This document shows, piece after piece, positions 1 to 64,000 of a stretch of DNA of 64,000 nucleotides. Both the position numbers and the translations under genes were made by a program. Numbering within the stretch: the first letter of the stretch is position 1; each line of letters starts with the position of its first letter. The stretch is from positions 62,001-126,000 of the IMG/VR virus record IMGVR_UViG_3300023202_000383. One strand, written 5' to 3'. The notes beneath the pieces were generated by a model. That model saw nothing but the letters and a program-made list of their open reading frames with translations, was not told the DNA's origin and ran no database searches.

Positions 1-144
1 AATCCTACGGCTAATACTGATAGCCTTGTGAAGACTTTTAAGTCTGATCTTGAAGCCGCTATTACTAATGTTAGTGCTGAGACTATTAAAATGAACTATT
101 CTGGTATCCTTTATGGTAGAGGCGGGCATAACTTCCCGGTTTAA
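1..144 (+). CDS. 3' end of a CDS running in from the left edge (hypothetical)
   Basis: Frame 1 is open from base 1 to TAA at 142-144 (NPTANTDSLVKTF...HNFPV*); the next ATG follows at 146. Confidence 0.5.
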   Translation, partial: NPTANTDSLVKTFKSDLEAAITNVSAETIKMNYSGILYGRGGHNFPV

Positions 145-145
145 T

Positions 146-424
146 ATGCGACGATATACTCCACAAGACATTGTTAACTTGATTGAAGAGGATTTGGGGA
201 AATCTTCAACTCCTAATTATTTCCGAATAGTTCAAGACTATTTAAGCAGGAGAGTCAAAGAGCTTCAGGAGGAAGGTGAGGATAATCCTTATCCTTATGC
301 ATTGGGCGAAGCGGGTGCACATATGTCAAATCTGCTCTATGCTTTGGATCGCATAAAGATCTATGTGGATGACGAGCATGTTATTGACATAATCGATCAG
401 GCGATCGAAAAGTACACTAAATAA
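146..424 (+). CDS. Hypothetical protein
   Basis: ORF 113..424; ATG 146, directly after the upstream stop, is the likelier start (MRRYTPQDIVNLIEE...). Confidence 0.6.
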   Translation: MRRYTPQDIVNLIEEDLGKSSTPNYFRIVQDYLSRRVKELQEEGEDNPYPYALGEAGAHMSNLLYALDRIKIYVDDEHVIDIIDQAIEKYTK

Positions 425-437
425 GTTATAATTTAGA

Positions 438-1324
438 ATGAGATTGGGCTATTTATATTCTGTGACTCTCATGGAAGCCGACCTCATGGTCGGATTTGGT
501 CCACAAATCCAAAAAACATCCAAAGAACTAGGATTGCTCCAGAAGAGTTAGCTGGGTTTATTCAATCAATAAAAGATGAAACAAAAGTATATATCCCATG
601 GCTTATCAAACAGATTTCTCCATCAAAAGCGGGCAGTCAAAGATTGCGTCTTCCAGAAGACATACCAAGAATAATCAATGTCTTGCGGTCATTTAATAAA
701 TTAAAGACCAAACTGCCACATAAAGACATCAATAAATACACTTTTAGAGATTTAGAAGCGCAAGTAGATAAATTGAGCGGTACCGCTATAAAATCTAAAC
801 GCCAAAAAGCGAAAGATATAAAAGCTGAAGGAGTAGAGGATTACAGGGAAAATGCTTCATGGAAGATAATTAAAGTGACTACCGCTAAAGCAGCTTGTAT
901 TTTGTCTAAGAACACTAAGTGGTGCACAAGCGATGAAGGTGTAGCGGCAGGATATCTCCCGCTATATATCGTGTTTAAGAAAAGTGGCAGCAAGTTGATC
1001 AAAGTTGCACAGTATGATGCTGATTTTGATCAGGTTATGGATGTAAAAGATAATCCGATAGATCAAGTACCAAAATCATTGGCTGAATTGATGAAACCTC
1101 AATCGCCTAGTCCTGAACAAGCATATCGCTATGCTAAAGATGTCATCAAGGGAAGATGGCCCGATGGAGAAGAAACGATAAAGAAAGATCCTAAATGGGC
1201 TTATCACTATGCTCTCGATGTCATCAAGGGAAGATGGCCTGAGGCTGAGGAAACGATAAAGAATGATCCTGAATGGGCTTATCACTATGCTCTCGATGTC
1301 ATCAAGGGAAGATGGCCTGAGTGA
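438..1324 (+). CDS. Phage protein with KWCTS motif and C-terminal 26-aa AYxYAxDVIKGRWP repeats; apparent frameshift near 530
   Basis: ORF 644..1324 stays open back to 437 with no ATG; the ATG 438 ORF in another frame joins plausibly at KELG/IAPEELAG; three C-terminal repeats. Confidence 0.55.
1111..1321 (+). repeat. 78-bp tandem coding repeat, about 2.7 copies
   Basis: TGTCATCAAGGGAAGATGGCC occurs at 1141, 1219 and 1297; copies 2 and 3 are near-identical. Confidence 0.9.
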
Positions 1325-1348
1325 CAACATTAAGTTTTATGAAGTAGA

Positions 1349-3016
1349 TTACTTACTCCAGATAAATTTGAAATGGCCAGCGTCCCATAATCTGCGATAT
1401 CTATTATTGAACATATTTTCAGATTCAGTAAGAGACGGATCGAAATTATCTAATTTGTCCAATAATTTATGTTTTTGAAATTGATGTCTATTAAAGACCA
1501 TATTGTCTTTGACATAACAATATCCAGGCTGTGTTATTGAATCAAGTTTGAATCCCAGTGCTTTATATAAATTTCCAGCAGAGAATCTTCTGTCGCAGTA
1601 TGTCATTATTGTTTTTGGGCCATGCGATCTGGTAAAATGTCTAAGCAATTTACTTGCGCCGCCAATAACGTTGTTGTTTATTTTGTTGGCAAATCTTGAT
1701 ACTTCCCATTCGTATTTTTTGTGTTTGTTGAATCCCATACAACAAACGATTTCATTATCATATGTAAGAGCATATTTAACCCTTGAATTTATATGTCCTT
1801 GCATATGGTTGGTGCTCATAAAATCACTGAAGTTGTTATTGTCGAGTTCTACAATGTCACATTTTCTGGCATATATCTTGTTACTCAACCCCATCTTGTT
1901 TTTTATTATCGACTTGATTATGTCAGTTTTGTCTTTCCATTCGTTCTCATAGATTTGATATACTAGATAGTTATTGCTAAGAGCTAGATCCGCTTTATAA
2001 TAATGTCTATATTTTTCATCTTTAGTCTCTTTTTTGTTAAATGAATGCCAATATATTCCATGCATTTCTATTCCAAAGTCACCGGCATTACAGTCTACTT
2101 CATATGGGCTAATTATTGTTCTATCATTTATTATTACTTCACGATATTGTTCAATGAATTCAATAATTTCTCTCTGTGGATTTGTCATGTTGGCAGAACA
2201 TTTAGAGCATCCGCCTTTAGAAACCATCAATCTATTTGGAGTTGTTCTAAATTCACCATGTAATTTGCATTTTATAATTATTTCATTTTTATCGCCAATG
2301 TATTCAGACAATACTTTATAATGATCTTTATATATTTCTCGTATTTGGTCTACGAATTTATTATGGTTCTTTTTCTTAGCTTCATTTGCACAATCAACAC
2401 AACCATGTCCGCGTAAGTGATTTTCAGCTATTTGCTTGAATTCACCGTGGGTCGGACATTTTATTTTAATTATTGATTTTCTTCCGTTCTTTAATATAAC
2501 ACTGTTATAATCGTATTTGTCACTATGGATTCTACGTGCCTTTTCGATGAATTTATCAGTGGTCAACATCAATTTTGCATTGCCGCATTTTGAGCATCCT
2601 TTGCCTTTTAAATGATTGGCTGGTCTTTGTCTAAAGGTATAATTGTGTTCCTTGCATTTTATTATTGCGAATACACCACTTACTGTCTTTTTATTTGTGT
2701 ATCCAAGATATTCGTATTTATCGCCGTGTATTTTCTTCGAATCGGCAACAAAACTATCGAAGTTTCTTCTGAGCGAATTAATAATTTTATGGCCCGATTT
2801 TTCATATATTAGACGATTTCTCTTTTTATAATCTATATACTGCATTCCTTCTTTTGATGATCTGGTTTGTATATTGTGTTTTTTGAGTTTTAATGATACT
2901 AATTTTCCAGACCTGCCCACTGATTTTCCGATTTCTGATTGGCTTTTGTGTTGTATTATGTACTGATCATATAGCCAATCATAATCATCTAATTTTTGTG
3001 GATTTAGTTTACTCAT
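1349..3016 (-). CDS. Free-standing Hef-like homing endonuclease (HTH + CxxHG/CxxC zinc modules + Vsr/DUF559-type nuclease + GNAT-like C-terminal domain)
   Basis: Repeated HxDKYDY..IKCPxHGEF..HLxGxGCxxC modules; EVD..GIEMHGIYWHS nuclease motif; C-terminal IYARKC..EVSRFA..GGASKL..TYCDRR..RRLWDAG; AT-rich. Confidence 0.8.
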   Translation of the reverse strand: MSKLNPQKLDDYDWLYDQYIIQHKSQSEIGKSVGRSGKLVSLKLKKHNIQTRSSKEGMQYIDYKKRNRLIYEKSGHKIINSLRRNFDSFVADSKKIHGDKYEYLGYTNKKTVSGVFAIIKCKEHNYTFRQRPANHLKGKGCSKCGNAKLMLTTDKFIEKARRIHSDKYDYNSVILKNGRKSIIKIKCPTHGEFKQIAENHLRGHGCVDCANEAKKKNHNKFVDQIREIYKDHYKVLSEYIGDKNEIIIKCKLHGEFRTTPNRLMVSKGGCSKCSANMTNPQREIIEFIEQYREVIINDRTIISPYEVDCNAGDFGIEMHGIYWHSFNKKETKDEKYRHYYKADLALSNNYLVYQIYENEWKDKTDIIKSIIKNKMGLSNKIYARKCDIVELDNNNFSDFMSTNHMQGHINSRVKYALTYDNEIVCCMGFNKHKKYEWEVSRFANKINNNVIGGASKLLRHFTRSHGPKTIMTYCDRRFSAGNLYKALGFKLDSITQPGYCYVKDNMVFNRHQFQKHKLLDKLDNFDPSLTESENMFNNRYRRLWDAGHFKFIWSK

Positions 3017-3137
3017 ATGTTATATTTGCCTCAGTATCAAATACTTTATTAATTATGGATTGTGTCGATCTTTAGACTCCGTGTGTTATGATAGTAAATT
3101 ATTCAAAAATATTATAGTAAGTATAGGAGAAATTATT

Positions 3138-3851
3138 ATGGCTATAATGGGACCATCCGAATTACCCTCTATTCTTAAAGTTAAGTCGGAAGAGCTTAAG
3201 AAGTATGTTCTGTCCAGGCTTGGCTTCCCGACTGTCGAGATAGAAATTGAAGAATCGCAGTTTGAATCAGTTCTAAGGACGACTGGTGATTGGATAGCTC
3301 ATTATTTTCCTAAAGAGCAGAAGCTCGCGTTCTTCAACACGGTTCCTCTGCAAGGCACTTATCCATTGCCAACTGATGCGTATTGGGTTCAAGAGGCAGC
3401 GTGGGATCCAGCAACAACTAGAATTGGTGATGTATTTGGTGCTGAATCATTCCTGTTTTGCTACAGCGGTGATTCCAACATAGTTAGAGAAGATGGAAAG
3501 CTTGTAAATATTAAAGAATGGGATGACTCATATAAGGCTCTTACCCCATATGGCCCGCGTAGGCTAGTCATAGAAGAACACCTTGAGTCACAGAGATTGG
3601 TATCTATTGAGTATGAAGGCGGTTCAATAGAATGCACACCAAACCACCCACTTAAAACGGACGGTATAAGTAACATGATAAATGGATGGGAATGTGCTGA
3701 GGATTGCAAATCTGTTACTTTAAACAATGGTAAGATTGTCCCCGTTATTGGTATTGCTGACATAGAACCTGGGCCAACATATACAGTTCATGCTATTGGC
3801 GCACATTGCTTATTTATATGCAAAGATGGTGAGTCAGTAGTAGGTCATTGA
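3138..3851 (+). CDS. Neck/head-tail adaptor (T4 gp13-like), N-terminal fragment (107 aa) fused to a C-terminal Hint domain
   Basis: GGAGA RBS before ATG 3138; ELKKYVLSRLGFPTVEIEI is typical of gp13-like N-termini; the sequence switches to Hint after GAESFLF. Confidence 0.8.
   Translation: MAIMGPSELPSILKVKSEELKKYVLSRLGFPTVEIEIEESQFESVLRTTGDWIAHYFPKEQKLAFFNTVPLQGTYPLPTDAYWVQEAAWDPATTRIGDVFGAESFLFCYSGDSNIVREDGKLVNIKEWDDSYKALTPYGPRRLVIEEHLESQRLVSIEYEGGSIECTPNHPLKTDGISNMINGWECAEDCKSVTLNNGKIVPVIGIADIEPGPTYTVHAIGAHCLFICKDGESVVGH
3459..3848 (+). mobile_element. Hint (intein-like) domain, 130 aa, ending at His with no terminal Asn or C-extein
   Basis: Block A CYSGDSNIV, block B SIECTPNHPL, block F-like PTYTVHA, block G-like VVGH, then two in-frame TGA stops. 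Confidence 0.8.
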
Positions 3852-3949
3852 TGAAACTCAGAACGTTATATGAATCTATTGATTCCATCGATTTGGATTT
3901 GCGCAATTTGTTAGATATCGCTGGGATCCGTGGTAAACAAAGATTGTGA
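3851..3949 (+). CDS. 32-aa micro-ORF MKLRTLYES...
   Basis: ATG overlaps the upstream stop (TGATG); the N-terminus resembles that of the next ORF. Confidence 0.4.
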   Translation: MKLRTLYESIDSIDLDLRNLLDIAGIRGKQRL

Positions 3950-3969
3950 GCCGATAATCGGACATTAAA

Positions 3970-4209
3970 ATGAAATTGAAGAATTTACATGAATCTGGTG
4001 ATTCTTTGATCCTTTTAAAGGACAAAGTTGAACGCATGAGATCAAGCACATTACACAAGATTGAGCAAGAAATAGAATTATTAGAAATCGGGTTACATGC
4101 ATTAAATAAAAATAAGCCGCATGTAACGGTAGATCATATGGAAAGATCTATTGATGCACTCAAAAAGCTTGCGGGATATCTAAACACATGGTGGGATACT
4201 AATTTATAA
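3970..4209 (+). CDS. Small helical hypothetical protein (MKLKNLHES...)
   Basis: 79-aa ORF in the operon orientation; MKLxxLxE N-terminus. Confidence 0.6.
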   Translation: MKLKNLHESGDSLILLKDKVERMRSSTLHKIEQEIELLEIGLHALNKNKPHVTVDHMERSIDALKKLAGYLNTWWDTNL

Positions 4210-4251
4210 TCAAAATATGATTGCCAATCATATTGCGGGCAAATATGATGT

Positions 4252-5262
4252 ATGAAACCAGCCAATTTTGTTGATATAGATATTAAAAAACTCAAAAAGT
4301 TCTTTCGGACCCATACATTAGGCCAATGTGCGAAAGAATTCGGCTGCTCCAGTGCAACAATAAAGCGTAAACTGAAAGCAGCCGGTGTTGATACTTCTAT
4401 CCACAACAATAGCAGATTAGCTAAAGACTTATTCAAGAAATCCAAAAAAGATACATCATTTCTGACCGAGAATTTTTTGTATGATCAATATATAATCCAG
4501 AATAAAGATTCTAAGACAATAGCTGAAGAAAACAAGTTACATTATAATACTGTGCGCAATAGGATACAGAAATATGGTTTAAAGAAATCAGCAAAAAATG
4601 TGTCAGCATCTATGATGGTTAGGCATTATGAAAAAACTGGATATATGCATCCAGGTCAGAGACCAGATGTAATAAATAAGATCAATAAAAGAAGATCAAG
4701 ATATTATTATAAACCAGCTAAATCTAGTAAAAATTGTTTATTTAAATCGCTGCATGAATTATGTTACGCATTACTTTTAGACAATGATGACGATGTTGAA
4801 TCGTGGGATTATGAATTAATAAAGATCCCATATATTGATAGATTGACTGGCAGGCACAGGATGTATTATGTCGATTTCTCCGTTCAGGCTAAATCGGGCG
4901 ATAGATGGGTTGAGGTTAAGCCAGCTGAGAATATGATTCCGCACGACAAATATTTATATGCGTCCCAAGCCGCAAAACAAGCTGGGATTATGTTTAGGGG
5001 GCTCATAGGGGATGAAAAAAGTCGGGGATATGAACTATTTAAATCTGGATATATGAAAGATAACATTGAATTTAGGAATATTAAAGATATAAAAAATGAC
5101 AAGAATTATACTCTATGGTTCAAAAATATCAATGAAGTAGGTAAAATAAAACACGACCACTATGTTTACAAAGAAGAGGTTGGGCCGTATGTCAGAGTCA
5201 AGCTTAAAGCAAAAGCCAAGAATAAGTCTGGCACCTCTAACACATATCAATGCTATAACTGA
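4252..5262 (+). CDS. HTH-containing TnsA-N/PD-(D/E)XK free-standing endonuclease
   Basis: Two HTH-like segments; FKSLHE..WDYE..IPY..YYVDF..WVEVKP nuclease motif. Confidence 0.75.
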   Translation: MKPANFVDIDIKKLKKFFRTHTLGQCAKEFGCSSATIKRKLKAAGVDTSIHNNSRLAKDLFKKSKKDTSFLTENFLYDQYIIQNKDSKTIAEENKLHYNTVRNRIQKYGLKKSAKNVSASMMVRHYEKTGYMHPGQRPDVINKINKRRSRYYYKPAKSSKNCLFKSLHELCYALLLDNDDDVESWDYELIKIPYIDRLTGRHRMYYVDFSVQAKSGDRWVEVKPAENMIPHDKYLYASQAAKQAGIMFRGLIGDEKSRGYELFKSGYMKDNIEFRNIKDIKNDKNYTLWFKNINEVGKIKHDHYVYKEEVGPYVRVKLKAKAKNKSGTSNTYQCYN

Positions 5263-5902
5263 CACGAAGACCAGTCAGATATTTCTATCTCACAAAGCGT
5301 TTGTTAGTAAAAAATGTAATGATATTCTAGTCGACGAGCTTGCCCATTTGGTATCTGGAGATGCTAGCCATGGCGAAGAATGGCAGGATTGCTGCAATAA
5401 TTTATATGATTCTGTACCAACACACAATCCAGAATTTGATGGATTAAAAAGAAGATTGGGGATACCAGAATATATCGGGGCGAACATCGGGAATATTACT
5501 GGAATTCAGAATGTATTGACCGATTATCATCTTCTACAGCAGTATAGACGATTTTCCCAGAAAATTTTGGGAACAGAGGGCCATTGGGAAGTGCTCGGAG
5601 ACAATAGAATTAGATTATATCCAACTCCCAGGGGCACATTCCCGGTAGTAGTGTTATATGTGCCCGTGATAACCAGATTCAGGTCACCTCAAGCGAGATT
5701 GCTAGCCATGGATATGCTTGTGGCTGAATCTAAGATAATGCTTGGAAATGCTAGGGCGAAATTTAGTTCAATTCCGTCGCCTGATGGTGGGTCGCTAACT
5801 CTTGATGGTGATACTCTTCGCCAGCAGGGCGAAGAGGAACGCGAGAAAATCGTTGAGAAGGCTAATCTTCTTGCGGAGCCTCTTCCTGTACTAAAATGGT
5901 AA
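5189..5902 (+). CDS. Neck protein (gp13-like) C-terminal fragment preceded by a zincin/SprT-like domain
   Basis: GAGGT RBS before ATG 5189; DELAH..SHGEEW motif (5333-5383); from 5483 IRLYPTP..KIMLGNARAKFSSIPSPDGGSLTLDGDTLRQQGEEE matches a gp13-like C-terminus. Confidence 0.75.
   Translation: MSESSLKQKPRISLAPLTHINAITDTKTSQIFLSHKAFVSKKCNDILVDELAHLVSGDASHGEEWQDCCNNLYDSVPTHNPEFDGLKRRLGIPEYIGANIGNITGIQNVLTDYHLLQQYRRFSQKILGTEGHWEVLGDNRIRLYPTPRGTFPVVVLYVPVITRFRSPQARLLAMDMLVAESKIMLGNARAKFSSIPSPDGGSLTLDGDTLRQQGEEEREKIVEKANLLAEPLPVLKW
5863..5900. repeat. 38-bp direct repeat, left copy
   Basis: TAATCTTCTTGCGGAGCCTCTTCCTGTACTAAAATGGT, identical to 7620-7657. Confidence 0.95.
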
Positions 5903-5936
5903 TTATTTTAGCTGAATAATTACTATACTTATAAAA

Positions 5937-7622
5937 ATGAAAGTTGCAGATATAAATGAGCAGGCGTTAGTTGATGATTATAAATCTGGCGCATCTCTCA
6001 GAGATCTTGCCAATAAGTATGGTGCCAGCAGACCAACAATAAAAAAGAGGTTGTTAAAAAATGGTATAGGTATATTGTCATCTACTGACTATATTGCGAA
6101 GTACAATAAGAAGCACAGAGATAAATCTAACAAAAAGAATCGTCAGGGTATTGTGAAAAATCAGGTAGAATATGTAGATATTAATAGAACCACTGGGGAG
6201 TTTGTTGAGCAAGCGGCATCTATTCATAATAGTAGATATGACTATTCGTTAGTAGATTATAAGACTGCTGACGATAAAGTAATTATAATATGTCCTATTC
6301 ATAATAAATTTAGACAAACTCCGCATAGCCATTTAAAAGGCCATGGTTGCCCAAATTGCGGCAGAGAGGCTGGTATTAGCAAGAGATCTATCAAATTTAA
6401 TGAATTTCTTAATAGAGCTGTAGAAAAGCATGGAAATAAATTTAGATATATTGAAGATAGCTATAATGGGCTGAATTGTGATATAACAATCATATGTCAA
6501 GAACACGGGGAATATAATCAGAATGCAAGACAACATTTGTATGGCAGGCAATGCCCTCGATGTGCTGGCGGAGGATATATATCGACAACTAATGAATTCA
6601 TAAGCAAGGCCGTTGAGGTTCATGGCGGCAAATTTGATTATAGCCGCGTTGAATATTCAAACAATAAAACTCCAGTTACAATAGTTTGTCCAGTGCACGG
6701 CGAATTTATGCAGAAGCCGAATGGTCATTTGAATGGCCATGGGTGCTTGATGTGTGCTAGAGATGCGACTTCTTCTGCTGCAGAGTTTGAAATAGTTGAA
6801 TTTCTTAACTCAATTGGCATTAATAGTATTCAACATTCCCGGAGCATCATACCACCCCTTGAATTGGATATTTTTGTTCCTGATTTTAATGTAGCTATAG
6901 AATATAATGGCATATATTGGCATTCATTTGGTAATTTGGAGGAAGAAGATAAATATTCGCATTGCTGCAAATTAGATCGTTGCAAAAAACTTGGAGTCAG
7001 ACTAATCCAGATTTTCGAAAATGAGTGGATATATAAAAAAGATATAGTAAAATCGATGCTAGTGTACTTATTCAATAAAAGTAATAACAAGATTTATGCT
7101 AGAAATTGCGATATTAAAGAGATATCTACATCTCAATATAAAAAATTTACTGATGCTAATCATATGCAAGGATATAGGGCCGCTGCCGCGAGGTATGGTT
7201 TATTTGATGGGGATGAACTTGTTGCTATAGGATCATTTAATAAATATGGTAGTAGAGATTATTGGGAAGTTATCAGATTCGCCAATAAATTGAATCACCA
7301 TGTTGTCGGTGGTTTTTCTAAGATATTGAAACATTTTATAAGAAATGACAAACCTAGTAAAATTGTAACATATGCTGATAGAAGATATTCAGACGGCTCA
7401 TTATATAACAAATGTGGTTTTAAATATATATCGACTACTGATCCAAATTACTATTATGTCAATGGACTAGAAGTGAATAGCCGCCAAAAATTTCAAAAAC
7501 ATAAGCTTAAAGATAAATTGCGCGAGTTTGATAAAAATTTGACGGAAGCGGAAAATATGTTTAATAATGGGTACCGTAGATTATGGGATGCTGGCAATCT
7601 TAAATACCAGTTTCTTATTTAA
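5937..7622 (+). CDS. Hef-like homing endonuclease with GNAT-like C-terminal domain
   Basis: HTH, three HxxxY/FDY..CPxHG..GCPxC modules, ELDIF..AIEYNGIYWHS, and the same C-terminal domain as 1349..3016. Confidence 0.8.
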   Translation: MKVADINEQALVDDYKSGASLRDLANKYGASRPTIKKRLLKNGIGILSSTDYIAKYNKKHRDKSNKKNRQGIVKNQVEYVDINRTTGEFVEQAASIHNSRYDYSLVDYKTADDKVIIICPIHNKFRQTPHSHLKGHGCPNCGREAGISKRSIKFNEFLNRAVEKHGNKFRYIEDSYNGLNCDITIICQEHGEYNQNARQHLYGRQCPRCAGGGYISTTNEFISKAVEVHGGKFDYSRVEYSNNKTPVTIVCPVHGEFMQKPNGHLNGHGCLMCARDATSSAAEFEIVEFLNSIGINSIQHSRSIIPPLELDIFVPDFNVAIEYNGIYWHSFGNLEEEDKYSHCCKLDRCKKLGVRLIQIFENEWIYKKDIVKSMLVYLFNKSNNKIYARNCDIKEISTSQYKKFTDANHMQGYRAAAARYGLFDGDELVAIGSFNKYGSRDYWEVIRFANKLNHHVVGGFSKILKHFIRNDKPSKIVTYADRRYSDGSLYNKCGFKYISTTDPNYYYVNGLEVNSRQKFQKHKLKDKLREFDKNLTEAENMFNNGYRRLWDAGNLKYQFLI

Positions 7623-8182
7623 TCTTCTTGCGGAGCCTCTTCCTGTACTAAAATGGTGACTTGCGACTTTATGGCATCTACGATGTCGCCAATAAGCGTG
7701 CCTTCGTAAGTCTTGCCTGCCTCTATCTTTTTGAGTGTTCTATGATGAGATGTTATGATAGTGCTGTGGTTGGATCTGTTGAGAAGCTTAGTTAGCTCTG
7801 GATAACTGAATCTCAACAGATCCCTTGCGGCGCATATTATAATATCTCTTGTTGTAGTGACTGCTCTTACTCTAGACTTACTAAGAACCTTTCTTTTGTC
7901 AACATTCATTATCTCGCAACCGATTCTAAGCACATCGTCGAATGTTGGTGCACGCGATAGCGTACCGTGGGTTGGTTTACTTGGTCTGTCGGTTTTGATG
8001 ATTGGCTTGCCTTCGGCTTCTTCAGCTCTTTTCCTAGATATAAAATATTCTAGGTTAAATTCAGGTTTTTTCCTTTCCGGCGGCGGCGTTGGCCATCCGT
8101 TTTCAACATCTGATTCATATAGCATCTGCTCTAGCTCTTCTTCGGTATATAATTCTGTTCTGTCCATGTAAACGTTGTTCAT
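7619..8182 (-). CDS. DnaA domain IV (Bac_DnaA_C)-like DNA-binding protein
   Basis: VLSKSRVRAVTTTRDIIICAARDLLRFSYPELTKLLNRSNHSTII parallels the DnaA C-terminal S..R.R.....RQIAMYL.R....S...IG..F.RDHTTV pattern. Confidence 0.65.
   Translation of the reverse strand: MNNVYMDRTELYTEEELEQMLYESDVENGWPTPPPERKKPEFNLEYFISRKRAEEAEGKPIIKTDRPSKPTHGTLSRAPTFDDVLRIGCEIMNVDKRKVLSKSRVRAVTTTRDIIICAARDLLRFSYPELTKLLNRSNHSTIITSHHRTLKKIEAGKTYEGTLIGDIVDAIKSQVTILVQEEAPQED
7620..7657. repeat. 38-bp direct repeat, right copy
   Basis: Identical to 5863-5900; the pair brackets the endonuclease gene. Confidence 0.95.
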
Positions 8183-8221
8183 GTTTTAGCGTCATATAAA
8201 AATTATCAAACATAAATTAGA

Positions 8222-8710
8222 ATGTCTTTTGAAACCATAAAAACCGAGCACCGGATCAACGTAATTAGCGGCAACAAGATACTTGTGCCTGGTTGTGAGC
8301 CGCAATCTACTATAAGCTCAACCACTCTTGCCAAAGAGCAGCAAGAAGATGGGATATGCAATGGGGCATTAGTTGATTTAGATGATGCATTAGATGCCAT
8401 ACCAGGATCTAGAGTCATCCTGGGTATGAATTGGGGGAACTTAGGGACACAGAAATTCTTTGTATTGCCGCCCGTTGATAATTCGTTATGTTGCAGGGGG
8501 TCGATAGCTTTGGAAGATTACTATGCTGTGCTTAGAGGATTGCCGTCTGCAGAGACAGAGCAAGATTTAGAGAATATAGTTGATAATTGCGATAGCTTTA
8601 ACAACTATCAGTGCGATGGATCTATTTTAGAAAGAACATTTGACGATCCAAGAGCATTAAATAGGACTGAATTGCCGCCCGCCAGCCAATCTCGTGGGAG
8701 GTGCATATGA
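8222..8710 (+). CDS. Hypothetical virion-module protein
   Basis: ORF preceded by CAAACATA motif; coupled to the next gene. Confidence 0.6.
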   Translation: MSFETIKTEHRINVISGNKILVPGCEPQSTISSTTLAKEQQEDGICNGALVDLDDALDAIPGSRVILGMNWGNLGTQKFFVLPPVDNSLCCRGSIALEDYYAVLRGLPSAETEQDLENIVDNCDSFNNYQCDGSILERTFDDPRALNRTELPPASQSRGRCI

Positions 8711-9279
8711 TACATAGATTTAGTCAAGTAAATGACAAAGCCAATGATGTTGCTGCTGGTCAAAAGCAGCCGTCATTTAGAAGTGATGTGTCTCAGGAAA
8801 ATCCTTTGATCCAGCTCCATGATCCTGATAGCCCCGATATGGCTTATGCTGCTAGGGTCGCCAAGGAAATAATCAGAATAAGTGGTGCGCATGTCATTGT
8901 TTATACAAGGACCCACAATAATGACGTTGATGACGTGTGGGAAGAGGACGCCAATCCAACATACAGAGCTGGTAAGCATTACAAAGCGTTCTTTGTGCCT
9001 GAGCCCATAAAAACAGAGCTTACTAGGTTTGGCAGCGATACTGAAAATAATGTCGAGATTGTGTTTGACAGGGAGCAGATATATCAAGACTTCGGTGACA
9101 GAATGCTGCATGCTGGGGATATTATTGAGGTCCCATACAATTCGGCATTTCACAGGCTGGGCAAGTTCAGGATACTAAATGCCAGGGATTCGGGTAATTT
9201 CAGATATAAGTTCCTTTACTTTACGTGCGAGTGCCAGAACATTACTGACGACATTACTATCAATATAGATCATCAATGA
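8707..9279 (+). CDS. Neck protein / head closure (gp14-like)
   Basis: Position between the gp13-like and gp15-like genes; VWEED..LTRFG..GDIIEVPY pattern. Confidence 0.6.
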   Translation: MIHRFSQVNDKANDVAAGQKQPSFRSDVSQENPLIQLHDPDSPDMAYAARVAKEIIRISGAHVIVYTRTHNNDVDDVWEEDANPTYRAGKHYKAFFVPEPIKTELTRFGSDTENNVEIVFDREQIYQDFGDRMLHAGDIIEVPYNSAFHRLGKFRILNARDSGNFRYKFLYFTCECQNITDDITINIDHQ

Positions 9280-9509
9280 TTAAAGGCGATGCTAATTTTG
9301 AATTTGATGCAGACAAGTTAACCGAAATGGTTAATGGTATTGTTGATGAATATGTCGATAAATTAAACGAGGAAATACAGATCAAGAACCCTGGATCAGC
9401 TGAAACGGAAGTAAATAGAGAGAAAAGAATTATAAAAATTTATGATGATACTCCTGAAGGATCGGGAGACAAAATCATACAATCAACTAAAGATATTTTG
9501 GGCTTATAA
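9276..9509 (+). CDS. Small hypothetical protein
   Basis: Translationally coupled ORF (ATGA/TAATG overlaps). Confidence 0.55.
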   Translation: MIKGDANFEFDADKLTEMVNGIVDEYVDKLNEEIQIKNPGSAETEVNREKRIIKIYDDTPEGSGDKIIQSTKDILGL

Positions 9510-10363
9510 TGGCAATATATGATTTTAAAAACACCTATACGATAACTGGAGTCCCAGTTGCCGGGTCTACTCCGCTACATGGTGTGGTAGAGCAGAATCC
9601 TATAATTGACACGCACCCTCCAGGGATGTCTCAGGAATCAGACATACAGGGTGTCACTCCTGTAGGCTGGGAAGAAGGTAGAGTTGATGTTCAAGACGTT
9701 ATATATTCTTTGCAGCCTGGGTTTAGATATCTAGACCAAGCCATGAAAGCTTACTTTTCTGATATAAGAGTTCCAACTAAGGACTCTTATCGATTTGTCA
9801 GAACTATTGTGGCTGGAGCAGACAAATCTGTTCAGATATGGAAAGATGAACTTGCACATGGTAGAGTTGAGCTGCCAGTAATGTCGATCAATAGAGGCAA
9901 TCATTCGTTTAACTCGGCTAAGTTTAGTCCTCCGTATTTATCAGAAAATTTGATATTCTCAAATAGGCAGAAAACGAGGGTTAGGGAACAGTTTAGGCCC
10001 GTACCATTTATTGTAGACTACACATTGCATCTGTGGGCAGAGCACAAGAGAGACATCGAAAACATTGCGTATCAAATATTAATAAGATTTAACACACTAG
10101 CTGAATTCACAGCTTGCGACAATAAAGTTATGGGCAATGTGCAGATGAAATTGGGTGGAATGAGCGATGCGAGTGATAAAGATGCTGGTGCCGATCAGCT
10201 TGCCAAAACTAGGTATGATATATCAGTGTCTGCTGAGGCATGGTTGTCGTTGCCAGAAAGAATCTCGCCAACGGTTATAGGAAAAATTGGTGTTCTTAGG
10301 GAAGATCTTAGAATCTTCGAACCAGATGTATTCACGGAAAGATTTGGACAATTGAATTGTTAA
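9509..10363 (+). CDS. Tail terminator / sheath stabiliser (gp15-like)
   Basis: LPVMSINR..PVPFIVDYTLHLWA..QILIRFN motifs; lies upstream of the sheath gene. Confidence 0.7.
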   Translation: MAIYDFKNTYTITGVPVAGSTPLHGVVEQNPIIDTHPPGMSQESDIQGVTPVGWEEGRVDVQDVIYSLQPGFRYLDQAMKAYFSDIRVPTKDSYRFVRTIVAGADKSVQIWKDELAHGRVELPVMSINRGNHSFNSAKFSPPYLSENLIFSNRQKTRVREQFRPVPFIVDYTLHLWAEHKRDIENIAYQILIRFNTLAEFTACDNKVMGNVQMKLGGMSDASDKDAGADQLAKTRYDISVSAEAWLSLPERISPTVIGKIGVLREDLRIFEPDVFTERFGQLNC

Positions 10364-10372
10364 GGAGAACAA

Positions 10373-10591
10373 ATGGCTAAGCACGAAAAAGTACGGTTGA
10401 CGAATATCTCTAGGCAGGCGATCAGTGTTCAAGTCAAGCCTCCTGGAGGTGACTTTTTCAGAGACGAACGGCAGGTAAGGATGGGCGCTGGTAAAAGTGT
10501 CGTTCTGCCGAAGGATTATCTATTGTGGCATCAGATTACTAATTTGAAAGGCAGTAGAAAACTACGAGTGGTAGATGTGACTAAGAAATAG
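10373..10591 (+). CDS. Small basic hypothetical protein
   Basis: AAGGAG RBS; 72-aa ORF before the sheath gene. Confidence 0.65.
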   Translation: MAKHEKVRLTNISRQAISVQVKPPGGDFFRDERQVRMGAGKSVVLPKDYLLWHQITNLKGSRKLRVVDVTKK

Positions 10592-10602
10592 AAATTATCA
10601 CT

Positions 10603-10610
10603 CAAAAATA
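10603..10610 (+). promoter_or_regulatory. Putative late promoter CAAANATA (representative copy, upstream of the sheath gene)
   Basis: Same octamer upstream of genes at 3104, 8207, 15399, 18553, 20676, 28469, 37511, 45774, 48666, 51939, 52456, 52853, 61132, and on the minus strand at 3021-3028. Confidence 0.7.
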
Positions 10611-10641
10611 TTAGGAAGAATTGCATTAGGAGATTTATGAT

Positions 10642-13455
10642 ATGGCTTTATTTCTAAGTCCAGGCGTATTTCCAAGAGAAATCGATCTGAGCACGCTGCC
10701 TACAGCTGACGGCGCGCTGCGTCCGGCTTTCATAGGAACAGCCCAAAAAGGCCCTGTTAATGAGCCGACGCTAGTCACCAACGGCCAGCAGTTTATAGAT
10801 ACTTTTGGTGAACCATTTCCGGACAGTGCTCTAGGATATGCGGTTTTGGCATATCTTACCGAGGGTAGATCTGCGTGGGTCCTGAGAGTTGGCGTAGAAT
10901 TCAAAGAGGGCATGGATGAAGATCTGGTGCCTGACTCGATCGATACGGCTGGAAGCAGGGAAGAGGGTTGGGGTAGAGTATCTCTGTTTAGAGGGATAGA
11001 CTTTGGTAGGATACTCTTCAGGGAAGTTACGAGCAGCAGACCAGTTGGTATCCATGGCGCGTCTGTTGACAGTATCGAATTCAATGACATAGATTCTGGT
11101 GGCGACGACGCCACTCTCGTGTTCTCTTCTACTGCGTATACTGGTACCGTAGACACTACATATACTCTCACTATAACTAGTGATCCAGTCAGTGGCGAAG
11201 TTCTAGATGGTGCGAGCTACGTAATAACGGATGACGATGACAACGAGATAGACTCTGGTACTCTTTCGGCGTTGACGGATCCGACGTTAAGTGATACTAT
11301 AGACTTGACGACTGAGCTCGGTTTAGCGTTCGCAGTAGACGTGACGGCTGGCGATCTTGGGGAAGGCGATGTCTTCACATTTAGAGCGACCCCGGATACA
11401 ACTTCGTTCTCGGTAACAGTTGAAGGTGTAACTAGGACTTACACTATAGCCGATGGTGATTATGAAAGTGCCGAAGAAGTAGTAATGGCTCTTGAAACAG
11501 CTATCGCCAGTACCGATGACGACATTACTCCGGTTGTTGCTTTGAACAGCTCTGGTGTAGAAGTCCCAGCTATAAGAACGGATGTTGCTGGTGAATGGAT
11601 CCAATTTGCTGGGTCGGAAGCATTGGCTGCAGAATTGGGAATAGCCAATTGGACTCTGGACGTTCCAAGAAGCTTCTTGCTCGCATCTGAAGCAGAGCGA
11701 TACAACATCGGCAGTGATAGCAATAGGGTCGTTCTTGATGTCATCGGGTCTGAAGATACAACGAGATTTGATTTCTCGATTGCTGTAAATGCCAATTACA
11801 CGGCGTCTGCTCTTGCATCGATTCTTGACGCAAACAGCACCGAGGGGCCAACCAAGTTCTTCGATGCGTTCGAAGTCACTTTGCCTGGTGGTACCAAGCA
11901 CTTTATGCTCACAACCACTACTGGCAACAAATTCGATCAGCTCAAGATGCAGGCGACATTCACATTCCAGAGAACTTTGGAATTTGCTGATGAAGTGGGG
12001 ATCGAGTTCCCATATACTAGGGCATTTAGGGCATTTAGTGACCTTCTTGGCAGGAATGTGCTGCCGGAATCGGGCTCCATTACGCAAGAGACCCCTGAAT
12101 CTTGCGAAGACGATCCATTGAGCTCTGAGTGTGCAGTTGATGCTGCATATTTCTCGAACATCGTTGGTTGGTTCATCGCCAAATCTCCTGGTACGTGGAC
12201 GGGCGATTTGAGCTTGTCTGTTGAGGTCTTTGATGAAGGTCTTGGCGATACAGCCGGTAGATTCAAAGTGACTGTGTTTGACGAAAACGGTATCGCTTTG
12301 GACGTTGTCGATGACGTCACATTTAATCCATCGGACACTAGATATATCGGCAATGTTGTCAATGAGGGCAGTCCAATTGGCGGGGTGAATGGTAATAGCT
12401 TCTATCAGTGGGAGCTTAGGCCAGATTTTCTTGTTGACGATTCTGATTCGAGGGTTCCTAGCCCGATATTCAGGGAATCATTCGAAGGCGGAGCAAATGG
12501 TATTCCATCAGATCCGTTGTTCTCGACCGAGCTTGACAATGCCGTAATCGGCAATCCGGCCAAGCCGAGCGGGTTGTTCTCACTAGACAATGCCGAGACT
12601 TTCGACTTCAATCTGCTTATGATCCCTGGGTTCAGCAGCGGGCCTGTTGTTTCTCAAGGTTTGCAATTCGCTGAAAACAGAGGGGACGTACTTTACATAG
12701 TCGACCCTCCGTTCGGCCTGAAGCCCCAGCAGGTTGTTGATTGGCATAATGGTCTGTTGTTTAGTGATCTCACGACTTCTCTAAACACCAGTTACGGAAC
12801 CCTATATCACAGCTGGCTGAAGATCAACGATCAATTCAACGGTGGTTCGATCTTTGTACCGCCGTCTGGTCATGTTGGTGCAGTCTTTGCCAGGACCGAA
12901 AGAGACACTGAGCAGTGGTTCGCGCCTGCGGGTCTCAATCGGGGCAGAATTCTTGATGCTCTTGATGTCGAGGTAAACCCGACCGAGGGCGAAAGAGATT
13001 TGATGTATGGCAACAACAATGCGGTCAATCCGATTGTTAATTTCATTCAAGATGGAATAACGGTCTTTGGGCAAAGAACCCTACAGCGTAGGGACAGTGC
13101 TCTCGACAGAAACAATGTCAGGATGCTTCTGATCTTCTTGAAGAAGAATTTGACCAGGCTGTTGAGAAACTTCCTGTTCGAGCCAAACGATCCTGTTCTG
13201 AGATCTCAGGTTGTAAGTGCAATCGAGCCCTTCTTGGCGGATATCGCTTCGAGACGCGGTTTGACAGCGTTTAATGTTATTTGTGATGAGACTAATAACA
13301 CGCCAGAGAGAATTGACAGGAATGAGCTTTGGGTAAGCGTGTTTATCCAGCCTACCAGAGCGGCTGAATTTATTGTATTGAATTTGGTAATTCTAAGAAC
13401 TGGTGCATCTTTCGGTGCCCAGGAAGTTCTTGCCGCTGGCGGCGTAGTAAACTAA
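10642..13455 (+). CDS. Contractile tail sheath protein (gp18-like)
   Basis: LSPGVFPREID N-terminus; WFAPAGLNRG, VNPIV, FGQRTL, NVRMLL, FEPND C-terminal motifs. Confidence 0.95.
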   Translation: MALFLSPGVFPREIDLSTLPTADGALRPAFIGTAQKGPVNEPTLVTNGQQFIDTFGEPFPDSALGYAVLAYLTEGRSAWVLRVGVEFKEGMDEDLVPDSIDTAGSREEGWGRVSLFRGIDFGRILFREVTSSRPVGIHGASVDSIEFNDIDSGGDDATLVFSSTAYTGTVDTTYTLTITSDPVSGEVLDGASYVITDDDDNEIDSGTLSALTDPTLSDTIDLTTELGLAFAVDVTAGDLGEGDVFTFRATPDTTSFSVTVEGVTRTYTIADGDYESAEEVVMALETAIASTDDDITPVVALNSSGVEVPAIRTDVAGEWIQFAGSEALAAELGIANWTLDVPRSFLLASEAERYNIGSDSNRVVLDVIGSEDTTRFDFSIAVNANYTASALASILDANSTEGPTKFFDAFEVTLPGGTKHFMLTTTTGNKFDQLKMQATFTFQRTLEFADEVGIEFPYTRAFRAFSDLLGRNVLPESGSITQETPESCEDDPLSSECAVDAAYFSNIVGWFIAKSPGTWTGDLSLSVEVFDEGLGDTAGRFKVTVFDENGIALDVVDDVTFNPSDTRYIGNVVNEGSPIGGVNGNSFYQWELRPDFLVDDSDSRVPSPIFRESFEGGANGIPSDPLFSTELDNAVIGNPAKPSGLFSLDNAETFDFNLLMIPGFSSGPVVSQGLQFAENRGDVLYIVDPPFGLKPQQVVDWHNGLLFSDLTTSLNTSYGTLYHSWLKINDQFNGGSIFVPPSGHVGAVFARTERDTEQWFAPAGLNRGRILDALDVEVNPTEGERDLMYGNNNAVNPIVNFIQDGITVFGQRTLQRRDSALDRNNVRMLLIFLKKNLTRLLRNFLFEPNDPVLRSQVVSAIEPFLADIASRRGLTAFNVICDETNNTPERIDRNELWVSVFIQPTRAAEFIVLNLVILRTGASFGAQEVLAAGGVVN

Positions 13456-13469
13456 AAATAAGTTTACAG

Positions 13470-13501
13470 AGAAAAAGGGCTCTTAATGGAGCCCTTTTTC
13501 T
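13470..13501 (+). terminator. Rho-independent (probably bidirectional) terminator
   Basis: AGAAAAAGGGCTC-ttaatg-GAGCCCTTTTTCT hairpin. Confidence 0.8.
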
Positions 13502-13535
13502 ATGTATATAAATGAAATAAGATGTAGGTGTCACT

Positions 13536-15374
13536 ATGATATTATGGGATAAAACTGAAATTAAATTTGGTACCAATAAAGATACTACCCGTAAACAGGA
13601 TAGTGTAATCGTAAAATGTGAAGCTTGTGATAGTGAGCTTATTAGGTCATATGTATCTGTTAAGAATACCATAAAACGTTCTGGTAAATATAACTGCCAT
13701 AGTTGTGCTACTAAGAACAATAAATTTATAGATGGATGCTCCAAGAGAGCATCTTCTAAATGGCAGGACCCAGAATACAGAAATAATAATTTAGCTGCAG
13801 TCAGGTCTGATGAGTACAGAGAAAAAAAGAGGAAAAGTTCCATTGAGAAATGGCAGGACCCAGAATATAGGAAGAAGCACTTATCTGAAGAAGCAATCAA
13901 GAAACGGTCAGTAAATTCAAGCAATGCAGCAAAAAAGAAATGGCAGGACCCAGAATATAGGAAGAAATTAAAAACTGTGTTGTCAGACAGAGCAAAAAGT
14001 CAGTGGGCTGATGATTCGTACAGAAGCAACATGTCAGCAATTCAATCTACTAATGCAAAGAAAGCATGGGCCAAAAAACGTGATAAATTCTTAGAAACAT
14101 TCAGATCAAATCGTTTTAGAGAATTAATGCGATCTATATCTTCAAGTCAATCAGACGCCACTAAGAAGCGCATAAGTCTAGCATCAAAAGAGTTATGGGA
14201 TAATGAATTATATAAGAACAGAATGATAAAAGTTCTATTCTCTCCAGAGATAAAACAAAAACGTGCAAAGGCAATAAAATTAAAAAAAGAAAGCGAAGAA
14301 TACAAGCATAAACTGGAGAAACGTAGATTATCAGCAGAACGCAATTTTAAAATTGCGGCATCGGAATTGAATCCAGAATATGATTACTCTTCCGTAGATT
14401 ATACAAATAGTAAAGATAAAGTTGAAATTATCTGTAATCTCCATGGGTCGTTTTGGCAAACCCCCAACAACCATACTTCTAAATTAAATAGGTGCCCAGC
14501 TTGTGCAAGTAATCAATCTAGATTACATCTTAATATAGAAAATTATATAAATTCAATCGGATATAAGACCATAACCAATGACAGGAGAGTTATCAAACCG
14601 TATGAATTAGATATAATGATATCTGATGCTGCTATTGGTATAGAAGTTGATGGGCTGTATTGGCATTCATATAATAAAATAGAAACTTCTGAGGAGAGAA
14701 AAAGACATAGCAATAAGGTTGATATGGCATCAGCAGCAGGAATTAGGTTGATTTGTATACGAGAGGACGAATGGAATAATAAATGTGATATTGTAAAATC
14801 TAGACTGCGTAATATATTGGGGTTGTCTAATAGAATTTATGCTAGAAAATGCAAAATAGTAGAAGTTGATAATAGTGCATACAAACAATTTGTTGAATCA
14901 ACACATTTGCAAGGATATAGAAGTGCATCCAGAATTTATGGTCTTGAATATGATAATGAATTAGTTAGTGTGATGTCATTCAATCCATATCGACCATCAA
15001 AGGCCGATAACCATTGGGAAATCATGAGGTTTTCAACGGCTTTAGATACAGTTGTGATTGGGGGTGCATCTAGATTATTTACAAAATTTATTAAGGACGT
15101 AGATCCAAAATATGTTCTATCATATGCTGATAGGCGATATGCTACTGGCAATGTATATTTTAAAATAGGTTTGGATTTTTCTGGGATAACGAGACCAAAT
15201 TATGTCTATGTGAAGAATGGTATGACATATTCAAGACAGAACTTCCAAAAACATAAGCTTCCAGACAAGTTAAACAATTATGATCCACGACTGACCGAAG
15301 CCGAAAATATGTTTAATAATGGATATCGTAGACTATGGGATGCTGGCAACTTTAAATTCATTTACAGGCGTTAA
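13536..15374 (+). CDS. Hef-like homing endonuclease with zinc ribbon, KWQDPEYR helical repeats and GNAT-like C-terminal domain
   Basis: CEAC/CHSC; repeats at 13758, 13848 and 13938 (90-bp period); ELDI..GIEVDGLYWHS; RRLWDAG end. Confidence 0.8.
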   Translation: MILWDKTEIKFGTNKDTTRKQDSVIVKCEACDSELIRSYVSVKNTIKRSGKYNCHSCATKNNKFIDGCSKRASSKWQDPEYRNNNLAAVRSDEYREKKRKSSIEKWQDPEYRKKHLSEEAIKKRSVNSSNAAKKKWQDPEYRKKLKTVLSDRAKSQWADDSYRSNMSAIQSTNAKKAWAKKRDKFLETFRSNRFRELMRSISSSQSDATKKRISLASKELWDNELYKNRMIKVLFSPEIKQKRAKAIKLKKESEEYKHKLEKRRLSAERNFKIAASELNPEYDYSSVDYTNSKDKVEIICNLHGSFWQTPNNHTSKLNRCPACASNQSRLHLNIENYINSIGYKTITNDRRVIKPYELDIMISDAAIGIEVDGLYWHSYNKIETSEERKRHSNKVDMASAAGIRLICIREDEWNNKCDIVKSRLRNILGLSNRIYARKCKIVEVDNSAYKQFVESTHLQGYRSASRIYGLEYDNELVSVMSFNPYRPSKADNHWEIMRFSTALDTVVIGGASRLFTKFIKDVDPKYVLSYADRRYATGNVYFKIGLDFSGITRPNYVYVKNGMTYSRQNFQKHKLPDKLNNYDPRLTEAENMFNNGYRRLWDAGNFKFIYRR

Positions 15375-15435
15375 TTGATTCATAGATTTCTTCTCTTGCA
15401 AAAATATTATAGGAAATTTTTTGTAGGAGACAAAA

Positions 15436-16053
15436 ATGCCTGGTTTTTCAATAAATAATGGGGCTACTGCTACTGGCGGTGGGCCATCTCATACAACCGA
15501 ACCTCGTAGGATGCATAGATGGGTTTGGGAGGTTATGGGACCTGAAGCTGGTTTCACTCCTATGGGTGACACTTGGGCTAGCCAGTCTAGGACTCTGAAG
15601 CTTCTTCTTAAGTCCTGTAGCAGGCCATCGTACTCGTTCGAAACTCCTGAAATGCACCATAATCAGGAAAAGGCTTACTTTGCTGGTAAGCATACTTGGG
15701 AGTCGATCAACCTGACATGGTATGATGCTGAGCAGCCAGTTGATGTTTCCAGAGCAATTTGGGAATGGAATCAGGGTGTTCTGAATATGGAGCAGCAAAC
15801 CGTTGCCCCACCTTCATTTTATAAGAGACAGTCGAAGCTAACTATGCGTAATGGTTTGGGTGCGGCTAATGAATCTTGGGATATCCTAGGATCATGGCCA
15901 TCCCAGAGCAACTGGCAGGCTCTTGATTACACAAACCATGAACTACAGGTAGTTGAGGTTCGTCTGCATTTTGATAGAGCAGTCAGGGATCAAAGTGTCA
16001 ACGTTCCTAACTTGACTCTTGCCAATCCAGGTGCCTCAGTAAACCTGGTATAA
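15436..16053 (+). CDS. Tail tube protein (gp19-like)
   Basis: First structural gene after the sheath; SRPSY..YFAGKHTWESINLTWYD..GSWP..LDY..VRLHFDRA. Confidence 0.85.
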   Translation: MPGFSINNGATATGGGPSHTTEPRRMHRWVWEVMGPEAGFTPMGDTWASQSRTLKLLLKSCSRPSYSFETPEMHHNQEKAYFAGKHTWESINLTWYDAEQPVDVSRAIWEWNQGVLNMEQQTVAPPSFYKRQSKLTMRNGLGAANESWDILGSWPSQSNWQALDYTNHELQVVEVRLHFDRAVRDQSVNVPNLTLANPGASVNLV

Positions 16054-16058
16054 ATTAG

Positions 16059-16733
16059 ATGCCCGGTTTTAATGTTAATACTGGATCTCCAGGTAACCAG
16101 AATTTATTTGGTCTGGATACCTTCAATCACCATCCAGGCAGAGCCTTTGTAGGCGGAACTGGTGGTGGTTCTGGTGTTGATTTGGGAAGAGTATATAGGT
16201 GGTTGGTAAGAATACGAAATGTCGGTTCTAATACCGAAATTGAATTCGCATTAGCTGCGAAAAAGATATCTAGGCCAGAATTTACATTTGAGAAAATAAC
16301 TATACATCAGGGGCAAAATGAGATGTACCTCCCTGGTAAGTATAAGTGGTCTCCAATAGAGATTGAATTCTATGAAAAATTGGAACTAAAAGATGTTAAT
16401 CCAACTGGACGCAACGGTGCATTTAGAGTAGATTATGCTCCAACAGAAAGCAAATCTACTGCTATGCTAAGGAGATGGTGGTCACAAACTGTTTCCGATT
16501 ATAAATTGCATTCGATAAATCCGTCATTTAAGAAGATCATAGATATATATATGACAGATGGAAATGGGAGGCCAGCTCATGTGTGGAAATTGTTCGGAGC
16601 ATGGCCCATGAGTGTAAGTGGGTCTAGCTTCGACAATACTTCAACTGAACTATCAACATCGACCGTGAAAATATCATATGATACTGCTGAAGAACATGGA
16701 GCAAATGGATTTATAAATGATGAGGGCCTTTAA
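16059..16733 (+). CDS. Tube-like paralogue (gp19/gp54-like)
   Basis: SRPEF..YLPGKYKWSPIEIEFYE..GAWP..ISYD. Confidence 0.7.
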   Translation: MPGFNVNTGSPGNQNLFGLDTFNHHPGRAFVGGTGGGSGVDLGRVYRWLVRIRNVGSNTEIEFALAAKKISRPEFTFEKITIHQGQNEMYLPGKYKWSPIEIEFYEKLELKDVNPTGRNGAFRVDYAPTESKSTAMLRRWWSQTVSDYKLHSINPSFKKIIDIYMTDGNGRPAHVWKLFGAWPMSVSGSSFDNTSTELSTSTVKISYDTAEEHGANGFINDEGL

Positions 16734-17332
16734 TGCCTGGATTCAAATTAGGCAAAATAGATAGTGGTACCAGGCGAGCTCTAGGTCCGAGCGATGTTGT
16801 ATATTCATATACTTGGGAAATCACAAGTCTGCCTTTCAATAGAGTATTCACGCAGGGGAATAGCCTTTTAAATAATATCCGCGAAAAAATTACTGGCCAG
16901 AGCAGCGTCCAGATATATGCTAAAGATGTGACTCTTCCGACATATAATTTCATAGATGAGAAGTATAAAAGTGCATCTCTTTCATATAAATATGCTAAAG
17001 AGATAAATTGGAATGACGTCAAGATAACGTTTTATGATACTAGGGGGATCATTAACCTTCTAAATTTAATGACCAGGCAAACTTGGGATAGGAATACTGG
17101 CATACGGCCAGCTGTGGAGTATAAGTTTGATAGTGTTATAACTGTGTTTAGGGGCGACGATGCCAATGTAAGGGATCGCAGCATTATTAGAGAAATAGAA
17201 GAAACATATAAATTAAGAGGGAGTTGGATCAAGCAACTAGATCAGGCACCTCTAACGTATGAAAGTAGTGATGCGCATACCGTGTCTGTGATCTTATCAT
17301 ATGATTGGGCGGAGTACGATCCGTCTGAATAA
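16733..17332 (+). CDS. Tube-like paralogue (gp19/gp48/gp54-like)
   Basis: VTLPTY..WNDVKITFYD..GSWI..LSYDWA. Confidence 0.7.
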   Translation: MPGFKLGKIDSGTRRALGPSDVVYSYTWEITSLPFNRVFTQGNSLLNNIREKITGQSSVQIYAKDVTLPTYNFIDEKYKSASLSYKYAKEINWNDVKITFYDTRGIINLLNLMTRQTWDRNTGIRPAVEYKFDSVITVFRGDDANVRDRSIIREIEETYKLRGSWIKQLDQAPLTYESSDAHTVSVILSYDWAEYDPSE

Positions 17333-17370
17333 TTTTGATGTATTTTATATTATAGCAACTGGAGATAAAT

Positions 17371-18333
17371 ATGCCTCCGCAAGAAAATGAAATTCCGCTA
17401 GATAATCAACCAGCCGAAGACGTTCAAGGCGTTCAAGGCGTTCAAGGCGTTCAAGGCGTTCAAGGACCTAAAACGACTGATGCACAGGGCCCAGAAAAAT
17501 CTGAGGCTCATAATTTAATAGACCAAATCATCCATATGGGGTCGAAGGACTTACTGCCTTGGGAAGAGGTGGTGCTTCCAAGTCTTGGCCTCTATTATAA
17601 TGATAGAATCCCTGACGGTAAGGTTGCTGTCAGAGCAATGGATGTGCATGTAGAGAAAATCTTAGCGAATACGCGATTGGTTCAATCTGGTCATGCTATA
17701 GAACATTTGTTTGCTAGATGTGTGCAATTGCCAGAGGGTGTCGATGCATTGAGTTTGCTGGTTAGTGACAGGACATTTTTGTTATATGTGATACGCGGAA
17801 TTACGTACGGCAACAAATATGAATTCCTTGCAACGTGCGGAGATTGCGGTCAATCATCGACATTTCTTTATGACATCAATAAGATGTCAGAGACGATAAA
17901 GCAAGCAAACCCGGATCTTGGCAAGGAGCCGTTCAAGGTTCCTTTGCCCATGCTTAGTAAGAAATTCGATAAGGATGTGTGGGTTGGCGTTAGATTTGCT
18001 AGGGGCAGAGATGCGTTCGAGCTTATGGAACGCAAGAAAATGAACAGAAGAATTGGGACTTCTGTTGGTGAAATGTCTGCTGAAGAGAATGATGATGTCA
18101 CTGAGAATTTAGCAGTACTTATACAAAACTTCATGGGTGAAACAATAGGCCCAGATAAGATTAGGGCATTTGTTGATACTTTGCATGCATCCGATTCGTC
18201 TACTATAAGAGAATTCATTAGGAAAAATGAGCCGGGCATTGACTCTACTGTCAACCTACAGTGCCCGGTATGCGACTCTTCTCTTAGAATTGCTTTGCCG
18301 ATTACTGAAACCTTTTTTCGTCGGGCGGGATAG
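17371..18333 (+). CDS. Baseplate hub assembly chaperone (gp26-like)
   Basis: VLPSLG..EKIL..DRTFLL..RGITYG..CGDCG..CPVC..FF C-terminus. Confidence 0.75.
   Translation: MPPQENEIPLDNQPAEDVQGVQGVQGVQGVQGPKTTDAQGPEKSEAHNLIDQIIHMGSKDLLPWEEVVLPSLGLYYNDRIPDGKVAVRAMDVHVEKILANTRLVQSGHAIEHLFARCVQLPEGVDALSLLVSDRTFLLYVIRGITYGNKYEFLATCGDCGQSSTFLYDINKMSETIKQANPDLGKEPFKVPLPMLSKKFDKDVWVGVRFARGRDAFELMERKKMNRRIGTSVGEMSAEENDDVTENLAVLIQNFMGETIGPDKIRAFVDTLHASDSSTIREFIRKNEPGIDSTVNLQCPVCDSSLRIALPITETFFRRAG
17421..17465 (+). repeat. 9-bp tandem repeat x5 (VQG)
   Basis: CGTTCAAGG x5. Confidence 0.95.
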
Positions 18334-18550
18334 TTTTGCGATAGACAATGAGTATTATCATATTCTTGAGCAGCAGTTCCAGCTCAAGATGCAAGGCAAT
18401 CTCAGCTTAATAGAACAAACAATGCTTAATGCCGAAGACCGCCAATGGTGGATAAATAGGCTCAACAAGCATTTCGAAGAACAGAATAAGAAGCAAACCA
18501 CTCAGCAGCCGATGAGCGACATGCCGCCGCTCCCGGATTATCCTCAATAA
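18314..18550 (+). CDS. gp51-like hub assembly domain, possibly made as a frameshift extension of the upstream gene
   Basis: EYYHILEQQFQL..LSLIEQTML..EDRQWWINRL; no convincing start codon of its own; overlaps ACC TTT TTT CGT. Confidence 0.5.
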   Translation, partial: FFVGRDSFAIDNEYYHILEQQFQLKMQGNLSLIEQTMLNAEDRQWWINRLNKHFEEQNKKQTTQQPMSDMPPLPDYPQ

Positions 18551-18578
18551 TTCAAATATATTGTGAGGAGGTATCCGG

Positions 18579-19388
18579 ATGCCTGAGTTTACTAGAATAT
18601 CTGGCAGAAGAGGGTCTGTTGTAAATCTGGACGTCGATTTTTATAAAGGCGGCCAGCTTGCCGATCCAATACTGTACAGAGTTGAAATATTCAGGGGTAA
18701 AGTTACACCTGAAAATATTGTCGCTGCATTTCAGTTAGATGAGCCAGAATCCAGTTCATATCCATTGCCGGTTGTGCAATTGGAGGATTCTAGCGGTCCG
18801 ATAGCTGGCAAATTCAGGCTTCCGTGGTTAGTTCCGGACGATCTTGTGGTTCCGGACACCTATTTTGACACTTGGTTTTTCTTTACTAGTGATCCAAGAT
18901 CTGGATCTGGCGATACGTTAGAAAACCATCAAGATGAATTAATAGAAGCTTGCCATAGATTCTTTGTTTATCCTGATGAGTGGCACACAGACCCTAAATT
19001 GCAGACAATTAGGTTTGGATATGAGCCCCTTGATCAGAAGTTCCACAAGCCTGAAGTTCGTCCTTTAGAGGTTGGCGTAATGCCGTTACCTCTTTATGAT
19101 TTTGATTTCAATTTAATAGTGCCTATGATACCGTTCATGCAGGCGACTATATCGATAGAGACTGAAAATTGCGAGTCGCTGGTAGAGGACGAACCGATGG
19201 AGATAAAGCTCCGTCAAGGAGCATATAGAACTAATCCGTTTGTGTTTAGTTACCTTCTCGATACGTCGCAATTTCTTATAGGCACATATAGATATAGAAT
19301 TACTACTACGTTGCCGTGTGGTACCACTAGGGTCAGTCCGACCTTTATATTTACGATAAGTGGTATCGGCCAACGTGTTGGAACATGA
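18579..19388 (+). CDS. Hypothetical beta-rich virion protein
   Basis: GAGGAGG RBS, CAAATATA motif upstream, long ORF. Confidence 0.6.
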   Translation: MPEFTRISGRRGSVVNLDVDFYKGGQLADPILYRVEIFRGKVTPENIVAAFQLDEPESSSYPLPVVQLEDSSGPIAGKFRLPWLVPDDLVVPDTYFDTWFFFTSDPRSGSGDTLENHQDELIEACHRFFVYPDEWHTDPKLQTIRFGYEPLDQKFHKPEVRPLEVGVMPLPLYDFDFNLIVPMIPFMQATISIETENCESLVEDEPMEIKLRQGAYRTNPFVFSYLLDTSQFLIGTYRYRITTTLPCGTTRVSPTFIFTISGIGQRVGT

Positions 19389-20368
19389 TAAAGCCCACTC
19401 CTGAACAGATATCTGCGTGGATTGAATCGAATTTTGATACAAAGCCCAGAAAGGGCGGGCTTGAACTACGTATCAATAATCCATTCGATGGCGATACTGG
19501 ATATCATATGAACATATCTGTGGTTAAGGCATGTTGTCATGATTGGCGTGGAGATGATTGGGCTAGGGGATATAAACCGTCATTCCTTAGATTCGTGCAG
19601 TTATATCGCAATTGCAGCTTCGCTCAAGCTGTTAAAGAGGTGTGCGGCCAAGATGTTACTATTAGGTCTCTGCAGAATAAATTGCGCGATGATGCTAAAA
19701 AGGCTGAAGAAAAGAAGAAATCTGAGAATCTTGGGTTACCTAAAAACAAGAAAATCGTAGAATCGGATTCTAGATTCGCTAGGATTGTCAAAAATTGGCT
19801 CAAGTCCAGAGGGTTAACGGAAGAGCTTATGGAATTATATGACATTCGCTATGCTGGTGGCGATGTCATATGGCCATATTATGAATATGATGAATTGGTT
19901 TATTGGCAGAGCCGTAATTATATGAATAAAAATTTTCTTTTCCCGCCTGAAGATGTAGGGGTTACGAAGGGAATGTTCATATATGGGTTCGACTTGATAG
20001 AGCCTAGTGATTATATTATAATTACAGAGGCGATATTCGATTGTATGACTATTGGTGCCCAGTGTTGCGCCAGTGGTGGTGCTGCGTTGACAAATATGCA
20101 GATTAGAAAGATAAAGGCGTTGAACCCGGTCAATGGTGTAATTCTGGCACCCGACAATGATGAAGCGGGGCTCAAGAGCTTACGGGACAACTATTTCCTT
20201 ATTGAGAAATACTTCAAGGTATATCACAGTATCCCTCCGAAGTTCCACGGCAAGAAAGACATAAAGGACTGGAACGACTTAGGCCGCATTGTAGGATTCA
20301 GAAAAACGAGAGAGATATTTGAGTCGTCTATTAAGAAATTAGAAATTAGCGACGTCGCCAAATTATAA
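19385..20368 (+). CDS. DnaG-type (TOPRIM) DNA primase-like protein
   Basis: WLKSRG, YWQSR, IIITEAIFD, VILAPDNDEAG and KDWND motifs. Confidence 0.75.
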   Translation: MIKPTPEQISAWIESNFDTKPRKGGLELRINNPFDGDTGYHMNISVVKACCHDWRGDDWARGYKPSFLRFVQLYRNCSFAQAVKEVCGQDVTIRSLQNKLRDDAKKAEEKKKSENLGLPKNKKIVESDSRFARIVKNWLKSRGLTEELMELYDIRYAGGDVIWPYYEYDELVYWQSRNYMNKNFLFPPEDVGVTKGMFIYGFDLIEPSDYIIITEAIFDCMTIGAQCCASGGAALTNMQIRKIKALNPVNGVILAPDNDEAGLKSLRDNYFLIEKYFKVYHSIPPKFHGKKDIKDWNDLGRIVGFRKTREIFESSIKKLEISDVAKL

Positions 20369-20656
20369 TTTCTTTATTTCATATTTTCTTAATATCGTAA
20401 GCTTTGATGGATCAGTGCTGTATGTTCTGAATGCTTTGCCATATTCCGGGCAATATTCTTTAAACCAATCTATTTTCTCCTGTGGGGTCATTATGTCTAT
20501 ATATAATAGGTGATCTCTCATAATTGTAACGGTATTATCTGATAGCTTTTCTGCCAGAAGGCATTTTACTTTGCCTTCTGACTCTTCTAGTGGGTATATA
20601 AGTATGTAGGATGTTTTGGAATCCCCCTTATACCTGCACCAGTATAGTTCCTGCAT
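20363..20656 (-). CDS. Hypothetical protein
   Basis: Fills the gap between plus-strand genes; likely start MQELYWCRY. Confidence 0.55.
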   Translation of the reverse strand: MQELYWCRYKGDSKTSYILIYPLEESEGKVKCLLAEKLSDNTVTIMRDHLLYIDIMTPQEKIDWFKEYCPEYGKAFRTYSTDPSKLTILRKYEIKKL

Positions 20657-20691
20657 GGATATGAAATACTGGTTACAAATATAAATGAGAT

Positions 20692-22191
20692 ATGGTACTA
20701 CCACAAACTACATCATGGTCAGTAGACCTATATATAGGAACTTCAGATACAAATCTTGGTGGAGAAAGATTTACTGGTGGCAGACGTAGATCTGGCTTGA
20801 ATGCTGTGCAGAAGTTTGAAGTAGTCAGTTTTATAAATCACGGCACCATGATAAGGGCTAAAGTCGAATCGCCAGATTTGCAACTCAATGCGATTTTTGA
20901 TGATGAATACTTGATGAATGCTAGAAAGCTTGATCAGCCTACATTGGTTAGATATAGAGTAAAGTGGGCTGAGGGTGACGAATCTATTGCTAAATGGCAG
21001 ACAGCGATACTGACTGATATACATACCAATGGAAAGGCCGCTAGAGGGGCGTCATTCGAATTTATAGCGATAGATCCAATTACATTTTTTGTCACTCAGG
21101 GGTCGGCATCTGGAAGAGTGTACAAAGGAAGAGTTGGTACTACTGAAGTAAATGGTCGCAAGATTAAAGGCGTAATTGAGCAAGTTCTTGACGATTACGT
21201 GCCAGATAAAATAACGCTTTCTGTGCCCCAAGGTAGGCAAGATATAGACGGCAACAGGAGAGTTTTCAATATAAAGAAGTTTGTGTCTGCTACAACAGAT
21301 GCTCCTCATAGATATCATATGATGAGACAAGATCCCAAGACATTTATAATGTCCATGTTAGATTGGTCAGCAGATTTCCTAGCGGATACTAATAGCGAGT
21401 CGACATCTTGGATTATAAATTATGGTGAAGATGTTGATGAACGCGGCCAAGTTACTCTCAGCATAAATATTGAAGAAAGTTATGCTCCTTGGCTTCGCAG
21501 CAGGCCGTTTAAAGACCAGACAAAAACGATTATCCTTAGATATGGTGGCACTAACGATCAAAAACTTAGAGATATAATAAAATGGGAGTTTTTAGCTAGT
21601 CCATTTGTCTCTGTTATCAATACTAGATTGGCTACTAGTGGAATATCCGCTATTTCTGGGCAATATCTAGACATAACAAATGCCAATGAATCTGATGAAG
21701 TGTTTGTTGATGATACTAATACTGGGAATAAGTCTAATCCTAGGATAGACATAAGCCGTGGGTTCGCTAAGCCGGAAATCATCAATAGGGGTAGCACTAT
21801 TGGTGGTCTTGGCACAACATATATCCCATCAGTTCCTGAATTTAGCGCTGGAGAACTTGGCAGAAAATACGGTCAATATATAACTGGCAGATCTAGGCAG
21901 ACATATTTCAATATGATAAATTTAGTTAGCAGATTAAAGATAACTTCTAGAGGAGTACCAGACTTATTCGACCCTACGGAATTGGGCAAATCATTCGTGA
22001 ATGTTCAATTCCAGAGACCGCAGGTGTCTGCCGAGGATGTTAATTTGAGGACTTTGTTTGATGGTAATTGGCTGCTATATGGATGGAACCATAGATTAAC
22101 AAGATTAAATGGTAATTGGGAAACTGATTTATATGTTTCTAGGTTCGATTATGATGCTAATGCTATACCAGGACCATTAGGAAATGCCTGA
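20692..22191 (+). CDS. Baseplate hub protein (gp27/gpD-like)
   Basis: Synteny; C-terminal LKITSRGVP..FDGNWLLYGWNHRL..WETDL pattern. Confidence 0.55.
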   Translation: MVLPQTTSWSVDLYIGTSDTNLGGERFTGGRRRSGLNAVQKFEVVSFINHGTMIRAKVESPDLQLNAIFDDEYLMNARKLDQPTLVRYRVKWAEGDESIAKWQTAILTDIHTNGKAARGASFEFIAIDPITFFVTQGSASGRVYKGRVGTTEVNGRKIKGVIEQVLDDYVPDKITLSVPQGRQDIDGNRRVFNIKKFVSATTDAPHRYHMMRQDPKTFIMSMLDWSADFLADTNSESTSWIINYGEDVDERGQVTLSINIEESYAPWLRSRPFKDQTKTIILRYGGTNDQKLRDIIKWEFLASPFVSVINTRLATSGISAISGQYLDITNANESDEVFVDDTNTGNKSNPRIDISRGFAKPEIINRGSTIGGLGTTYIPSVPEFSAGELGRKYGQYITGRSRQTYFNMINLVSRLKITSRGVPDLFDPTELGKSFVNVQFQRPQVSAEDVNLRTLFDGNWLLYGWNHRLTRLNGNWETDLYVSRFDYDANAIPGPLGNA

Positions 22192-24853
22192 TCCACTTGA
22201 CATAGTAGGCAAAATATCGTTTGCGCTCGACGAAGGCAGCGTGGGCGATGTACGCAATCAGTTAAGCGACATTGCAGACGAAATATCTGGTGAATTTGGT
22301 GGAACTATATCTGATATGTCAAAAAAGGCATCAGAGGGAGTGAAAGAATGGAAGGCTGATGTTGATAAGGTTACCCATGAATATCGGAAGCTTGAGCGAG
22401 CTATTAGAAGAGGCGACATAACAACAGAAGAGGCGATAAAAGGATATGAAGAACTCAGCAAGCAGGCCGATCTATTGCATGAGCAGGAAGAAGCAATTGG
22501 GGTTGCACATGATGTTTTAACTGCAAAAAGAATTGATAATTTGGATATGATTCAAAAAAGTAGTGATAAAAGTCTAGAAAATCTTAAAAAAGAGCATAGT
22601 CTGCTTGGTAAAATAGACAAGGTTATGGCTGGGTTTGGTGTGAAAACCAAATTTGCCGAACTTACCGATGCTAAGAAAGCAATGGCTGCTGCCGCCGGAT
22701 TCTTGCAAGAGAAGGTTAAAGAACTCTTTATAGAGCAAGGAAAATACATCACTCAAAATTTTGTGATGTACGGGTCCATAACTGATATTAATGAACAGAT
22801 ATTAGAAGCCGGTGCTGGGTTTGGTGTTCTGTCGAAAACAGCTAGGGAATCTGCTGAACAATTAATGGCCCAATCGATAAATTTAGGAAGATTGGAAACA
22901 TCGTTAGGAGACTTGGCTGGTGAAGTTGGTAATTTTGTAGACATGACCGGCGTATCTGCAGCTTCTGCGGCCAAATTAACTAAGCAATTTGAGGCTCAAG
23001 GCTTAAGCATGGGCCATTTAAGAAGCATGTTTGAAACAGTCAAAGGGGCCATGGCCGGATTCGCTGTCACCGGAGAGGAAGCTGGTCAAATAATCGATAG
23101 GCTTGCGAAATCTGCAATGATGCTCACTGCCAGAATGGGCGAGACGAGATTTGCAGAGTATTCCGAGAAGCTATCGGTTGTGATGGGCTTAACGAAAGGA
23201 GTAGGTGGAGATTTACAAGCTGTTAGTCAAGTTTTTCAAACATTAGAGACAGATGCCACAAAATTTGCTGTCGCATTGGGTGCTGAAGGATTATATGCTC
23301 CGCTAGAAGACCAAATAGGCATTATAATAGAAAGATCCGATGAACTAATGCAAATGGTTAAGGGAACGCCAGAGTTTATGCAAGAACAGATGGCTCAAGC
23401 TATGCTCAATATGTCTATGGGTACAGTGCGGGCGTTCCAATTGATAAGAAAAGAGGCAGCGAAAGAATTTGGCAAAACTGTTGACGAGATAACGCCTGCA
23501 ATGATAAAATCATATGCTGAGCAGAAAAGGATTCATACAGACGCCATCAGAAATTTCACGGAGCTTACTGAATCTTTTGTAAATAATATAAAAGTATTAT
23601 TGGTACCGTTGGTGAAAGGTATAAATTATATTTCTGAATTGTTAGTATCAGGAATGAGAGCTGTAGAAAAATGGACTGAAGGATGGGATGATTGGGCTAA
23701 AATAACAGGCACTGTCATAGCTTCAATAACGTCGATAGCTTTGGCTATTGCCACATTAATAGGCGGCCTTAAGTTATTTAGTAAGACTGCGTCTGCAGTT
23801 GTTAGCGATATCGCCGAGGCATTTATTGATAATTTGTCGTACGCAATATTTAGGGCTATGAAGGCTATCGGCGCAGGTCTAACAGCGATGTCTAGAGGTC
23901 TTCGTGCTCTTGCGAATCCGAAAGTGGTTGTGGGTCTTGTGTTATTGACTGCTTCGGCTATTGGATTAGGATTTGCGCTAAAATTGGCAGCGCCGTTTGT
24001 TGAGGCATTTGGAAAAGCGCTTACCGACGTTCTCAAAGAAATAACTATTGAAAAGGCTGCGGCAGTCGGGGTGCTTGGGGTATCATTTGCTGCTTTCGGC
24101 GGTGCTTTGGCGTTGGGAGCTGTTGGGATGTTTGCCGGTGCTGCTGCAATGGCGGCATTAGCAGGTCCGATGGAGCGTGTTGTAGATGCTGCATTTAAAG
24201 TTAGGTCTATAGGCCCTAGATTCCATCAATCGTTTGAGAATATAGCGAAAGGCGTGGAAGCGATAGCCGAATCGAGTTGGCTAAGATTTTCAGCTGGTGC
24301 TGCTTCGATAGCTTTTGGCTTGAGAATGATCACTAGTGCTGTATCTAGTAACATAGCATCGGCTTCGTTGATACCGGACGTTGCAGATGCCCTATCTAAT
24401 ATGTCTAGATCTATATCGATGTTTTCAGATGTCGAGGATATTAGGAAAGTTGGGCCTGCTCTTGATTCTGCTTTAGTATCTATGGACAAATCACTCGAGA
24501 AGTACTCTGATTCAATAGTCGAGAATATAACCAATGTAAGCGATTCCTTGGCGGCCATGATCGATAATTTAGAGAGGATGCAAAAATCTGCCGAAGAGGT
24601 GAGAGCCAAAACTGTCTTGCCTGGTGGTGTCAACGCGCCGCCAGCTGCCGGTGGTGGAACAGATGCATCTAGCACAATAGTTGAAAAATTGGATGAATTG
24701 ATAGCTGTTGCGGTTGGTATGAATATAGATGGCAAAAATATTGAAGAAGTCAGAGCAGCTTTGATAGAATATCTACCGATAATTGCCGAGAACGAATCTG
24801 CTGCCTCTGGAGGAATTTCTAGATTCGCTTCGCATTGGGGTATGTCACCATAA
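22184..24853 (+). CDS. Tail tape measure protein
   Basis: 889 aa, Ala/Gly-rich and helical, with hydrophobic segments; located in the tail module. Confidence 0.8.
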   Translation: MPDPLDIVGKISFALDEGSVGDVRNQLSDIADEISGEFGGTISDMSKKASEGVKEWKADVDKVTHEYRKLERAIRRGDITTEEAIKGYEELSKQADLLHEQEEAIGVAHDVLTAKRIDNLDMIQKSSDKSLENLKKEHSLLGKIDKVMAGFGVKTKFAELTDAKKAMAAAAGFLQEKVKELFIEQGKYITQNFVMYGSITDINEQILEAGAGFGVLSKTARESAEQLMAQSINLGRLETSLGDLAGEVGNFVDMTGVSAASAAKLTKQFEAQGLSMGHLRSMFETVKGAMAGFAVTGEEAGQIIDRLAKSAMMLTARMGETRFAEYSEKLSVVMGLTKGVGGDLQAVSQVFQTLETDATKFAVALGAEGLYAPLEDQIGIIIERSDELMQMVKGTPEFMQEQMAQAMLNMSMGTVRAFQLIRKEAAKEFGKTVDEITPAMIKSYAEQKRIHTDAIRNFTELTESFVNNIKVLLVPLVKGINYISELLVSGMRAVEKWTEGWDDWAKITGTVIASITSIALAIATLIGGLKLFSKTASAVVSDIAEAFIDNLSYAIFRAMKAIGAGLTAMSRGLRALANPKVVVGLVLLTASAIGLGFALKLAAPFVEAFGKALTDVLKEITIEKAAAVGVLGVSFAAFGGALALGAVGMFAGAAAMAALAGPMERVVDAAFKVRSIGPRFHQSFENIAKGVEAIAESSWLRFSAGAASIAFGLRMITSAVSSNIASASLIPDVADALSNMSRSISMFSDVEDIRKVGPALDSALVSMDKSLEKYSDSIVENITNVSDSLAAMIDNLERMQKSAEEVRAKTVLPGGVNAPPAAGGGTDASSTIVEKLDELIAVAVGMNIDGKNIEEVRAALIEYLPIIAENESAASGGISRFASHWGMSP

Positions 24854-26046
24854 TGACAGCATATAACTCAAATTATCTGATAGGTGCTGATAGAGATATT
24901 CTTGACCCAAGAAATGTCAGAATGCAATTTGTGATCCAGCAGTCTGGTGGGCAGCAGGCCACTAGAAATGTTAAAACTAGATCTGGCGTTCCTATACAGG
25001 TACAGGTCATACCGAAAAATAGGGGCAATATCTATTATGATGTGCCGTTTCAGTTTCCGCCTATCATAAAGACTGATAGCAAAGGCGGAAATTGGAAAGA
25101 GTTTAATTTGTTTCAAGCAGAACCGCTTCCTCTATTTATGGGTGGTTCTCCTAGAACCATTACTATGCAATGGTCTTACATAATAACTAGTCAGATGTCG
25201 CCATTTAAGTATAGAGTTGGCACTCAAGGAGCTATGCTTACTTCTGCTGATGGCGACAAGACGAGGGTCAGATGGGATGTTGAGACAGTTGCCAATATAG
25301 TTAAAGCCATTAGGGGATATTTTTATAACACTGTAGCATCTGCTTTGGTTGTAAGATTTTACGCATACAATATTGTTGGCCCAAACAATAATCAGGAAGA
25401 GTGGTCATTTAGATTAGAAAACGTTAGCGTGTCACATAGCGACACACTAATATCAGACTCTGTCTTTGATAGAGAAGTTATTGTTTTAGACGAGAATGGA
25501 CTGCCTAGAATAGTTTCTGAGACAGTCCAAGAAGATGTTGAGATCAGAGCAACCCAAACAATACCTCAGTTTAAAATAGGCAATGGTGGGATCACTCATG
25601 TCAGAGATGCAAATGGAAATTTAGTACCTGCAAATGTGAGAAATGTTACAGATTCGAAAGAAAGTGCATTCGAGAATTCAGTCTTACGCGGTTTTGATGG
25701 GTCTGCAAAATTAGATGATATTTCGACTACGAGCAAATCGAATTCAGATGGGACTACAACTTTTACTGCGACATTGGACAATGCTACCAGAAGTGTAACT
25801 AGAGATAAACTGCAAGTTGGTAGCAATTTTTCTCGCAAAGTATATCCACTCAGAACTGATATATCCGTCACTCTGAAATTTTATACTGATATGGATCCTG
25901 AGGCGGCTAGTTCTAGAGCTGAAAGTGTAGGTGCTGAACTCGATGCTGAACAAGCCAATAAAGCGCAAAAATTGATCAGTGTAAATAATCCGTTTATTAG
26001 AAACATGCCATCTCTTAGAAATGGTACATTAGTAGATTGGTTCTGA
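24853..26046 (+). CDS. Baseplate/tube-initiator-like protein
   Basis: Follows the tape measure gene (TAATG coupling); FQFPP..WKE..EPLPLFMGGSPRTITM motif. Confidence 0.55.
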   Translation: MTAYNSNYLIGADRDILDPRNVRMQFVIQQSGGQQATRNVKTRSGVPIQVQVIPKNRGNIYYDVPFQFPPIIKTDSKGGNWKEFNLFQAEPLPLFMGGSPRTITMQWSYIITSQMSPFKYRVGTQGAMLTSADGDKTRVRWDVETVANIVKAIRGYFYNTVASALVVRFYAYNIVGPNNNQEEWSFRLENVSVSHSDTLISDSVFDREVIVLDENGLPRIVSETVQEDVEIRATQTIPQFKIGNGGITHVRDANGNLVPANVRNVTDSKESAFENSVLRGFDGSAKLDDISTTSKSNSDGTTTFTATLDNATRSVTRDKLQVGSNFSRKVYPLRTDISVTLKFYTDMDPEAASSRAESVGAELDAEQANKAQKLISVNNPFIRNMPSLRNGTLVDWF

Positions 26047-26047
26047 T

Positions 26048-26347
26048 ATGGCTAATATAGTAAGATTCGCAGATTCAAGGTTTAGGCAAACTGAACTAAT
26101 TCGTATTGATGGTGTCAGAACGTTTGGGCTTTGGGAAGACTTCATAAAAGATTTGCCATTTGATTTGTTCACTGTCCCTAATAATTTGGCTGGAAGAGCC
26201 GATGAAGTTTCAGAGGTAGTATATGGGACCCCCAAATTGTTTTGGGCTATAATTGCGTATAATAATGTTAGAGATCCCTTAAATTGGCCTCCGGCTGGGA
26301 TTACAATAAAAGTACCTGTTGTATCGTCTCTATTGTCAGAATTATGA
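26048..26347 (+). CDS. LysM-like baseplate wedge protein (gp53/gpX-like)
   Basis: GRADEVSEVVYGTPKLFWAIIAYNNVRDP..GITIKVP. Confidence 0.8.
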   Translation: MANIVRFADSRFRQTELIRIDGVRTFGLWEDFIKDLPFDLFTVPNNLAGRADEVSEVVYGTPKLFWAIIAYNNVRDPLNWPPAGITIKVPVVSSLLSEL

Positions 26348-28467
26348 CAGATGTTTTAGACAAAATGTGGCAAGGCTTTTTCGAGACACGAAATAAGCCC
26401 TTGCATTTTAGGTTTCAAGGCAAGTATCGTGCACTTGTTGTAGAGACGAACGACCCACTGCGCGTGCATAGAATAAAGTTTCTATGCCCTGAGCTTCATG
26501 ATGCCAATGTGAATCCGTCGGATGCTCCGTGGGCAGTGCCTGCAACTGATTTTGGCACAAAAGGATGCGGCAGGTGGTCATATCCTTGCATAGGCGATTA
26601 TGTATGGATAGAATTTGAGAAGCAACATGCATATGCGCCAGTATATACTGGATTTTGCGACCCAACTAGGCGTAGGTTCTATACATTACCTTCTATATAT
26701 GGCCCCACACCGATCCCTGTAGATCCGCGTGGTAATCCTGTTCCACAAAACAGAAGACCTGTTGATTTTGATCCAGACTACATGCCAAGAGATAATCGCC
26801 CGATGTCTCATGGATGGCAAGATAGATATGGTAATTTAGATGTACACAATGCCGTAGGATTTTTCCCGGCTGAGCATAGGGATGCTCCGCCCCCGCCTGG
26901 CGTTGACGCTTTTACTTCAAATTTGATGCAACAGGCTAAGAAGAGCATTAATTTTGAATCCAATGAAGCAAGACCTAAAGTAAACGATCCGGATACTAAG
27001 TATATGCTCAGAATGTCCAAGTATGGGCATATGATGATACAATCCGACATTGGTTATTTGTGGAAAAGAGATGGGGACCAAGGTGAATTTACTGGAGATT
27101 TTGATCAAGATGCGCAATTTGAAGTAGATAGATGGCTATATATCCAGAAGCTTATCAATGAAGATGCTCCTTCTGGTAAAGACCAGCGCCGTTTGATGCT
27201 TATGAGTCGGCTAGGCCATAAGCTTGAATTTAGAGATGTAGGGTGGAACAGAACGAGAGATGGTGAATTTGGCCCGGCGTCTGACATATCAGACTCTGAT
27301 TTGGATGAGAGGTGGGTAAAGCTTAGAACTAAAGGTGGTCATTTAATACAGGCATCTGATATTGGCTTTGATCCTATAAATGACGAATATGTTAGCAGGC
27401 TCCTTTTAGATGAAGCCAGGAATGCTGGCGATCTAGATAATGAAAAATCGTTTGGGAATGACGCTAGATTTCTTAGATTCGTAACCAGAAGCGGCATTAA
27501 AATAGCAATAGATGATCGTACAAGCAATGTGACTAGAGCACATGCAGAAGATCTCACAAATGAAGAGATAGGCATAGGTGTTTTATTAAAGGGCAGAGCG
27601 ACGCCTGGAGCTGGTGCGGCGTATGGGGCATTGTCTGGCGATCCTAAGGGATTTTATTGGCAGTTTGATGAAAGACCTGAGAGAAATAGCACGACATGGG
27701 GAACACCTCTTGGATCTGCTATTGAGATGACCGATGATAGGGAAGCTATTGTAATAGCTCCTGGATTGAGAAATCTTCCAACGCAGTGGGAAAGATTGAG
27801 AAATAATGAATTTCTTACTCAATCGGCATTCGATCTATCTCCACATGAAGAAGCACATCACCTCATAATAGATCATGAGCTTGAAACAATAAGACTTAAA
27901 ACCAGGGCCGGGCAGGGTGAGAACCCGTTCTTCCCCAGAACTTCATCATCGTCTGGCGAGCATGCTGGTCTTGAGATGAGAGACGGACCATCTGGCTCTG
28001 CTTGGTTAGAACTGATTGATATTGAAAGTCGTGGAATATGGTTTAGTCAGGAGGTTGGCGTTGGTATATGGAGAGCCAAAAGCGGCTCTGACATGGCGGT
28101 TTGGATAGATGACCAGCAAAATCAGATTGTCGTAAGAAACAATCTTGGGAAGATTCAAATATTCTGCTCTGGCGACACGGAAATAAAGAGTTCGGCCAAT
28201 ATCAATCTAGATGCTGCATTAAGTATAAATCTTAAAGCTGGTCTTGGTATCAATATGCAGACCCCAACTGGGCAATTCTCATTCTCTGATGCATTTGATG
28301 CATCTGGTGACATAAGAGGTAACAATATTTTGGGCATATTCCCGCAAATCAAGCAGGGCGATGGCGGCACGCCTGGCTCCCCATCCGGCACACCGTCGCC
28401 AGCTGTGTCGATACCTACTACACCTCTGCCGTCTAAGACTGAACCAGACGATAGATATCCTGGATAG
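26344..28467 (+). CDS. Baseplate central spike (gp5/VgrG-like)
   Basis: OB-fold YRALVVETNDPL..APWAVP..PCIGDYVWIEFE; beta-helix-like C-terminus. Confidence 0.8.
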   Translation: MTDVLDKMWQGFFETRNKPLHFRFQGKYRALVVETNDPLRVHRIKFLCPELHDANVNPSDAPWAVPATDFGTKGCGRWSYPCIGDYVWIEFEKQHAYAPVYTGFCDPTRRRFYTLPSIYGPTPIPVDPRGNPVPQNRRPVDFDPDYMPRDNRPMSHGWQDRYGNLDVHNAVGFFPAEHRDAPPPPGVDAFTSNLMQQAKKSINFESNEARPKVNDPDTKYMLRMSKYGHMMIQSDIGYLWKRDGDQGEFTGDFDQDAQFEVDRWLYIQKLINEDAPSGKDQRRLMLMSRLGHKLEFRDVGWNRTRDGEFGPASDISDSDLDERWVKLRTKGGHLIQASDIGFDPINDEYVSRLLLDEARNAGDLDNEKSFGNDARFLRFVTRSGIKIAIDDRTSNVTRAHAEDLTNEEIGIGVLLKGRATPGAGAAYGALSGDPKGFYWQFDERPERNSTTWGTPLGSAIEMTDDREAIVIAPGLRNLPTQWERLRNNEFLTQSAFDLSPHEEAHHLIIDHELETIRLKTRAGQGENPFFPRTSSSSGEHAGLEMRDGPSGSAWLELIDIESRGIWFSQEVGVGIWRAKSGSDMAVWIDDQQNQIVVRNNLGKIQIFCSGDTEIKSSANINLDAALSINLKAGLGINMQTPTGQFSFSDAFDASGDIRGNNILGIFPQIKQGDGGTPGSPSGTPSPAVSIPTTPLPSKTEPDDRYPG

Positions 28468-28483
28468 CCAAATATAGGAAGAG

Positions 28484-29212
28484 ATGATTGTAAGCAGACC
28501 TACTGGAGAATTTCTGGAACTTCTGCCCAAAAGTGAGGTGGATGATGCCAGTGTTATATTTACAATCAGCAATGAGATACCTCCTAGGCCAGACCTTGAT
28601 TTTTCAATAGTAACAGTGGGTCAAGAAAGAATATCAATCCCTAAAATCCATTCTATAAATGATAGAGTTAGAGCAGCGGGCGAGTTAATATTTACAACTA
28701 AAGTTAGTCAATCTGATATACTGGGTGATGGCAGGAAACCGTTTGTGACTGGTGAAGTTTTAGAATTTACTGAGGAAGATGATACGGATATAAATCCGAA
28801 GTTTGTTGGCGATGAGATTGAGACGAAGCACAACAATAATTATCCAAATTATGAAAGCTTCGGGATCACTAGAGATCAAGATGAATCAATATTTGATGCT
28901 GCTCTTTCCGCCCAACAAGTGATCCTAGATAGTATAGCTGGTTTGCAAGAGAGATATAAAGAACTTCAAACTGAAATATCGGATCTCAAAAAAGAAGAGA
29001 ATGAGATAACTAGGTTGCTGTCTGCCTTTAGTGTTGTTATAGATGCGGGACAGGACAATGACGATATACTTGATGCTGTTCAGAAATTGAATAGCAGATT
29101 GGTTGTTAACGGTGAAAGAAGACAAACAGCTATAGATGAGATAAACGCCATACCAGATGATCTCGTTACAAAGAGAGATGAACTTAATTCGATAACGGAG
29201 ATCGTCAAATGA
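28484..29212 (+). CDS. Hypothetical protein with C-terminal coiled coil
   Basis: ORF in the baseplate operon; CAAATATA upstream. Confidence 0.6.
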   Translation: MIVSRPTGEFLELLPKSEVDDASVIFTISNEIPPRPDLDFSIVTVGQERISIPKIHSINDRVRAAGELIFTTKVSQSDILGDGRKPFVTGEVLEFTEEDDTDINPKFVGDEIETKHNNNYPNYESFGITRDQDESIFDAALSAQQVILDSIAGLQERYKELQTEISDLKKEENEITRLLSAFSVVIDAGQDNDDILDAVQKLNSRLVVNGERRQTAIDEINAIPDDLVTKRDELNSITEIVK

Positions 29213-29613
29213 TTGATAAACTTCTTATCGATTATAGAGGATTTAATCCACCGATTTTTGGTGGGCAACAGAACATATTATCCAGACAATCTGGTGAACG
29301 ACTCATTAAAAATGACTTATTGCAATTGTTATTGACATCTCCTGGCGAAAGAGTGATGAGGCCAGATTTTGGGACGATAATAAAAGAATCGCTGTTTGAA
29401 CCAATAGACAGTGTGACTTTGAGAGATATTGAAAAAGATGTCAATAATAAGATAAGGACGTTTGAACCGAGAGTAAGTGCTACAGCCAATGTTGCATTGG
29501 ATGCCGATAATAACACGTTAAGAATAACGGTGTCTGGGATTGTATTGGAGAGGCCGAATAGCCTGTTTGAATTTGAGACCAGCATACCATTAAGAGTTGG
29601 AGATGTTTCATAA
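29209..29613 (+). CDS. Baseplate wedge subunit (gp25-like)
   Basis: LLLTSPGERVMRPDFG..LFEP..FEPRV. Confidence 0.9.
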   Translation: MIDKLLIDYRGFNPPIFGGQQNILSRQSGERLIKNDLLQLLLTSPGERVMRPDFGTIIKESLFEPIDSVTLRDIEKDVNNKIRTFEPRVSATANVALDADNNTLRITVSGIVLERPNSLFEFETSIPLRVGDVS

Positions 29614-31598
29614 TGGTGAATCAATTCGGTGGACAAACGAGGACGTCGTTTTTCTCTAACGAAGGCCAAAACCAAGTTAGAGAAACGCTGTTCCAGTTGC
29701 CCGTTGACCCAGAGCAGTTTGGTGTTTTGCTGCCTCCAGCTGACTTGCGTAGGCTTGATTTTAGTGCCCTTGAATTCACTACTGCTAGAAGAGCATTGAT
29801 TGAGTACATCAGGACCTACTTCCCTGATGATTTTAATGATTTTGTTGCCAATAATGGCATTATAATGCTCGTTGAATTGCTGTCATATATTACGGCAGTT
29901 CTAAGTTTGAGGGCTGATGTTTTAGCAAACGAAGCGTTTTTGCCGACAGCCAATACTGAGAATGCTGTCGTAAACCATCTTGCATTGATATCTCAGAAGA
30001 TACGCAGAGCATCTCCTGCCGTAACTGACATAGAGTTATCGATTCCTAATAGGTTGGGATCTGATGTCAGGGTTCCGCCTGGATTATCTTTCCAGATTTC
30101 TGGTGGTGATGGTGACAATATTACATATGAAGTGTTCAGATCGCCTGATGATTTTACGTCAGATATAATAATTCCAGCTGGTAAACGTGGAATAATAGCG
30201 TTTGGAATAGAAGGTAGGACAAAGAGCCAAACGAGTATAAGCGAAGGCATATCCGATCAGAGGATATCTATACTTGATGACTCTATACTTGAGAGTCCAG
30301 TGAGAGTAACGGTTTCTGGTGCTGGGTCTAGCAATCAATGGGATAGGATTGAGTTCATAGAGCAAGCCAACCCTACTGATGAAGTTTTCGAAGCCAGATT
30401 CTTTGAAGGTGAATTGCAGATAGTATTTGGGAACAATGTTACTGGTGCGATCCCAGAGAATGGTGCTACAATAGAAGTGGAATACCGCACTGGCGGCGGC
30501 AGAAGAGGCAGGATTGGTGCTGGTGTTATAGACGAAACCAGGCCGATTACTCCTGAATTTCCATTTACTGCTACTATAGACGTCAGGTTTAGAAACATAA
30601 GTGGCAGCTCTGGTGGCGATGATCAGGAATCGATAGACGAGGCTAAGAGAAGAGCACCGAGGGATTTTGCTACTAGAAATGTCGCGGTGGCTGCCGAAGA
30701 CTACGCACAGTTGGTTAATTCGTTTAGCCACCCGACATTTGGGTCAGTAAGTAAATCTCTTGCTACAATAAGAACGGGACTAAATTCCAATAGAGTGGAA
30801 TTGCATATTCTGGCAGAGGGCACAGATGGAGCGATAACTACGCCTAGTGTCGGTTTAAAAAAGGCAGTGGACACATTTATTACCGATCTGAATGTGTTGA
30901 CAGACCATGTCGTTGTTCTTGATGCTATTATAAAGAATGTAGATTTAGAAATGCAGGTAATAATCAACAGAAGAGCAGATCCTACTGTTGTAAAGCAAGC
31001 AGTCAATGACGCCATAGATAACTTCTTCGACATCAACAATTTCGACTTGGGTGATCCATTTTATGTATCTCGCTTGTGCGATGCGATCCAGAGTGTAGAT
31101 GGTGTTTCTTACGTTGACATAATCAAGCCATCTGATAACATTCTTCCGGTTGATAGGTTGGGCGAACAGAGAGTGCTTAATGTTGAGGTCCAAACCAAGA
31201 CTGTAACACATCCTGAATTTGGCAATGGCGATAATGCTGGATACAAAATAAATGGGATAGAAGGCAAAGAGTTAAATCTTGAGATCGGCGTTGAATATAC
31301 ATTTAATGTCGATGCCGATGGTCAACCATTCTATTTGACTACTAGCAATGTAGGCCAAGACCCAGACGCTATAATAACTGATGGTGTTGAAAGCAGCACA
31401 GATGGGTATCCCACTGATTCTGGATCATTTACATTCACTCCATCAGAAAGCACTCCCAGTGCATTCTGGTATCAATCATTAGCCGGTAATAGCCTAGGAT
31501 GGAAAATAAATGTCGTCCAGCAGGGGATTGGCAGGAACGAAATCATAAGACTCGGAGATCGTCAGCTCAAGTTCTTCTTTGAAAGAAGACCGACGTAA
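29613..31598 (+). CDS. Baseplate wedge subunit (gp6/baseplate J-like) with inserted C-terminal beta domain
   Basis: DFSALEF..FNDF..MLVELLSY..NEAFLPTA; FGNNVTGAIP; YRTGGGRRG; GGDDQES..AVAAEDY. Confidence 0.9.
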   Translation: MVNQFGGQTRTSFFSNEGQNQVRETLFQLPVDPEQFGVLLPPADLRRLDFSALEFTTARRALIEYIRTYFPDDFNDFVANNGIIMLVELLSYITAVLSLRADVLANEAFLPTANTENAVVNHLALISQKIRRASPAVTDIELSIPNRLGSDVRVPPGLSFQISGGDGDNITYEVFRSPDDFTSDIIIPAGKRGIIAFGIEGRTKSQTSISEGISDQRISILDDSILESPVRVTVSGAGSSNQWDRIEFIEQANPTDEVFEARFFEGELQIVFGNNVTGAIPENGATIEVEYRTGGGRRGRIGAGVIDETRPITPEFPFTATIDVRFRNISGSSGGDDQESIDEAKRRAPRDFATRNVAVAAEDYAQLVNSFSHPTFGSVSKSLATIRTGLNSNRVELHILAEGTDGAITTPSVGLKKAVDTFITDLNVLTDHVVVLDAIIKNVDLEMQVIINRRADPTVVKQAVNDAIDNFFDINNFDLGDPFYVSRLCDAIQSVDGVSYVDIIKPSDNILPVDRLGEQRVLNVEVQTKTVTHPEFGNGDNAGYKINGIEGKELNLEIGVEYTFNVDADGQPFYLTTSNVGQDPDAIITDGVESSTDGYPTDSGSFTFTPSESTPSAFWYQSLAGNSLGWKINVVQQGIGRNEIIRLGDRQLKFFFERRPT

Positions 31599-31660
31599 TT
31601 ATTTTCTTAATCCAACCGATGCCGCCCACGGCATCGTAACGCGTACCGGAAAGACAATAA

Positions 31661-31945
31661 TTATAGTACTCTTAGGCCATCGCTGTGCATTAAATTGGAT
31701 TTCGCGTATTTAGCTAGTTGTATGGCGATTCTGGCTTTATCGTAATCGTGTCCGCATTCATATATTATTGGAGTGTGCGGCAATTCAGGGTCAACCACTA
31801 TCATCATAGCGGTAGGGATATCCCTTTCTTCGCATTTCTTGCTTATTTCTTCGTACCACAACTTATATAGCTCGTCGTGTTTTTCTTTTAGTTGTTCTTC
31901 ATTAATTTCTGTATTATTAGATTTTGTGCTACTTTTCTTAGCCAT
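31661..31945 (-). CDS. Hypothetical protein
   Basis: GGAG RBS 5 nt before the ATG (MAKKSS...). Confidence 0.6.
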   Translation of the reverse strand: MAKKSSTKSNNTEINEEQLKEKHDELYKLWYEEISKKCEERDIPTAMMIVVDPELPHTPIIYECGHDYDKARIAIQLAKYAKSNLMHSDGLRVL

Positions 31946-32582
31946 GTCTACTCCAGATGATAAAATTTGGGCGACCTTCAAATACTGTAGTGATGCCTTC
32001 GCTTCTGTTGGCCATCCTGTTTCATTTCCGCCTAATACTGATCCAAAAACAACCTACAAGTGGAGATATCTTAAGCGTTTCCATGAACAAGTGACCGAAA
32101 TGGGCTTAAGTAGCAATAGTATATTTAAAATTGCTGTTGCGATGGCTTTGGAAGCTAAGAAGAAAGGGCACCTTAGAAGAAAGGGCATGGCTATATTGGC
32201 ATCCGACAATCTATTGGAAGTTGGATGCAAGTTGTTGGAAGCAGAAGATAAAGCGCAAGACAATATAATCGATAGGATTGTGGCTAGCAGGAAATTTGTT
32301 GAATCGCTTGATAATCCTATCGACAGAATGATATCATCGGCAAGTGATGAAGCATTGCCTAATATTGTCATGTGGCACATGGATGGTAGTATATCGACAG
32401 TATACTTGTCTATTTCAAAGACATGTAATGCGGCTATGCGCAAAATAGACAAGGACGATAGAAAATTACTGCCCGACGCTGTTGAATTAATCAAAGCAAG
32501 AAGAAAAGTCGAAAAACCAGCACGACTAAAAGCTAGAGTCAGAGCCATGATGGGCAATGATTGGATCTACCAAGGAGTATAA
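31944..32582 (+). CDS. Hypothetical protein
   Basis: ORF 31773..32582; the upstream part is antisense to another gene, so ATG 31944 is the likelier start. Confidence 0.6.
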   Translation: MSTPDDKIWATFKYCSDAFASVGHPVSFPPNTDPKTTYKWRYLKRFHEQVTEMGLSSNSIFKIAVAMALEAKKKGHLRRKGMAILASDNLLEVGCKLLEAEDKAQDNIIDRIVASRKFVESLDNPIDRMISSASDEALPNIVMWHMDGSISTVYLSISKTCNAAMRKIDKDDRKLLPDAVELIKARRKVEKPARLKARVRAMMGNDWIYQGV

Positions 32583-32583
32583 A

Positions 32584-33027
32584 ATGAAGATAGGATTCAC
32601 TGGAACACGTGAAGGGATGACGGATGAGCAGAAGAGCAAAGTATCTGAAATTCTAAAGGATTTCGATATAGAAGAAGCTCACCATGGAGATTGTGTTGGA
32701 GCTGATTCTGACTTCCACGAGATGTTAGATGAAAATGTTATCCATATTCATCCACCTAAAAACGAATCTAAAAGGGCGTTTTGTGAGGGAGGTATTGTTT
32801 ATTCTGGGAGACCGTATCTTGTAAGAAACAGAGATATAGTCAATAGCAGCGATATTTTGATAGCTACGCCAAAAGATATGAAAGAACATTTTAGGTCGTC
32901 GGGAACTTGGGCTACCATTAGGTTCGCAAGACACAGAAAAATTCCGATATATATTGTATGGCCTGATGGTACGCTAAAGGTAGAGAATGCTAGTCAGAAT
33001 ACTGAACAATCAGACGCTAAAGTTTGA
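32584..33027 (+). CDS. SLOG/YspA-like Rossmann-fold protein
   Basis: IGFTGTREG, HHGDCVGAD, YLVRNRDIV, SGTWATIRFAR. Confidence 0.75.
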   Translation: MKIGFTGTREGMTDEQKSKVSEILKDFDIEEAHHGDCVGADSDFHEMLDENVIHIHPPKNESKRAFCEGGIVYSGRPYLVRNRDIVNSSDILIATPKDMKEHFRSSGTWATIRFARHRKIPIYIVWPDGTLKVENASQNTEQSDAKV

Positions 33028-34534
33028 GCAAATTACTCAACCTGAAGAAGATGTAATAATTAAAGAATTCAGTATCAAGCATCCAAGAAGTATATATATT
33101 GATACTGAAATGGGCAACTTCGACGGTTGGATACGCAAGTACAGATATAAAACTCAAACTATGAGCAGAGCACTGCTCGGTGAATTGATATCTGTTTGTA
33201 AAAAGCATGGGCTGCCGCTTAATATAAAAGATGATAGGCCGCCTCCTAAGTACCCGGCACCAGATCCAGAATCGATCAAAGACGACATATTGCCTGGGAT
33301 TGTCTTAGATCCTCATCAATTGCGGGCTGCAAAGGCATGTTGTAGAGCTGAATGTGGATTGGTAAGTGTTCCAACAGGCGGCGGCAAAAGCGAGATAATA
33401 GCTGTTATTGCTAAAATGTATAACTGTCCGACTGTTATTATAGCTGAACAGATAGTTGTAATTGAACAAATAAAGAAGAGGCTAGAACTCAGAGATGTTG
33501 TAGAGGAAGTTGGCTTGTTCTGTTGTGGTAAGAGACCAAATGATCAGCAGGTCATTGTTGGATCTATTCAATCTATCATAATTCCATCCAATCCTCCAAA
33601 GAAATTAAAAAAAGATACACCCGAAAGTTATGAAGCTAAGATGAAAGGATATAAAACTAGGCGAAAGAATGCTAGAACGTTGAGAGAAATAATTAAGAAG
33701 TGTGATCTTTTGATGGTAGATGAATGCGATAAAGCAACTACTCGCAATTATAGAAAGCTGTTCAGATATTGGTATAAAGGCCGTCGCAGGTATGGTTTTT
33801 CCGGGACCTGTGAGGACCCTGCAAAGCCGGTAGAAAATCTCAATATGAAGGAGAATTTAGGCTCTATTATCGCTAGGGCATCTAGGGCCGAGCTTGAAGC
33901 TATAAATAGGATTATCCCAGTAACATACACTGCTATGGCTTTCGGTGACCCATCTCAGAAACATAACAAAGCTGCATATGATATAGCAGAAAATGATCAT
34001 ATAGTCGAGAATGAGAAATTTCATAAATTAGTGTCGAAGCTTGCGATTATGAAGTCCAATGAGTCTGACGATCATGGTGTGCTGATATTGGTCGAAAAGA
34101 TAAATCTCGGCAAAGCGTTGGAAGAATTGATTCCTGGATCTAAATTTATATATGGTAAGACTAGCAAAACAAAACGCAGAAAGATTATAGAGGGGTTCGA
34201 GAATAGAGATATAAAAGTCTTGATCGGCGGTAAAATTGTAAAACGCGGCCTTGATCTTAATGGTGGGTGCGAATCATTAATTATCGCTACCGGCGGGCGA
34301 CTATGGTCTGACTTTGATCAAAAAGTTGGTAGGGCTGTTAGGCAGAACAAACGTGGATTTTCTGAGATTTATGACTTTTACTTTTTGTGTAATTATTATT
34401 TATATGAACATTCTAGGGGTCGTTTGAAGGCAATAGTCAATATGGGATATCCTGCCAAAGTAATATTCCCACATGTTGTTCTAGAGGCCAAGAAGTTCAT
34501 CAAATCTAGGTTTAGGATTCCTAAAAAGAAGTAA
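32987..34534 (+). CDS. Superfamily 2 DNA helicase (UvsW-like)
   Basis: PTGGGKS, VDECD, GFSGT, RGLD, QKVGRAVR. Confidence 0.9.
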   Translation: MLVRILNNQTLKFEQITQPEEDVIIKEFSIKHPRSIYIDTEMGNFDGWIRKYRYKTQTMSRALLGELISVCKKHGLPLNIKDDRPPPKYPAPDPESIKDDILPGIVLDPHQLRAAKACCRAECGLVSVPTGGGKSEIIAVIAKMYNCPTVIIAEQIVVIEQIKKRLELRDVVEEVGLFCCGKRPNDQQVIVGSIQSIIIPSNPPKKLKKDTPESYEAKMKGYKTRRKNARTLREIIKKCDLLMVDECDKATTRNYRKLFRYWYKGRRRYGFSGTCEDPAKPVENLNMKENLGSIIARASRAELEAINRIIPVTYTAMAFGDPSQKHNKAAYDIAENDHIVENEKFHKLVSKLAIMKSNESDDHGVLILVEKINLGKALEELIPGSKFIYGKTSKTKRRKIIEGFENRDIKVLIGGKIVKRGLDLNGGCESLIIATGGRLWSDFDQKVGRAVRQNKRGFSEIYDFYFLCNYYLYEHSRGRLKAIVNMGYPAKVIFPHVVLEAKKFIKSRFRIPKKK

Positions 34535-34622
34535 TTCTTAGTAAAAATATTACCCAGAGTGTTTTTCTCTATTTGTGAAGTGAGTAAATAATTATAGAGT
34601 TACTCATTTTACGCGGGATGCT

Positions 34623-36821
34623 ATGGGTAAATTAAAAGTACCTGAAGTAATAAATATACCTACCCAAAATATCCGTCAACTTTATTTTGACAACAATAAA
34701 GTTGAGGATCTTCTGGTCAGATATGTATGGACTGGATGCACGGATGTAAAAATGCGTGATGGGGTTATGGAGCATGCCGAAGAATTAATTAGGCAAATCA
34801 TTAGAGCTCATAATCTGCACAGAATATATCCTGGCCATGAAGAGTCGACATTTGGCGATTTGTTTCAGACTGCATGGGTTCAGATAGAAAAGACGCTATA
34901 TAAATATAAGGCCCGTCCCTACTGTGCATATTGCCATGATATGAATAGGCCTCAGGATTCGTGCTTGTATGTCCCTGGCCCAATCGAATATGGTATTCTG
35001 ACGCCAGAGGATGTGGCCAAGAAAAAACTCAAATGCCCTAACAAAAAATGTGAGAAATTTGGTAAAGCGCCGGACAAAATCATATATAGGGGAGAATCCA
35101 AAGTCTTCAACTTGTGGTGCGTCAGGCCAGAAACCACAATATTTGGAGTCAACGGTATAGATACCATTGATAATGTTTCTAGAAGAATTGGATATGATGA
35201 TAGAGAGGAAATGTGGACAATTGGTATGAATGGCAGCCCAAGAAAGGTTATTGCTGGAATTTCTAAGCCATTGACCAATGTTATCGATATCAGGACAGAA
35301 CTTGGTTACGAAATAGGATGTACACCAGAACATTCATTAATGTGCGATAGTGGATGGGAAAAAGCCAAGAATATTAAAATTGGCGATCTAGTAGCAATTG
35401 AATACAATCAACAATTTTATGTTGATAACAATAATATAGATATAGAATTAACAAAGAATAAACCTGGTTGCAGCGGCGTTCGGAATGATGATTGGCATCC
35501 TCCCAAAATGTTTAATGAAGAGTTATCATATATTTTGGGGCTATATGTGGCGGAGGGTTCGTGTTCAAAAACGCAAGTTGCTATATATAATATTGATAGT
35601 GATGTTGTAAATGCATTAGTAAATAACAATTTAGGGTTAAAATTTGTAAACCATCCGAAAAAACAGGTTACAATATGTTGCAATAAGAGGTTTTCTGAAT
35701 TTGTCGATAAACTTGGATTTGGAAACAAGGCCTGTGATAAACAAATACCACAAATAATGATGCGGATGTCTAAGGAAAACATCATAGCAATGATTAGGGG
35801 AATTGCTGATGGTGATGGTCATTCATCATCCCACAACGGCACTGTTGGATTTACTAGTACCTCAGTAAAATTGATAGACCAATTGAGAATGCTTTTGTTA
35901 AATCTTGGGTTACTTACTAAAATAAGTGTAGATAATAGAACAATCAATGAGTTTAGAAAAGGTAATAAAACTTATAAATCTAACAAGAGTATAGCATACC
36001 AATTGCAATTGCCGACAGATGATTCAAAAAGATTTTATGATACTGTAGGATTTGGTATTAAGCGTAAGCAGGCCAAACAAAATAAATTAAAGCAACCGAG
36101 GAGACACATATATGGTCTAAATGATAAATTCAGAAGATTATATAATAAATATGGCTGCGGTGATCTTGGATATGATAAGATTAGGACTGTTATACGAACG
36201 GATAGGACAAGATGTGTATTATCTACTGCTATAACTATGCTACATAATTGGTCTAAATTTTCTGATGATAAAGATTATAAATCTATAAAGAATATAATAG
36301 ACAAGCATATCTCGAGCGGCGTCAGATCTATATTGGTCCCAGTTATAGGCATTAGGGAAGGGATGAGTCCAGTACATGAAATATCTGTTGACTCAGAGGA
36401 TCATTCATATATAGCAAATGGTATAGTATCACACAATTCACAAGTTGCAAGAACTGTGATATTGGCATATATCAAAAAAGAAGGCAGAGATTATAAGAAT
36501 TCCGGTGCATATAAGAAGCACCTTGAAAGTCAGACTAGGTCTGATAGCGATAAGATGAATAGGTTCCTGGATGAAGCAACCGAGATATTGAAGTACAATA
36601 ATACCCATGCTGAGATATTAGAAGCGTTGAAGCACATAGTAAGAACTGATTCCAGACCATATGAAGGGATAATTGGCAAGCTTGTCAAGCATTCTGGGCA
36701 ATCCAGAGCCCAAGTCGCGGGGTTCTTGAGAATGATAAGGCTGAGATGCGACGAATTCACTGATTCGCCTCTAAATGAAGATATCGATAGAGAAAAGTCG
36801 TACTCTACAGATGACGAATAA
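34623..36821 (+). CDS. Late-transcription sigma-like factor (gp55-like) with zinc-ribbon insert and intein
   Basis: Spliced exteins give YFDN..DLFQTAW..KVFNLW|SQVARTVILAYIKKE, like the gp55-type FxYFTQI..AFL..IxKE region. Confidence 0.6.
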   Translation: MGKLKVPEVINIPTQNIRQLYFDNNKVEDLLVRYVWTGCTDVKMRDGVMEHAEELIRQIIRAHNLHRIYPGHEESTFGDLFQTAWVQIEKTLYKYKARPYCAYCHDMNRPQDSCLYVPGPIEYGILTPEDVAKKKLKCPNKKCEKFGKAPDKIIYRGESKVFNLWCVRPETTIFGVNGIDTIDNVSRRIGYDDREEMWTIGMNGSPRKVIAGISKPLTNVIDIRTELGYEIGCTPEHSLMCDSGWEKAKNIKIGDLVAIEYNQQFYVDNNNIDIELTKNKPGCSGVRNDDWHPPKMFNEELSYILGLYVAEGSCSKTQVAIYNIDSDVVNALVNNNLGLKFVNHPKKQVTICCNKRFSEFVDKLGFGNKACDKQIPQIMMRMSKENIIAMIRGIADGDGHSSSHNGTVGFTSTSVKLIDQLRMLLLNLGLLTKISVDNRTINEFRKGNKTYKSNKSIAYQLQLPTDDSKRFYDTVGFGIKRKQAKQNKLKQPRRHIYGLNDKFRRLYNKYGCGDLGYDKIRTVIRTDRTRCVLSTAITMLHNWSKFSDDKDYKSIKNIIDKHISSGVRSILVPVIGIREGMSPVHEISVDSEDHSYIANGIVSHNSQVARTVILAYIKKEGRDYKNSGAYKKHLESQTRSDSDKMNRFLDEATEILKYNNTHAEILEALKHIVRTDSRPYEGIIGKLVKHSGQSRAQVAGFLRMIRLRCDEFTDSPLNEDIDREKSYSTDDE
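35118..36437 (+). mobile_element. Intein with LAGLIDADG endonuclease (440 aa)
   Basis: W|CVRPET, GCTPEHSL, LGLYVAEG, RGIADGDG, SYIANGIVSHN|S. Confidence 0.95.
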
Positions 36822-36835
36822 ATATAATTTGGAGG

Positions 36836-37510
36836 TTGCCTGTGTCAAAAGACATTAAAGAATCAAGTGTAGATCCTGTAGAAAGAGTACAGCGTAAAGT
36901 TAGAGGCAAGAAAGTTGGTAAGGATAAGAAAAAGCCTGAACCAACTGTAAGGCGTGACGCTGAGCCTGTAACAAAGAAGAAAAACGACCCCAACAATACT
37001 GCATATGGCAAGGGCAGTTTAAGGGGATCTAAACATAAGTGGATCAATAAGAGAAAATCCAGAGACTACCATAGAGCTGAAGAGTTTTTGCTCAGTTCAG
37101 AAAGCAAGCCCATATATGAAGTTATCGAAAATTTGTCAGATATTGATGATTTCTCGAGCATTGTACAGTTGATCGATAGGTTATTGGAAGAAGAAACCAA
37201 GTTTGATGATAATTGGTTATCTACGATCAGGGATACTGTAGTGACTATAGCCGAAGCCCGTGGTATGAGATCGGAGCCATTTGTTGTGAAAATTGGCGAC
37301 GAAGAGGGGCAGAAAAAAGCTGAGAGGAAAATGAAATCGTTGCTAAGGCAAGATATGTATGAGATGTTTACTCATAAATGGATAGAGAAGGTAATTGACA
37401 GAAAGCACAATATTATAAGATATTTTGCCGTAGCAGAACAATCTTATGGGGACAGGCTAAGAAAAGCGGAAGAAAATCCTAATATAGAAATTATAAAGAT
37501 CTTTTCTTAG
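36836..37510 (+). CDS. Hypothetical protein with basic N-terminus
   Basis: Long ORF with a GGAGG RBS near the start. Confidence 0.6.
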   Translation: MPVSKDIKESSVDPVERVQRKVRGKKVGKDKKKPEPTVRRDAEPVTKKKNDPNNTAYGKGSLRGSKHKWINKRKSRDYHRAEEFLLSSESKPIYEVIENLSDIDDFSSIVQLIDRLLEEETKFDDNWLSTIRDTVVTIAEARGMRSEPFVVKIGDEEGQKKAERKMKSLLRQDMYEMFTHKWIEKVIDRKHNIIRYFAVAEQSYGDRLRKAEENPNIEIIKIFS

Positions 37511-37529
37511 CAAAGATACTTTAGCTAAA

Positions 37530-38780
37530 ATGGAGAATTTTACTATGGATAGGTATGATCCGAAACTTATCGCTGAGCAGATGGATTTTGAACCAGAAGA
37601 TGTCGATGTCGATGTGAATGACGTCCCTTCTGACGTCCCTTCTGACGTCCCTTCTGACGTCCCTTCTGATGTCGCTGGCGATATGGATTATGATGCGCCT
37701 GATGACTATGATGTTCATGATGAAGGCGAAGATGAAGGCCCAGTTGTTCATCTTACAAGAGAGCTTTTAAAACAGCTAGTCCAGGAAGTCATGGAATTAG
37801 AACTTGGCGACTGGGTTGGCGACAGAGATCTCGCCAGTGAATTAGCAGACAAGGCCGAAGAGCTTTGTTGCGGCGATGAAGATGAAGCGGTCGATTTGAC
37901 CACTGAACATCTTGATGACCTTAAATCTGTCTTGTCGCCAGGAGATGAAGACGAAGATGAAGACGAAGATGGGGGCGAAGCTGGTGATGGTGGCGAAGAG
38001 GGCGACGAAGCTAGTGATGATGAGGGCGAAGATGACGGCGGCGATGATGAAGATTATGAAGACGACATGAAGAAGGGTGACTATGATAAGGACCCCCATG
38101 CTGCAGCCCTAGGCGGCAAGGGCGATGAGGAGGATCCACATGCCGCAGCATTAGGGCGAAAAGAAGATAAGGACGAGCAGGGCAACCCAATCCAGGAGAT
38201 GGCTGATTCCATGTGTGCTATTCCTGGGTGCCCGCATGAGTGTGCATGTAAGCAATGCTGCTGCTGCGAATCACATTGCGAATGTTTAGAGCAGGTTGGT
38301 CCTGGTGCTGAGATGATGGCTGGCGATTATGAAGAGGCGGACATGGAGGCTCATTGTGCTGCCGGTGATTATGAAAAAGATGAGGAGAGATATAGCGAGT
38401 CTCATAAGAAGCTCATCGGTCGCAACAAAGAAGTTGTGGAAGAGGACAAGAAAGAGGCCAAGCCTGAACCAAGAATCAAGCCACTAACTGAAAGTGGTAA
38501 AATTCGTCATATCATATCAGAGAGCGTTTCTAAAGTCGTCAAAAACATATCTGAATCGTACGATATGAAGTTTGAAGACACTAAAAATCCAGACATTGTA
38601 AAAATAGTGTCTGAGCACAAAGAATCTCAGCTTAAGTTAATCGAAGAGAATATCAACCTTGTTCTTGAAAGCAAGAGCTGGCTCATGAGTCGGGATGCAG
38701 AAAAGCTTATTGGATACAATAAATGCAGCCTTATCAAGCCAGAGAAGGCTAAGCATTATTACTTGTTGTTCGATAAGTAA
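37530..38780 (+). CDS. Highly acidic low-complexity protein (probable prohead core/internal protein)
   Basis: D/E-rich; CAAAGATA upstream; Cys cluster; DPHAAALG x2. Confidence 0.6.
   Translation: MENFTMDRYDPKLIAEQMDFEPEDVDVDVNDVPSDVPSDVPSDVPSDVAGDMDYDAPDDYDVHDEGEDEGPVVHLTRELLKQLVQEVMELELGDWVGDRDLASELADKAEELCCGDEDEAVDLTTEHLDDLKSVLSPGDEDEDEDEDGGEAGDGGEEGDEASDDEGEDDGGDDEDYEDDMKKGDYDKDPHAAALGGKGDEEDPHAAALGRKEDKDEQGNPIQEMADSMCAIPGCPHECACKQCCCCESHCECLEQVGPGAEMMAGDYEEADMEAHCAAGDYEKDEERYSESHKKLIGRNKEVVEEDKKEAKPEPRIKPLTESGKIRHIISESVSKVVKNISESYDMKFEDTKNPDIVKIVSEHKESQLKLIEENINLVLESKSWLMSRDAEKLIGYNKCSLIKPEKAKHYYLLFDK
37619..37666 (+). repeat. 12-bp tandem repeat x4 (DVPS)
   Basis: TGACGTCCCTTC x4. Confidence 0.95.
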
Positions 38781-38859
38781 GGAAAGTGATGTCCGATAAA
38801 GATTTTATCAAGCGTATCGCTGGCCTAATAAGTGAAGATGCAGACGGCGGTAGTAGGAA

Positions 38860-41800
38860 TTATCTGTTATAATTAATATTATGTTTTCGGTGCGAGATCA
38901 CTTGTCTCGTATCTATCGGTCTACCACCTAGCTGGTTGGTAAATTTCGCTAGCTCTTGCTCCGGCGTCATTTGGTTATTGTTCATTGTCATCATAGTATA
39001 TGGCATCAATATATTGGGGTCATTTGTGTGCACCAGCTGAGCTTGATGCTGAGCCAAATTCGCTCGCTGCTTGGCTTCCAATACCATATCTTGGTCTTTA
39101 TTCTTGATTGGGATAAGCCCAGCTGCATCTTCTGCTACAGCATCATTAATGGCTACGAAGGCTAGAGCTGCGGCCATAACGAGGTCGTCGTGATTACCTC
39201 GACCTTTTTGCGCCCCAGTTTTACCGGTCTCGAATCCTAGTCTATTTCGTTCTTTGACGTAAATCACTAATTGATCTAACAGTCTTTCACTTCTTATATA
39301 ATATCCGTCACCTTCATTTTCTGATATGCAGATTTTCAACATCTTGTTTAATGTTGCTTTGCCAGATTGGCTAGTTGCAAATCCTATTGGGCCTAGCTGG
39401 TTTGTATTATGCCTCTTTTTCCTCCATAGAGATGGATAAAGCAGATCTTGCATGTCGTCTATAAAGCTGTCACCTATGCCAGTACGTTCTATGCATGCTA
39501 ATGCATTATTGTACCATCTTCCTAAATAATCGACTATTTTAGAGAATGTGTCTGGTCTGACCTTACCCAAGTATTCAGCAACTTGTTCCATCGTGTCTAC
39601 GTCGAATATCTGTATCGCTGAAAAGTCTTGGTTCTTGCCGGTTGCAATATCGACTCCCATTACATAAGTGTGTCCTGGGTTGTCGCTTACTAGTTTGCCG
39701 TTTTTCAGGACAGATTTATCTGGTTTTACTGGTTTTCTCCAGATTCTTAGACCTTCATCTGCTGTGTTTCCTCTAAACTCTAGGTGTTCTTTGTTGCCCG
39801 TTTGCGGATGTATATACTCAACAATATCGGCAGGAATTTCAGGTAGAAACGATTCATCCACCATTTTCATCACTCTAGCTATCGCGGTTGGGCTAAGGAC
39901 TGTACTGCCGCTGCCTATAAACTCAGCGAGAATTTCTTGCCTGAATAGGTGAGATTCACCCTTCTGTTGCATGTCACGGTATTCGCCTTCAAGCCAAGGC
40001 GACCAATATGGTCCGTATTTTTCTATTCTTGCTTTATCGCGGCATTTTTCAATGTCGTCTATTGGAGCAAGCCTTTTTTGCTCTCCGCTTACGTCATCTT
40101 TCCATTCAAGCGCCCAATCCATATCCCACCAATTTATTTCGATGGCATTAAAGTTATTCAAATCTTTCTTTGCGTCAGTCCATGTGCTCCAGTACCAGTT
40201 GCCAAGGCCATTTGGAGTCTGGTGACCTATAAATCCATTATAAGATACTGAATGTGCCCACTTGTCTTCGTTGTTGTCCGGTAGCGAGAAATCATAGACT
40301 TCTTTATTTGAATAATCTACAGATTCTATTTTAGACCAAATTATTTTGTCGTTTATATAATCACCATATTTAGAAACGTCAATATTGTTTTGAGAAGCAA
40401 CATTTAACAGTTTTAAAAGTACCTTTCTGCTTACATTTTTCTTGTGTCGAGCCTTATTGCTCAATACGACATTCAAATTTAACCCATATTTGTGTTTTAG
40501 TGTCCAAGTACCAAATGGCAAATCATCAAATATTTCTTTACATATTTTGTGCCCGTTTGGTATGATATCATAACTAGTGCCACTTCTTGTGCCTTCGCAC
40601 AGCGATCGGTTTTTTTGTTTTCTATCAAATCCAAATTTTATTTCATCAAAAAAGATTGATGAATAATATTTACTGCATTCTATAATATAGGTATCATGAT
40701 TGTGCTGTGATACCTTGGTCTTTTTATTGTTCTTAATATATTCATTTGCTGATTCCGCTGTTCTTATGCGTTGTGTTGTAATTACCCCGAAGTTGTTTAA
40801 TATGATACGTATTTGTTTGGCTAGATCGGCCGATGTTGTTGTATATCCAACTAGCCCATCGCGTTTTCTGCTGTGGCCATCTCCGTCATACATTCCAGAC
40901 AGTAGTGATGCGATGATTTGTTTGCTGCATTGCATCAATCTGTTTGGTATTCGCTTATTCGGCGCATTGGTATGTTCAAATCCTAAATGCAACATTAGTT
41001 CCCACAAATTAGTGGAAAAAATTTGCCAATGGATTCCATCAGTATTTGTCCACGGCAATTTTAGTCTGTCAAGAACGCGAGATATATCATCGCCGCAGGT
41101 TATGGTAATCTTGTGGCTATTGCAATTTTTGGAACTATATACAGACCCCTCGGCAATATACAGGCCGAATAAATAAGCCAAATCTGGTGTGATTTTGGCT
41201 GGGTTAAATGGGTACTTAACGTTTGTTGATGGGTCAAATCCAGTTATGCTAGTGTTGTCACCCCAGCAGTTCATGCCATATTGTGTCGATAACCAATCGC
41301 CTATCTCTAATTCAGACAATGCATACCACCCAAATCCTTTGTTTTGTTTATAGGCATACATTTGATGTGCTAGCGACCCTTCAATTTCGCCATATCGTGT
41401 TGTCAACTTTTTTGTATCTGCCACTCCGCTGTTGTAGAAAAAACCACCTTCTCTTAATTTATTACGACCCAAAACGTTGTATTTGGGAACAGCATATGTG
41501 CCAGATTGTTTGTCGTTTATAAAATTATCGACTAGCGTTGGACCTTGATCAGTTACTACATATGTGCCCTTAGGAACACATGATATGACTATCAGAGCAC
41601 CACCATGCATGAGAGTAGACCTACCGGCAGCCCACATCGCTTCCATGTGCGGCATGAACGCTGCCTCGTCGATGATATTCAATGATGAGGCGTATGATCT
41701 AAGTGTATCTGGCGACGATGTCAGAGATCGTATAGTAGATCCATTGGTGAATCCGAACTGATGCTCGTTATCGATTGGAGTCTGCCATATCTGCTTCATC

Positions 41801-42144
41801 CAATCTGGGAGATTATTATATACAAATTTTACGTTTCTATTTAAGAATTCTTTAGCTTCGAGATCTCTTTTGGAGACTATTAGTATTGTCTTATTGCTAT
41901 GGAACATAGCAAACCATAAACAATATGCCCCAGTAAGCGTAGAGACGCCCGTTTGTCTACATTTTTTAAAAATATTGAATTGGTGATTCCTAAAATCTTC
42001 GAGACACCTTTTTTGATAACTAAATAATTGGAAGTCGAGCAATCCAATGCTCGGGTGTTTGATCTTGCAGAATGTCTGTATAAAGTATGATACTGATTTC
42101 TTACATCTACCAATCAGTATTTTTAGTTTATCTGCGTCTGACAT
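38860..42144 (-). CDS. terL: Terminase large subunit with intein
   Basis: KCRQTGVST Walker A, IIDEAAF Walker B, VIS|TPNG motif III, YVMGVDIATG and HDDLVMA nuclease motifs. Confidence 0.95.
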   Translation of the reverse strand: MSDADKLKILIGRCKKSVSYFIQTFCKIKHPSIGLLDFQLFSYQKRCLEDFRNHQFNIFKKCRQTGVSTLTGAYCLWFAMFHSNKTILIVSKRDLEAKEFLNRNVKFVYNNLPDWMKQIWQTPIDNEHQFGFTNGSTIRSLTSSPDTLRSYASSLNIIDEAAFMPHMEAMWAAGRSTLMHGGALIVISCVPKGTYVVTDQGPTLVDNFINDKQSGTYAVPKYNVLGRNKLREGGFFYNSGVADTKKLTTRYGEIEGSLAHQMYAYKQNKGFGWYALSELEIGDWLSTQYGMNCWGDNTSITGFDPSTNVKYPFNPAKITPDLAYLFGLYIAEGSVYSSKNCNSHKITITCGDDISRVLDRLKLPWTNTDGIHWQIFSTNLWELMLHLGFEHTNAPNKRIPNRLMQCSKQIIASLLSGMYDGDGHSRKRDGLVGYTTTSADLAKQIRIILNNFGVITTQRIRTAESANEYIKNNKKTKVSQHNHDTYIIECSKYYSSIFFDEIKFGFDRKQKNRSLCEGTRSGTSYDIIPNGHKICKEIFDDLPFGTWTLKHKYGLNLNVVLSNKARHKKNVSRKVLLKLLNVASQNNIDVSKYGDYINDKIIWSKIESVDYSNKEVYDFSLPDNNEDKWAHSVSYNGFIGHQTPNGLGNWYWSTWTDAKKDLNNFNAIEINWWDMDWALEWKDDVSGEQKRLAPIDDIEKCRDKARIEKYGPYWSPWLEGEYRDMQQKGESHLFRQEILAEFIGSGSTVLSPTAIARVMKMVDESFLPEIPADIVEYIHPQTGNKEHLEFRGNTADEGLRIWRKPVKPDKSVLKNGKLVSDNPGHTYVMGVDIATGKNQDFSAIQIFDVDTMEQVAEYLGKVRPDTFSKIVDYLGRWYNNALACIERTGIGDSFIDDMQDLLYPSLWRKKRHNTNQLGPIGFATSQSGKATLNKMLKICISENEGDGYYIRSERLLDQLVIYVKERNRLGFETGKTGAQKGRGNHDDLVMAAALAFVAINDAVAEDAAGLIPIKNKDQDMVLEAKQRANLAQHQAQLVHTNDPNILMPYTMMTMNNNQMTPEQELAKFTNQLGGRPIDTRQVISHRKHNINYNR
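40219..41580 (-). mobile_element. Intein with LAGLIDADG endonuclease (454 aa), C-terminal Gln
   Basis: S|CVPKGT, FGLYIAEG, SGMYDGDG, VYDFSL..GFIGHQ|T. Confidence 0.92.
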
Positions 42145-42208
42145 AATTTCTCCATATACTTGTTACTATAGTATATTTTCTATCAAATTTTTGTATAGGA
42201 GAGTCTGT

Positions 42209-42712
42209 ATGCCAGAAAAAGATCCCGAAAAAGATTTGGAATTAGATGATGATTTGATGGACATACTCGATTCTGTGGAAGAAGAGGAGTCGGGTGAAGA
42301 AGTCAAGTCTAAACCCAAAAAAGAAGTCGAAACTATCGAGGCCACTAGCGATTCTGATTCGACTGCAGATGACAGCGGTCCGTCAGAACTTCAGAGAGTA
42401 TTGGATGATTTCGACTCGATTAAGAGAGATTTGCTATATTCGTTCCAGGAAGACAGAGACAAGATACAAAATTTTGTTGATTATTTAGAGAAAGAATTGC
42501 AAAGTGACCCCAAGAGTTATTATGTTGAGGGCATATCTTCTCTCTTGTCAACAAAAGCCAGTATTTCCAGCAACGCCATAAGAGTGCTTGATTCTATTGC
42601 TAAAATTGTATCTGCTTCGAAGAACCATCCTGGAATATCTCAAAGCGAATCGCCTGTTTCGCCGAAAGATTTGGATAAGTACCTTGGAAAGTTTGACGAA
42701 GAAGCGCCATAA
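42209..42712 (+). CDS. Possible terminase small subunit (gp16-like)
   Basis: AGGAG RBS; lies between terL and portal; helical core DFDSIKRDL..SDPKSYYVEGISSLL. Confidence 0.4.
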   Translation: MPEKDPEKDLELDDDLMDILDSVEEEESGEEVKSKPKKEVETIEATSDSDSTADDSGPSELQRVLDDFDSIKRDLLYSFQEDRDKIQNFVDYLEKELQSDPKSYYVEGISSLLSTKASISSNAIRVLDSIAKIVSASKNHPGISQSESPVSPKDLDKYLGKFDEEAP

Positions 42713-42747
42713 TTGTATTTTACAATTGGAAATATTAAGAGAAGCTA

Positions 42748-45738
42748 ATGGCTTGGCAACTATTTGATAGAATTAGAGGGTTTACTAGATCTGCTGGTAT
42801 ATATCAGCAGGACCGCCTGCTTCAAGACCAGCCTTCTATAGATAAGTTAATTTCTGGCAATCAATTTCTAGACTTCAATCAGCAGCAAGCACTTCTAGAC
42901 CAGACCAATCTTCAAATAAATAGACTTGAGCGATACAAAGATTATGACCAGATGGATGAAGTTGGCGAAGCGTCGCTCGCGTTAGACCTATATGCTGATG
43001 AGTCATCGATAGTTGACCCAGAATACAAGCATACTGTCATTATAAAGTCTGCACATTCTTCTGTAAAACATGCTCTTGAAGACCTGTTTCACAATCGAAT
43101 ATTAATAGATAGAATAATCAGGGCGATGGTGCGGTACTTGGTAAAGTACGGCGATGCTCCGTTTGAAATCATACCAACGACTGATAGAGATGGCGTTGCG
43201 ACCATCAAATTCATAAATGTTTATAACTTCACTAGGGTTGAAACGAAGTATGGTGATCTAGTTGGCTTCTTCCATCAAGATGAGATGGCGGCTGAGCCGA
43301 CGTTTCTGCACCCGTGGCAGGTTGTGCATTTTAGGCTTACTGAGTATGGTAATATTTATCACCCTTACGGGCGGTGCGCCGAATTCGGCACTAGGGTTTC
43401 CACGCCATCCGGATATAAGAATATTGAAGATTTTAAACCTGGGGATGATGTATACTGCTTTGCTAACAACAAATTAGTCCCGACTAAGGTGGTTGCTGCA
43501 TGTCATTCTGGCGAGAAGAAAATATTAAAAATTAAGACGCGGCATTTTGAAAATAGATGTAGCGAAAATCATCCAGTAATGGTTCGGCAGTGGAATCTGA
43601 AGCCGTTTAAGTATGGCAAGAAGTGGTTCGCTGATCTTGTCTATAAGAGAGCTGACGAAGTTGAGATTGGCGATGAATTAGTTGTTCCTAGAACACCTGA
43701 ATCTAATAATTATAATATTCTTGGCAATATCGGCAGCATGAACGTTGTCGCTGATGAAAAATTCGCGAGATTATTCGGATTCTTGATTGGCGATGGATGG
43801 TTGATGCGCAGGCATGGCAAAAACACCGGTGTTGAATTTGCTAATGGAGTAGACTCGAATCTTAATAAATATTATGGAGAATTATTGGATAATTATTCTC
43901 CTAATAAGATAAGGTCTTATAAGAAAAATGGGTCTCAAAGCACTTTAGTAGAAGATGCGACACATACATGCTCGAAAGATTTTGCTGATTTCTTAGAGAA
44001 AAAATGTGGATTCATTCAGGGTTCATACAATAAGAGAATCCCGCAGTGGGTATATTCTAGCCCAATGTCGGTCCAGAAGGAATTTATCCGTGGGTTGATT
44101 GATTCGGATGGTAGTAGTAATGTTGACGAATGGAAGTGTGAAAGGCTGCAGCTTGAGCTATCAAATTATGAATTAATAAAAGATGTTAAGATGCTTCTGC
44201 ATAAAATGGGTCTCAAGTGTGGGCAGATTCTAAAAAGAAACCGAGACGAAGACACTACTATAATCCATAGCCAAGAGTATGATAGACTCGATTCGTGGAC
44301 AATATACTTTTATAGATCAGACTTATTTGAAGCTGCTGGAAGACATGTGCAGCATTTAGCTGGTTCTCGTGGGTACAACTCTCGCAAGAAGGAATCTTCT
44401 AAATTTGGCAAAGATGTGATTTTTGAACCAGTAGTGTCTATAGAAGATGGCGGAACAAAGCCAACTGCTGATATTCAAGTTGATCACCCAGCATCAAACT
44501 TCGTTGCTGATGGTGTTGTTGTTCATAATTCTATCTTAGAGGGCGGAAGAAAGGCGTTCAAACAGTTGCGCCTTATGGAAGATGCAGCCCTTATATATAG
44601 AATCACGAGGGCTCCGGAGAAGAGGTTGTTCTCGATACCTGTTGGTAATATTCCAACTAAAGAAGTGCCTGAATATATTCAGGCTATCGCTCGGCAGTTC
44701 AAGAATCAACGATTCTACGATCCAAGGACGGGCGAATTTAACGAGAGGTATTCGCCGCTTATTCAAGAGGATGATTTCTTCTTGCCCAAGCGACCTGATG
44801 GAAGTGGCCCTGCAATTGACATACTCAAAGGTGCAGAGAATCTTGATCAGATAGCCGATATAGACTATTTCAAGAAGAAGATGGTCGCGCCTATGCATAT
44901 CCCATTTAGCAGGGTTGGCATAGGTGAAGGTTCTGGTGAAAATAGCGAGAAGTCTTTGGCATCTGAACATTCTCAATTTGCCAAGGCGGTTCAGTACGTC
45001 CAAAGAGAGATCGCCATAGGCTTACAGAAGGTCGCTATATGCCACCTGGCTATGGCTGGATATACTGCAAAGCAGATTAAAGATTTCTCGATTACGATGA
45101 CCGCCACTAATGCTATCGATGAATTATATAGAATAGAAACATGGTCTGGCAGGACCAGGGTCATGGCCGATCTCAAGGACCTTGGTTGGTTCCCGGACGT
45201 GTGGATTGTCACGAGATTTACGGATCTTAGCCCGGACGAGATTCAAGAACTCAAGACGATGGAGTCTCAGCTTGGAAGTGATGAAGGGGTGGATGAAGAG
45301 GCTCTTGGTCTTGGGGGAGGGGGAGGCGGAGGCGGTGGGATAGATGATCTGCTTGGCGCAGAAGAGGGCGAAGGTCTTGATGAGCTTGAAGGCCTTGAAG
45401 CCGAAGGAGAGGGTGGAGAAGATGGCGAGGCTGAGGATTTAGAGGATCTTGGTCTTGGCGAGAAATCTATGTATAATGCATATAAGGAAAAGAAAGTTCT
45501 GCAAGAACACAAGTTGCAGAGAAAGCGTAGAATAATAAAGGAATTCGTAGAGAAGATAAGAAACATGGGTATGAATAATGGGGGCGAGAAAGCTAATGAG
45601 ACATCTGCCTACGAAAATCTTAGGATGGAGAATGAGTTTGACGGACTAGAATCCAAGTCGAATATTGGTGGAGGTGTTTTAGAAGAAGATATTAAGAGCG
45701 AAGCCAAAGAAGAATATAAGAAAATATTGAGTGAATAA
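42748..45738 (+). CDS. Portal protein (gp20-like) with intein
   Basis: ALDLYADES, PYGR|SILE..KQLRLMEDAALIYRITRAPEKR, EDDFFLP, DIDYFKKK. Confidence 0.95.
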   Translation: MAWQLFDRIRGFTRSAGIYQQDRLLQDQPSIDKLISGNQFLDFNQQQALLDQTNLQINRLERYKDYDQMDEVGEASLALDLYADESSIVDPEYKHTVIIKSAHSSVKHALEDLFHNRILIDRIIRAMVRYLVKYGDAPFEIIPTTDRDGVATIKFINVYNFTRVETKYGDLVGFFHQDEMAAEPTFLHPWQVVHFRLTEYGNIYHPYGRCAEFGTRVSTPSGYKNIEDFKPGDDVYCFANNKLVPTKVVAACHSGEKKILKIKTRHFENRCSENHPVMVRQWNLKPFKYGKKWFADLVYKRADEVEIGDELVVPRTPESNNYNILGNIGSMNVVADEKFARLFGFLIGDGWLMRRHGKNTGVEFANGVDSNLNKYYGELLDNYSPNKIRSYKKNGSQSTLVEDATHTCSKDFADFLEKKCGFIQGSYNKRIPQWVYSSPMSVQKEFIRGLIDSDGSSNVDEWKCERLQLELSNYELIKDVKMLLHKMGLKCGQILKRNRDEDTTIIHSQEYDRLDSWTIYFYRSDLFEAAGRHVQHLAGSRGYNSRKKESSKFGKDVIFEPVVSIEDGGTKPTADIQVDHPASNFVADGVVVHNSILEGGRKAFKQLRLMEDAALIYRITRAPEKRLFSIPVGNIPTKEVPEYIQAIARQFKNQRFYDPRTGEFNERYSPLIQEDDFFLPKRPDGSGPAIDILKGAENLDQIADIDYFKKKMVAPMHIPFSRVGIGEGSGENSEKSLASEHSQFAKAVQYVQREIAIGLQKVAICHLAMAGYTAKQIKDFSITMTATNAIDELYRIETWSGRTRVMADLKDLGWFPDVWIVTRFTDLSPDEIQELKTMESQLGSDEGVDEEALGLGGGGGGGGGIDDLLGAEEGEGLDELEGLEAEGEGGEDGEAEDLEDLGLGEKSMYNAYKEKKVLQEHKLQRKRRIIKEFVEKIRNMGMNNGGEKANETSAYENLRMENEFDGLESKSNIGGGVLEEDIKSEAKEEYKKILSE
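43375..44529 (+). mobile_element. Intein with LAGLIDADG endonuclease (385 aa)
   Basis: R|CAEFGT, CSENHP, FGFLIGDG, RGLIDSDG, NFVADGVVVHN|S. Confidence 0.95.
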
Positions 45739-45821
45739 CGCAATTCCAATATAAATTGGAAATTAATTCCAGACAAAAATATTTACGAGTACATCTTCAT
45801 CCAAATTGTAGGAGTATTATG

Positions 45822-48596
45822 ATGGATAATCGAGATTTTCAGCAATCCGCCATCACGGAATCGGTGGCAATGGATAGCAGGAAATTCTTGTCCGCTATCA
45901 ACAACTCTGCCCAGAGCCAAATAAAGTTTTTTCAAGAAGCTGTTCAAAAGCTCGGCAGTCGTGTAGATTCTGACTGGAATCTTGTAGCTCTCCATTCGGA
46001 CAAGCTTTTCTTTGAAGACCAGGATGGTCGTTTTTATGTGGCCAGCCATTCTAAAGAAAAGGGCGGAAGAATAGAGATCAACGACATTAAGCAGGTTGTC
46101 GTAACAGAAGGCGACAAGGCCCCTGTGTTCGAGTCTGCCTGCAATCAGCTTGTTGACGCTATCGAAGAAGGCAATACTAAGAAGATAGATGCCGCCTTCA
46201 GCAAGATAGCTGCAAATAGGTTTAGGCCAACGGCTGTTCCGAATAGCGGATATGTAAAGACTAAAGACGATATTGTCAGACATGTTGCTATTCACAATCC
46301 TGCAGTTGAGGAAGAAGGCAAGGTTTTTGATCTAGCTGATAGGATCGTCGAATCTATAGACGATAAATACAATATTATAGAAGGATCGGTTTCCGGTTCG
46401 TTCCGTAGCTCTGATTTTGAGCTGCCGATTACGGAATTAACTGTTCGTAGAGTAGTTGCGAACAGTATGAAATCTGTTGCTGAAAATGCGTATAAGAATG
46501 AAAATTTCCAGAAGCTTGTTGAATCAACTGCTGGTTTGATATGCAAAGGAAATGTTGAAAAAGCTGTTGCTCAAGCAGCGGTATTCTTAAAAGAGAACCA
46601 AGAATTTAGTCTTCTCAGCAGCTCTGAGACCAGAGAATTAGTGAACAACACTCTTGCCGCCTGCGGCGTGATGAATGAATCTCTGGTAGATGATACTACT
46701 ACTCTGTTTAGGAAGACGAATCTTAAGGTCAACAGAGGCGACATAGTAGAGGCTTGGAAGAGAACTGCTAAGAGAGCAAGTCATGCTGTTATGTATGAGA
46801 ATGTTCTTGCTCTTGAAGAAGCCGATGACTTCAATAAGACATACGATAAGTTCTTAGGAACTATTTTCGAGAGTGCTGATAGAGCTAAGGCCGTTAAGTG
46901 GGCACTTGGCAAGATCAAGAATGAGGTAGCTGGGGATGAAACCCTGACTGCTGAAATCGAAGAGATGATCGAAAATGTTGACACCGGCAGTGCGCAGGCG
47001 GTCAGCAACGCAGAGAGCTTATTGGCCAGAATATCCGAAGGCTTAAACGACGCTAGCACAGACATAGACAATTATGATGATCTGGGCGGCGAAATGGGCA
47101 TGGAGCCAGAGGATGAGTTTGCTGAGCCTGAGCCTGAACCAGAGGCGGAGCCAGAGACTGGTGATAAGTCTGGCACTACTATCAACATTTATACTGGCGA
47201 TAATGGCGCGGAGGTTAAGGACGATGGGTCAGAGCCTGATCTCGGCCTAGACGATGAGGGTGAAGATGTCGGAGACATAGGCGAGGAAGGTGAAGAACTC
47301 GACCTAGACGATCTACTTGCATCTGAGTCCAAAGATGATGGCGACACTATCGATGAAGATTCGGCTGCTCAAAAGGCGCTGCTTGATGCCATAGAAAATG
47401 GTCTCAACATTTCGGAAGATCTGTCGGAAGGCTTAGACGAAGATGAGGAAGTTGAGCCTTACGCGCTTCCTGAGGGCCTAGAATCTGGGGAGATCAATCA
47501 CGATTATGGCAGCCCAGCGTTAGTTGAAGCTGATGAGAGAGATATCGCAAATGCTAAGAGAGTCCTCTCTAGGGTTGGTGGTGGTGAGCGAGACGATATG
47601 ATGAAAGTCGAGTTCGAGGCCAGGCAAATGGCTGACGAACAAGACATGAACAGGGATGAAACTAACGAATTCGTCGAGTCCGTTCTTGCTGGCTGGTCAG
47701 ATGCCAGGAGAGACGACATCGAAGAGTCGCAATACAAGCAACCATCCAAACTATATACTCCTCGCAGAGGCATGAAGCGTGCTGCTATGCGTGAGGGCGT
47801 CAAGTGGCTTGACCGTGAAGGTACTGGCGTTCTTGGCGAGTATGGTGATGTGAGGTTTGTCCTTGACCACGCAGATCCGCCTGTATTCCTTAGTGAGGAT
47901 GGGCAGATTGAAATAGGTATCCCTGAGCAATATGTTGAGGATGTCTTAAAGCTTGCAGAGATAAAAGAAGGCGATCCGGCAGATGAAGCCGCATTCCTTG
48001 AATGGTTTAATGAGAATGTGGAGCAGCTTCGCTTGAGCGAGTCCTCGGATGATGATGCTCTTGATGAATCGGTTGCTAGGATGAAAGTCGACTCAGCTGG
48101 CAATGCTGAAGTTGAAGTAGACACCGATGGCGGTGCGATACCAGAAATGCCAATGGAGCCAACCGAGCCAGAAATGCTTCCGATCGAAGAGCCTATGGCT
48201 GATTATGATGATGTCGACGACTATACAGATGTAGATGTTGACACTGATGATGCAGCCGCAGTTGGAGTAATGGCCGATTATGATGAGGTCGAAGGCGAGA
48301 ATGACATCGAGCCTCAAGAAGTCGAGATGACCAATTATGCTGGTGATTACGATGAAGAAGAATACGATGAAGAAGAAGCGGGGATGGAAACCCACAAAGA
48401 CATGCCCGATGAAATGGAAGAAGTAGATGCGGGCGATGGTGACGAAGAAGCTGAAATGAAATCTGAGCTTCCAGACTTCATTAAGAAGAAGAAAGAAGAA
48501 AGCAAAGACAAGGGCGATGAGGACGAAGACCCCCATGCCGCAGCTCTAGGACGCAAAAACGGCGACAAGGACGACAAAGAGGGTGATGACGATTAA
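45822..48596 (+). CDS. Large acidic prohead core-like protein
   Basis: Between portal and protease; GGAG RBS; D/E-rich linkers. Confidence 0.6.
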   Translation: MDNRDFQQSAITESVAMDSRKFLSAINNSAQSQIKFFQEAVQKLGSRVDSDWNLVALHSDKLFFEDQDGRFYVASHSKEKGGRIEINDIKQVVVTEGDKAPVFESACNQLVDAIEEGNTKKIDAAFSKIAANRFRPTAVPNSGYVKTKDDIVRHVAIHNPAVEEEGKVFDLADRIVESIDDKYNIIEGSVSGSFRSSDFELPITELTVRRVVANSMKSVAENAYKNENFQKLVESTAGLICKGNVEKAVAQAAVFLKENQEFSLLSSSETRELVNNTLAACGVMNESLVDDTTTLFRKTNLKVNRGDIVEAWKRTAKRASHAVMYENVLALEEADDFNKTYDKFLGTIFESADRAKAVKWALGKIKNEVAGDETLTAEIEEMIENVDTGSAQAVSNAESLLARISEGLNDASTDIDNYDDLGGEMGMEPEDEFAEPEPEPEAEPETGDKSGTTINIYTGDNGAEVKDDGSEPDLGLDDEGEDVGDIGEEGEELDLDDLLASESKDDGDTIDEDSAAQKALLDAIENGLNISEDLSEGLDEDEEVEPYALPEGLESGEINHDYGSPALVEADERDIANAKRVLSRVGGGERDDMMKVEFEARQMADEQDMNRDETNEFVESVLAGWSDARRDDIEESQYKQPSKLYTPRRGMKRAAMREGVKWLDREGTGVLGEYGDVRFVLDHADPPVFLSEDGQIEIGIPEQYVEDVLKLAEIKEGDPADEAAFLEWFNENVEQLRLSESSDDDALDESVARMKVDSAGNAEVEVDTDGGAIPEMPMEPTEPEMLPIEEPMADYDDVDDYTDVDVDTDDAAAVGVMADYDEVEGENDIEPQEVEMTNYAGDYDEEEYDEEEAGMETHKDMPDEMEEVDAGDGDEEAEMKSELPDFIKKKKEESKDKGDEDEDPHAAALGRKNGDKDDKEGDDD

Positions 48597-48625
48597 TCGC
48601 ATCGGTGCTTGAGCGCAGCGGGTGG

Positions 48626-48658
48626 AAGGGCGGGTTAGGAAACTAACCCGCCCTTTTT
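48626..48658 (+). terminator. Rho-independent terminator
   Basis: AAGGGCGGGTTAG-gaaa-CTAACCCGCCCTTTTT. Confidence 0.85.
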
Positions 48659-48688
48659 ATTTGTTCAAATATAAATCAGGAGATTATT

Positions 48689-49372
48689 ATGAATACAGTG
48701 ATTAATAGAGGCGCTATTGCTCAAACTGGCCAGGTTCCTGCTGGCACTCAGTTTATCCAAGACACCTTCCCTCTAAAAATTTTAGAGTCGAAGAGAGACG
48801 TTAATGAGTCAATAGGTGGCAAACCAACCCTAAAGATCACTGGCGTCATCCAAAAGGCTGATGAAGCAAATCAGAATGGTCGTGTTTATCCATATGATGT
48901 TCTGGCAGAAGCTGTAGACAATATTCAAGAAGATTTAGAGACTAGAGCTGTTATCGGAGAATTCGATCATCCAAGTGACGCAAAAATTCATCTGGACAGA
49001 GTTAGTCATATTATGACTAGAGTTTGGATGGAAGGCAAGTACGTTTATGGTGTTGCTGAAGTTTTAGAAGAGATGCCATGTGGTCAAATGCTCGGTGCAT
49101 TGCTTCGTAGTAAAGCTAGAGTTGGCATTTCTTCTAGAGGTGTTGGAGACATGGAGGCCGTCAATGAAGGGGCGGACGGGGAGATGCACCGAGTGCTTCC
49201 CGGTTATTCATTTGTCACTTGGGACATCGTAGGTGAGCCAAGTGTCAAAGAAGCCGTGATGAGCGTGATGGAGAGTCGCAACAGGATTGTAACTAGAGCC
49301 AAGAAGGCGAATATCGATCCATGTGAGGCTTTGGTCACAGAAATTAACAAATGGCTCAGAAGTATCCGATAA
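48689..49372 (+). CDS. Prohead core protease (gp21-like)
   Basis: NQNGRVYP, GEFDHP, VSH, GISSRGVG, WDIVGEPS. Confidence 0.92.
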   Translation: MNTVINRGAIAQTGQVPAGTQFIQDTFPLKILESKRDVNESIGGKPTLKITGVIQKADEANQNGRVYPYDVLAEAVDNIQEDLETRAVIGEFDHPSDAKIHLDRVSHIMTRVWMEGKYVYGVAEVLEEMPCGQMLGALLRSKARVGISSRGVGDMEAVNEGADGEMHRVLPGYSFVTWDIVGEPSVKEAVMSVMESRNRIVTRAKKANIDPCEALVTEINKWLRSIR

Positions 49373-49385
49373 GTATCTAATCTTT

Positions 49386-50783
49386 ATGGATTATGTTACT
49401 AATCAAGTCGTAGAGTATATATGTTCAGATTGTAAAAAGTCACAAAAAATGAAGTATCGCCGGACCAGATATAATGGTTGGCGATGTAAAAGTTGTAAAT
49501 TAAAAGCATTACACAAGTCTGGCCATTATGATGGCAAGATTGGGTTGAATAAATTATCTGAAGAAGATAAAGATAAATTATCTAAAATAACTTCTGACAG
49601 ATGGAAAAATAAAGAATATCGACGTAAATGGAAAGAATCGAGAAATAAAACCAAAGAAAAAAGATCTAAAATATCGAAGGAGATATGGTCTGACCAAAAC
49701 AGGAAAGATAAATTATCAGAATTGCTCAAAGAAAGGTGGAAGGATCCAGAATACAGAAAATTAAAAAGTGAACAAAGCAAAAAATTATGGAATGATAAAG
49801 ATTATAGATCAAAAACTAGATTCAATAGAGGCAAAATATCGGGATTGCAGGAAACATTTTATTCTATATTAGATGATTTAGGATATGTTGCTTCTGATAG
49901 ATCTGCAGAAAAGCATTATTTTAGAGAATATGAGAACAAGCCGGATGATATAGAATGTTCAGTCGGCAATAAGGGTCCTTATAGTGTTGATTGTGTCATT
50001 CCTAAGTCAGATGGAACATATTTGGCTATTGATATTAATGGAGAATGGCCACACAGCCAACCAAATCGCGTCAAAATAGACGATGCAAAAATGTCATATA
50101 TGAGAAGTTATTTATCAGATCAATATGACTATAGAGTTATATGGGAAGTTGATTTTTTAAGCAAGAATAAGCTTGTTGACACGCTAAAAGAATGGCTAGG
50201 GATAAATGACATCAAAATATCCGAGTTTAGTTTCTCTGATATAGAGATCAAAAAATGTGTGGCTAGCGAATATAGAATATTATTGGGCAAGTATCATTAT
50301 TTGTCAACTGGCACAAGAGGTGGTATTTCTTATGGTGCATACTTGGATAACAAATTAACTGCTGTGTGCATGTTTTCGCCTCTTTCCAGGCAAAATATAT
50401 TGATCCCCAAAGAATATAATCGAAACCAATGTAGAGAACTGTCTAGATTCTGCATTGATCCAAGATACCAGAAAAAGAATTTTGGGTCTTGGTTTATATC
50501 TAGGTGCATTAAACTCTTACATAGAAATATTAAATTTATAATATCATATGCAGACACTACATTTGATCACGATGGGTCAGTATACAAAGCGAGCAATTTT
50601 AAATTAGATAAGGAAGTCCCACCTGATTATTGGTACATGAGGCAAGATGGTTGGGTGCTGCATAAGAGGACAGTATATGGGCACGCCGTTAGAATGTCTA
50701 TGAAAGAATCTGAATATGCAGAAAAACATTATTTAAGAAAAGTATATGGAAATAAAAAACTTAGGTTTGTATATAACCGGTAA
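49386..50783 (+). CDS. Endonuclease (Vsr/DUF559-like) fused to a Mom-like GNAT DNA-modification domain
   Basis: Zinc ribbon, WKDPEYR repeats, YSVDC..AIDINGEWPH; C-terminal KYHYL..ELSRFC..SWFISRC..ISYADTTFDHDGSVYKASNF. Confidence 0.7.
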   Translation: MDYVTNQVVEYICSDCKKSQKMKYRRTRYNGWRCKSCKLKALHKSGHYDGKIGLNKLSEEDKDKLSKITSDRWKNKEYRRKWKESRNKTKEKRSKISKEIWSDQNRKDKLSELLKERWKDPEYRKLKSEQSKKLWNDKDYRSKTRFNRGKISGLQETFYSILDDLGYVASDRSAEKHYFREYENKPDDIECSVGNKGPYSVDCVIPKSDGTYLAIDINGEWPHSQPNRVKIDDAKMSYMRSYLSDQYDYRVIWEVDFLSKNKLVDTLKEWLGINDIKISEFSFSDIEIKKCVASEYRILLGKYHYLSTGTRGGISYGAYLDNKLTAVCMFSPLSRQNILIPKEYNRNQCRELSRFCIDPRYQKKNFGSWFISRCIKLLHRNIKFIISYADTTFDHDGSVYKASNFKLDKEVPPDYWYMRQDGWVLHKRTVYGHAVRMSMKESEYAEKHYLRKVYGNKKLRFVYNR

Positions 50784-50790
50784 GCAGTAA

Positions 50791-51576
50791 TCATACCTCA
50801 AAATCTGGGTCGGTTGCCATATCTAGGATTTTGTTGTCTTTTAGAGCTGCACGAAGCTGTTTTGACTTTATTAGCATTTGATAGTCTTTGCTATCAAACC
50901 ATTTTTTGACCATATTGTATAGTGTTATTGCATTTTCATTCGTCAGATCATGATCTTCTGCAAACACGGGTGAAACGTAATCATTGCCGATTTTCTTTGG
51001 AGTCATTCTTATCTGAATAGCTCCCCGCTCTTTAGACTTTAAAATGTGCTTTGGGTCTGCACCAGGCACTTCCAACATCCTAAATATTATGTTGCTTATA
51101 TCATCTGTGATATAGTCTGTAAATATCCAATAATGACCGGATGACGATTCTATTGTCGCGGATCCGAGATTCCACACAGATTTTATCCAATGCTGCCCAG
51201 CTATCAGGTTTTCTCTTGAGTCACAATCTAAAACCAAGACGTGAATCGGCTTATCTCTCTTCACAAAACATTGTATGGTGCCGTAGTTGGCTTCGTCGGT
51301 AAGCAGATTATTCATAAACTGACTATATCCATCGGAACTTACTTTGCGGCTTCTGTATGTCTCGTCATATGGGTTTTTGCTAACTTTGTCTGTTTCTAGG
51401 ACAAAGTATTTATCCATTGGGCCTGCTAATTCTAAGAATGGGTTCTTGCTTGTTGTTGGGAATTCATCATCATTGCCATCAGCGTCTTTTAGCATCTGCA
51501 CCAATTCTTGCATTTCACTATCTTGCTCGTATTCATCTGGTTCATTCTTGAAGAAAATGTTTTTCAATATCGACAT
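50791..51576 (-). CDS. Hypothetical protein, possibly AEP/primase-like fold
   Basis: VLVLDCD and ESSSGHYWIF resemble AEP motifs I and II (weak). Confidence 0.4.
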   Translation of the reverse strand: MSILKNIFFKNEPDEYEQDSEMQELVQMLKDADGNDDEFPTTSKNPFLELAGPMDKYFVLETDKVSKNPYDETYRSRKVSSDGYSQFMNNLLTDEANYGTIQCFVKRDKPIHVLVLDCDSRENLIAGQHWIKSVWNLGSATIESSSGHYWIFTDYITDDISNIIFRMLEVPGADPKHILKSKERGAIQIRMTPKKIGNDYVSPVFAEDHDLTNENAITLYNMVKKWFDSKDYQMLIKSKQLRAALKDNKILDMATDPDFEV

Positions 51577-51898
51577 CTTGTGTTATTCTCCTGATTTCAT
51601 TAGCTAGAGCTTTGCCAGTTATTGTGCCTGCGTAGTTTGGATCTTTCCATTGCTTCTTGGCTTTATTGCTAGCTTTCTTTTTCTTTTCCTTGGTCCAGGC
51701 TGCAGTTCCGGCACATGATTTGCATGTGTATTTCTTCTTGCCGCGTTTGTTTTGCCTATATACAGCACCGATCGTCACTTCAAATTCTTTGTTGCACTTC
51801 GAGCATTTGATTTTAATCTTGGAGTCAATAGTCTTAGGTGCTGTGTATGTTATTTCCCATTCACCCATATTATCGATTGCGTCTAATATTTTGCTCAT
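51542..51898 (-). CDS. Zinc-ribbon protein with WKDPNY module (nuclease-less relative of the endonuclease N-termini)
   Basis: CSKC..YTCKSCA..KKQWKDPNY. Confidence 0.6.
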   Translation of the reverse strand: MSKILDAIDNMGEWEITYTAPKTIDSKIKIKCSKCNKEFEVTIGAVYRQNKRGKKKYTCKSCAGTAAWTKEKKKKASNKAKKQWKDPNYAGTITGKALANEIRRITQDVDIEKHFLQE

Positions 51899-51982
51899 TT
51901 GTGTCCAGTGATCTGATTTGGCATCTATAATAATTAATCAAAGATATAACAGAGGGTAGAGGAATCCGAGTCAGGAGCCAAA

Positions 51983-52453
51983 ATGATTGATCAGATTTAT
52001 ATGCTAGGTACAATAAGTGAAACGTGGCTAGCTGGCGTTATTATAGCTGTCGCATTATTGATTTTAAAAGTAGTTGATTGGATGATTTCTAAGGCGGAGA
52101 AGAAGGAGCTTTCTACTCTTAGAGAAGCAATCACTAGTTCTATTAATTCAGTTGGGTCTACTTTATCAGAAGATCTAGGTGAAGTTAAAGGATTAATACA
52201 CAAGAACATCGAGATCTCACAAAAGACGTGGGAGCTTCACAACAAATATGATGAGGATGGAGTCCCACTTGTTTATGTTCCAAGAAGTTGGGTAAATCTT
52301 CAAAGTGAGATTGCCAAAACATGCGATTCTATTAGTAGATCTCAAGAATCCATAACTAGAACCCAGGAAGCTTGCCTGAAGGTTTTGGAAAAGATGAATG
52401 ATAGAATGGTTGATGGCAAGATGATAAATAAGGATTCAAGCAAGAAAGACTGA
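51983..52453 (+). CDS. Single-pass membrane protein (holin-like candidate)
   Basis: N-terminal hydrophobic helix WLAGVIIAVALLILKVVDW, then coiled coil; AGGAG RBS. Confidence 0.5.
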   Translation: MIDQIYMLGTISETWLAGVIIAVALLILKVVDWMISKAEKKELSTLREAITSSINSVGSTLSEDLGEVKGLIHKNIEISQKTWELHNKYDEDGVPLVYVPRSWVNLQSEIAKTCDSISRSQESITRTQEACLKVLEKMNDRMVDGKMINKDSSKKD

Positions 52454-52516
52454 TGCAAATATATTTATGATTAATTTGGGATTGATAAATCCTGTCAACA
52501 TTCAAGGAGAATCGAA

Positions 52517-52822
52517 ATGCTGAAGCCAGTACGTTCAAGTCTAAAAGGTGGCGTTCACAATGCAGGCGGAAGTCTGTCCGGTGATGGTCATCGCATGAAG
52601 GGCCAGGGCAAAGGCGTCAACGTCAATGCAGGCAGTGACCAGGTTGGTGGCAAGGCCGTCAAGATGGGTATGCAGGGCGGCGATAATTCTGCTTCTGTTA
52701 AAACAGTAGGCATGGTTGGCCGTAGTCATGGTGATGGTAATGGTGGCGGAACAACTGCCAAGATGGGCCAGCAGGGTGGTGACAACTCTGGTGGTATCAA
52801 GACCGTCCCAATGGGCAAGTAA
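52517..52822 (+). CDS. Small Gly-rich basic head-module protein
   Basis: AAGGAG RBS, capsid-like codon bias, KMGxQGGDNS x2. Confidence 0.7.
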   Translation: MLKPVRSSLKGGVHNAGGSLSGDGHRMKGQGKGVNVNAGSDQVGGKAVKMGMQGGDNSASVKTVGMVGRSHGDGNGGGTTAKMGQQGGDNSGGIKTVPMGK

Positions 52823-52875
52823 TTTCTGTATTATAGAAATTATAAATTCACTCAAAAATACCCTGGAGCCTGAAA

Positions 52876-53580
52876 ATGGACAAGATTCGTGAATTACTGA
52901 ATAAGTTGGGGTCTGAGGAGCTTACAAAGAAGATCCTTGAGGCTTTCGACGGTCACGAAGATGAAATTCGCAAGACCCTCGAGGAAGAGTATGAAACTCG
53001 CCTCAAGAAAGCGAAAGAAGTTTGCGTAGAAGAGGTTGAGGCTTATAAGCGTGAATTGGCACGCAAGGTCCAAGTCTTCTGCGAATCTCGTGCAGATAAA
53101 ATTGAAGGTCAGATAGCCAAGCAAGTGGCAATTCGTGAGTCTGATGCTGAGACCAAGCTTAAGAAGATCGCCGCAGAAGTTGAAGGCGTAGAGCTAAATG
53201 GTCCAAGCGATGATGACGTCCGAGCCATGCAAGAGGAACTAAAATCTCTTAAGAAACAGCTTGCAGCTATCTCTGAGCAGCGTAACAACGCTGTGAATAA
53301 GGCTAACCGTGCACACGGTGTGGCCGAAAGTGCTCTCGAAAGGAACCGTGAGCTAGAATCGAAGCTTGAGGAAGCCAAGAAGGCTAAGTCTGAACCGATC
53401 GAGGAGAGCAAGAAGGGCAAGAAGGACAAGAAAGAAGTCAAGCCTTCGAAGCCAGCTAGCACTCGCAAGACCCTCAAGGAAAATGTTTCGAAGTCACGCA
53501 AGGGCGGGGCAAATTCTGAGCCCAAGCCAAAGCCAAGTGGCTTCAATCCAGAGACAATCGCGTCCCAGATGGACGAGTAA
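52876..53580 (+). CDS. Prohead scaffold protein (gp22-like)
   Basis: Charged coiled-coil protein immediately upstream of the capsid gene. Confidence 0.75.
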   Translation: MDKIRELLNKLGSEELTKKILEAFDGHEDEIRKTLEEEYETRLKKAKEVCVEEVEAYKRELARKVQVFCESRADKIEGQIAKQVAIRESDAETKLKKIAAEVEGVELNGPSDDDVRAMQEELKSLKKQLAAISEQRNNAVNKANRAHGVAESALERNRELESKLEEAKKAKSEPIEESKKGKKDKKEVKPSKPASTRKTLKENVSKSRKGGANSEPKPKPSGFNPETIASQMDE

Positions 53581-53600
53581 TTTTTTAAAGGAAATTGACT

Positions 53601-55151
53601 ATGAGCCACGTGCAGAACACGATTACTGAGACCGCAGACGCCCACAAGGAGTCTGTATTGGTTGAGGCACGTAGGAATACTATGGTCAAGAAGTGGTCGC
53701 CAGTCCTTGCCAAGTGCAAGGAGGTTAACAGAAAGAAGTATGGCCTCATGGCCCAGCTTCTTGAGAACCAGCATCAAGCTTGGAACCCAGAGGGTGGCAA
53801 CTCGATGCTGTTCGAGGATGTTACCACAACTGGCAACGTAGCGGACTTTACCCGCTTCGCACTTCCTCTGATTCGTAAGTCCTACCAGCGTCTGATTGCC
53901 GACAATCTTGTTGGCGTTCAGCCGATGACTCAGCCAGCATCGCTGATCTTCTATATTCGTTATCGTTACGCCATCTCCAAGGGCCAGACGGTTGCGGGTA
54001 CGCAGATCATGCGTCAAAACACCAGCCAGCAGTTCGCTAAGCAGAACGGCTGGGCACTCGATCCGTTCTACTCTTCGCAGTACGTACGTAACGAGGAAGC
54101 CACAGTCGCTGCCGGTACTGGCACTGAGACAGTCACCAAGGTGCTGGATCAGCGTCCGATCTTGGCTGGTACAGTGGTTGTTAACGTTTACGAAGCCGAT
54201 CAGTTCAACCAGCAGTGCGATCTTGACGATGCGTTCCTGCAGGTTACATATGATTCGGACGGCAACGTTGACACCGTTCTTCTCAACTCCGACGACACTG
54301 ATGTAACAGCGGGCCTGGTCGTTGACGAGATGTCCTCGTCCTTCGACGGTTCCACTGGTACTGTCACGCTTGTCGTCACAGGTGCATTCCCAGCGGGTGC
54401 CCGTGCTTTCGTTGACTACGAGTACGACCTCGAAGCCAACCCATTCCAGCCAGAGCTGACTCTGAGCATCGACAGCGACTCGGTCGCCGCCGTTACTCGT
54501 AAGCTCAAGACCGCTTGGTCGCTGGAGGCCGCACAGGACCTCAAGGCTGTCCATAACATCGACGCAGAGGCAACTCTGACCGATCTTATGGCCGACGAAA
54601 TGGTCGCGGAAATCGATCGTGAAATCATCAACGATCTCATCATCGCCGCAGCCATTAGGGCTAACCACAACTTCGCCACCGCAGCCGGTGCCTCGGTCAA
54701 CTTTACTGACCGTAACATCGCCCTGCTCTACAAGGTGCTCGAAGTTGCCAACATCATTCACAGAGCCACCTTGCGTGGTCCTGCCAACTGGATGGTCACC
54801 TCGGCTGACATCGCTTCGAAGTTCGAGCAGCTGAATGACTTCCGTGGCAGCGACGCTCTGGCGGATGAGGGAATCGATATCGGCATCATGAATGCCGGTA
54901 CGATTCAGGGTAAGCTGAAGCTGTACAAGGATCCGCTGTTCCCGAACTGCCGAATCCTGATGGGTTATAAGGGTAATAGCGTCCTTGACGCTGGGTACTT
55001 CTATGCTCCGTACATTCCGCTTCTCAGCACTCCAACCGTGCTCGATCCTAACTCCTTTGTCCCGAACAAGGGTGTGATGACGAGATATGGTAAGAAGCTG
55101 ATAGAAGACGGTGGGCTCTACTATGGAACTGTTACCGTGTCCAATCTGTAA
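53601..55151 (+). CDS. Major capsid protein (gp23-like)
   Basis: KKWSPVL, LLENQ, VGVQPMTQP, TRKLKTAWSLEAAQDL, AEIDREII, GYFYAPYIPL, TRYG. Confidence 0.97.
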   Translation: MSHVQNTITETADAHKESVLVEARRNTMVKKWSPVLAKCKEVNRKKYGLMAQLLENQHQAWNPEGGNSMLFEDVTTTGNVADFTRFALPLIRKSYQRLIADNLVGVQPMTQPASLIFYIRYRYAISKGQTVAGTQIMRQNTSQQFAKQNGWALDPFYSSQYVRNEEATVAAGTGTETVTKVLDQRPILAGTVVVNVYEADQFNQQCDLDDAFLQVTYDSDGNVDTVLLNSDDTDVTAGLVVDEMSSSFDGSTGTVTLVVTGAFPAGARAFVDYEYDLEANPFQPELTLSIDSDSVAAVTRKLKTAWSLEAAQDLKAVHNIDAEATLTDLMADEMVAEIDREIINDLIIAAAIRANHNFATAAGASVNFTDRNIALLYKVLEVANIIHRATLRGPANWMVTSADIASKFEQLNDFRGSDALADEGIDIGIMNAGTIQGKLKLYKDPLFPNCRILMGYKGNSVLDAGYFYAPYIPLLSTPTVLDPNSFVPNKGVMTRYGKKLIEDGGLYYGTVTVSNL

Positions 55152-55180
55152 TAATTTTTACGGAACACGGTATTAGCCAT

Positions 55181-55217
55181 AAAAAGGCGGCTTGGAGACA
55201 AGCCGCCTTTCTTTTTT
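55181..55217 (+). terminator. Rho-independent terminator after the capsid gene
   Basis: AAAGGCGGCTT-ggagac-AAGCCGCCTTT followed by a T-tract. Confidence 0.85.
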
Positions 55218-55270
55218 ATATAATAACAATATATTAGAGACATATCATCATTACTTTTTAGGAATATAAA

Positions 55271-57355
55271 ATGCCGAAATTTAAACAAACTCTACCAGCC
55301 AAACAAATTGAAAAGTGGATACAAAATGGAATGTCAATGAGTGAAGTTGCGAGGCGACTAAATAAAAGTGTTGGTAGCATATCTAATTTCTGCAAAAAGC
55401 ATAGTATAAAATCTAATTTTTCTAGTAAAGCCGTTAATATTCCGGTTGATGAAGCCTATAAACTATATCAAAATGGCGTAAGTATGTATAAGTTAGGAGA
55501 GAAGTATAACCGCCCGCCGTCTCTCGTGAAAAAGAAGCTATTAAAGAAGTATCCAGATCTTTGTATTAGAGATATGGATTCTGCAAAAAGACCAGAATTA
55601 CTCAATGACCCAATAATGCTCGCCGATGAAATGAAGTGCAAGTCATTAAGGCGCATCGCTAAAGAATTAAAAGTTAAAGTTCAAACTGTTAGCAGCGCTG
55701 CAAAAAGGCTTGGGCTAACTGAACTTATAAGAGATCAACTTGTTACAGATAAGCCTGAAGATATTCGGTTGCTATATGAATCTGGACTTAGTCTCACGAG
55801 TTTAGCGGACATCTATAATACTTATCCAACAACGATATCGAATATTATAAAAAGAGCGAAAGGGGCGACTAGACCAAGCGGGGGTGTGATACGTGATTCT
55901 AAATATGATGAATTAAATGATAAGGAATGGTTAAAACACCAATATCATGATCTTGATAGATCTATGGCGTTTATAGCGGCGTGGCTTGGTACGTCTATTG
56001 GGAATGTGTCTCACGCCCTTGACAAACATGGTATTTTAAAGAAACCAAAGAGAAAAGTATACTCTAAATTACGTAGGAAAATTTCGAAACATACGCTCAC
56101 CACCAAATGGGGAACTTGGAAATTGCAGAGCAAGGCCGAGATTGAATTTGTTAATAATATTCCTCAATCCGCTAAATTTGTAGAGTATGAACCTGAAACT
56201 TTAGAATATAATGGTGTTGAATACACACCTGATTTTAGAGTAGATGGTGAATATATTGAGATAAAACCTCCATCATATGCTTGCGAGCCAGGTGTAGATA
56301 GACAAAGATTCGTTAAACAGTTGTGCATTGCTAATAAGAACAACATAGCAATCAAGCCGTGGTATAACGGAAAGTTTTTGGATTATAAAGAAATTGAAGA
56401 CATTGATAAATATTTTGCTTTAAATTGGAAAGTTGTGTTTGATTCATCAAATGTATGCTTCGAATTTTTAAAATCATATGGTTTTAGGCCAGTAGAATGG
56501 AATAAAGATTTTTTGCTCGGCGCACTAAATAAATTACATTCTATTCCAGAAAATCAATGGCTTAACGCCAATTATCAGTGTTCTAAAATAATTGATATGA
56601 TTAGACATTTTAATCCACACTTCTGGTCTTCAACTCACAAAGGTTACAACACTATCAAGATGGCATTTGAGCCTGGTAATCAGACTATACTTAAACAGGC
56701 CTTAGAAAGTTTATGGGAGAAGAAGAGAAATATTAATATTTATGGTCTCGTTCGGATAATAGCGAAGAAGTTTAAAGATTTTGCTATGGTTAGTATTTTT
56801 AAACCGTGGGTCGCTAAGCACGTATATAATAAATTACTTCCGGATGGCGGTATTGTTATAGACCCATGCATGGGTTGGGGCGGTAGATTTTTGGGTACTA
56901 TAGGATATGATATAAAGTATATCGGGTATGACCTAAATAACAATGCGGTGCAATCAAATACTAATTTGGTCGAATTTGTAGGATCTTTGTCGATGCACGA
57001 TCCTGATTTTTCCGTTGCTGATTCTTCTGTCATTGATTGGCCAGATGGTGATTTATTGTTTACTAGTCCACCATATGATGATACCGAATATTATGATGGA
57101 TTAAAAGAACAGTGTCGAGATACGACGCCGATTTATGAGAATATTATGAGGTTTAAGGAGAAGATTGCTTTGAACATCCCTAAGCGTCATACGGATAAGT
57201 GTGTCGAGATTGCTGAGAAACATGGTCGGAAGTTAATTGATATGTATAAGATGAGGACTTCTAATTTTATGGGGAGGCGTGAGAGTACGTTTGAGCCGAT
57301 TCTTATATTTGATAAGCTTCGTGCCAATGGCGTCTTGCCGCTGCGTGTGGTTTAG
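55271..57355 (+). CDS. Multi-HTH + PD-(D/E)XK nuclease + amino (N6A/N4C) DNA methyltransferase fusion
   Basis: About five HTH-like units; YEP..YTPDF..YIEIKP; VIDPCMGWGGR..YIGYD motif I; LLFTSPPY motif IV. Confidence 0.75.
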   Translation: MPKFKQTLPAKQIEKWIQNGMSMSEVARRLNKSVGSISNFCKKHSIKSNFSSKAVNIPVDEAYKLYQNGVSMYKLGEKYNRPPSLVKKKLLKKYPDLCIRDMDSAKRPELLNDPIMLADEMKCKSLRRIAKELKVKVQTVSSAAKRLGLTELIRDQLVTDKPEDIRLLYESGLSLTSLADIYNTYPTTISNIIKRAKGATRPSGGVIRDSKYDELNDKEWLKHQYHDLDRSMAFIAAWLGTSIGNVSHALDKHGILKKPKRKVYSKLRRKISKHTLTTKWGTWKLQSKAEIEFVNNIPQSAKFVEYEPETLEYNGVEYTPDFRVDGEYIEIKPPSYACEPGVDRQRFVKQLCIANKNNIAIKPWYNGKFLDYKEIEDIDKYFALNWKVVFDSSNVCFEFLKSYGFRPVEWNKDFLLGALNKLHSIPENQWLNANYQCSKIIDMIRHFNPHFWSSTHKGYNTIKMAFEPGNQTILKQALESLWEKKRNINIYGLVRIIAKKFKDFAMVSIFKPWVAKHVYNKLLPDGGIVIDPCMGWGGRFLGTIGYDIKYIGYDLNNNAVQSNTNLVEFVGSLSMHDPDFSVADSSVIDWPDGDLLFTSPPYDDTEYYDGLKEQCRDTTPIYENIMRFKEKIALNIPKRHTDKCVEIAEKHGRKLIDMYKMRTSNFMGRRESTFEPILIFDKLRANGVLPLRVV

Positions 57356-57571
57356 TGTGGTGTCTGTTCGGTCCTGCCGCTGCGTGGGATCAGGTAAGGT
57401 AAAGTTTTGCCGCTGCGTGGAGTCAGGTATAGTTCAGTTAGATCATGTTTTGCCGCTGCGTGTGGTCATGTGCAGTTGAGTGCTGTCCTGCCGTTGTGTG
57501 TGGTGTAGTGGCATTCTGTTCCGCCGCTGCGTTGCGTACAGTCCTGTTTCGTCACGTCAAGTCCTGCCGCT
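57332..57571. repeat. Array of GCCGCTGC repeats separated by GTNNN pentamer runs (candidate ncRNA/guide array)
   Basis: Octamer at 57337, 57376, 57409, 57452, 57490 (GCCGTTGT), 57523 and 57566 (partial); spacers of 31, 25, 35, 30, 25 and 35 nt. Confidence 0.85.
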
Positions 57572-57810
57572 ATTTTTATCCATTGCTTTAATTCTTCATC
57601 AAGAATTGGGTCGCCGTGTTGTGGGTCTGCCATATCGATCTCCTTGTATTGCGACATCAATGTCAGTTGCATTTGTTTTCTGAAATTAGTATTTCTTGCC
57701 ACTTGTCTGTGTGTTATTAAAATGACTACAGTTGGGTGCAGATAACTATTGTGGAAAGCTAACGACAAGCTGCGAGATTCGGATCTAGAACCAATAAATA
57801 TTAAAGATAA

Positions 57811-58176
57811 ATGAAATTCGAAGCAATAAAAGTTGTTGGTGTCAAAGACGATAGATTGTGCAATGACATCCAAGATCCCGACGTAGAAGCATGGGTCTTA
57901 TGTACAGTAGAAACTAGCGAAGTACAATATGGTGCATTCATAACTAACGGTGATAAGCATCGGGGGGTGCGAACGACGATTGGGTGGAGTATTGATGCTG
58001 CAAAAGATCTGCAATCGTTGCATGGCTTTAGTGTCTACGATACTTTAAAATCGATATATATTGACGAATTGCAGAAATGTCTTAACAGGGGTTGGGCTAG
58101 CATAGAAGGGGAATGTTTCTTTGATGGCCAAGAAAATTCGGAGATCAAAGAAATAGTTAAAACATATCTGAGTTAG
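57811..58176 (+). CDS. Hypothetical protein containing a major-capsid-like segment
   Basis: WSIDAAKDLQSLHG..TLKSIYIDEL vs capsid WSLEAAQDLKAVHN..TLTDLMADEM. Confidence 0.6.
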   Translation: MKFEAIKVVGVKDDRLCNDIQDPDVEAWVLCTVETSEVQYGAFITNGDKHRGVRTTIGWSIDAAKDLQSLHGFSVYDTLKSIYIDELQKCLNRGWASIEGECFFDGQENSEIKEIVKTYLS

Positions 58177-58179
58177 GTC

Positions 58180-58776
58180 ATGTTAGAAGACGAAAATATT
58201 AGATTCATCCATGTACCAAAGACTGGTGGGTCGTCTGTCTCATGTGTCTTGTTTGGCGATGGCAAAAGGGGAACTGGTCATCAGCCGGTTTGGCAATGTC
58301 CTCCGAAGTTAAACCAAAATCAAGTTACTGTGGCGTTTGTGCGCAACCCATTAGATCGTTTGGTATCGACTTATTCGTACCTTCTTGCTGATGGGCAAAA
58401 CAATAGAGACAAATCCGATAGCCAGAAGTTTATAAAACCGCATGGGGGATTTAAACAATTTGTTGAGGCTTTAAGTCAAGATCCGGATTTTTATTTCGAG
58501 CAGCAGCATTTGAAACCACAGTTATATTACCTGTCTGAATCTGGTAACAATGTCTGTGCCAATATAGACTGGTTGTGTAGATATGAGAGATTTGACGCAG
58601 ATTTACGCAGGCTATGTCTTGCATTCGGCAAGGAATACCGAAATATCAGAATAAATGCCTCAAAGCATGAGCATCATATCTATTATTATGATGATAAAAC
58701 AGCTGATTTAGTGATGCAGGTATATCATCAGGACTTTGAAGCTTTCGGATATCCTACTTGCCTAAAGACGGGTTAA
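58180..58776 (+). CDS. Sulfotransferase family 2 protein
   Basis: FIHVPKTGGSSV (5'-PSB), FVRNPLDRLVSTY (3'-PB), HLKPQ, DFEAFGY. Confidence 0.85.
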   Translation: MLEDENIRFIHVPKTGGSSVSCVLFGDGKRGTGHQPVWQCPPKLNQNQVTVAFVRNPLDRLVSTYSYLLADGQNNRDKSDSQKFIKPHGGFKQFVEALSQDPDFYFEQQHLKPQLYYLSESGNNVCANIDWLCRYERFDADLRRLCLAFGKEYRNIRINASKHEHHIYYYDDKTADLVMQVYHQDFEAFGYPTCLKTG

Positions 58777-58836
58777 TGCCGAGACCGAATGTTGTATGTA
58801 GCGGGAAAACGGGAAAATTGAAGCTATGAATAATGG

Positions 58837-59148
58837 TTGGGATTGGCAATGCTAAGAAATATCATAGAATTTGTGTTTTTTAGATCCGGTAAGTGGTATC
58901 CAGTCGATAAGTTCGTTGCTCGTGGAAAAGATTGGGACCAATCCATTTCTCATTTAGAAATTTCTAAATTAGAAGAACAGGCTGAGCCATACATGGGCGA
59001 TCGTGAGCAATTTATGTTGTTTTATATTGATAAAAGCGATGATACTAGATTGAAAGTGGAATCGTGCATCGGTGAATTTAGACGTGGAAAACTGATGATA
59101 AGTAATGATGAAAACGTAATTAGGGCATTCAGACGCAACAATAAATGA
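58837..59148 (+). CDS. Hypothetical protein
   Basis: Part of a run of coupled small ORFs. Confidence 0.5.
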   Translation: MGLAMLRNIIEFVFFRSGKWYPVDKFVARGKDWDQSISHLEISKLEEQAEPYMGDREQFMLFYIDKSDDTRLKVESCIGEFRRGKLMISNDENVIRAFRRNNK

Positions 59149-59573
59149 GTGCGATATATGTCCATGATATAGTAGCGCCAGCCGGGGAGTGGTTGCCTAG
59201 AAATTCTATGACCAAGCTTGAATGGGACAGAGTATATTCTGGTATGATTTACTCTGCATTTGGGGCAAATGATCCGTCATTTGATAATCTTAGACTAATG
59301 CTGCGAGTAGGCACTGTCGAACCATATGGCGGTTTATTCATGGTAGATATTAAATGCATGGATGATCAATACTCGAGAATACATATGATACCAGTGTGGG
59401 AAGTGGGACGTGATATCTTTAATGACGGCATTGAATATAGACTCCATAATTGGGTGTCTGATGGCTCGCCTATTAAAACAGGAATGTACTTAAGGTCTAA
59501 GCAGAAGAGTTCTCCTATTGCCAACGATAGGAGAATTAGAGAAGTGATCCAAGACTTTTTGGATTCTATGTGA
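59145..59573 (+). CDS. Hypothetical protein
   Basis: Overlapping start/stop coupling. Confidence 0.55.
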   Translation: MSAIYVHDIVAPAGEWLPRNSMTKLEWDRVYSGMIYSAFGANDPSFDNLRLMLRVGTVEPYGGLFMVDIKCMDDQYSRIHMIPVWEVGRDIFNDGIEYRLHNWVSDGSPIKTGMYLRSKQKSSPIANDRRIREVIQDFLDSM

Positions 59574-59881
59574 TGAATAAAATAGCAGAATTGATTGCCG
59601 ATCGAATTTGGTCGAGATTGTCTCGCGATGGCAATTATTATATTAACACAATGGACCCCTCGAAAATTTCCTTTGGAAGAAAGATGTCTGATATCTTGTT
59701 GACCATTAATGATGATAAGGTTTCTATAGAAAGATTAGTTATTTGGTCATCTGGAAGGCGTATTAGATCTCCAATGTGGGGCAAACGATTTCATGATTTT
59801 GCTGATCCAGACTTTGATCCAGAAAAATGGGTTATAGAAGCAGAAGCGAAATTCAGGGAAATGATTGAATTGTATTCATGA
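59570..59881 (+). CDS. Hypothetical protein
   Basis: Overlapping start/stop coupling. Confidence 0.55.
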   Translation: MMNKIAELIADRIWSRLSRDGNYYINTMDPSKISFGRKMSDILLTINDDKVSIERLVIWSSGRRIRSPMWGKRFHDFADPDFDPEKWVIEAEAKFREMIELYS

Positions 59882-60201
59882 CTGATAACGAACGATGGCT
59901 AGTTAATACACTGCGTCAGCTTGATGAACTCAATACTGAGATGAACCAAGCCCGTAAGAGAGGTAAGAATACTGGTATTCCTGGGATGCGCGGCGGAGAT
60001 TGGCTTGAAGCTAGTGGATGGGAGGAAGTGGACGTAGAGAGTCCATATCGCTGGAAGTCGCCTGAAAATGGCACTGTTTTGTGCTTTGAGAGAGCTTTCC
60101 ATCAAGAACGGAATAGAATACGAAGAGATATGGAATTGCTACTTGAGCAGTTTAGAGTAAAATACCCTTTAAATGGGTCTTCTGCAAAGGTTCAAAAATG
60201 A
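59878..60201 (+). CDS. Hypothetical protein
   Basis: ATGA coupling on both sides. Confidence 0.55.
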
Positions 60202-60992
60202 GACAATATCTAGAAATGCTTGACTATGTTTTAAATTGCGGAGAAAAAAGGCCAGATCGCACTGGCACAGGAACAATCTCTGCGTTTGGTGGACAGATGT
60301 TTTTCGATTTGAATGAAGGATTCCCGCTGGTAACCACTAAGAAAGTCCATTTAAAATCGGTTATTCATGAACTTTTGTGGATGCTTAGTGGAAATACCAA
60401 TACAAAATATCTGAACGACAATGGTGTGACAATATGGGATGAATGGGCTGATGATAACGGCGATTTAGGTCCAATATATGGGCACCAATGGAGGTCTTGG
60501 CCTGATGGCGAGAATGTGTTTGATCAAATTGCGAATGCACTGTATTCGATCAAGACAAATCCATATTCTAGAAGACATATAATCTCTGCGTGGAATGTTG
60601 GTCAACTTGGTGAGATGGCTTTGGCACCTTGCCATGTAATGTTTCAGTTTTATGTATCTGTCGATGGGACTCTTAGCTGTCAGATGTATCAAAGGTCAGC
60701 GGATTTGTTTTTGGGTGTACCATTCAATATTGCTTCTTATGCTATGCTCACACATATGATGGCACAAGTGACTGGATTAAAGCCCGGCCACTTCATTCAC
60801 GTGCTTGGCGATGTTCATATCTATAGTAACCATGTTGAGCAGGCCGAGTTGCAGCTTTCTAGAGAACCGAGACAATTACCTAAGCTCAAGCTCAATCCCG
60901 ATATTATATCGATTGATGATTTTACGTATGATGATATCTCTGTTGAAGGTTATGACCCACACCCGACAATAAAAGCATCAATATCTGTTTGA
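60198..60992 (+). CDS. thyA: Thymidylate synthase
   Basis: [56 protein letters not shown]. Confidence 0.97.
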
Positions 60993-61143
60993 GGGTCAAT
61001 AATGGATGATTTGGAAGTTAAAGTGCTCGAAGCTTTAGTTGATGGTCCGTTGCATATGGCGGAAATTATAGATAAAACGTTATATGAAGAAGATAGATCT
61101 TCGTAGAGATCGAAAGCTAGAGCTTGCGTAACAAATATATTAT

Positions 61144-61512
61144 ATGAAGCTTAATTTATTACATGAAAACGTAGATCCAGATGAAATTGAAAAAGGTGAT
61201 TGGATTAAGCTTTTCGGGATAGCCGATGACGTTTATGGACGATTTCTCGGTCGCAAGAAATCGAAACGCAGTCCGGTGGGAGATAGAATATTAGGACAAT
61301 TTTTAGTCCCGGCGTTTGTCGGAGAAGTAGATCCTGAATCTCCATCACCATATTTGGTAAGATGGATACCATTAGATCAAGCCGAGAAAGCGACGCCAGA
61401 TGGCACATGGGAATCGTGGCGGCACGATCTGACTGGTGAGACGGTTACCCATCCGCCGAAATGGCGTAGATTTTATGAGATGGATAAGTATAAGAAATAT
61501 TGGTTATATTAA
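61144..61512 (+). CDS. Hypothetical protein (MKLNLLHE N-terminus)
   Basis: CAAATATA motif just upstream; 122-aa ORF. Confidence 0.6.
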   Translation: MKLNLLHENVDPDEIEKGDWIKLFGIADDVYGRFLGRKKSKRSPVGDRILGQFLVPAFVGEVDPESPSPYLVRWIPLDQAEKATPDGTWESWRHDLTGETVTHPPKWRRFYEMDKYKKYWLY

Positions 61513-61913
61513 AATCTCTGAATTACTATAAAGCATAAATAATCTAGGTTTTTGGGTTTCTTTGGTGCGTCTAAGATTTGTCTAACACCATACTTGCCAT
61601 TTCCCCATTTAGTTATGAGGTATGGCATTAAATGTAGATCTGCACCAAATGGATCTAATTCGCATGCTTTGCTGTGTGATGAACTATGTTCTATTATGCA
61701 CAATCCTGTCTTTCTTAGGCAACTCATCCATGTAGTTAAGCATGTTTCCGGATCATAGCTATGGTCGAATGAATTGCTATAGATAAAGTCGGTATTGCAC
61801 ACCCATTCTGGTTTGGCATCGTGAAAATCCCATTGGATGGTGTTCGGAAAGAATTCTGCTGTTTCTGATATTTCTGTGCCTATTACATGACACCCTAGAT
61901 ATTTATAATAAAG
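61509..61913 (-). pseudogene. 5'-truncated class I SAM-dependent methyltransferase-like gene
   Basis: The frame extends upstream of the listed ORF as YLGCHVIGTEISETA..WDFH..DFIYSNSFDH..GLCIIEH but meets an in-frame TGA with no start codon. Confidence 0.55.
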
Positions 61914-61940
61914 TCAAATGTCTGTAAATGGAGGTAAATT

Positions 61941-62138
61941 ATGCCAGCAAAAAGCGAAGCACAACGTAGGGCAGCTGGGGCGGCCCTCAGTGCAAAAAGA
62001 GGTAAGACCAGTCCTAAGACCTTAAAAGGTGCATCTAAGCAGATGCATGATTCTATGACAGAGAAAGAGCTTGAAGATTTCGCCAGGAAAGAGTCGTTTG
62101 AATTGGCATTGGATACTGTTTTAGAATCAATAGGCTGA
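61941..62138 (+). CDS. DUF3008-like small protein
   Basis: MPAKSEAQRRAAGAALSAKRG..LKGASKQM..SMTEKELEDFA; GGAGG RBS. Confidence 0.75.
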   Translation: MPAKSEAQRRAAGAALSAKRGKTSPKTLKGASKQMHDSMTEKELEDFARKESFELALDTVLESIG

Positions 62139-62187
62139 TTTTTAGCACGCTCATGTCAATACACGTTTGACATGAGCGTGCTAAAAA
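62139..62187. repeat. Perfect 21-bp inverted repeat
   Basis: TTTTTAGCACGCTCATGTCAA-tacacgt-TTGACATGAGCGTGCTAAAAA. Confidence 0.95.
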
Positions 62188-62510
62188 GAGCTGCAGTCGA
62201 ATCAGAGGAAGGTTGGAGAGAGAAAGTTCTCCCAACTATGCCATTTATAAAATTCCCGGACGGCTGGGAAATAAAAATTATTCCACCTATTCAAGGTGCT
62301 ACAACGAGGTTTATTGCAAAAATTGAGGGCATTGAGATATCGGTTTATTCAGATCATTTTGAAAACCTAGGCTGCTATGGTAAGCCGTATTGGGAAATAC
62401 ACCCCATCGGTGGGGATGTTGCTAGATATGATTTGGACAAGCCAGATGAAATGATACTTGGAATATGCGAATCTGTAGTTGAACAAATGTCTAGAAAACA
62501 GACGAAATGA
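62172..62510 (+). CDS. Hypothetical phage protein
   Basis: 112-aa ORF; PFIKFP..IIPP..ISVY.D..LG..PYWEIHP. Confidence 0.6.
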   Translation: MSVLKRAAVESEEGWREKVLPTMPFIKFPDGWEIKIIPPIQGATTRFIAKIEGIEISVYSDHFENLGCYGKPYWEIHPIGGDVARYDLDKPDEMILGICESVVEQMSRKQTK

Positions 62511-62657
62511 ATTGGATATTTAGAGTATTTACGCCGATGATGCGGCCAGACATATCACGCGCTCTAAGTGATCCAAGCACTATTGCTGCTTTCAAGAAAT
62601 TCCAAAAATCTTTATGCGCCAACATAATAATGATCCCCCGATGCCCCTCAAATAAAA

Positions 62658-63131
62658 ATGCACATATTCAGCGCAGCAAATCGAAGGTCCCTTGAAGAAG
62701 CGTCGGTTTTGGGCTTATGTTCAATTCGTGACGGAAAGATTGTAACGGACATAGATGGCCCACATTCTGACGCATTTGTGTGCTTTAGATTTGTCCTTAC
62801 TAATGATGCCAAAATAGAAAAGATGGCATCAGATGTTGCTGCAAACATGGCATTCAAGGATATGACCGAGAGTCTCGTTCTTGGTTATAGAGGCAAGAGT
62901 GTTGTGGATGTAGGATACTTTTATGCGCCACGTGTGTCACTCCATATCATCCCGGACGATGGTTTTGAATTTGTTTTGGGCGATACAATATTGGTTAATT
63001 CTGATTGTGATGGTTGGGTATTTTGTAAGTCAGGTAAAGTGATATCTCCATCACCATTTAATTTATATATCGAAGATTGCAATATGTTGTTGTCGTTGAT
63101 AAAAGAATATACTAATGAAGTCGGTGAATGA
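62658..63131 (+). CDS. Hypothetical protein containing a major-capsid-like segment
   Basis: LVLGYRGKSVVDVGYFYAP vs capsid ILMGYKGNSVLDAGYFYAP; start uncertain. Confidence 0.55.
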   Translation: MHIFSAANRRSLEEASVLGLCSIRDGKIVTDIDGPHSDAFVCFRFVLTNDAKIEKMASDVAANMAFKDMTESLVLGYRGKSVVDVGYFYAPRVSLHIIPDDGFEFVLGDTILVNSDCDGWVFCKSGKVISPSPFNLYIEDCNMLLSLIKEYTNEVGE

Positions 63132-63423
63132 TATGGATATGAGCGGAATTGATCTTAGATATAAGTCGGTTGATGGGTCTATGATTGCTGGGATCGTTGA
63201 TAAATATCTGAATTCAGTGTGGCCGAGGTTGGTTCTAGAAGAAGGCGGTCCGTGTGAATTGTTTTATTGGAAGTCGCATGAATCTAAAGTCAATGAAAAC
63301 TTTGCTGAAATGATTTATGTGATATGGGATGGCAACGAATGTATTGTAGTTGTTGAAAATGACATGGAAAATGCTATCAAAGAACTAATGAAGATTCACA
63401 TAAACTCAGTCAAACCCGCTTAA
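63115..63423 (+). CDS. Hypothetical protein
   Basis: ORF in the accessory run. Confidence 0.5.
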   Translation: MKSVNDMDMSGIDLRYKSVDGSMIAGIVDKYLNSVWPRLVLEEGGPCELFYWKSHESKVNENFAEMIYVIWDGNECIVVVENDMENAIKELMKIHINSVKPA

Positions 63424-63891
63424 TTTAGTCCATTTGTCAATCGCTAAGTATTTCCCCCAATGACCATGCATTTTCCCGGGTTTGCCGTGTTTTGTTATAG
63501 TTGTTGATGGTGTTATCAGAGCTTCGTCGGTATTATTTCGACCGTAGATTATCACTCCATTCTTATATCCTATTATATTTATTGCATCATCGATGATTTG
63601 TATTTGGTAATCGTTTACAAACAACCCATCATTGTCTATCTCGCTCCATTTGCCATACAATATTTTTATGTCTCCACACCAATCTCCATCATCTGCAAAG
63701 TCCAATGATAATCCATCGTCGTGAACAAATTCGTGCTTGATCTTAGTTAGCTTAGATTTTAAGGCGGCACTGCCTATGTCAATAAAATGTTGTTCTTTTA
63801 CTGGATATAATGGATCATTTAGTTTTGGGTCTCTAAATCCACTCCTCTGTGCCCACATAGCATAAAGCCAATTTGTGAGTTCTTGTTTCAT
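63406..63891 (-). CDS. Hypothetical protein
   Basis: 161-aa convergent ORF. Confidence 0.55.
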   Translation of the reverse strand: MKQELTNWLYAMWAQRSGFRDPKLNDPLYPVKEQHFIDIGSAALKSKLTKIKHEFVHDDGLSLDFADDGDWCGDIKILYGKWSEIDNDGLFVNDYQIQIIDDAINIIGYKNGVIIYGRNNTDEALITPSTTITKHGKPGKMHGHWGKYLAIDKWTKLSGFD

Positions 63892-64000
63892 CTTATTTTA
63901 TATACCATAATGACAAGAAAATATAAAGTAGAATGTTTTCGGCAATCAAATCATTCTTTAAAAAACGAAAATCTATTGCAAATAAGTCTACCCCAAAGGG

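What the first reader, a model, noticed from the sequence alone, without database searches (positions are those of the whole stretch)
3851..5262. Cargo between the neck-gene halves: a TnsA-like nuclease plus two MKLxxLxE micro-genes
Seen: an HTH/PD-(D/E)XK nuclease whose 3' end overlaps the start of the C-half ORF by 74 nt (the RBS lies inside the nuclease gene), and two small ORFs, the first coupled to the Hint stop. Established: fractured phage genes with a free-standing homing endonuclease between split-intein parts are known. Inference: Hint, cargo, nuclease and zincin (3459-5482) move as one homing unit whose nuclease cuts intact neck alleles.
Basis: partly seen in the sequence, partly recalled or inferred. 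Interest (0 to 1): 0.6.

Follow-up and report, generated by a model that had tools for sequence, protein, structure and literature searches.

The report
Hint–zincin element splitting phage neck gene
A selfish DNA element carrying a nuclease gene has cut a giant phage's neck-protein gene in two, and it seems to repair the damage at the protein level with a pairing I found in no paper: an intein-like Hint domain on one half and a tiny zinc protease on the other.

Summary
Window 3459-5482 is a 2,024-nt insertion between codons Phe107 and Asn108 of a T4 gp13-like neck gene. Sixty related viral loci carry the uninterrupted gene. The insertion encodes three things. First, a full-size BIL/intein-type Hint domain fused to the N-half, which ends in a stop codon where an intein's terminal Asn would be. 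Second, an HTH + TnsA-like PD-(D/E)xK nuclease. Third, a minigluzincin/SprT-like zinc protease domain fused to the C-half. This is not a split intein: the C-extein's first residue is an invariant Asn and there is no intein C-part. The architecture is a large family (over 100 protein clusters, 15 distinct full loci), always at this site. The cargo varies: inverted or swapped nucleases, extra genes, up to about 5 kb. Split and intact alleles are interspersed on the extein tree. Element divergence is uncoupled from extein divergence. Five complete genomes with the intact gene lack the nuclease. So the unit is mobile and the nuclease belongs to it. The two micro-ORFs occur only in this lineage, and nothing shows that they are genes. 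I favour protease-assisted re-ligation (Hint thioester plus the amine freed by the zincin) over non-covalent reassembly. Neither is shown. I found no published description.

The parts
3138..3458 (+). N-extein of the gp13-like neck gene (107 aa, ends ..GAESFLF)
   Evidence: 61-67% identical to the first 107 aa of the intact alleles L006, L008 and L009. A profile of intact alleles matches T4 gp13 (9mkb) at E 1.2e-3.
3459..3851 (+). Hint domain (130 aa) fused in frame to the N-extein. It has Cys1 and the block B motif TPNH. It ends ..VVGH and then TGA, at the position of an intein's terminal Asn.
   Evidence: Pfam Vint 25.3 bits, below its cut-off. A profile of 16 homologues matches the BIL domain 2lwy at E 2.2e-5 up to its ..VLVH end, and also several inteins. 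Position 1 is Cys in 14 and Ser in 2 of 16. T..H is invariant. 14 of 16 end in His followed by a stop.
3851..3949 (+). Micro-ORF 1 (32 aa); its ATG overlaps the Hint stop
   Evidence: Read from the sequence. No relatives. Length compatible with chance. Absent from all other loci.
3970..4209 (+). Micro-ORF 2 (79 aa), predicted helical hairpin
   Evidence: Longer than chance (P 0.005-0.02). Codon score at about the 90th percentile of spurious ORFs. No homologue in the genome, in viral contigs or in the Atlas.
4252..5262 (+). HTH-HTH-TnsA-like PD-(D/E)xK nuclease (336 aa), the putative homing endonuclease. Catalytic residues: E169 (4756-4758), D208 (4873-4875), E221 (4912-4914), K223 (4918-4920).
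   Evidence: PF08722 at 36.9 bits, above its cut-off. The catalytic residues are invariant in the alignment. 57 relative clusters. dN/dS 0.058 in a close pair.
5174..5179 (+). Shine-Dalgarno-like AAGAGG of the C-half ORF, inside the nuclease gene
   Evidence: Read from the sequence, 9 nt before ATG 5189.
5189..5482 (+). Minigluzincin/SprT-like zinc metallopeptidase domain (98 aa) fused in frame to the C-extein. The motif is D49-E50-x-x-H53-x7-H61 (the family has H or D at the first position). The linker ..RRLGIPEYIGA ends at the junction.
   Evidence: Family alignment of 103. Profile versus PDB: selecase E 5.8e-5, proabylysin 5e-4. AF2 pLDDT 90-96. Foldseek 4jiu probability 1.0, TM 0.58. VIA Z 7.0. 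Atlas: SprT-like.
5483..5902 (+). C-extein of the gp13-like neck gene (139 aa, starts NIGNITGIQ) plus stop
   Evidence: 65-71% identical to the intact alleles. DNA homology between split L026 and intact L006 starts exactly at the Asn codon. Fold and profile matches to T4 gp13.

Best explanation
Window 3459-5482 is a site-specific mobile element of the 'fractured gene' kind, inserted between codons Phe107 and Asn108 of a T4 gp13-like neck gene of a jumbo phage. Its middle carries a free-standing HTH + TnsA-like nuclease. I infer that this nuclease is a homing endonuclease that cuts the conserved ..ESFLF|NIGN.. site of intact alleles, so that the element is copied in by repair. The two ends of the element encode the protein-level repair kit. 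The 5' end adds a BIL/intein-type Hint domain to the N-half. The 3' end adds a minimal zinc protease to the C-half. Proposed chemistry (all inferred): Hint Cys1 makes an N-S acyl shift that turns Phe107 into a thioester. The zincin cuts its own C-terminal linker (..I-G-A|N) and frees the alpha-amine of Asn108. The two halves dock. The amine attacks the thioester and restores the native Phe-Asn peptide bond. Hint and zincin are released. This would be trans-splicing in which a protease replaces Asn cyclisation and the +1 nucleophile. Shown: the boundaries, the domain identities, conservation of the catalytic residues, presence/absence polymorphism, variable cargo, and strict linkage of the nuclease to the element. 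Inferred: nuclease specificity, both cleavages, and ligation. The two micro-ORFs are lineage-specific passengers of unknown status.
For: Exact insertion point and intact alleles. Hint homology to a BIL domain known for ligation without nucleophilic side chains (2lwy; PMC7664689 ref 16). Hint Cys/Ser1 and T..H are conserved in 16 of 16, with the stop placed exactly at the Asn position. The zincin has E 101/103, H 103/103 and H 103/103, and a conserved linker ending in small residues before an invariant Asn. Homology to self-inhibited minimal metallopeptidases. Logic: a stop codon after Phe107 would give the same N-fragment as Hint hydrolysis. So a conserved catalytic Hint is needed only if the acyl group is to be transferred, or if the Hint serves as a removable docking handle. 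Mobility: 8 state changes on the extein tree, at least 4 of them forced. Exteins 90% identical carry Hints only 29% identical. Nuclease is element-borne. Purifying selection on the nuclease. The halves are predicted to bind, with weak support only: ipSAE 0.45 against a best control of 0.11. That mark was reached by 58 of 80 solved complexes and 2 of 110 mismatched pairs, but at 0.60 or under by only 7 of the 80 and by both mismatches. The runs agree in at least 75% of contacts and the partner's pLDDT is at least 67.
Against: No biochemical evidence exists for any step. BIL domains mostly cleave rather than splice (PMC7664689). Thioester aminolysis between two proteins is slow unless they are held tightly, and I obtained no interface geometry. 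Other phage genes split by endonuclease genes work without ligation (PMC3045599). The window's zincin has Asp in place of the first zinc-binding His (27% of the family), so its activity is less certain. No empty-site allele was seen in the three runs that hold the phage, but contigs drop rare variants. TnsA-like nucleases are not an established homing endonuclease family.
Confidence: 0.45

Rival explanations
1. Same mobile element, but no ligation. Hint and zincin act as removable docking or solubility handles. The Hint thioester is hydrolysed and the zincin cuts itself off. The 107-aa and 139-aa fragments, now with native termini, assemble non-covalently into a working neck protein.
For: BIL domains give mainly N- and C-cleavage products (PMC7664689). 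Phage genes split by endonuclease genes can function as non-covalent assemblies (Aeh1 NrdA, PMC3045599). The C-fragment needs a protease to gain a native Asn N-terminus. In L039 the C-half lies at least 2.8 kb from any N-half, so the products must work in trans in any case.
Against: A stop codon after Phe107 would make the Hint unnecessary, yet all 16 loci keep it with its catalytic residues. The site lies in the invariant motif ..ESFLFNIGN.., where a permanent nick may be costly.
Confidence: 0.35
2. The extra domains are not removed. The neck protein works as a two-chain complex that permanently carries a Hint and a zincin, or these domains have another role, such as a virion-borne protease.
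For: No cleavage has been shown. SprT-like peptidases occur as free proteins in jumbo phages (PMC7824862; Atlas row 3).
Against: The in-frame fusion sits exactly at the extein boundary in more than 100 alleles. Catalytic residues are conserved on both sides, as is the linker before the junction. Intact alleles manage without either domain.
Confidence: 0.07
3. The nuclease is not a homing endonuclease. It is a domesticated gp4-type head-completion nuclease that happens to lie within the neck gene.
For: Its catalytic domain matches phrog_218 'head closure' (E 3.4e-15). T4 gp4 is a TnsA-like nuclease (PMC7824862). It is the only such nuclease in G000 and in the complete genome G001. It evolves as slowly as the exteins.
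Against: Five 98-100% complete genomes with an intact gp13 have no phrog_218 match and no homologue of it. In L036 another endonuclease gene replaces it, in L034 it has decayed, and in L044/L050 it is inverted.
Confidence: 0.05
4. A canonical split intein trans-splices the two halves, as in the published fractured genes.
For: The gene order is the same: extein half with Hint, endonuclease gene, second extein half (PMC2677866).
Against: The Hint is full size and lacks the terminal Asn. The downstream ORF starts with a metallopeptidase, not an intein C-part. The +1 residue is Asn in 103 of 103.
Confidence: 0.02

Closest known systems
Fractured genes: split inteins with a free-standing homing endonuclease gene between the halves (Dassa et al. 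2009, PMC2677866)
   Same: A phage gene is broken into two ORFs at a conserved site. An endonuclease gene lies between them, and Hint-family sequence is fused to the upstream half. Frames sometimes overlap. The endonuclease types vary.
   Different: Here the Hint is not split: the whole domain sits on the N-half and stops before the terminal Asn. The C-half carries a zinc protease instead of an intein C-part. The +1 residue is Asn. The endonuclease is TnsA-like rather than GIY-YIG or Vsr-like. The host gene (gp13 neck) is structural and is not among those reported.
A-type bacterial intein-like (BIL) domains, e.g. PDB 2lwy (Aranko, Oeemig, Iwai 2013, as cited in PMC7664689 and PMC4031507; Dassa et al. 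2004)
   Same: Best solved match of the Hint profile (E 2.2e-5). N-terminal Cys, block B T..H and a penultimate His. These domains act without a nucleophilic +1 side chain. From memory: the freed amine of the C-flank attacks the thioester.
   Different: BIL domains keep the terminal Asn and work in cis within one polypeptide of variable bacterial proteins. Here the Asn is replaced by a stop codon, the C-flank is a separate protein, and a protease would have to free its amine.
Phage genes split by endonuclease genes and assembled without ligation (Aeromonas phage Aeh1 nrdA/mobE, PMC3045599)
   Same: An essential phage gene is split by a mobile endonuclease gene, and function is restored from two polypeptides.
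   Different: Those use short interaction segments and have no catalytic processing domains.
Minigluzincins: selecase, proabylysin, projannalysin (PDB 4qhf, 4jiu, 4jix)
   Same: About 100-aa minimal HExxH...H metallopeptidase scaffold. Matched by profile (E 5.8e-5 to 2.3e-3) and by fold. From memory: the zymogens hold their own C-terminal tail in the active-site cleft.
   Different: Those are free-standing archaeal proteins. This domain is fused to the N-terminus of a phage neck fragment, and a quarter of the family has Asp for the first His.
TnsA of Tn7 and T4 gp4 head-completion nuclease
   Same: The same PD-(D/E)xK catalytic domain (PF08722 above its cut-off; phrog_218), with E...D...ExK conserved.
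   Different: No TnsA C-terminal domain, no TnsB partner and no transposon ends. Two N-terminal HTH modules, as in free-standing homing endonucleases. Absent from related complete genomes whose gp13 is intact.
Hedgehog autoprocessing
   Same: A Hint at the C-terminus of a protein makes a (thio)ester that is resolved by an external nucleophile, not by a +1 side chain.
   Different: In Hedgehog the nucleophile is cholesterol. Here it would be water or the amine of a partner protein.

Membership tests
Fractured gene with split intein (Dassa 2009) | Host gene in two ORFs at a point where other alleles are continuous | tested here: met
   60 intact loci read ..ESFLF|NIGN.. and 15 distinct loci are split at that point.
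Fractured gene with split intein (Dassa 2009) | Free-standing endonuclease gene between the halves | tested here: met
   TnsA-like nuclease at 4252-5262. Other loci carry an inverted copy or a different endonuclease gene.
Fractured gene with split intein (Dassa 2009) | Intein split into an N-part and a C-part (the latter ending His-Asn) followed by Cys/Ser/Thr | tested here: not met
   The whole Hint is on the N-half. The C-half starts with a zincin. The +1 residue is Asn in 103 of 103.
Class 1 intein | N-terminal Cys/Ser and block B T-x-x-H | tested here: met
   Cys in 14 and Ser in 2 of 16; T and H invariant.
Class 1 intein | Terminal Asn and a +1 nucleophile within one reading frame | tested here: not met
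   A stop codon follows the penultimate His in 14 of 16. The C-extein starts with Asn.
BIL domain (A-type) | Hint homology closest to BIL | tested here: met
   2lwy is the best PDB match, E 2.2e-5, aligned to its C-terminal ..VLVH.
BIL domain (A-type) | C-terminal His-Asn, acting in cis in variable bacterial proteins | tested here: not met
   No Asn. The host is a conserved phage structural gene, and the C-flank is a separate protein.
TnsA-like PD-(D/E)xK nuclease (PF08722) | Profile match above the curated cut-off, with the catalytic E, D, ExK | tested here: met
   36.9 bits against 26.5. E169, D208, E221 and K223 are invariant.
Tn7-type transposase TnsA | TnsA C-terminal domain, TnsB partner and transposon context | tested here: not met
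   No such matches in the protein or in its neighbours.
Homing endonuclease (functional) | Encoded in an element that is present or absent at one fixed site among related genomes | tested here: met
Homing endonuclease (functional) | Cuts the empty allele and not the occupied one | not testable with these tools
   Needs an in-vitro cleavage assay.
Minigluzincin / SprT-like zincin | HExxH plus a downstream His on a scaffold of about 100 aa | tested here: met
   Family: H/D-E-x-x-H-x7-H with E 101/103 and both His 103/103. The window's copy has Asp at the first position.
Minigluzincin / SprT-like zincin | Homology to solved members | tested here: met
   Profile: selecase 5.8e-5, proabylysin 5e-4, projannalysin 2.3e-3. 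Fold: Foldseek probability 1.0 and TM 0.58; VIA Z 7.0, which is middling.
Minigluzincin / SprT-like zincin | Proteolytic activity, here self-cleavage at ..A|N.. | not testable with these tools
   Needs expression and mass spectrometry.
T4 gp13 neck protein | Sequence or fold homology to gp13 and a place in the neck-tail module | tested here: met
   Profile versus 9mkb/9lu4 at E 1.2e-3. PF26809 precomputed. gp15 and sheath genes lie downstream. Foldseek and Atlas matches.

The most novel reading that the evidence does not exclude
A new natural protein-ligation mechanism. It would be two-component trans-splicing in which a Hint domain truncated before its terminal Asn supplies the acyl thioester. 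A dedicated minimal zinc protease on the partner protein replaces Asn cyclisation and exposes an alpha-amine (Asn, not Cys/Ser/Thr). The amine then rebuilds the native peptide bond by aminolysis. This would lift the +1 nucleophile rule that limits where inteins can insert, and it would give a scarless ligation system for any junction.
Probability: 0.4. Interest if true: 0.93.

Novelty: new variant of a known kind. Interest (0 to 1): 0.8.

Why it matters
Inteins and split inteins can live only next to a Cys, Ser or Thr, and they always supply both halves of the Hint fold. This family shows that a selfish element can colonise a site without such a residue. It does so by pairing a complete but Asn-less Hint with a protease on the other fragment. 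If the fragments are re-ligated, this is a new splicing chemistry and a candidate tool for traceless protein ligation. If they are not, it is the first case I know of where a fractured gene is healed by two different self-removing domains. Either way, it adds a TnsA-like nuclease to the candidate homing endonuclease families. It also shows that the element acts as a cargo carrier (methyltransferase-like gene, YunG fusion, up to about 5 kb) inside an essential structural gene of jumbo phages. It is directly testable with two small ORFs.

Tried and rejected
- blastn of 3000-6000 against the phage collection found no match.
- The word-index protein search restricted to the zincin region found only the window's own protein.
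- The exhaustive search with a two-sequence zincin profile gave only 4 hits, all gp13-linked. It undercounted the family, which the whole-protein search showed to be large. So I cannot claim that the zincin is absent from other genes.
- Single-sequence AF2 of the C-protein was useless (pLDDT 41).
- phmmer of the nuclease and of an intact gp13 against PDB found nothing.
- Rfam found no intron or other RNA family in 2800-8300, so RNA splicing is not indicated.
- A hairpin upstream of the nuclease gene, of the kind reported for fractured genes, is not better than shuffles (z -0.07). Promoter and terminator scans are at chance level.
- The micro-ORFs have no paralogue in the genome, no relative in viral contigs and only generic helical look-alikes.
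The Atlas feature search of the zincin gave no usable hit.
- Reads: only contigs were available. They show no joint that skips the element and there is no RNA run, so neither expression nor a co-existing empty allele could be assessed.
- The canonical split-intein reading and the 'core gp4' reading were considered and rejected (see rivals).
Full report
THE OBSERVATION. The window is part of a 256.5-kb viral record. On the + strand there are five ORFs in a row.
- A 237-aa ORF from ATG 3138 to TGA 3849-3851.
- A 32-aa ORF, 3851-3949, whose ATG shares a base with that TGA.
- A 79-aa ORF, 3970-4209.
- A 336-aa ORF, 4252-5262.
- A 237-aa ORF from ATG 5189 to 5902. It is preceded by AAGAGG at 5174-5179 and overlaps the 336-aa ORF by 74 nt.

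The 336-aa protein matches Pfam Tn7_TnsA-like_N above the curated cut-off (36.9 against 26.5 bits). It has two weak helix-turn-helix matches in its first 110 residues. Contigs of three public runs of one study carry 3100-5892 without any difference.

WHAT IS INTERRUPTED. Related viral contigs hold an uninterrupted 246-249-aa gene that reads ..GAESFLF|NIGNI(S/T)GIQ.. (L008, L006, L009). The window's first ORF matches residues 1-107 of these and its last ORF matches residues 108 to the end. Hence 3459-5482 (2,024 nt) is an insertion between two codons. A profile of intact alleles finds T4 neck protein gp13 as the best solved relative (E 1.2e-3). The public collection's precomputed Pfam family is Phage_T4_gp13, and gp15 and sheath genes follow downstream. 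In the pair L026 (split) and L006 (intact), 87% identical in DNA, homology starts exactly at the Asn codon. The site lies in a stretch that is more conserved than the gene average (0.74-0.75 against 0.64 mean pairwise base identity).

THE TWO ENDS OF THE INSERTION.
- Upstream end. The 130 residues after Phe107 start with Cys, contain T-P-N-H and end ..VVGH and then a stop. Pfam alone is marginal (Vint 25.3 bits, cut-off 27). A profile of 16 homologues, however, matches a bacterial intein-like domain (2lwy, E 2.2e-5), aligned to its C-terminal ..VLVH. It also matches the NrdJ-1, VidaL, RadA and gp41-1 inteins. Across the 16 sequences, position 1 is Cys (14) or Ser (2), and the block B Thr and His are invariant. 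Fourteen end in His followed directly by a stop codon. This is a complete Hint domain truncated exactly where an intein has its terminal Asn.
- Downstream end. The 98 residues before Asn108 form a domain that family scans leave open (SprT-like, E 0.013). An alignment of 103 homologues shows (H 75/D 28)-E(101)-x-x-H(103)-x7-H(103). It also shows an invariant Pro and Asp upstream, and a conserved linker ..F-x-x-L-R-K/R-R-L-G-I-P-x-x-I-A-A before an invariant Asn.
- Fold of the downstream end. With that alignment AF2 gives pLDDT 90-96 for the domain. Foldseek ranks the proabylysin zymogen first (E 4.7e-3, probability 1.0, TM 0.58), followed by selecase and projannalysin. VIA-align gives Z 7.0 over 85 residues, a middling value. 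A sequence profile matches selecase (5.8e-5), proabylysin (5e-4) and projannalysin (2.3e-3), with the three zinc ligands aligned. The ESM Atlas look-alikes are SprT-like and YgjP-like. It is a minimal zinc metallopeptidase.
- The window's own copy. It has Asp instead of the first His. This variant makes up 27% of the family, occurs in two clades, and keeps all other invariant residues.

IT IS A FAMILY, ALWAYS AT THIS SITE.
- The nuclease has 57 relative clusters, down to 41% identity.
- All five contexts that I fetched show the order N-half+Hint, nuclease, zincin+C-half.
- The C-protein has 400 relatives. Of the 120 listed, 106-109 carry the zincin extension and 11 are intact genes.
- Among 80 viral loci, 60 are intact and 15 distinct loci are split with both halves present.
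- The two-sequence exhaustive search found the zincin only in this gene. That profile was weak, so absence elsewhere is not established.

THE UNIT IS MOBILE.
- On a tree of 123 C-exteins the intact alleles (14) are interspersed with split ones (109). Eight changes of state are needed, at least four of them forced by well-supported branches (FastTree on about 150 columns, so the detail is soft). L006 (intact) and P0070 (split) are sisters with 96% identical C-exteins.
- Across 105 pairs of split loci, extein identity does not predict Hint identity (Spearman 0.10, p 0.31). L030 and L036 have exteins 90% identical but Hints 29% and zincins 32% identical. L050 and L018 show 88% against 31% and 42%. 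Hint and zincin identities do correlate with each other (0.30, p 0.002).
- Different lineages of the element have therefore entered or replaced each other in near-identical host genes, with both ends travelling together.

THE MIDDLE IS VARIABLE CARGO. The usual insertion is 1,560-1,720 nt: Hint, nuclease and zincin, with at most about 110 nt between the Hint stop and the nuclease start. The variants I saw are these.
- L018 has the nuclease fused to a YunG domain.
- L016/L031 add a 338-aa protein with an NPPY motif and a 251-aa protein on the other strand.
- L044 and L050 have a longer TnsA-like nuclease on the opposite strand, and a Hint that starts with Ser.
- L036 has, instead, a 668-aa endonuclease of the family that also flanks the neck gene in the window.
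- L034 keeps only a decayed nuclease remnant plus two other genes.
- L033 spans about 5 kb.

The window's 400 extra bases with the two micro-ORFs occur in none of the others, and the micro-ORFs have no relatives. Micro-ORF 2 is longer than chance allows (P 0.005-0.02). Its codon usage is only at about the 90th percentile of spurious ORFs. Micro-ORF 1 cannot be told from chance. I treat them as lineage-specific passengers of unproven coding status.

THE NUCLEASE BELONGS TO THE ELEMENT. Its catalytic domain also matches the PHROG of T4-type 'head closure' proteins. T4 gp4 is a TnsA-like nuclease (PMC7824862), and this is the only such nuclease in G000 and in the complete 341-kb genome G001. It could therefore have been a core gene. 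But five 98-100% complete jumbo genomes with an intact gp13 have neither a phrog_218 match nor a homologue of it. The same queries do find it in G000, G001 and G005. It is under purifying selection: dN/dS is 0.058 in a close pair, and E169, D208, E221 and K223 are invariant. Together with its HTH modules, this fits an active homing endonuclease. Cleavage of the empty site remains untested, and I found no paper that treats TnsA-like nucleases as homing enzymes.

HOW THE PROTEIN IS HEALED. Canonical splicing is excluded: there is no terminal Asn, no intein C-part, and the +1 residue is Asn. Rfam finds no intron. Both added domains keep their catalytic residues in every copy, so both probably act.
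- The zincin is the only evident way to give the C-fragment a native Asn N-terminus. Its own linker, which ends in small residues, is the obvious substrate. From memory, the zymogens of its solved relatives hold their own C-terminal tail in the cleft.
- The Hint can make a thioester at Phe107. But hydrolysis of that thioester would yield exactly what a stop codon after Phe107 would yield. So a conserved catalytic Hint makes sense only in two cases: (a) the acyl group is passed on, or (b) the Hint is a docking handle that must later be removed.
- Under (a), the amine of Asn108 freed by the zincin attacks the thioester and restores the Phe-Asn bond. This has a precedent in A-type BIL domains, the closest solved relatives of this Hint. 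These are described as ligating 'without nucleophilic side chains' (Aranko et al. 2013, cited in PMC7664689 and PMC4031507; Dassa et al. 2004). That the attacking group there is the freed amine is my recollection.
- Under (b), the fragments stay nicked, as in Aeh1 NrdA (PMC3045599). BIL domains do mostly cleave (PMC7664689).
- I put (a) at about 0.45 and (b) at about 0.35.
- The complex prediction for the two proteins gave only weak support: 0.45 against a best control of 0.11. The mark was reached by 58 of 80 solved complexes and 2 of 110 mismatches, but at 0.60 or under by only 7 of the 80 and by both mismatches. The runs agree in at least 75% of contacts and the partner's pLDDT is at least 67. 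No interface was given, so it says nothing about (a) against (b).

COMPARISON WITH WHAT IS KNOWN, AND NOVELTY. The gene order is that of the fractured genes of Dassa et al. (PMC2677866). That paper does not mention neck genes, TnsA or metalloproteases, and the defining split intein is absent here. Searches for Hint with zincin or metallopeptidase, for gp13 with intein, and for TnsA-like with homing endonuclease found no description. The library does not cover subscription journals. I class this as a new variant of a known kind. If ligation is confirmed, it would be a new splicing mechanism.

LIMITS. Everything about catalysis is inferred from sequence. The trees rest on short alignments. Most loci are metagenomic fragments. 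The zincin may exist in other genes that my weak first profile missed.

Noticed in passing
window 5863-5900 and 7620-7657; ORF 5937-7622 (+): An exact 38-nt direct repeat of the last bases of the neck gene brackets a 561-aa endonuclease gene. That gene matches phrog_559 'HNH endonuclease' at E 2e-132, has DUF723/treble-clef zinc fingers and a Mom-like C-terminus, and sits right after the gp13 stop. The cassette thus carries its own copy of the gene's 3' end. The assembly graph collapses the repeat to double depth, and the cassette has the same depth as its flanks.
   Followed up: partly
window 1349-3016 (-): A 555-aa paralogue of that endonuclease lies just upstream of the neck gene on the other strand. 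A Mom-like gene holds the same place in L016 and L018, and a 668-aa member sits inside the element in L036.
   Followed up: partly
L054:2158-2547: A canonical cis-splicing mini-intein (130 aa, Cys1 ... His-Asn, +1 Ser) interrupts the same neck gene four codons upstream (..GAE|C...HN|SFLFNIGN..). It is only distantly related to the element's Hint (hhalign probability 71%, 17% identity). Two different protein-level elements therefore target almost the same spot.
   Followed up: yes
L025:1069-2343: In the genome with the intact L008 allele there is another apparent fractured gene. An ORF ends in a DnaE-like ..GITPVDP.. motif followed by a Cys-initiated extension. Next to it, on the other strand, lies a 307-aa DUF7487 + weak TnsA-like nuclease.
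   Followed up: no
L016:5071-6804 (= L031): Extra cargo inside the element: a 338-aa protein with an N-P-P-Y motif (suggestive of an adenine methyltransferase) and a convergent 251-aa protein. Neither has a Pfam match. This could be a restriction-modification-like pair riding in the element.
   Followed up: no
L039:2781-3464, L037: A zincin+C-half ORF with no N-half anywhere in the 26.8-kb contig. Collagen-like tail-fibre-type genes and a 204-aa protein lie directly upstream. So the two halves can be far apart, or separated by ordinary phage genes.
   Followed up: partly
window 7619-8182 (-): A 187-aa protein with a DnaA C-terminal helix-turn-helix domain (E 7e-11) lies between the endonuclease cassette and the next structural gene. 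Relatives have no gene at this place.
   Followed up: no
window 644-1324 (+): A 226-aa ORF ends in three tandem copies of a unit of about 26 aa (..KGRWP-E-EETIK-DP-WAYHYALDVI..). Its only match is an uncharacterised PHROG.
   Followed up: no

Follow-up and report, generated by a model that had tools for sequence, protein, structure and literature searches.

A jumbo-phage neck gene divided by a mobile element that places a complete, Asn-less predicted Hint domain on one half and a predicted mini-metalloprotease domain on the other

Hint domains are found in several self-processing proteins. Fractured phage genes with natural split inteins, such as gp41-1, NrdJ-1 and IMPDH-1, consist of two ORFs with a free-standing homing endonuclease gene between them; the insert sits in a highly conserved motif and a Hint-family domain is fused to the end of the first half (Dassa et al. 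2009, PMC2677866). Type A bacterial intein-like (BIL) domains act at sites with no +1 nucleophile: they are contiguous, free the downstream amine by cyclisation of their own C-terminal Asn, and in the proposed ligation this newly freed alpha-amine attacks the N-terminal thioester (Dassa 2004; Aranko 2013, PDB 2lwy; reviewed in PMC4031507). Hedgehog/Hog autoprocessing domains are at the C-terminal end of a precursor and keep Cys1 and TxxH but no Asn, and their ester must be resolved by an outside nucleophile. Minigluzincins (proabylysin, projannalysin and selecase; MEROPS M95) and the SprT/Wss1-like proteins are zincins of about 100 aa with HExxH plus a downstream His, and in the proabylysin zymogen the C-terminal tail lies in the cleft (PMC5557861).

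We analysed a window of 64,000 nucleotides (positions 62,001 to 126,000 of the IMG/VR record IMGVR_UViG_3300023202_000383), in which a T4 gp13-like neck gene is interrupted by an insert of 2,024 bp that lies exactly between the codons of Phe107 and Asn108. The locus has the following parts:

3138 to 3458, forward strand: N-terminal 107 aa of the gp13-like neck / head-tail adaptor protein (N-extein), ending DVFGAESFLF
3459 to 5482, forward strand: the whole inserted element
3459 to 3854, forward strand: complete predicted Hint domain of 130 aa, fused in frame to the N-half, without C-terminal Asn and followed by TGA TGA (3849-3854)
3970 to 4209, forward strand: ORF of 79 aa with unknown function
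4252 to 5262, forward strand: free-standing putative homing endonuclease of 336 aa, with N-terminal HTH repeats and a TnsA-like PD-(D/E)xK nuclease domain
5189 to 5482, forward strand: predicted minigluzincin/SprT-like zincin leader of about 98 aa, fused in frame to the C-half and ending in YIGA
5483 to 5902, forward strand: C-terminal 139 aa of the neck protein (C-extein), starting at the invariant Asn (NIGNITGIQN...), plus the stop codon

The N-half ORF (ATG at 3138 to 3848, 237 aa) continues from the neck sequence into a domain that starts with Cys (TGC, 3459-3461), carries TPNH (block B) and ends with VVGH. The C-half ORF spans 5162-5902. Its likely start is the ATG at 5189 rather than the upstream ATG at 5162, as it is preceded by a Shine-Dalgarno-like sequence (GAAGAGG) and matches the N-termini of homologues; its leader carries DELAH...SHGEEW and is followed by the neck sequence, ...YIGA|NIGNITGIQNVL. 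The first-pass annotation, which had described these two ORFs, was correct in its observation: all of its sequence statements hold.

The N-half aligns to residues 1-107 and the C-half to residues 108-246 of intact homologues; those of 246-260 aa used for the N-half carry PF26809. Intact relatives such as P0084 (246 aa) read ...GAESFLF|NIGNVTGIQN..., thus SFLF and NIGN are adjacent, and 107 + 139 aa gives 246 aa. Distant cultured relatives are annotated as head-tail adaptor Ad2 or neck protein. Searches of cultured phages found no near-identical DNA, and tblastn with the N-extein gave no match; only the C-extein reaches head-tail adaptor Ad2 genes of jumbo phages.

The layout is a family and far beyond chance: the N-half with a Hint domain followed by a stop occurs in at least 77 protein clusters and the leader-bearing C-half in at least 97. 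Of 80 IMG/VR loci, 17 carry an insert of 1,564-3,414 bp at exactly this codon boundary and 55 have none (gap of 0); a further insert is present at the same boundary in locus L004. All 15 distinct inserts analysed are tripartite with a large middle ORF, and most of those scanned have TnsA-like and/or HTH domains, on either strand. In the window, the middle ORF matches PF08722 (E 5.6e-9), whereas the 79-aa ORF has no Pfam or PHROG family and is variable cargo not seen in the other inserts. PHROGs also has no family for the Hint domain or the leader. Neither a contiguous (unsplit) Hint-zincin precursor nor an Asn-bearing cis version was found at this site among the hits of up to 415 aa or the 80 IMG/VR loci. 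A misassembly is rejected: single contigs of two DNA runs span 2900-5892 and contigs of a third run tile the same region, with no variants or joints, and the layout recurs in many samples. Full-text literature searches found no description of a gene split into a Hint-stop and a zincin-start half, and the layout is apparently undescribed.

The Hint domain is predicted to be a complete HINT fold (AF2 pLDDT 94-97 over residues 108-237). Foldseek matched the model to BIL and intein structures (E 1e-7), with the BUBL BIL domains as the best fold match: to BIL2 (6y75, E 1e-7), to the gp41-1 intein (6riz, TMt 0.82, rmsd 2.3), which is among the best structural matches, as is the BIL structure 2lwy, and to Hedgehog (1at0). 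Only the residues of the first intein step are kept: residue 1 is Cys in 66 and Ser in 10 of 76 Hints, and T167, N169 and H170 are nearly invariant. The last residue is His in 73 of 83 clusters and Asn in none, with the stop directly after in nearly all, one residue short of the intein Asn.

The leader is related to minigluzincins both by sequence and by predicted fold. A profile search against the PDB matched selecase (3.3e-5), proabylysin (5.8e-5) and projannalysin (all matches 3e-5 to 9e-4), and the model (AF2 pLDDT 91-95) matched proabylysin (4jiu; Foldseek prob 1.0, VIA Z 7.1) with residues 2-99 aligned to residues 11-105 of the chain. E50, H53 and H61 are invariant in 50-99 relatives, and [H/D]ExxH-x7-H is present in about 87 of 97. 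The window's own copy reads D49-E50-L-A-H53...H61, and its Pfam SprT-like score is 13 bits, below the cut-off of 25.6. The Asp in place of the first His, which had made the first-pass annotation doubt protease activity, is a clade trait: 25 of 97 relatives have D and 67 have H. The leader is found only fused to the neck protein: all 11 clusters at E<1e-10 among 1.84 billion representatives are the neck-fused form or fragments of it, and the next tier, its nearest sequence neighbours, are stand-alone SprT-like proteins. A MAFFT column match suggested that the leader tail (RRLGI..IAA) is a copy or mimic of the N-extein tail (TRIGD..FLF), but this was rejected as hhalign gave a probability of only 0.2.

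The element differs from a canonical (class 1) split intein in three defining features, although it has the predicted HINT fold, Cys/Ser1 and the block B TxxH: the fold is not divided, as the N-half alone aligns to the whole gp41-1 intein and the C-half leader is a zincin rather than an IntC; there is no terminal Asn (block G His-Asn); and +1 is not Cys, Ser or Thr but an Asn that is invariant in 99 split and in intact homologues. As in other fractured genes, the two halves are separated by a free-standing putative homing endonuclease gene, but this is TnsA-like rather than GIY-YIG or Vsr-like. With type A BIL domains it shares the absence of a nucleophilic side chain at +1, but it lacks the terminal His-Asn that cyclises to free the C-flank, it is split by a putative homing endonuclease, and a zincin on the other chain is the only candidate for freeing the amine. 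Unlike in Hedgehog/Hog domains there is no sterol or adduct recognition region, as the ORF stops at the last strand of the predicted HINT fold; the element is mobile and found in phage, and the expected nucleophile would be a protein N-terminus. With the minigluzincins the leader shares a C-terminal tail that, as modelled, lies in the cleft as in the proabylysin zymogen. From the described minigluzincins the leader differs in that it is fused to the front of a structural protein at a homing site, with DExxH in one clade that includes the window.

We consider it about as likely as not that the protein is rejoined. What the analysis shows is the insertion of a Hint domain, an endonuclease gene and a mini-zincin at this boundary, a gene that, judged from its reading frames alone, is expressed as two precursors (N-half-Hint and zincin-C-half), a Hint domain that keeps the first-step residues but has neither terminal Asn nor +1 nucleophile, and a leader of the minigluzincin/SprT type whose C-terminal tail, carrying the Ala|Asn junction, is modelled as a strand that ends where the zinc-binding tail of proabylysin ends. 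All steps of processing, including peptidase activity and ligation, are inferred. In this view, the Hint domain converts the Phe107-Cys108 peptide bond into a (thio)ester, and the zincin cuts its own tail once, in cis, at Ala98|Asn99 of the C-half precursor, exposing the alpha-amine of the neck residue Asn108. The two neck halves would then dock as in the intact fold, placing the amine in the open +1 socket next to the Hint's C-terminal His, and aminolysis would rebuild ...SFLF-NIGN... (junction ...ESFLFNIGNITG...), yielding a scarless neck protein of 246 aa, free Hint and free zincin. This is the chemistry proposed for type A BIL domains, with the Asn cyclisation replaced by a protease on the other polypeptide.

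Several data are consistent with this model. The insert lies exactly at FLF|N. The modelled junction strand comprises residues 96-100, and model residues 2-99 align to residues 11-105 of proabylysin, whose terminal Val105 binds the zinc (PMC5557861), although cleavage exactly at Ala|Asn is inferred from alignment ends and not from coordinates. Both modules are under purifying selection (dN/dS 0.12-0.36 where dS is measurable; synonymous sites are saturated in most pairs and only a few ratios could be computed), and they are maintained although a stop codon and a start codon would be enough for plain two-piece expression. The split bisects the most conserved motif of the protein, thus chain continuity plausibly matters. 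Co-folding, one of the checks proposed beforehand, predicted docking of the two neck halves (ipSAE 0.36 against a best control of 0.00, rated as weak support) but gave no confident Hint-zincin or Hint-Asn contact. Against the model, Hint and leader subtypes are shuffled among loci (Spearman 0.11), with no sign of a co-evolved Hint-zincin interface, and the window's own zincin has Asp in place of the first His and a Pfam SprT-like score below threshold. Moreover, an oxyester, as expected for the ten Hints that start with Ser, is a poorer acyl donor for an amine, and minigluzincins are often inactive in vitro. The interpretation of the first-pass annotation is partly supported: its structural premises (Asn-less Hint domain, zincin leader, halves that abut in intact homologues) were all confirmed, but its central claim, covalent re-ligation by aminolysis, was not shown.

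The main rival, also proposed in the first-pass annotation, is trimming without ligation: the Hint domain would remove itself by hydrolysis of the (thio)ester, the zincin by autoproteolysis, and the clean fragments of 107 aa and 139 aa would assemble non-covalently into a working neck protein. We regard this as less likely, but it remains open. The extein halves are the only confidently predicted interface, free recombination of Hint and leader modules is expected if each acts only on its own chain, N-terminal cleavage is the dominant side reaction of Hint domains lacking a C-terminal partner (PMC4031507), and phage genes split by free-standing endonucleases without inteins are known (PMC2677866). 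However, two pieces would not need two catalytic modules kept under purifying selection in so many diverged clusters, neither the strictly conserved truncation after the terminal His nor that His itself has an obvious role in plain hydrolysis, and the break lies inside the most conserved motif.

The other explanations are improbable. Hint domains without Asn and +1 nucleophile use external nucleophiles, and the (thio)ester could pass the N-half to a side chain of the C-half, another virion protein or a small molecule, as in Hedgehog, giving a branched or modified product; but intact homologues need no such adduct, the insert position predicts a scarless native join, the leader has no conserved Cys or Lys beyond the metal site, and the in-frame zincin would be unexplained. 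Slightly less likely still is that Asn108 serves as a one-residue IntC: joining the Hint end (..VH) to the C-extein start gives the canonical His-Asn, a striking coincidence, and this Asn could cyclise and release Ile109 to attack the thioester, leaving a product without the Asn. Yet the Asn is attached to the leader and not to the last strand of the Hint, its invariance in intact homologues makes its loss unlikely to be tolerated, and the conserved zincin would have no role. Least likely is RNA-level repair, the other alternative of the first-pass annotation, with a group I or II intron or another RNA event removing 3459-5482 and the Hint and zincin frames as relics. The endonuclease-in-the-middle layout does resemble intron-borne homing genes, but no intron covariance model matched at E<=10 in 2900-6100 and none at gathering score in 13 related loci; the endonuclease is on the opposite strand in the loci L004, L016 and L020 (the largest middle ORF of locus L075 is also antisense), and Hint and zincin keep their catalytic residues, with dN/dS well below 1 and always in frame with the exteins.

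Inteins are thought to be confined to sites with Cys, Ser or Thr at +1, and split inteins to a divided Hint fold. This element occupies a site with an invariant Asn and pairs a whole predicted Hint on one chain with a predicted protease on the other, across dozens of diverged jumbo-phage lineages. In the most far-reaching reading, which we hold only tentatively and as slightly less likely than not, it is a natural, Cys-independent and scarless protein trans-ligation system: a truncated Hint domain would supply a thioester-activated C-terminus, and a single-turnover mini-metalloprotease would unmask the alpha-amine of the partner and may also position it and act as general base, forming a peptide bond at an Asn junction where no intein could work. 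That would make it a fourth kind of Hint-based processing, beside inteins, BILs and Hedgehog, spread by a homing endonuclease. If the halves are rejoined, the element shows a new natural solution to protein ligation, widens the range of sites that selfish protein-level elements can invade and offers a template for traceless, cysteine-free ligation tools. If they are not, it is still a new kind of self-cleaning gene fracture, in which two unrelated autoprocessing domains erase the scars of an endonuclease insertion. In either case, two hypothetical-protein families, about 237 aa each in this window, gain an annotation.

The region is the structural module of a T4-like jumbo myovirus, with genes for a gp15-like tail protein, the sheath, the baseplate and the gp20 portal, and contigs that carry the same proteins reach 256-332 kb. 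The gp13-like neck gene is present in two ORFs, which are separated by two further ORFs:

3138-3851: N-terminal half, 107 aa of neck sequence ending GAESFLF, which runs without a break into a 130-aa domain that begins with Cys (3459), carries TPNH and ends VVGH, followed by TGA TGA
between the halves: an ORF of 79 aa, and an ORF of 336 aa with HTH motifs and a TnsA-like nuclease domain (PF08722, E 5.6e-9)
5162-5902: C-terminal half, about 98 aa with DELAH...SHGEEW, then ...YIGA-NIGNITGIQN... and 139 aa of neck sequence; the likely start is ATG 5189, which has a Shine-Dalgarno-like sequence and matches the N-termini of homologues
3459-5482: the complete insert

Intact homologues of 246-260 aa read ...GAESFLF-NIGN(I/V)(S/T)GIQN..., thus the insert sits exactly between two codons and 107 + 139 aa gives 246 aa. 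The description of the split gene in the first-pass annotation is correct in every detail. No alternative genetic code was needed or used. Single contigs of two DNA runs span 2900-5892 with no variants or joints and contigs of a third run tile the region: a misassembly is excluded.

The genome is dense in selfish elements. Two paralogous homing endonuclease genes of about 555-561 aa (phrog_559/3339) flank the neck gene, and the downstream one is bracketed by a 38-nt direct repeat of the 3' end of the neck gene. This repeat shows doubled depth and a contig branch joins 5900 directly to about 7659, as if an endonuclease-free form or a repeat collapse exists. The portal gene and an ORF of 732 aa carry canonical LAGLIDADG inteins, and an ORF of 1,094 aa on the minus strand also has a LAGLIDADG domain. 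Upstream of the neck gene, an ORF of 226 aa ends in three tandem copies of a motif of about 20 aa (..AYHYALDVIKGRWPE.EETIK.DP.W..). The positions are:

644-1324: 226-aa ORF with the three tandem repeats
1349-3016 (-): homing endonuclease gene upstream of the neck gene
5863-5900 and 7620-7657: 38-nt direct repeat
5937-7622 (+): homing endonuclease gene downstream of the neck gene
34623-36821: 732-aa ORF with intein
38860-42144 (-): 1,094-aa ORF with LAGLIDADG domain
42748-45738: portal (gp20) gene with intein

The split layout is found in a whole family. A search of 5.8 billion proteins identified at least 77 clusters of about 235-240 aa in which the N-terminal half is followed by the Hint domain and then a stop, as well as intact proteins of 246-260 aa. 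In this N-half family the residue after FLF is Cys in 66 and Ser in 10, the last residue is His in 73 of 83, and the stop follows at once in nearly all. The C-terminal half with its leader is represented by at least 97 clusters: Asn at the junction is invariant and the residue before it is Ala in 63 and Gly in 15. Of 80 IMG/VR loci, 55 have the two codons adjacent and 17 have an insert of 1,564-3,414 bp at exactly this boundary. All 15 distinct inserts that were analysed (14 related loci plus the window) are tripartite, with a Hint domain of 128-133 aa and a stop, a large middle ORF on either strand, and an in-frame leader with [H/D]ExxH. The one Hint domain of different length is the read-through copy of the related locus L016 (157 aa; 6321-6795, protein P0069), in which the terminal His is replaced by Glu and the frame reads on for 27 more residues; this may be a decaying copy of the module. 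Most of the middle ORFs scanned have TnsA-like and/or HTH domains. The endonuclease-type middle ORF is on the minus strand in loci L004, L016 and L020; in L075 the largest middle ORF is also antisense, but shows only a TPR-like match.

The same neck gene hosts canonical inteins (C...HN-S) at three other sites in relatives (proteins P0078, P0243 and P0105; L004, 8569-9333): GAE-S, four residues before the Hint site, NIGNI-S, five residues after it, and YRKF-S. Some genes carry one of these in addition to the Hint/zincin element. In one sublineage (L004, 8500-8530, and L086, 3285-3310; proteins P0244 and P0247) the frame of the C-terminal half breaks 12 codons after the junction, at CAA AAT ATA TAT TA(G): there is an extra TA in an (AT)n run, and the conserved neck sequence (L[LV]DYHLLQAYR...) continues in the -1 frame. 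As this occurs in two divergent contigs from different sources, it suggests a conserved frameshift or dinucleotide slippage rather than an error.

The 5' module is predicted to be a complete HINT fold. The AlphaFold2 model has a pLDDT of 94-97 and Foldseek matches it to the Tetrahymena BIL2 domain (E 1e-7) and to the whole gp41-1 intein (TMt 0.82, rmsd 2.3 A); the Clostridium BIL and Hedgehog structures also match. The module keeps the residues for the first intein step (Cys/Ser1, T-x-N-H), but has no conserved block F Asp and no Asn.

The 3' module is a zincin by sequence and predicted fold. Glu50, His53 and His61 (numbered from the ATG at 5189) are invariant, while the first ligand is His in 67 and Asp in 25 of 97 relatives, and the clade of the window has Asp. 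The model is confident (pLDDT 91-95), its best structural matches are the minigluzincins proabylysin, selecase and projannalysin, and the leader profile also finds these proteins by sequence alone (E 3.3e-5 for selecase, 5.8e-5 for proabylysin and 9e-4 for projannalysin). Among 1.84 billion representative proteins, the 11 clusters at E<1e-10 are the neck-fused form or fragments of it, and the next tier consists of stand-alone proteins of about 150 aa that pass the SprT-like threshold of Pfam. In the model, the junction peptide I-G-A-N-I forms a strand (residues 96-100), and model residues 2-99 align to residues 11-105 of proabylysin, whose C-terminal Val105 lies in the cleft and binds the zinc (PMC5557861). 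Judged from these alignment ends rather than from distances, this fits a single cut in cis between Ala and Asn that would leave a product-inhibited protease.

Both modules are under selection: dN/dS is 0.12-0.36 for both in the few pairs with unsaturated synonymous sites, while dS is saturated for most pairs. There are also signs of recombination. A shorter leader type of about 60-70 aa, which lacks the first strand of the zincin, is found in the insert regions of the related loci L012, L014, L015, L019 and L021 and is shared by loci with quite different Hint subtypes (Cys 'CFPKAT' and Ser 'SFGGGS'). Between L019 and L021 the Hint domains (81% identity) are more alike than the N-exteins (71%), indicating module shuffling and movement of the element between neck alleles.

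The element is not a canonical split intein, as the fold is not divided, there is no terminal Asn and the +1 residue is an invariant Asn. It is not a type A BIL, as the Asn is missing, and not a Hedgehog-type domain, as nothing follows the Hint. It is also not an intron: no intron model matches at E<=10 in the window or at gathering score in 13 related loci, the endonuclease can lie on the opposite strand, and both flanking frames are conserved as proteins in frame with the exteins.

What the sequence data establish are two predicted precursors, each with a domain of an autoprocessing type at the broken end; how they are processed is inferred, and this includes the catalytic activity of both modules and the ligation itself. 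In the most likely scheme, Hint makes a (thio)ester at Phe107, the zincin removes itself and exposes the alpha-amine of Asn108, the neck halves associate, and the amine attacks the ester and restores ...SFLF-NIGN.... Association of the neck halves is the only interface that the co-fold supports (ipSAE 0.36 against a best control of 0.00, rated 'weak support'). The chemistry has a published precedent: for type A BILs, the free amino group of the C-flank is proposed to attack the N-terminal thioester (PMC4031507), and here the amine-releasing Asn cyclisation would be replaced by a protease. The interpretation of the first-pass annotation, which had proposed this rejoining by aminolysis, is partly supported.

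The main alternative is that both halves are merely trimmed and assemble non-covalently. Ligation is favoured by the persistence of both catalytic modules in dozens of diverged lineages, although a stop codon and a start codon would be enough for expression in two pieces, and by the position of the break, which bisects the most conserved motif of the protein. Moreover, the Hint is almost always cut off exactly at the residue that precedes the intein Asn and this residue stays His; as the two termini are adjacent in the HINT fold, this would leave an open +1 socket beside Cys1. On the other hand, no contact between Hint and zincin was predicted, Hint and leader subtypes are shuffled among loci, which fits modules that act independently, and some Hints use Ser1; these observations count against ligation or are neutral. 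On present evidence, we regard covalent ligation as about as likely as not and trimming with non-covalent assembly as possible but less likely. The remainder is shared between transfer onto another nucleophile, a variant in which the host Asn serves as the intein Asn, RNA events, or something not considered.

The layout is a 'fractured gene' in the sense of Dassa et al. 2009 (PMC2677866), but with a whole Hint on one side and a protease on the other. Full-text literature searches found no description of such a pairing, PHROGs has no family for either module, and the source databases give these proteins no informative name (unnamed or 'hypothetical protein'). Hint-based mobile protein-processing elements as such are already known. 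If ligation is confirmed, the chemistry would be categorically new for a natural system.

What the first reader, a model, noticed from the sequence alone, without database searches (positions are those of the whole stretch)
5863..7657. Endonuclease gene bracketed by a perfect 38-bp duplication that preserves two overlapping convergent genes
Seen: identical 38-mers flank the Hef-like gene. The repeat encodes the neck C-terminus (NLLAEPLPVLKW) on plus and the DnaA-like C-terminus (TILVQEEAPQED) on minus, and both copies still have stops in both frames. Inference: the ancestral genes overlapped tail to tail, and a recent insertion duplicated the overlap so both survived. The duplication is much longer than IS-type target duplications and allows precise excision by recombination.
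Basis: partly seen in the sequence, partly recalled or inferred. Interest (0 to 1): 0.62.

Follow-up and report, generated by a model that had tools for sequence, protein, structure and literature searches.

The report
Nuclease gene insertion duplicating a gene overlap
A selfish homing-endonuclease gene has landed exactly in the 41-base stretch where two convergent genes of a jumbo phage overlapped, and a perfect 38-base duplication of that stretch lets both genes keep their ends; it is a tidy but not revolutionary example of how such elements colonise densely packed genomes.

Summary
Identical 38-mers lie at 5863-5900 and 7620-7657. They are the only dispersed exact repeat of 24 bp or more in the 256.5-kb phage record. 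Between them lies an intact 561-aa Hef-like homing endonuclease gene with zinc-finger repeats, a Vsr/EDxHD-fold nuclease core and a Mom-like GNAT-fold domain.

Copy 1 is the family-conserved C-terminus of the T4 gp13-like neck gene. Copy 2, read antisense, gives the last 12 codons of a standalone DnaA-domain-IV gene. Both stop codons are rebuilt at the junctions (TGA to TAA, TAG to TAA). Deleting one repeat plus the insert in silico restores both proteins unchanged.

The nuclease gene is AT-rich (31-35 % GC) against about 41 % for its neighbours and the genome. It has six paralogues in the genome, none with a flanking duplication. A separately assembled strain with 4 SNPs in 12 kb has the same structure, so it is not an assembly artefact.

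No empty-site relative or read exists in the data I could reach. Relatives at about 57 % identity lack both the nuclease gene and the DnaA-like gene. The closest analogue is the C-terminal duplication left by mobile endonuclease ORFs in fungal mitochondria. I rate it a new variant of a known kind, of moderate interest.

The parts
5162..5902 (+). T4 gp13-like neck protein gene (246 aa from the ATG at 5162; gene callers used a 184-aa form starting at 5348). Its last 12 codons lie in repeat copy 1, and its TAA stop is built from the last T of the repeat plus the first AA of the insert.
   Evidence: PF26809 Phage_T4_gp13 is on record for the identical product and most homologues. Synteny with gp15 (PF16724) and the sheath gene supports it. 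The C-terminus is conserved across the family.
5863..5900 (.). Repeat copy 1, the functional 3' end of gp13. In the minus frame it is followed by TAG (5864-5862).
5901..5936 (+). 36-nt leader of the nuclease cassette. It is AT-rich, has a 7-bp AT hairpin (5901-5907 / 5915-5921) and no Shine-Dalgarno sequence, and TATAAAAATG abuts the start codon.
   Evidence: Read directly. No terminator-like site is predicted here.
5937..7622 (+). Free-standing Hef-like homing endonuclease gene (561 aa, P0001). It has an N-terminal HTH (aa ~11-38), three treble-clef zinc-finger modules (DUF723/DUF4379, aa ~95-265), a Vsr/EDxHD-fold nuclease core (aa ~280-380, nt ~6774-7076, invariant D311, E322, H329) and a Mom-like GNAT-fold domain (aa ~385-561, nt ~7089-7619).
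   Evidence: PHROG 559 E 2e-132 and PHROG 3339 E 3e-101. Pfam DUF723, DUF4379, Mom and HTH_28. AlphaFold2 model with pLDDT 93. Foldseek matches to 3r3p_B I-Bth0305I (TMt 0.78), 1cw0 Vsr and 8bv8 Mom. Invariant residues. Full length against paralogues. GC 31-35 %.
7620..7657 (.). Repeat copy 2, a duplicated gp13 3' end. Antisense, it supplies the last 12 codons of the DnaA-domain-IV gene. Its first three bases, TAA, are the nuclease gene's stop codon. In the gp13 frame it is followed by TGA.
7619..8182 (-). Standalone DnaA domain IV (helix-turn-helix) gene, 187 aa (P0003). It is lineage-specific and converges on gp13 and the nuclease gene. Its TAA stop (7621-7619) shares a TTAA with the nuclease gene's stop.
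   Evidence: PF08299 Bac_DnaA_C E 7e-11, above the gathering score. NCBIfam DnaA models match only their C-terminal ~90 positions. The only relatives are distant, 40 % identity or less over ~86 aa. Tail alignment. GC 41-42 %.
8222..8710 (+). Context: the gene that follows gp13 within 1-2 nt in relatives (the gp14 position). It marks the far edge of the lineage-specific insertion 5903-8221.

Best explanation
The window is part of a T4-like jumbo phage. In its recent ancestor the neck gene gp13 (plus strand) and a small accessory gene for a DnaA-domain-IV DNA-binding protein (minus strand) converged and overlapped by 41 nt, from stop codon to stop codon. A compact free-standing homing-endonuclease cassette of about 1.72 kb (a 36-nt leader plus the ORF, with no 3' tail) was then inserted into that overlap. 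The cassette belongs to a Hef-like family that is expanding in this genome. The join was most likely an illegitimate, microhomology-guided one: the nuclease gene's own TAA, and perhaps TAATCT.CTT, matches the target. It behaved like an unequal crossover, so 38 nt of the overlap ended up on both sides of the insert. Copy 1 keeps gp13 intact and copy 2 keeps the DnaA-like gene intact. Both stop codons were re-formed by insert bases, so neither host protein changed by a single residue. The duplication is not a mechanistic footprint of the nuclease. It is the one configuration that lets an insertion into an ORF overlap be neutral. Its near-minimal length is what selection for compactness, and against long unstable repeats, would leave. 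Once resident, the gene would spread like other free-standing phage homing-endonuclease genes: it cuts a nuclease-free genome near the site during co-infection and is copied in by break repair. Recombination between the two 38-mers would excise it precisely. Shown: the repeat, the gene identities, the fold, the compositional contrast, the exact restoration on in-silico excision, and the absence of duplications at the paralogues. Inferred: the ancestral overlap, the order of events, the joining mechanism, selection, homing activity and excision.
For: The repeat is unique and perfect. The 38-mer encodes the conserved gp13 C-terminus. Copy 2 is therefore a displaced gp13 end lying in frame as the tail of P0003. 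The nuclease ORF ends at the same alignment column as its three closest paralogues, and its stop is the first 3 nt of copy 2. The paralogue at window 1349-3016 ends TAATCTaCTT, against TAATCTTCTT here. The nuclease gene has 31-35 % GC against 41-42 % for P0003 and 41 % for the genome. In-silico deletion of 5901-7657 gives identical gp13 and P0003 proteins with TGA and TAG stops. Without copy 2 the P0003 tail would change, and without copy 1 gp13 would lose its conserved end. None of the six other Hef-type genes in the genome, nor the one in relative L027, has a flanking repeat above shuffled expectation. Relatives have gp13 followed directly by the next structural gene. The gp13 neighbourhood is a hot spot: L027 has a Hef-like gene upstream of gp13 and L025 has two small convergent overlapping ORFs downstream. 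The structure is the same in a separately assembled contig from another sample that differs by 4 SNPs. Unitig depth of the 38-mer is about twice that of the insert and flank (34.2 vs 15.6 and 15.3). The catalytic core is intact, with invariant D/E/H residues and a Vsr/EDxHD fold.
Against: No empty site has been seen. P0003 occurs only on the three near-identical contigs. The available run data are k=31 contigs, which cannot distinguish empty from filled sites because the repeat is longer than k. The nearest relatives lack P0003 too, so the order of the two insertions is inferred from composition and geometry only. The microhomology argument rests on one paralogue and could be chance. The duplication matches the ORF overlap to within 1 and 2 nt. 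That is more exact than a single random event predicts and needs selection or later trimming to explain. The endonuclease's activity and target are untested.
Confidence: 0.68

Rival explanations
1. A cassette that carries a gene end, as in the mobile endonuclease ORFs (mORFs) of fungal mitochondria. The mobile unit would be [last 38 nt of gp13 + stop + leader + nuclease ORF]. The enzyme would cut inside the conserved 3' coding end of gp13 in nuclease-free genomes, and repair would copy the unit in. gp13 would then get a replacement C-terminus (copy 1) and the native end (copy 2) would be pushed downstream, where it survives only because the convergent gene needs it.
For: The architecture host gene - C-terminus - endonuclease ORF - native C-terminus is the one described for Allomyces atp6 and for Glomus atp6, atp9, cox2 and nad3 (PMC3630166). 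The duplicated segment is the most conserved part of the gp13 end, the kind of sequence homing enzymes prefer. The gp13 flanks attract such genes in relatives. EDxHD enzymes have long footprints of about 60 bp (PMC3239194).
Against: The two copies are 100 % identical, whereas the imported and native ends in the fungal cases are diverged (63.5 % identity for Glomus atp6). No homologue of the nuclease closer than 48 % identity exists, and none was seen downstream of a gp13 gene. The six paralogues carry no duplicated host gene end. An intact target would persist at copy 1 unless the recognition site spans a repeat edge.
Confidence: 0.14
2. A single composite insertion. The nuclease gene and the DnaA-domain-IV gene arrived together as one convergent two-gene cassette between gp13 and the next structural gene, and the internal 38-mer is a by-product of that event.
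For: All relatives examined lack both genes, and gp13 there abuts the next gene. Nuclease genes often sit at the boundaries of exchanged modules in phages (PMC10448857).
Against: A gp13 3' fragment lies between the two genes, in frame as the tail of P0003. That requires P0003 to have been next to a gp13 end before the nuclease gene separated them. GC content differs sharply between the two genes. P0003 matches the genome's composition.
Confidence: 0.1
3. A mechanistic target-site duplication. The enzyme or a partner makes nicks about 38 nt apart on opposite strands, and fill-in after insertion duplicates the stretch between them, as with transposons.
For: The nuclease core has the fold of Vsr, which is a nicking enzyme. 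The duplication is flush with the insert on both sides.
Against: None of seven other Hef-type genes examined has any flanking duplication. Homing endonucleases spread by break repair, not by cut-and-paste with staggered cuts (established knowledge; PMC3239194). No terminal inverted repeats or transposase are present.
Confidence: 0.04
4. An assembly artefact. The repeat or the insert was created by mis-joining of reads.
For: Short repeats break k=31 graphs at this place.
Against: The same structure is seen in the 332-kb contig and in a 12.2-kb contig from a different sample that differs by 4 SNPs. Three runs hold the insert at the same depth as the flank, and the 38-mer unitig at about double depth. 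The insert is an intact conserved ORF, and both junctions keep two host ORFs open. A 38-nt repeat is shorter than a read.
Confidence: 0.02

Closest known systems
Free-standing homing endonuclease genes of T4-like phages (seg and mob genes; Hef of phage U5; Hef-like genes of Campylobacter phages)
   Same: A free-standing nuclease ORF sits between genes of a T4-like structural module. It is AT-rich, lacks a good ribosome-binding site, is multi-copy in the genome and absent from relatives. Profile matches go to Hef-type families, and DNA matches to genes annotated as Hef-like.
   Different: Those genes are described as sitting in intergenic spaces or as splitting genes. I know of no described case, and found none in five literature searches, in which the insertion lies in an ORF overlap and is flanked by a duplication that keeps both ORFs whole. 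Direct homology to U5 Hef itself was not tested.
EDxHD homing endonuclease family (I-Bth0305I; Vsr-like fold)
   Same: The nuclease core of the model superposes on the I-Bth0305I catalytic domain (3r3p_B, TMt 0.78, rmsd 3.1 A, 22 % identity) and on Vsr (1cw0). The acidic and histidine residues are invariant in 71 homologues.
   Different: I-Bth0305I is encoded in a group I intron, and its nuclease domain is C-terminal (PMC3239194). Here the gene is free-standing, and the core is flanked by three zinc-finger modules on one side and a Mom-like GNAT-fold domain on the other.
Mobile endonuclease ORFs (mORFs) of fungal mitochondria with carboxy-terminal duplication (Allomyces macrogynus atp6; Glomus atp6, atp9, cox2, nad3)
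   Same: The layout is the same: host gene core, a C-terminal coding segment, the endonuclease ORF, then a second copy of the C-terminal segment. The host gene stays functional despite an insertion into its coding end (PMC3630166).
   Different: This is a phage, not an organelle. The nuclease is Hef/EDxHD-type, not LAGLIDADG or GIY-YIG. The copies are identical rather than diverged, so there is no sign of a foreign origin. The downstream copy is not a dead remnant but the coding end of a second, convergent gene.
Target-site duplications of insertion sequences and transposons
   Same: Direct repeats of host sequence lie flush with both ends of an inserted mobile gene.
   Different: At 38 bp it is several times longer than typical IS duplications (general knowledge). 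There are no terminal inverted repeats and no transposase. Sister copies of the same gene family have no duplication.

Membership tests
Free-standing phage homing endonuclease gene (Hef-like) | Sequence membership in Hef-type nuclease families | tested here: met
   PHROG 559 'HNH endonuclease' E 2e-132 over aa 60-558, and PHROG 3339 'homing endonuclease' E 3e-101. blastn hits fall in Campylobacter-phage genes annotated as Hef or Hef-like. More than 3,300 homologues exist.
Free-standing phage homing endonuclease gene (Hef-like) | Patchy presence: present here, absent at the same site in relatives, and multi-copy in the genome | tested here: met
   It is absent between gp13 and the next gene in L015-L018, L022-L025 and L027. 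Six further paralogues plus fragments occur in the genome.
Free-standing phage homing endonuclease gene (Hef-like) | Site-specific cleavage of the nuclease-free allele near the insertion site, and homing in co-infection | not testable with these tools
   This needs the enzyme and a host-phage system. No empty allele is available.
EDxHD / Vsr-like homing endonucleases | Vsr-like nuclease fold | tested here: met
   AlphaFold2 model of aa 265-561, pLDDT 93. Foldseek matches 3r3p_B (E 4.6e-4, TMt 0.78) and 1cw0_A Vsr (E 6.2e-4).
EDxHD / Vsr-like homing endonucleases | Conserved acidic and histidine catalytic residues | tested here: inconclusive
   D311, E322 and H329 are invariant and E309 nearly so in 71 sequences. 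Residue-by-residue equivalence to the EDxHD motif of I-Bth0305I was not checked.
mORF-type element carrying a replacement gene terminus | Duplicated C-terminal coding segment on both sides of the endonuclease ORF | tested here: met
mORF-type element carrying a replacement gene terminus | The upstream copy is foreign (diverged from the native downstream copy) and travels with the ORF | tested here: not met
   The copies are 100 % identical. No related nuclease gene was found with a gp13 end attached.
Transposon / IS insertion | Transposase, terminal inverted repeats, and a duplication of family-typical length at every copy | tested here: not met
   No inverted repeats lie at the insert ends. 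No transposase domain was found. No duplication occurs at seven sister copies.
T4 gp13 neck protein (left-hand gene) | Family profile match and T4-like synteny | tested here: met
   PF26809 is on record for the identical product and its homologues. The gene is followed in order by gp15 (PF16724) and the sheath. My own Pfam scan gave no hit at E <= 0.01.
DnaA (right-hand gene) | AAA+ ATPase domain III plus DNA-binding domain IV | tested here: not met
   Only domain IV is present (PF08299, aa 82-147). DnaA equivalog models match only their last ~90 positions, far below cut-off. The protein is a standalone domain IV, not a DnaA.

The most novel reading that the evidence does not exclude
Duplicating a gene end may be a general third route by which free-standing homing endonuclease genes enter coding sequence in phages, beside hiding in introns or inteins and sitting in intergenic gaps. 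The element would target the conserved 3' end of an essential structural gene and bring, or create, a spare copy of that end. In that case the 38-bp repeats also act as a built-in precise-excision switch, which would make the insertion reversible in the population.
Probability: 0.2. Interest if true: 0.6.

Novelty: new variant of a known kind. Interest (0 to 1): 0.4.

Why it matters
How free-standing homing endonuclease genes reach new sites is the least understood step of their life cycle. Phage genomes leave almost no neutral space for them. This locus looks like a fresh insertion in which both junctions can still be read base by base. The element went into a 41-nt overlap of two genes, and a 38-bp duplication and two rebuilt stop codons made the insertion cost-free. 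That gives a concrete, testable picture of ectopic insertion: a microhomology join plus selection for intact neighbours. It also extends to a phage the C-terminal-duplication solution known from fungal mitochondrial endonuclease ORFs. For annotation, short perfect repeats flanking a nuclease gene can mark recent insertions and allow the pre-insertion sequence to be reconstructed. It remains one locus in an uncultured phage, with no experimental support.

Tried and rejected
**Searches for close relatives**
- Near-identity search of 4200-9300 against 50,697 phage records gave no match. Distant mode matched only inside the nuclease gene.
- Word-index protein search for the DnaA-like protein found only itself, on three near-identical contigs.
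- The exhaustive HMMER search found only distant domain-IV relatives. No relative therefore has that gene without the nuclease gene.

**Searches for the empty site**
- Exact scan of metagenome contigs for the 46-nt empty-site junction gave 0 hits.
- Exact scan for a 24-nt stretch just right of copy 2 gave 0 hits.
- The viral-contig scan with the 38-mer found only the known 12.2-kb filled contig.

**Sequencing runs**
- Only three runs of one study hold the locus, all as k=31 contigs. No joint was reported.
- An empty site would share every 31-mer with the filled genome, so this cannot show absence.
- Depth ratios were 34.2 / 15.6 / 15.3 in X1 and 29.2 / 16.7 / 20.3 in X2. They fit two copies per genome but are too noisy to detect a minority empty form.

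**Other tests**
- I tested whether the 196-aa minus-strand ORF at the same position in relative L025 is a homologue of the DnaA-like gene. It is not.
- I looked for exact and diverged flank duplications at the six other Hef-type genes and at the one in L027. There were none.
- I looked for a shared upstream or promoter motif among the paralogues. Nothing was convincing, and the promoter/terminator scan was at background.
- PDB sequence search with the nuclease gave nothing useful. The fold search was needed.
- The Sandegren et al. 2005 Hef paper is not held.
- Five literature searches found no phage precedent for this arrangement. This is not exhaustive.
- The assembly-artefact and transposon-type readings were considered and rejected (see rival explanations).
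Full report
**Where the window lies.** It is bases 62,001-126,000 of a 256,507-bp IMG/VR virus record. That record is 100 % identical over the tested 11.9 kb to a 332-kb metagenome contig. The region around the finding is a T4-like structural module. The order is a TnsA-N-like gene, a gp13-like neck gene, [the locus], three small genes, gp15, a small gene and the tail sheath. Genome GC is 41 %.

**Observation.** The perfect 38-mer TAATC...ATGGT lies at 5863-5900 and 7620-7657.
- It occurs exactly twice in the genome, even with three mismatches allowed.
- It is the only non-tandem exact repeat of 24 nt or more in 256 kb.
- Flank-to-flank local alignment scores 38, against 8.7 +/- 1.2 for shuffles.
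- Sequences just outside the repeat are unrelated on both sides, so the duplication is 38 nt and no longer.
- On the plus strand the repeat encodes NLLAEPLPVLKW, the end of ORF 5162-5902.
- On the minus strand it encodes TILVQEEAPQED, the end of ORF 7619-8182.

**The three genes.**
- The left gene is a T4 gp13-type neck protein. PF26809 is on record for the identical product and its homologues, and the synteny agrees.
- The right gene (P0003, 187 aa) has a DnaA domain IV helix-turn-helix at aa 82-147 (PF08299, E 7e-11, above the gathering score) and nothing else of DnaA.
- P0003 is lineage-specific. The word search finds only itself, on three near-identical contigs. An exhaustive HMMER search of 1.84 billion representatives gives only distant domain-IV matches, at best 40 % identity over 86 aa.
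- The middle gene (P0001, 561 aa, 5937-7622) matches PHROG 559 (E 2e-132) and PHROG 3339 'homing endonuclease'. Its DNA is the only part of the region that matches isolated phages, inside genes annotated as Hef or Hef-like in Campylobacter phages.
- Pfam sees an N-terminal HTH and DUF723/DUF4379 treble-clef zinc-finger modules.
- An AlphaFold2 model of aa 265-561, built on 70 homologues, has mean pLDDT 93.
- Foldseek splits that model into two parts. One is a core like the I-Bth0305I catalytic domain (3r3p_B, TMt 0.78, 22 % identity) and Vsr (1cw0). The other is a C-terminal GNAT fold closest to phage Mu Mom (8bv8).
- D311, E322 and H329 are invariant in the family.
- The nuclease is therefore of the Vsr/EDxHD kind defined by I-Bth0305I (PMC3239194), in a free-standing, multi-domain form.

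**Is the nuclease gene an insertion?** The evidence says yes.
- Its GC content is 31-35 %, like two paralogues in the window (1349-3016 and 13536-15374). gp13 and P0003 are at 41-42 %, like the genome.
- The genome holds three close and three distant paralogues, plus fragments.
- In every relative for which I could fetch context, gp13 is not followed by a nuclease gene. These are L015-L018 at about 57 % identity, and L022-L025 and L027.
- In most of those relatives the next gene's ATG comes 1-2 nt after the gp13 stop.
- The neighbourhood is nevertheless a hot spot. L027 has a full-length Hef-like gene (46 % identity) immediately upstream of gp13. L025 has two small ORFs after gp13 that converge and overlap by 35 nt.

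**Which gene owns the 38-mer?** gp13 does. The motif (E/D)xA-N/I-x-L-A/G-E-P-L/M-x-x-x-x-W/Y at the very C-terminus is conserved across about 120 homologues.
- Copy 2 is therefore a displaced gp13 end.
- It lies in frame as the last 12 codons of P0003. That is explained only if P0003 once abutted and overlapped the real gp13 end.
- The P0003 tail also lines up loosely with the last helix and acidic tail of standalone domain-IV homologues, so it may matter to that protein. That alignment is weak.

**Junction anatomy**.
- The nuclease ORF ends at the same alignment column as its closest paralogues, and its TAA stop is the first three bases of copy 2. The cassette therefore has no 3' tail.
- Its 5' leader is 36 nt.
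- The gp13 stop is TAA at copy 1 (T of the repeat plus AA of the insert). It would be TGA in the copy 2 context.
- The P0003 stop is TAA at copy 2 (its last base comes from the nuclease gene's final codon). It would be TAG in the copy 1 context.
- Deleting 5901-7657 in silico gives a site that encodes both proteins unchanged, overlapping by 41 nt from stop to stop.
- The duplication therefore equals the ancestral ORF overlap minus 1 nt on one side and 2 nt on the other, and those three positions have been replaced by bases that still give stops.
- Removing copy 2 alone would replace the P0003 tail. Removing copy 1 alone would remove the conserved gp13 end.

**Is the duplication a footprint of the enzyme?** No. 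None of the six other Hef-type genes of this genome, nor the one in L027, has a flanking direct repeat above shuffled expectation, whether exact or diverged. No terminal inverted repeats bound the insert.
- The likeliest origin is an illegitimate join at short homology.
- The cassette's TAA coincides with TAA in the target. The paralogue at 1349-3016 continues TAATCTaCTT after its stop, against TAATCTTCTT here, which hints at a longer microhomology. This is suggestive only.
- The near-minimal extent of the repeat then needs selection for intact neighbours. It also needs either selection against longer, less stable repeats or later trimming of non-coding surplus. These steps are inferred.

**Artefact?** This is unlikely.
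- A 12.2-kb contig from another sample (3300022719) differs from the window by 4 SNPs, one of them inside this nuclease gene, and has the same two copies and insert.
- Three runs of one study hold the locus.
- Their k=31 contigs break at the repeat, as expected. The 1,779-nt insert unitig has the depth of the right flank (15.6 vs 15.3 in X1), and the 38-nt unitig has about double that depth (34.2).

**What could not be done.** No empty site was found in contigs or proteins.
- Contigs at k=31 cannot reveal an empty site, because the repeat is longer than k. No raw reads were on offer.
- The ancestral state, the recency beyond '100 % identical', homing activity and excision therefore remain inferences.
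- The relatives available lack P0003 as well. That the DnaA-like gene arrived first and the nuclease gene second rests on composition and on the position of copy 2.

**Comparison with what is known.**
- The gene is an ordinary member of a very large Hef-like family, with more than 3,300 hits, and has a Vsr/EDxHD core.
- Free-standing nuclease genes in T4-like phages are well known. So are cases where they split genes (cited in PMC3322345).
- The closest structural analogue is the carboxy-terminal duplication left by mobile endonuclease ORFs in fungal mitochondrial genes (Allomyces atp6; Glomus atp6, atp9, cox2, nad3; PMC3630166).
- This locus differs from that analogue in four ways: the host (a phage), the nuclease family, the identity of the copies, and the use of the downstream copy as the coding end of a second, convergent gene.
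- I found no phage precedent in five full-text searches. Those searches are not exhaustive.

**Verdict.** It is a new variant of a known kind. Interest is moderate (0.4): a clean natural example of how a selfish nuclease gene can enter an ORF overlap at no cost, with a specific empty-site sequence to test.

Noticed in passing
window 7089-7619 (aa ~385-561 of the nuclease): The C-terminal third of the Hef-like endonuclease folds as a GNAT domain. Its closest match is phage Mu Mom, a DNA-modifying enzyme (8bv8, Foldseek E 1e-6; weak Pfam Mom hit). It is conserved across the family and follows the Vsr/EDxHD nuclease core. I do not know whether it binds DNA, modifies it or is a relic.
   Followed up: partly
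window 1349-3016 (-), 13536-15374 (+); genome 33699-35396 (-), 190439-191992 (+), 234334-236112 (-), 246911-248428 (+); fragments at genome 41614-41899: The genome carries three close (41-47 % identity) and three distant paralogues of the nuclease gene, plus broken fragments with an in-frame TAG. All that lie in the window are low in GC. This looks like a family caught between expansion and decay.
   Followed up: partly
window 4252-5262 (+): The gene just upstream of gp13 has a TnsA-like endonuclease N-terminal domain (PF08722, E 6e-9) and several weak HTH hits. It is conserved at this position in relatives (63 % identity in L015). It overlaps the long form of gp13 by about 100 nt here and about 86 nt in L015. 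In relative L027 a Hef-like gene sits at that position instead.
   Followed up: partly
window 7619-8182 (-): This standalone DnaA domain IV protein has no close relatives in 1.84 billion representatives. It sits antisense in a late structural operon. It might bind host DnaA boxes, but that is speculation.
   Followed up: partly
window 1139-1321 (genome 63139-63321): There are about three tandem copies of a 78-nt unit (50 nt exact) at the 3' end of ORF 644-1324, just before the convergent nuclease paralogue. The 12.2-kb contig from the other sample begins inside this array.
   Followed up: no
window 13758-13966 (genome 75758-75966): There are 90-nt-spaced repeats (31 nt exact) inside the N-terminal part of the nuclease paralogue 13536-15374. 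They encode repeated KWQDPEYRKK-type modules, which are probably repeated DNA-binding units.
   Followed up: no
window 37619-37657 (genome 99619-99657) and window 17421-17456 (genome 79421-79456): These are short in-frame tandem arrays, a 12-nt unit TGACGTCCCTTC and a 9-nt unit CGTTCAAGG, seen in the genome-wide repeat list.
   Followed up: no
L021:5751-5840: In one relative (a 170-kb contig) gp13 is followed directly by what looks like a tRNA gene on the opposite strand, and the gp14/gp15 block is inverted upstream. This is another sign that the gp13 3' flank is a rearrangement point.
   Followed up: no
window 5901-5921: A 7-bp all-AT hairpin (AATTATT / AATAATT, 7-nt loop) starts at the first base of the insert, directly after the gp13 stop. 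The nuclease gene has no Shine-Dalgarno sequence. This may keep its translation low, as in other phage homing-endonuclease genes.
   Followed up: no
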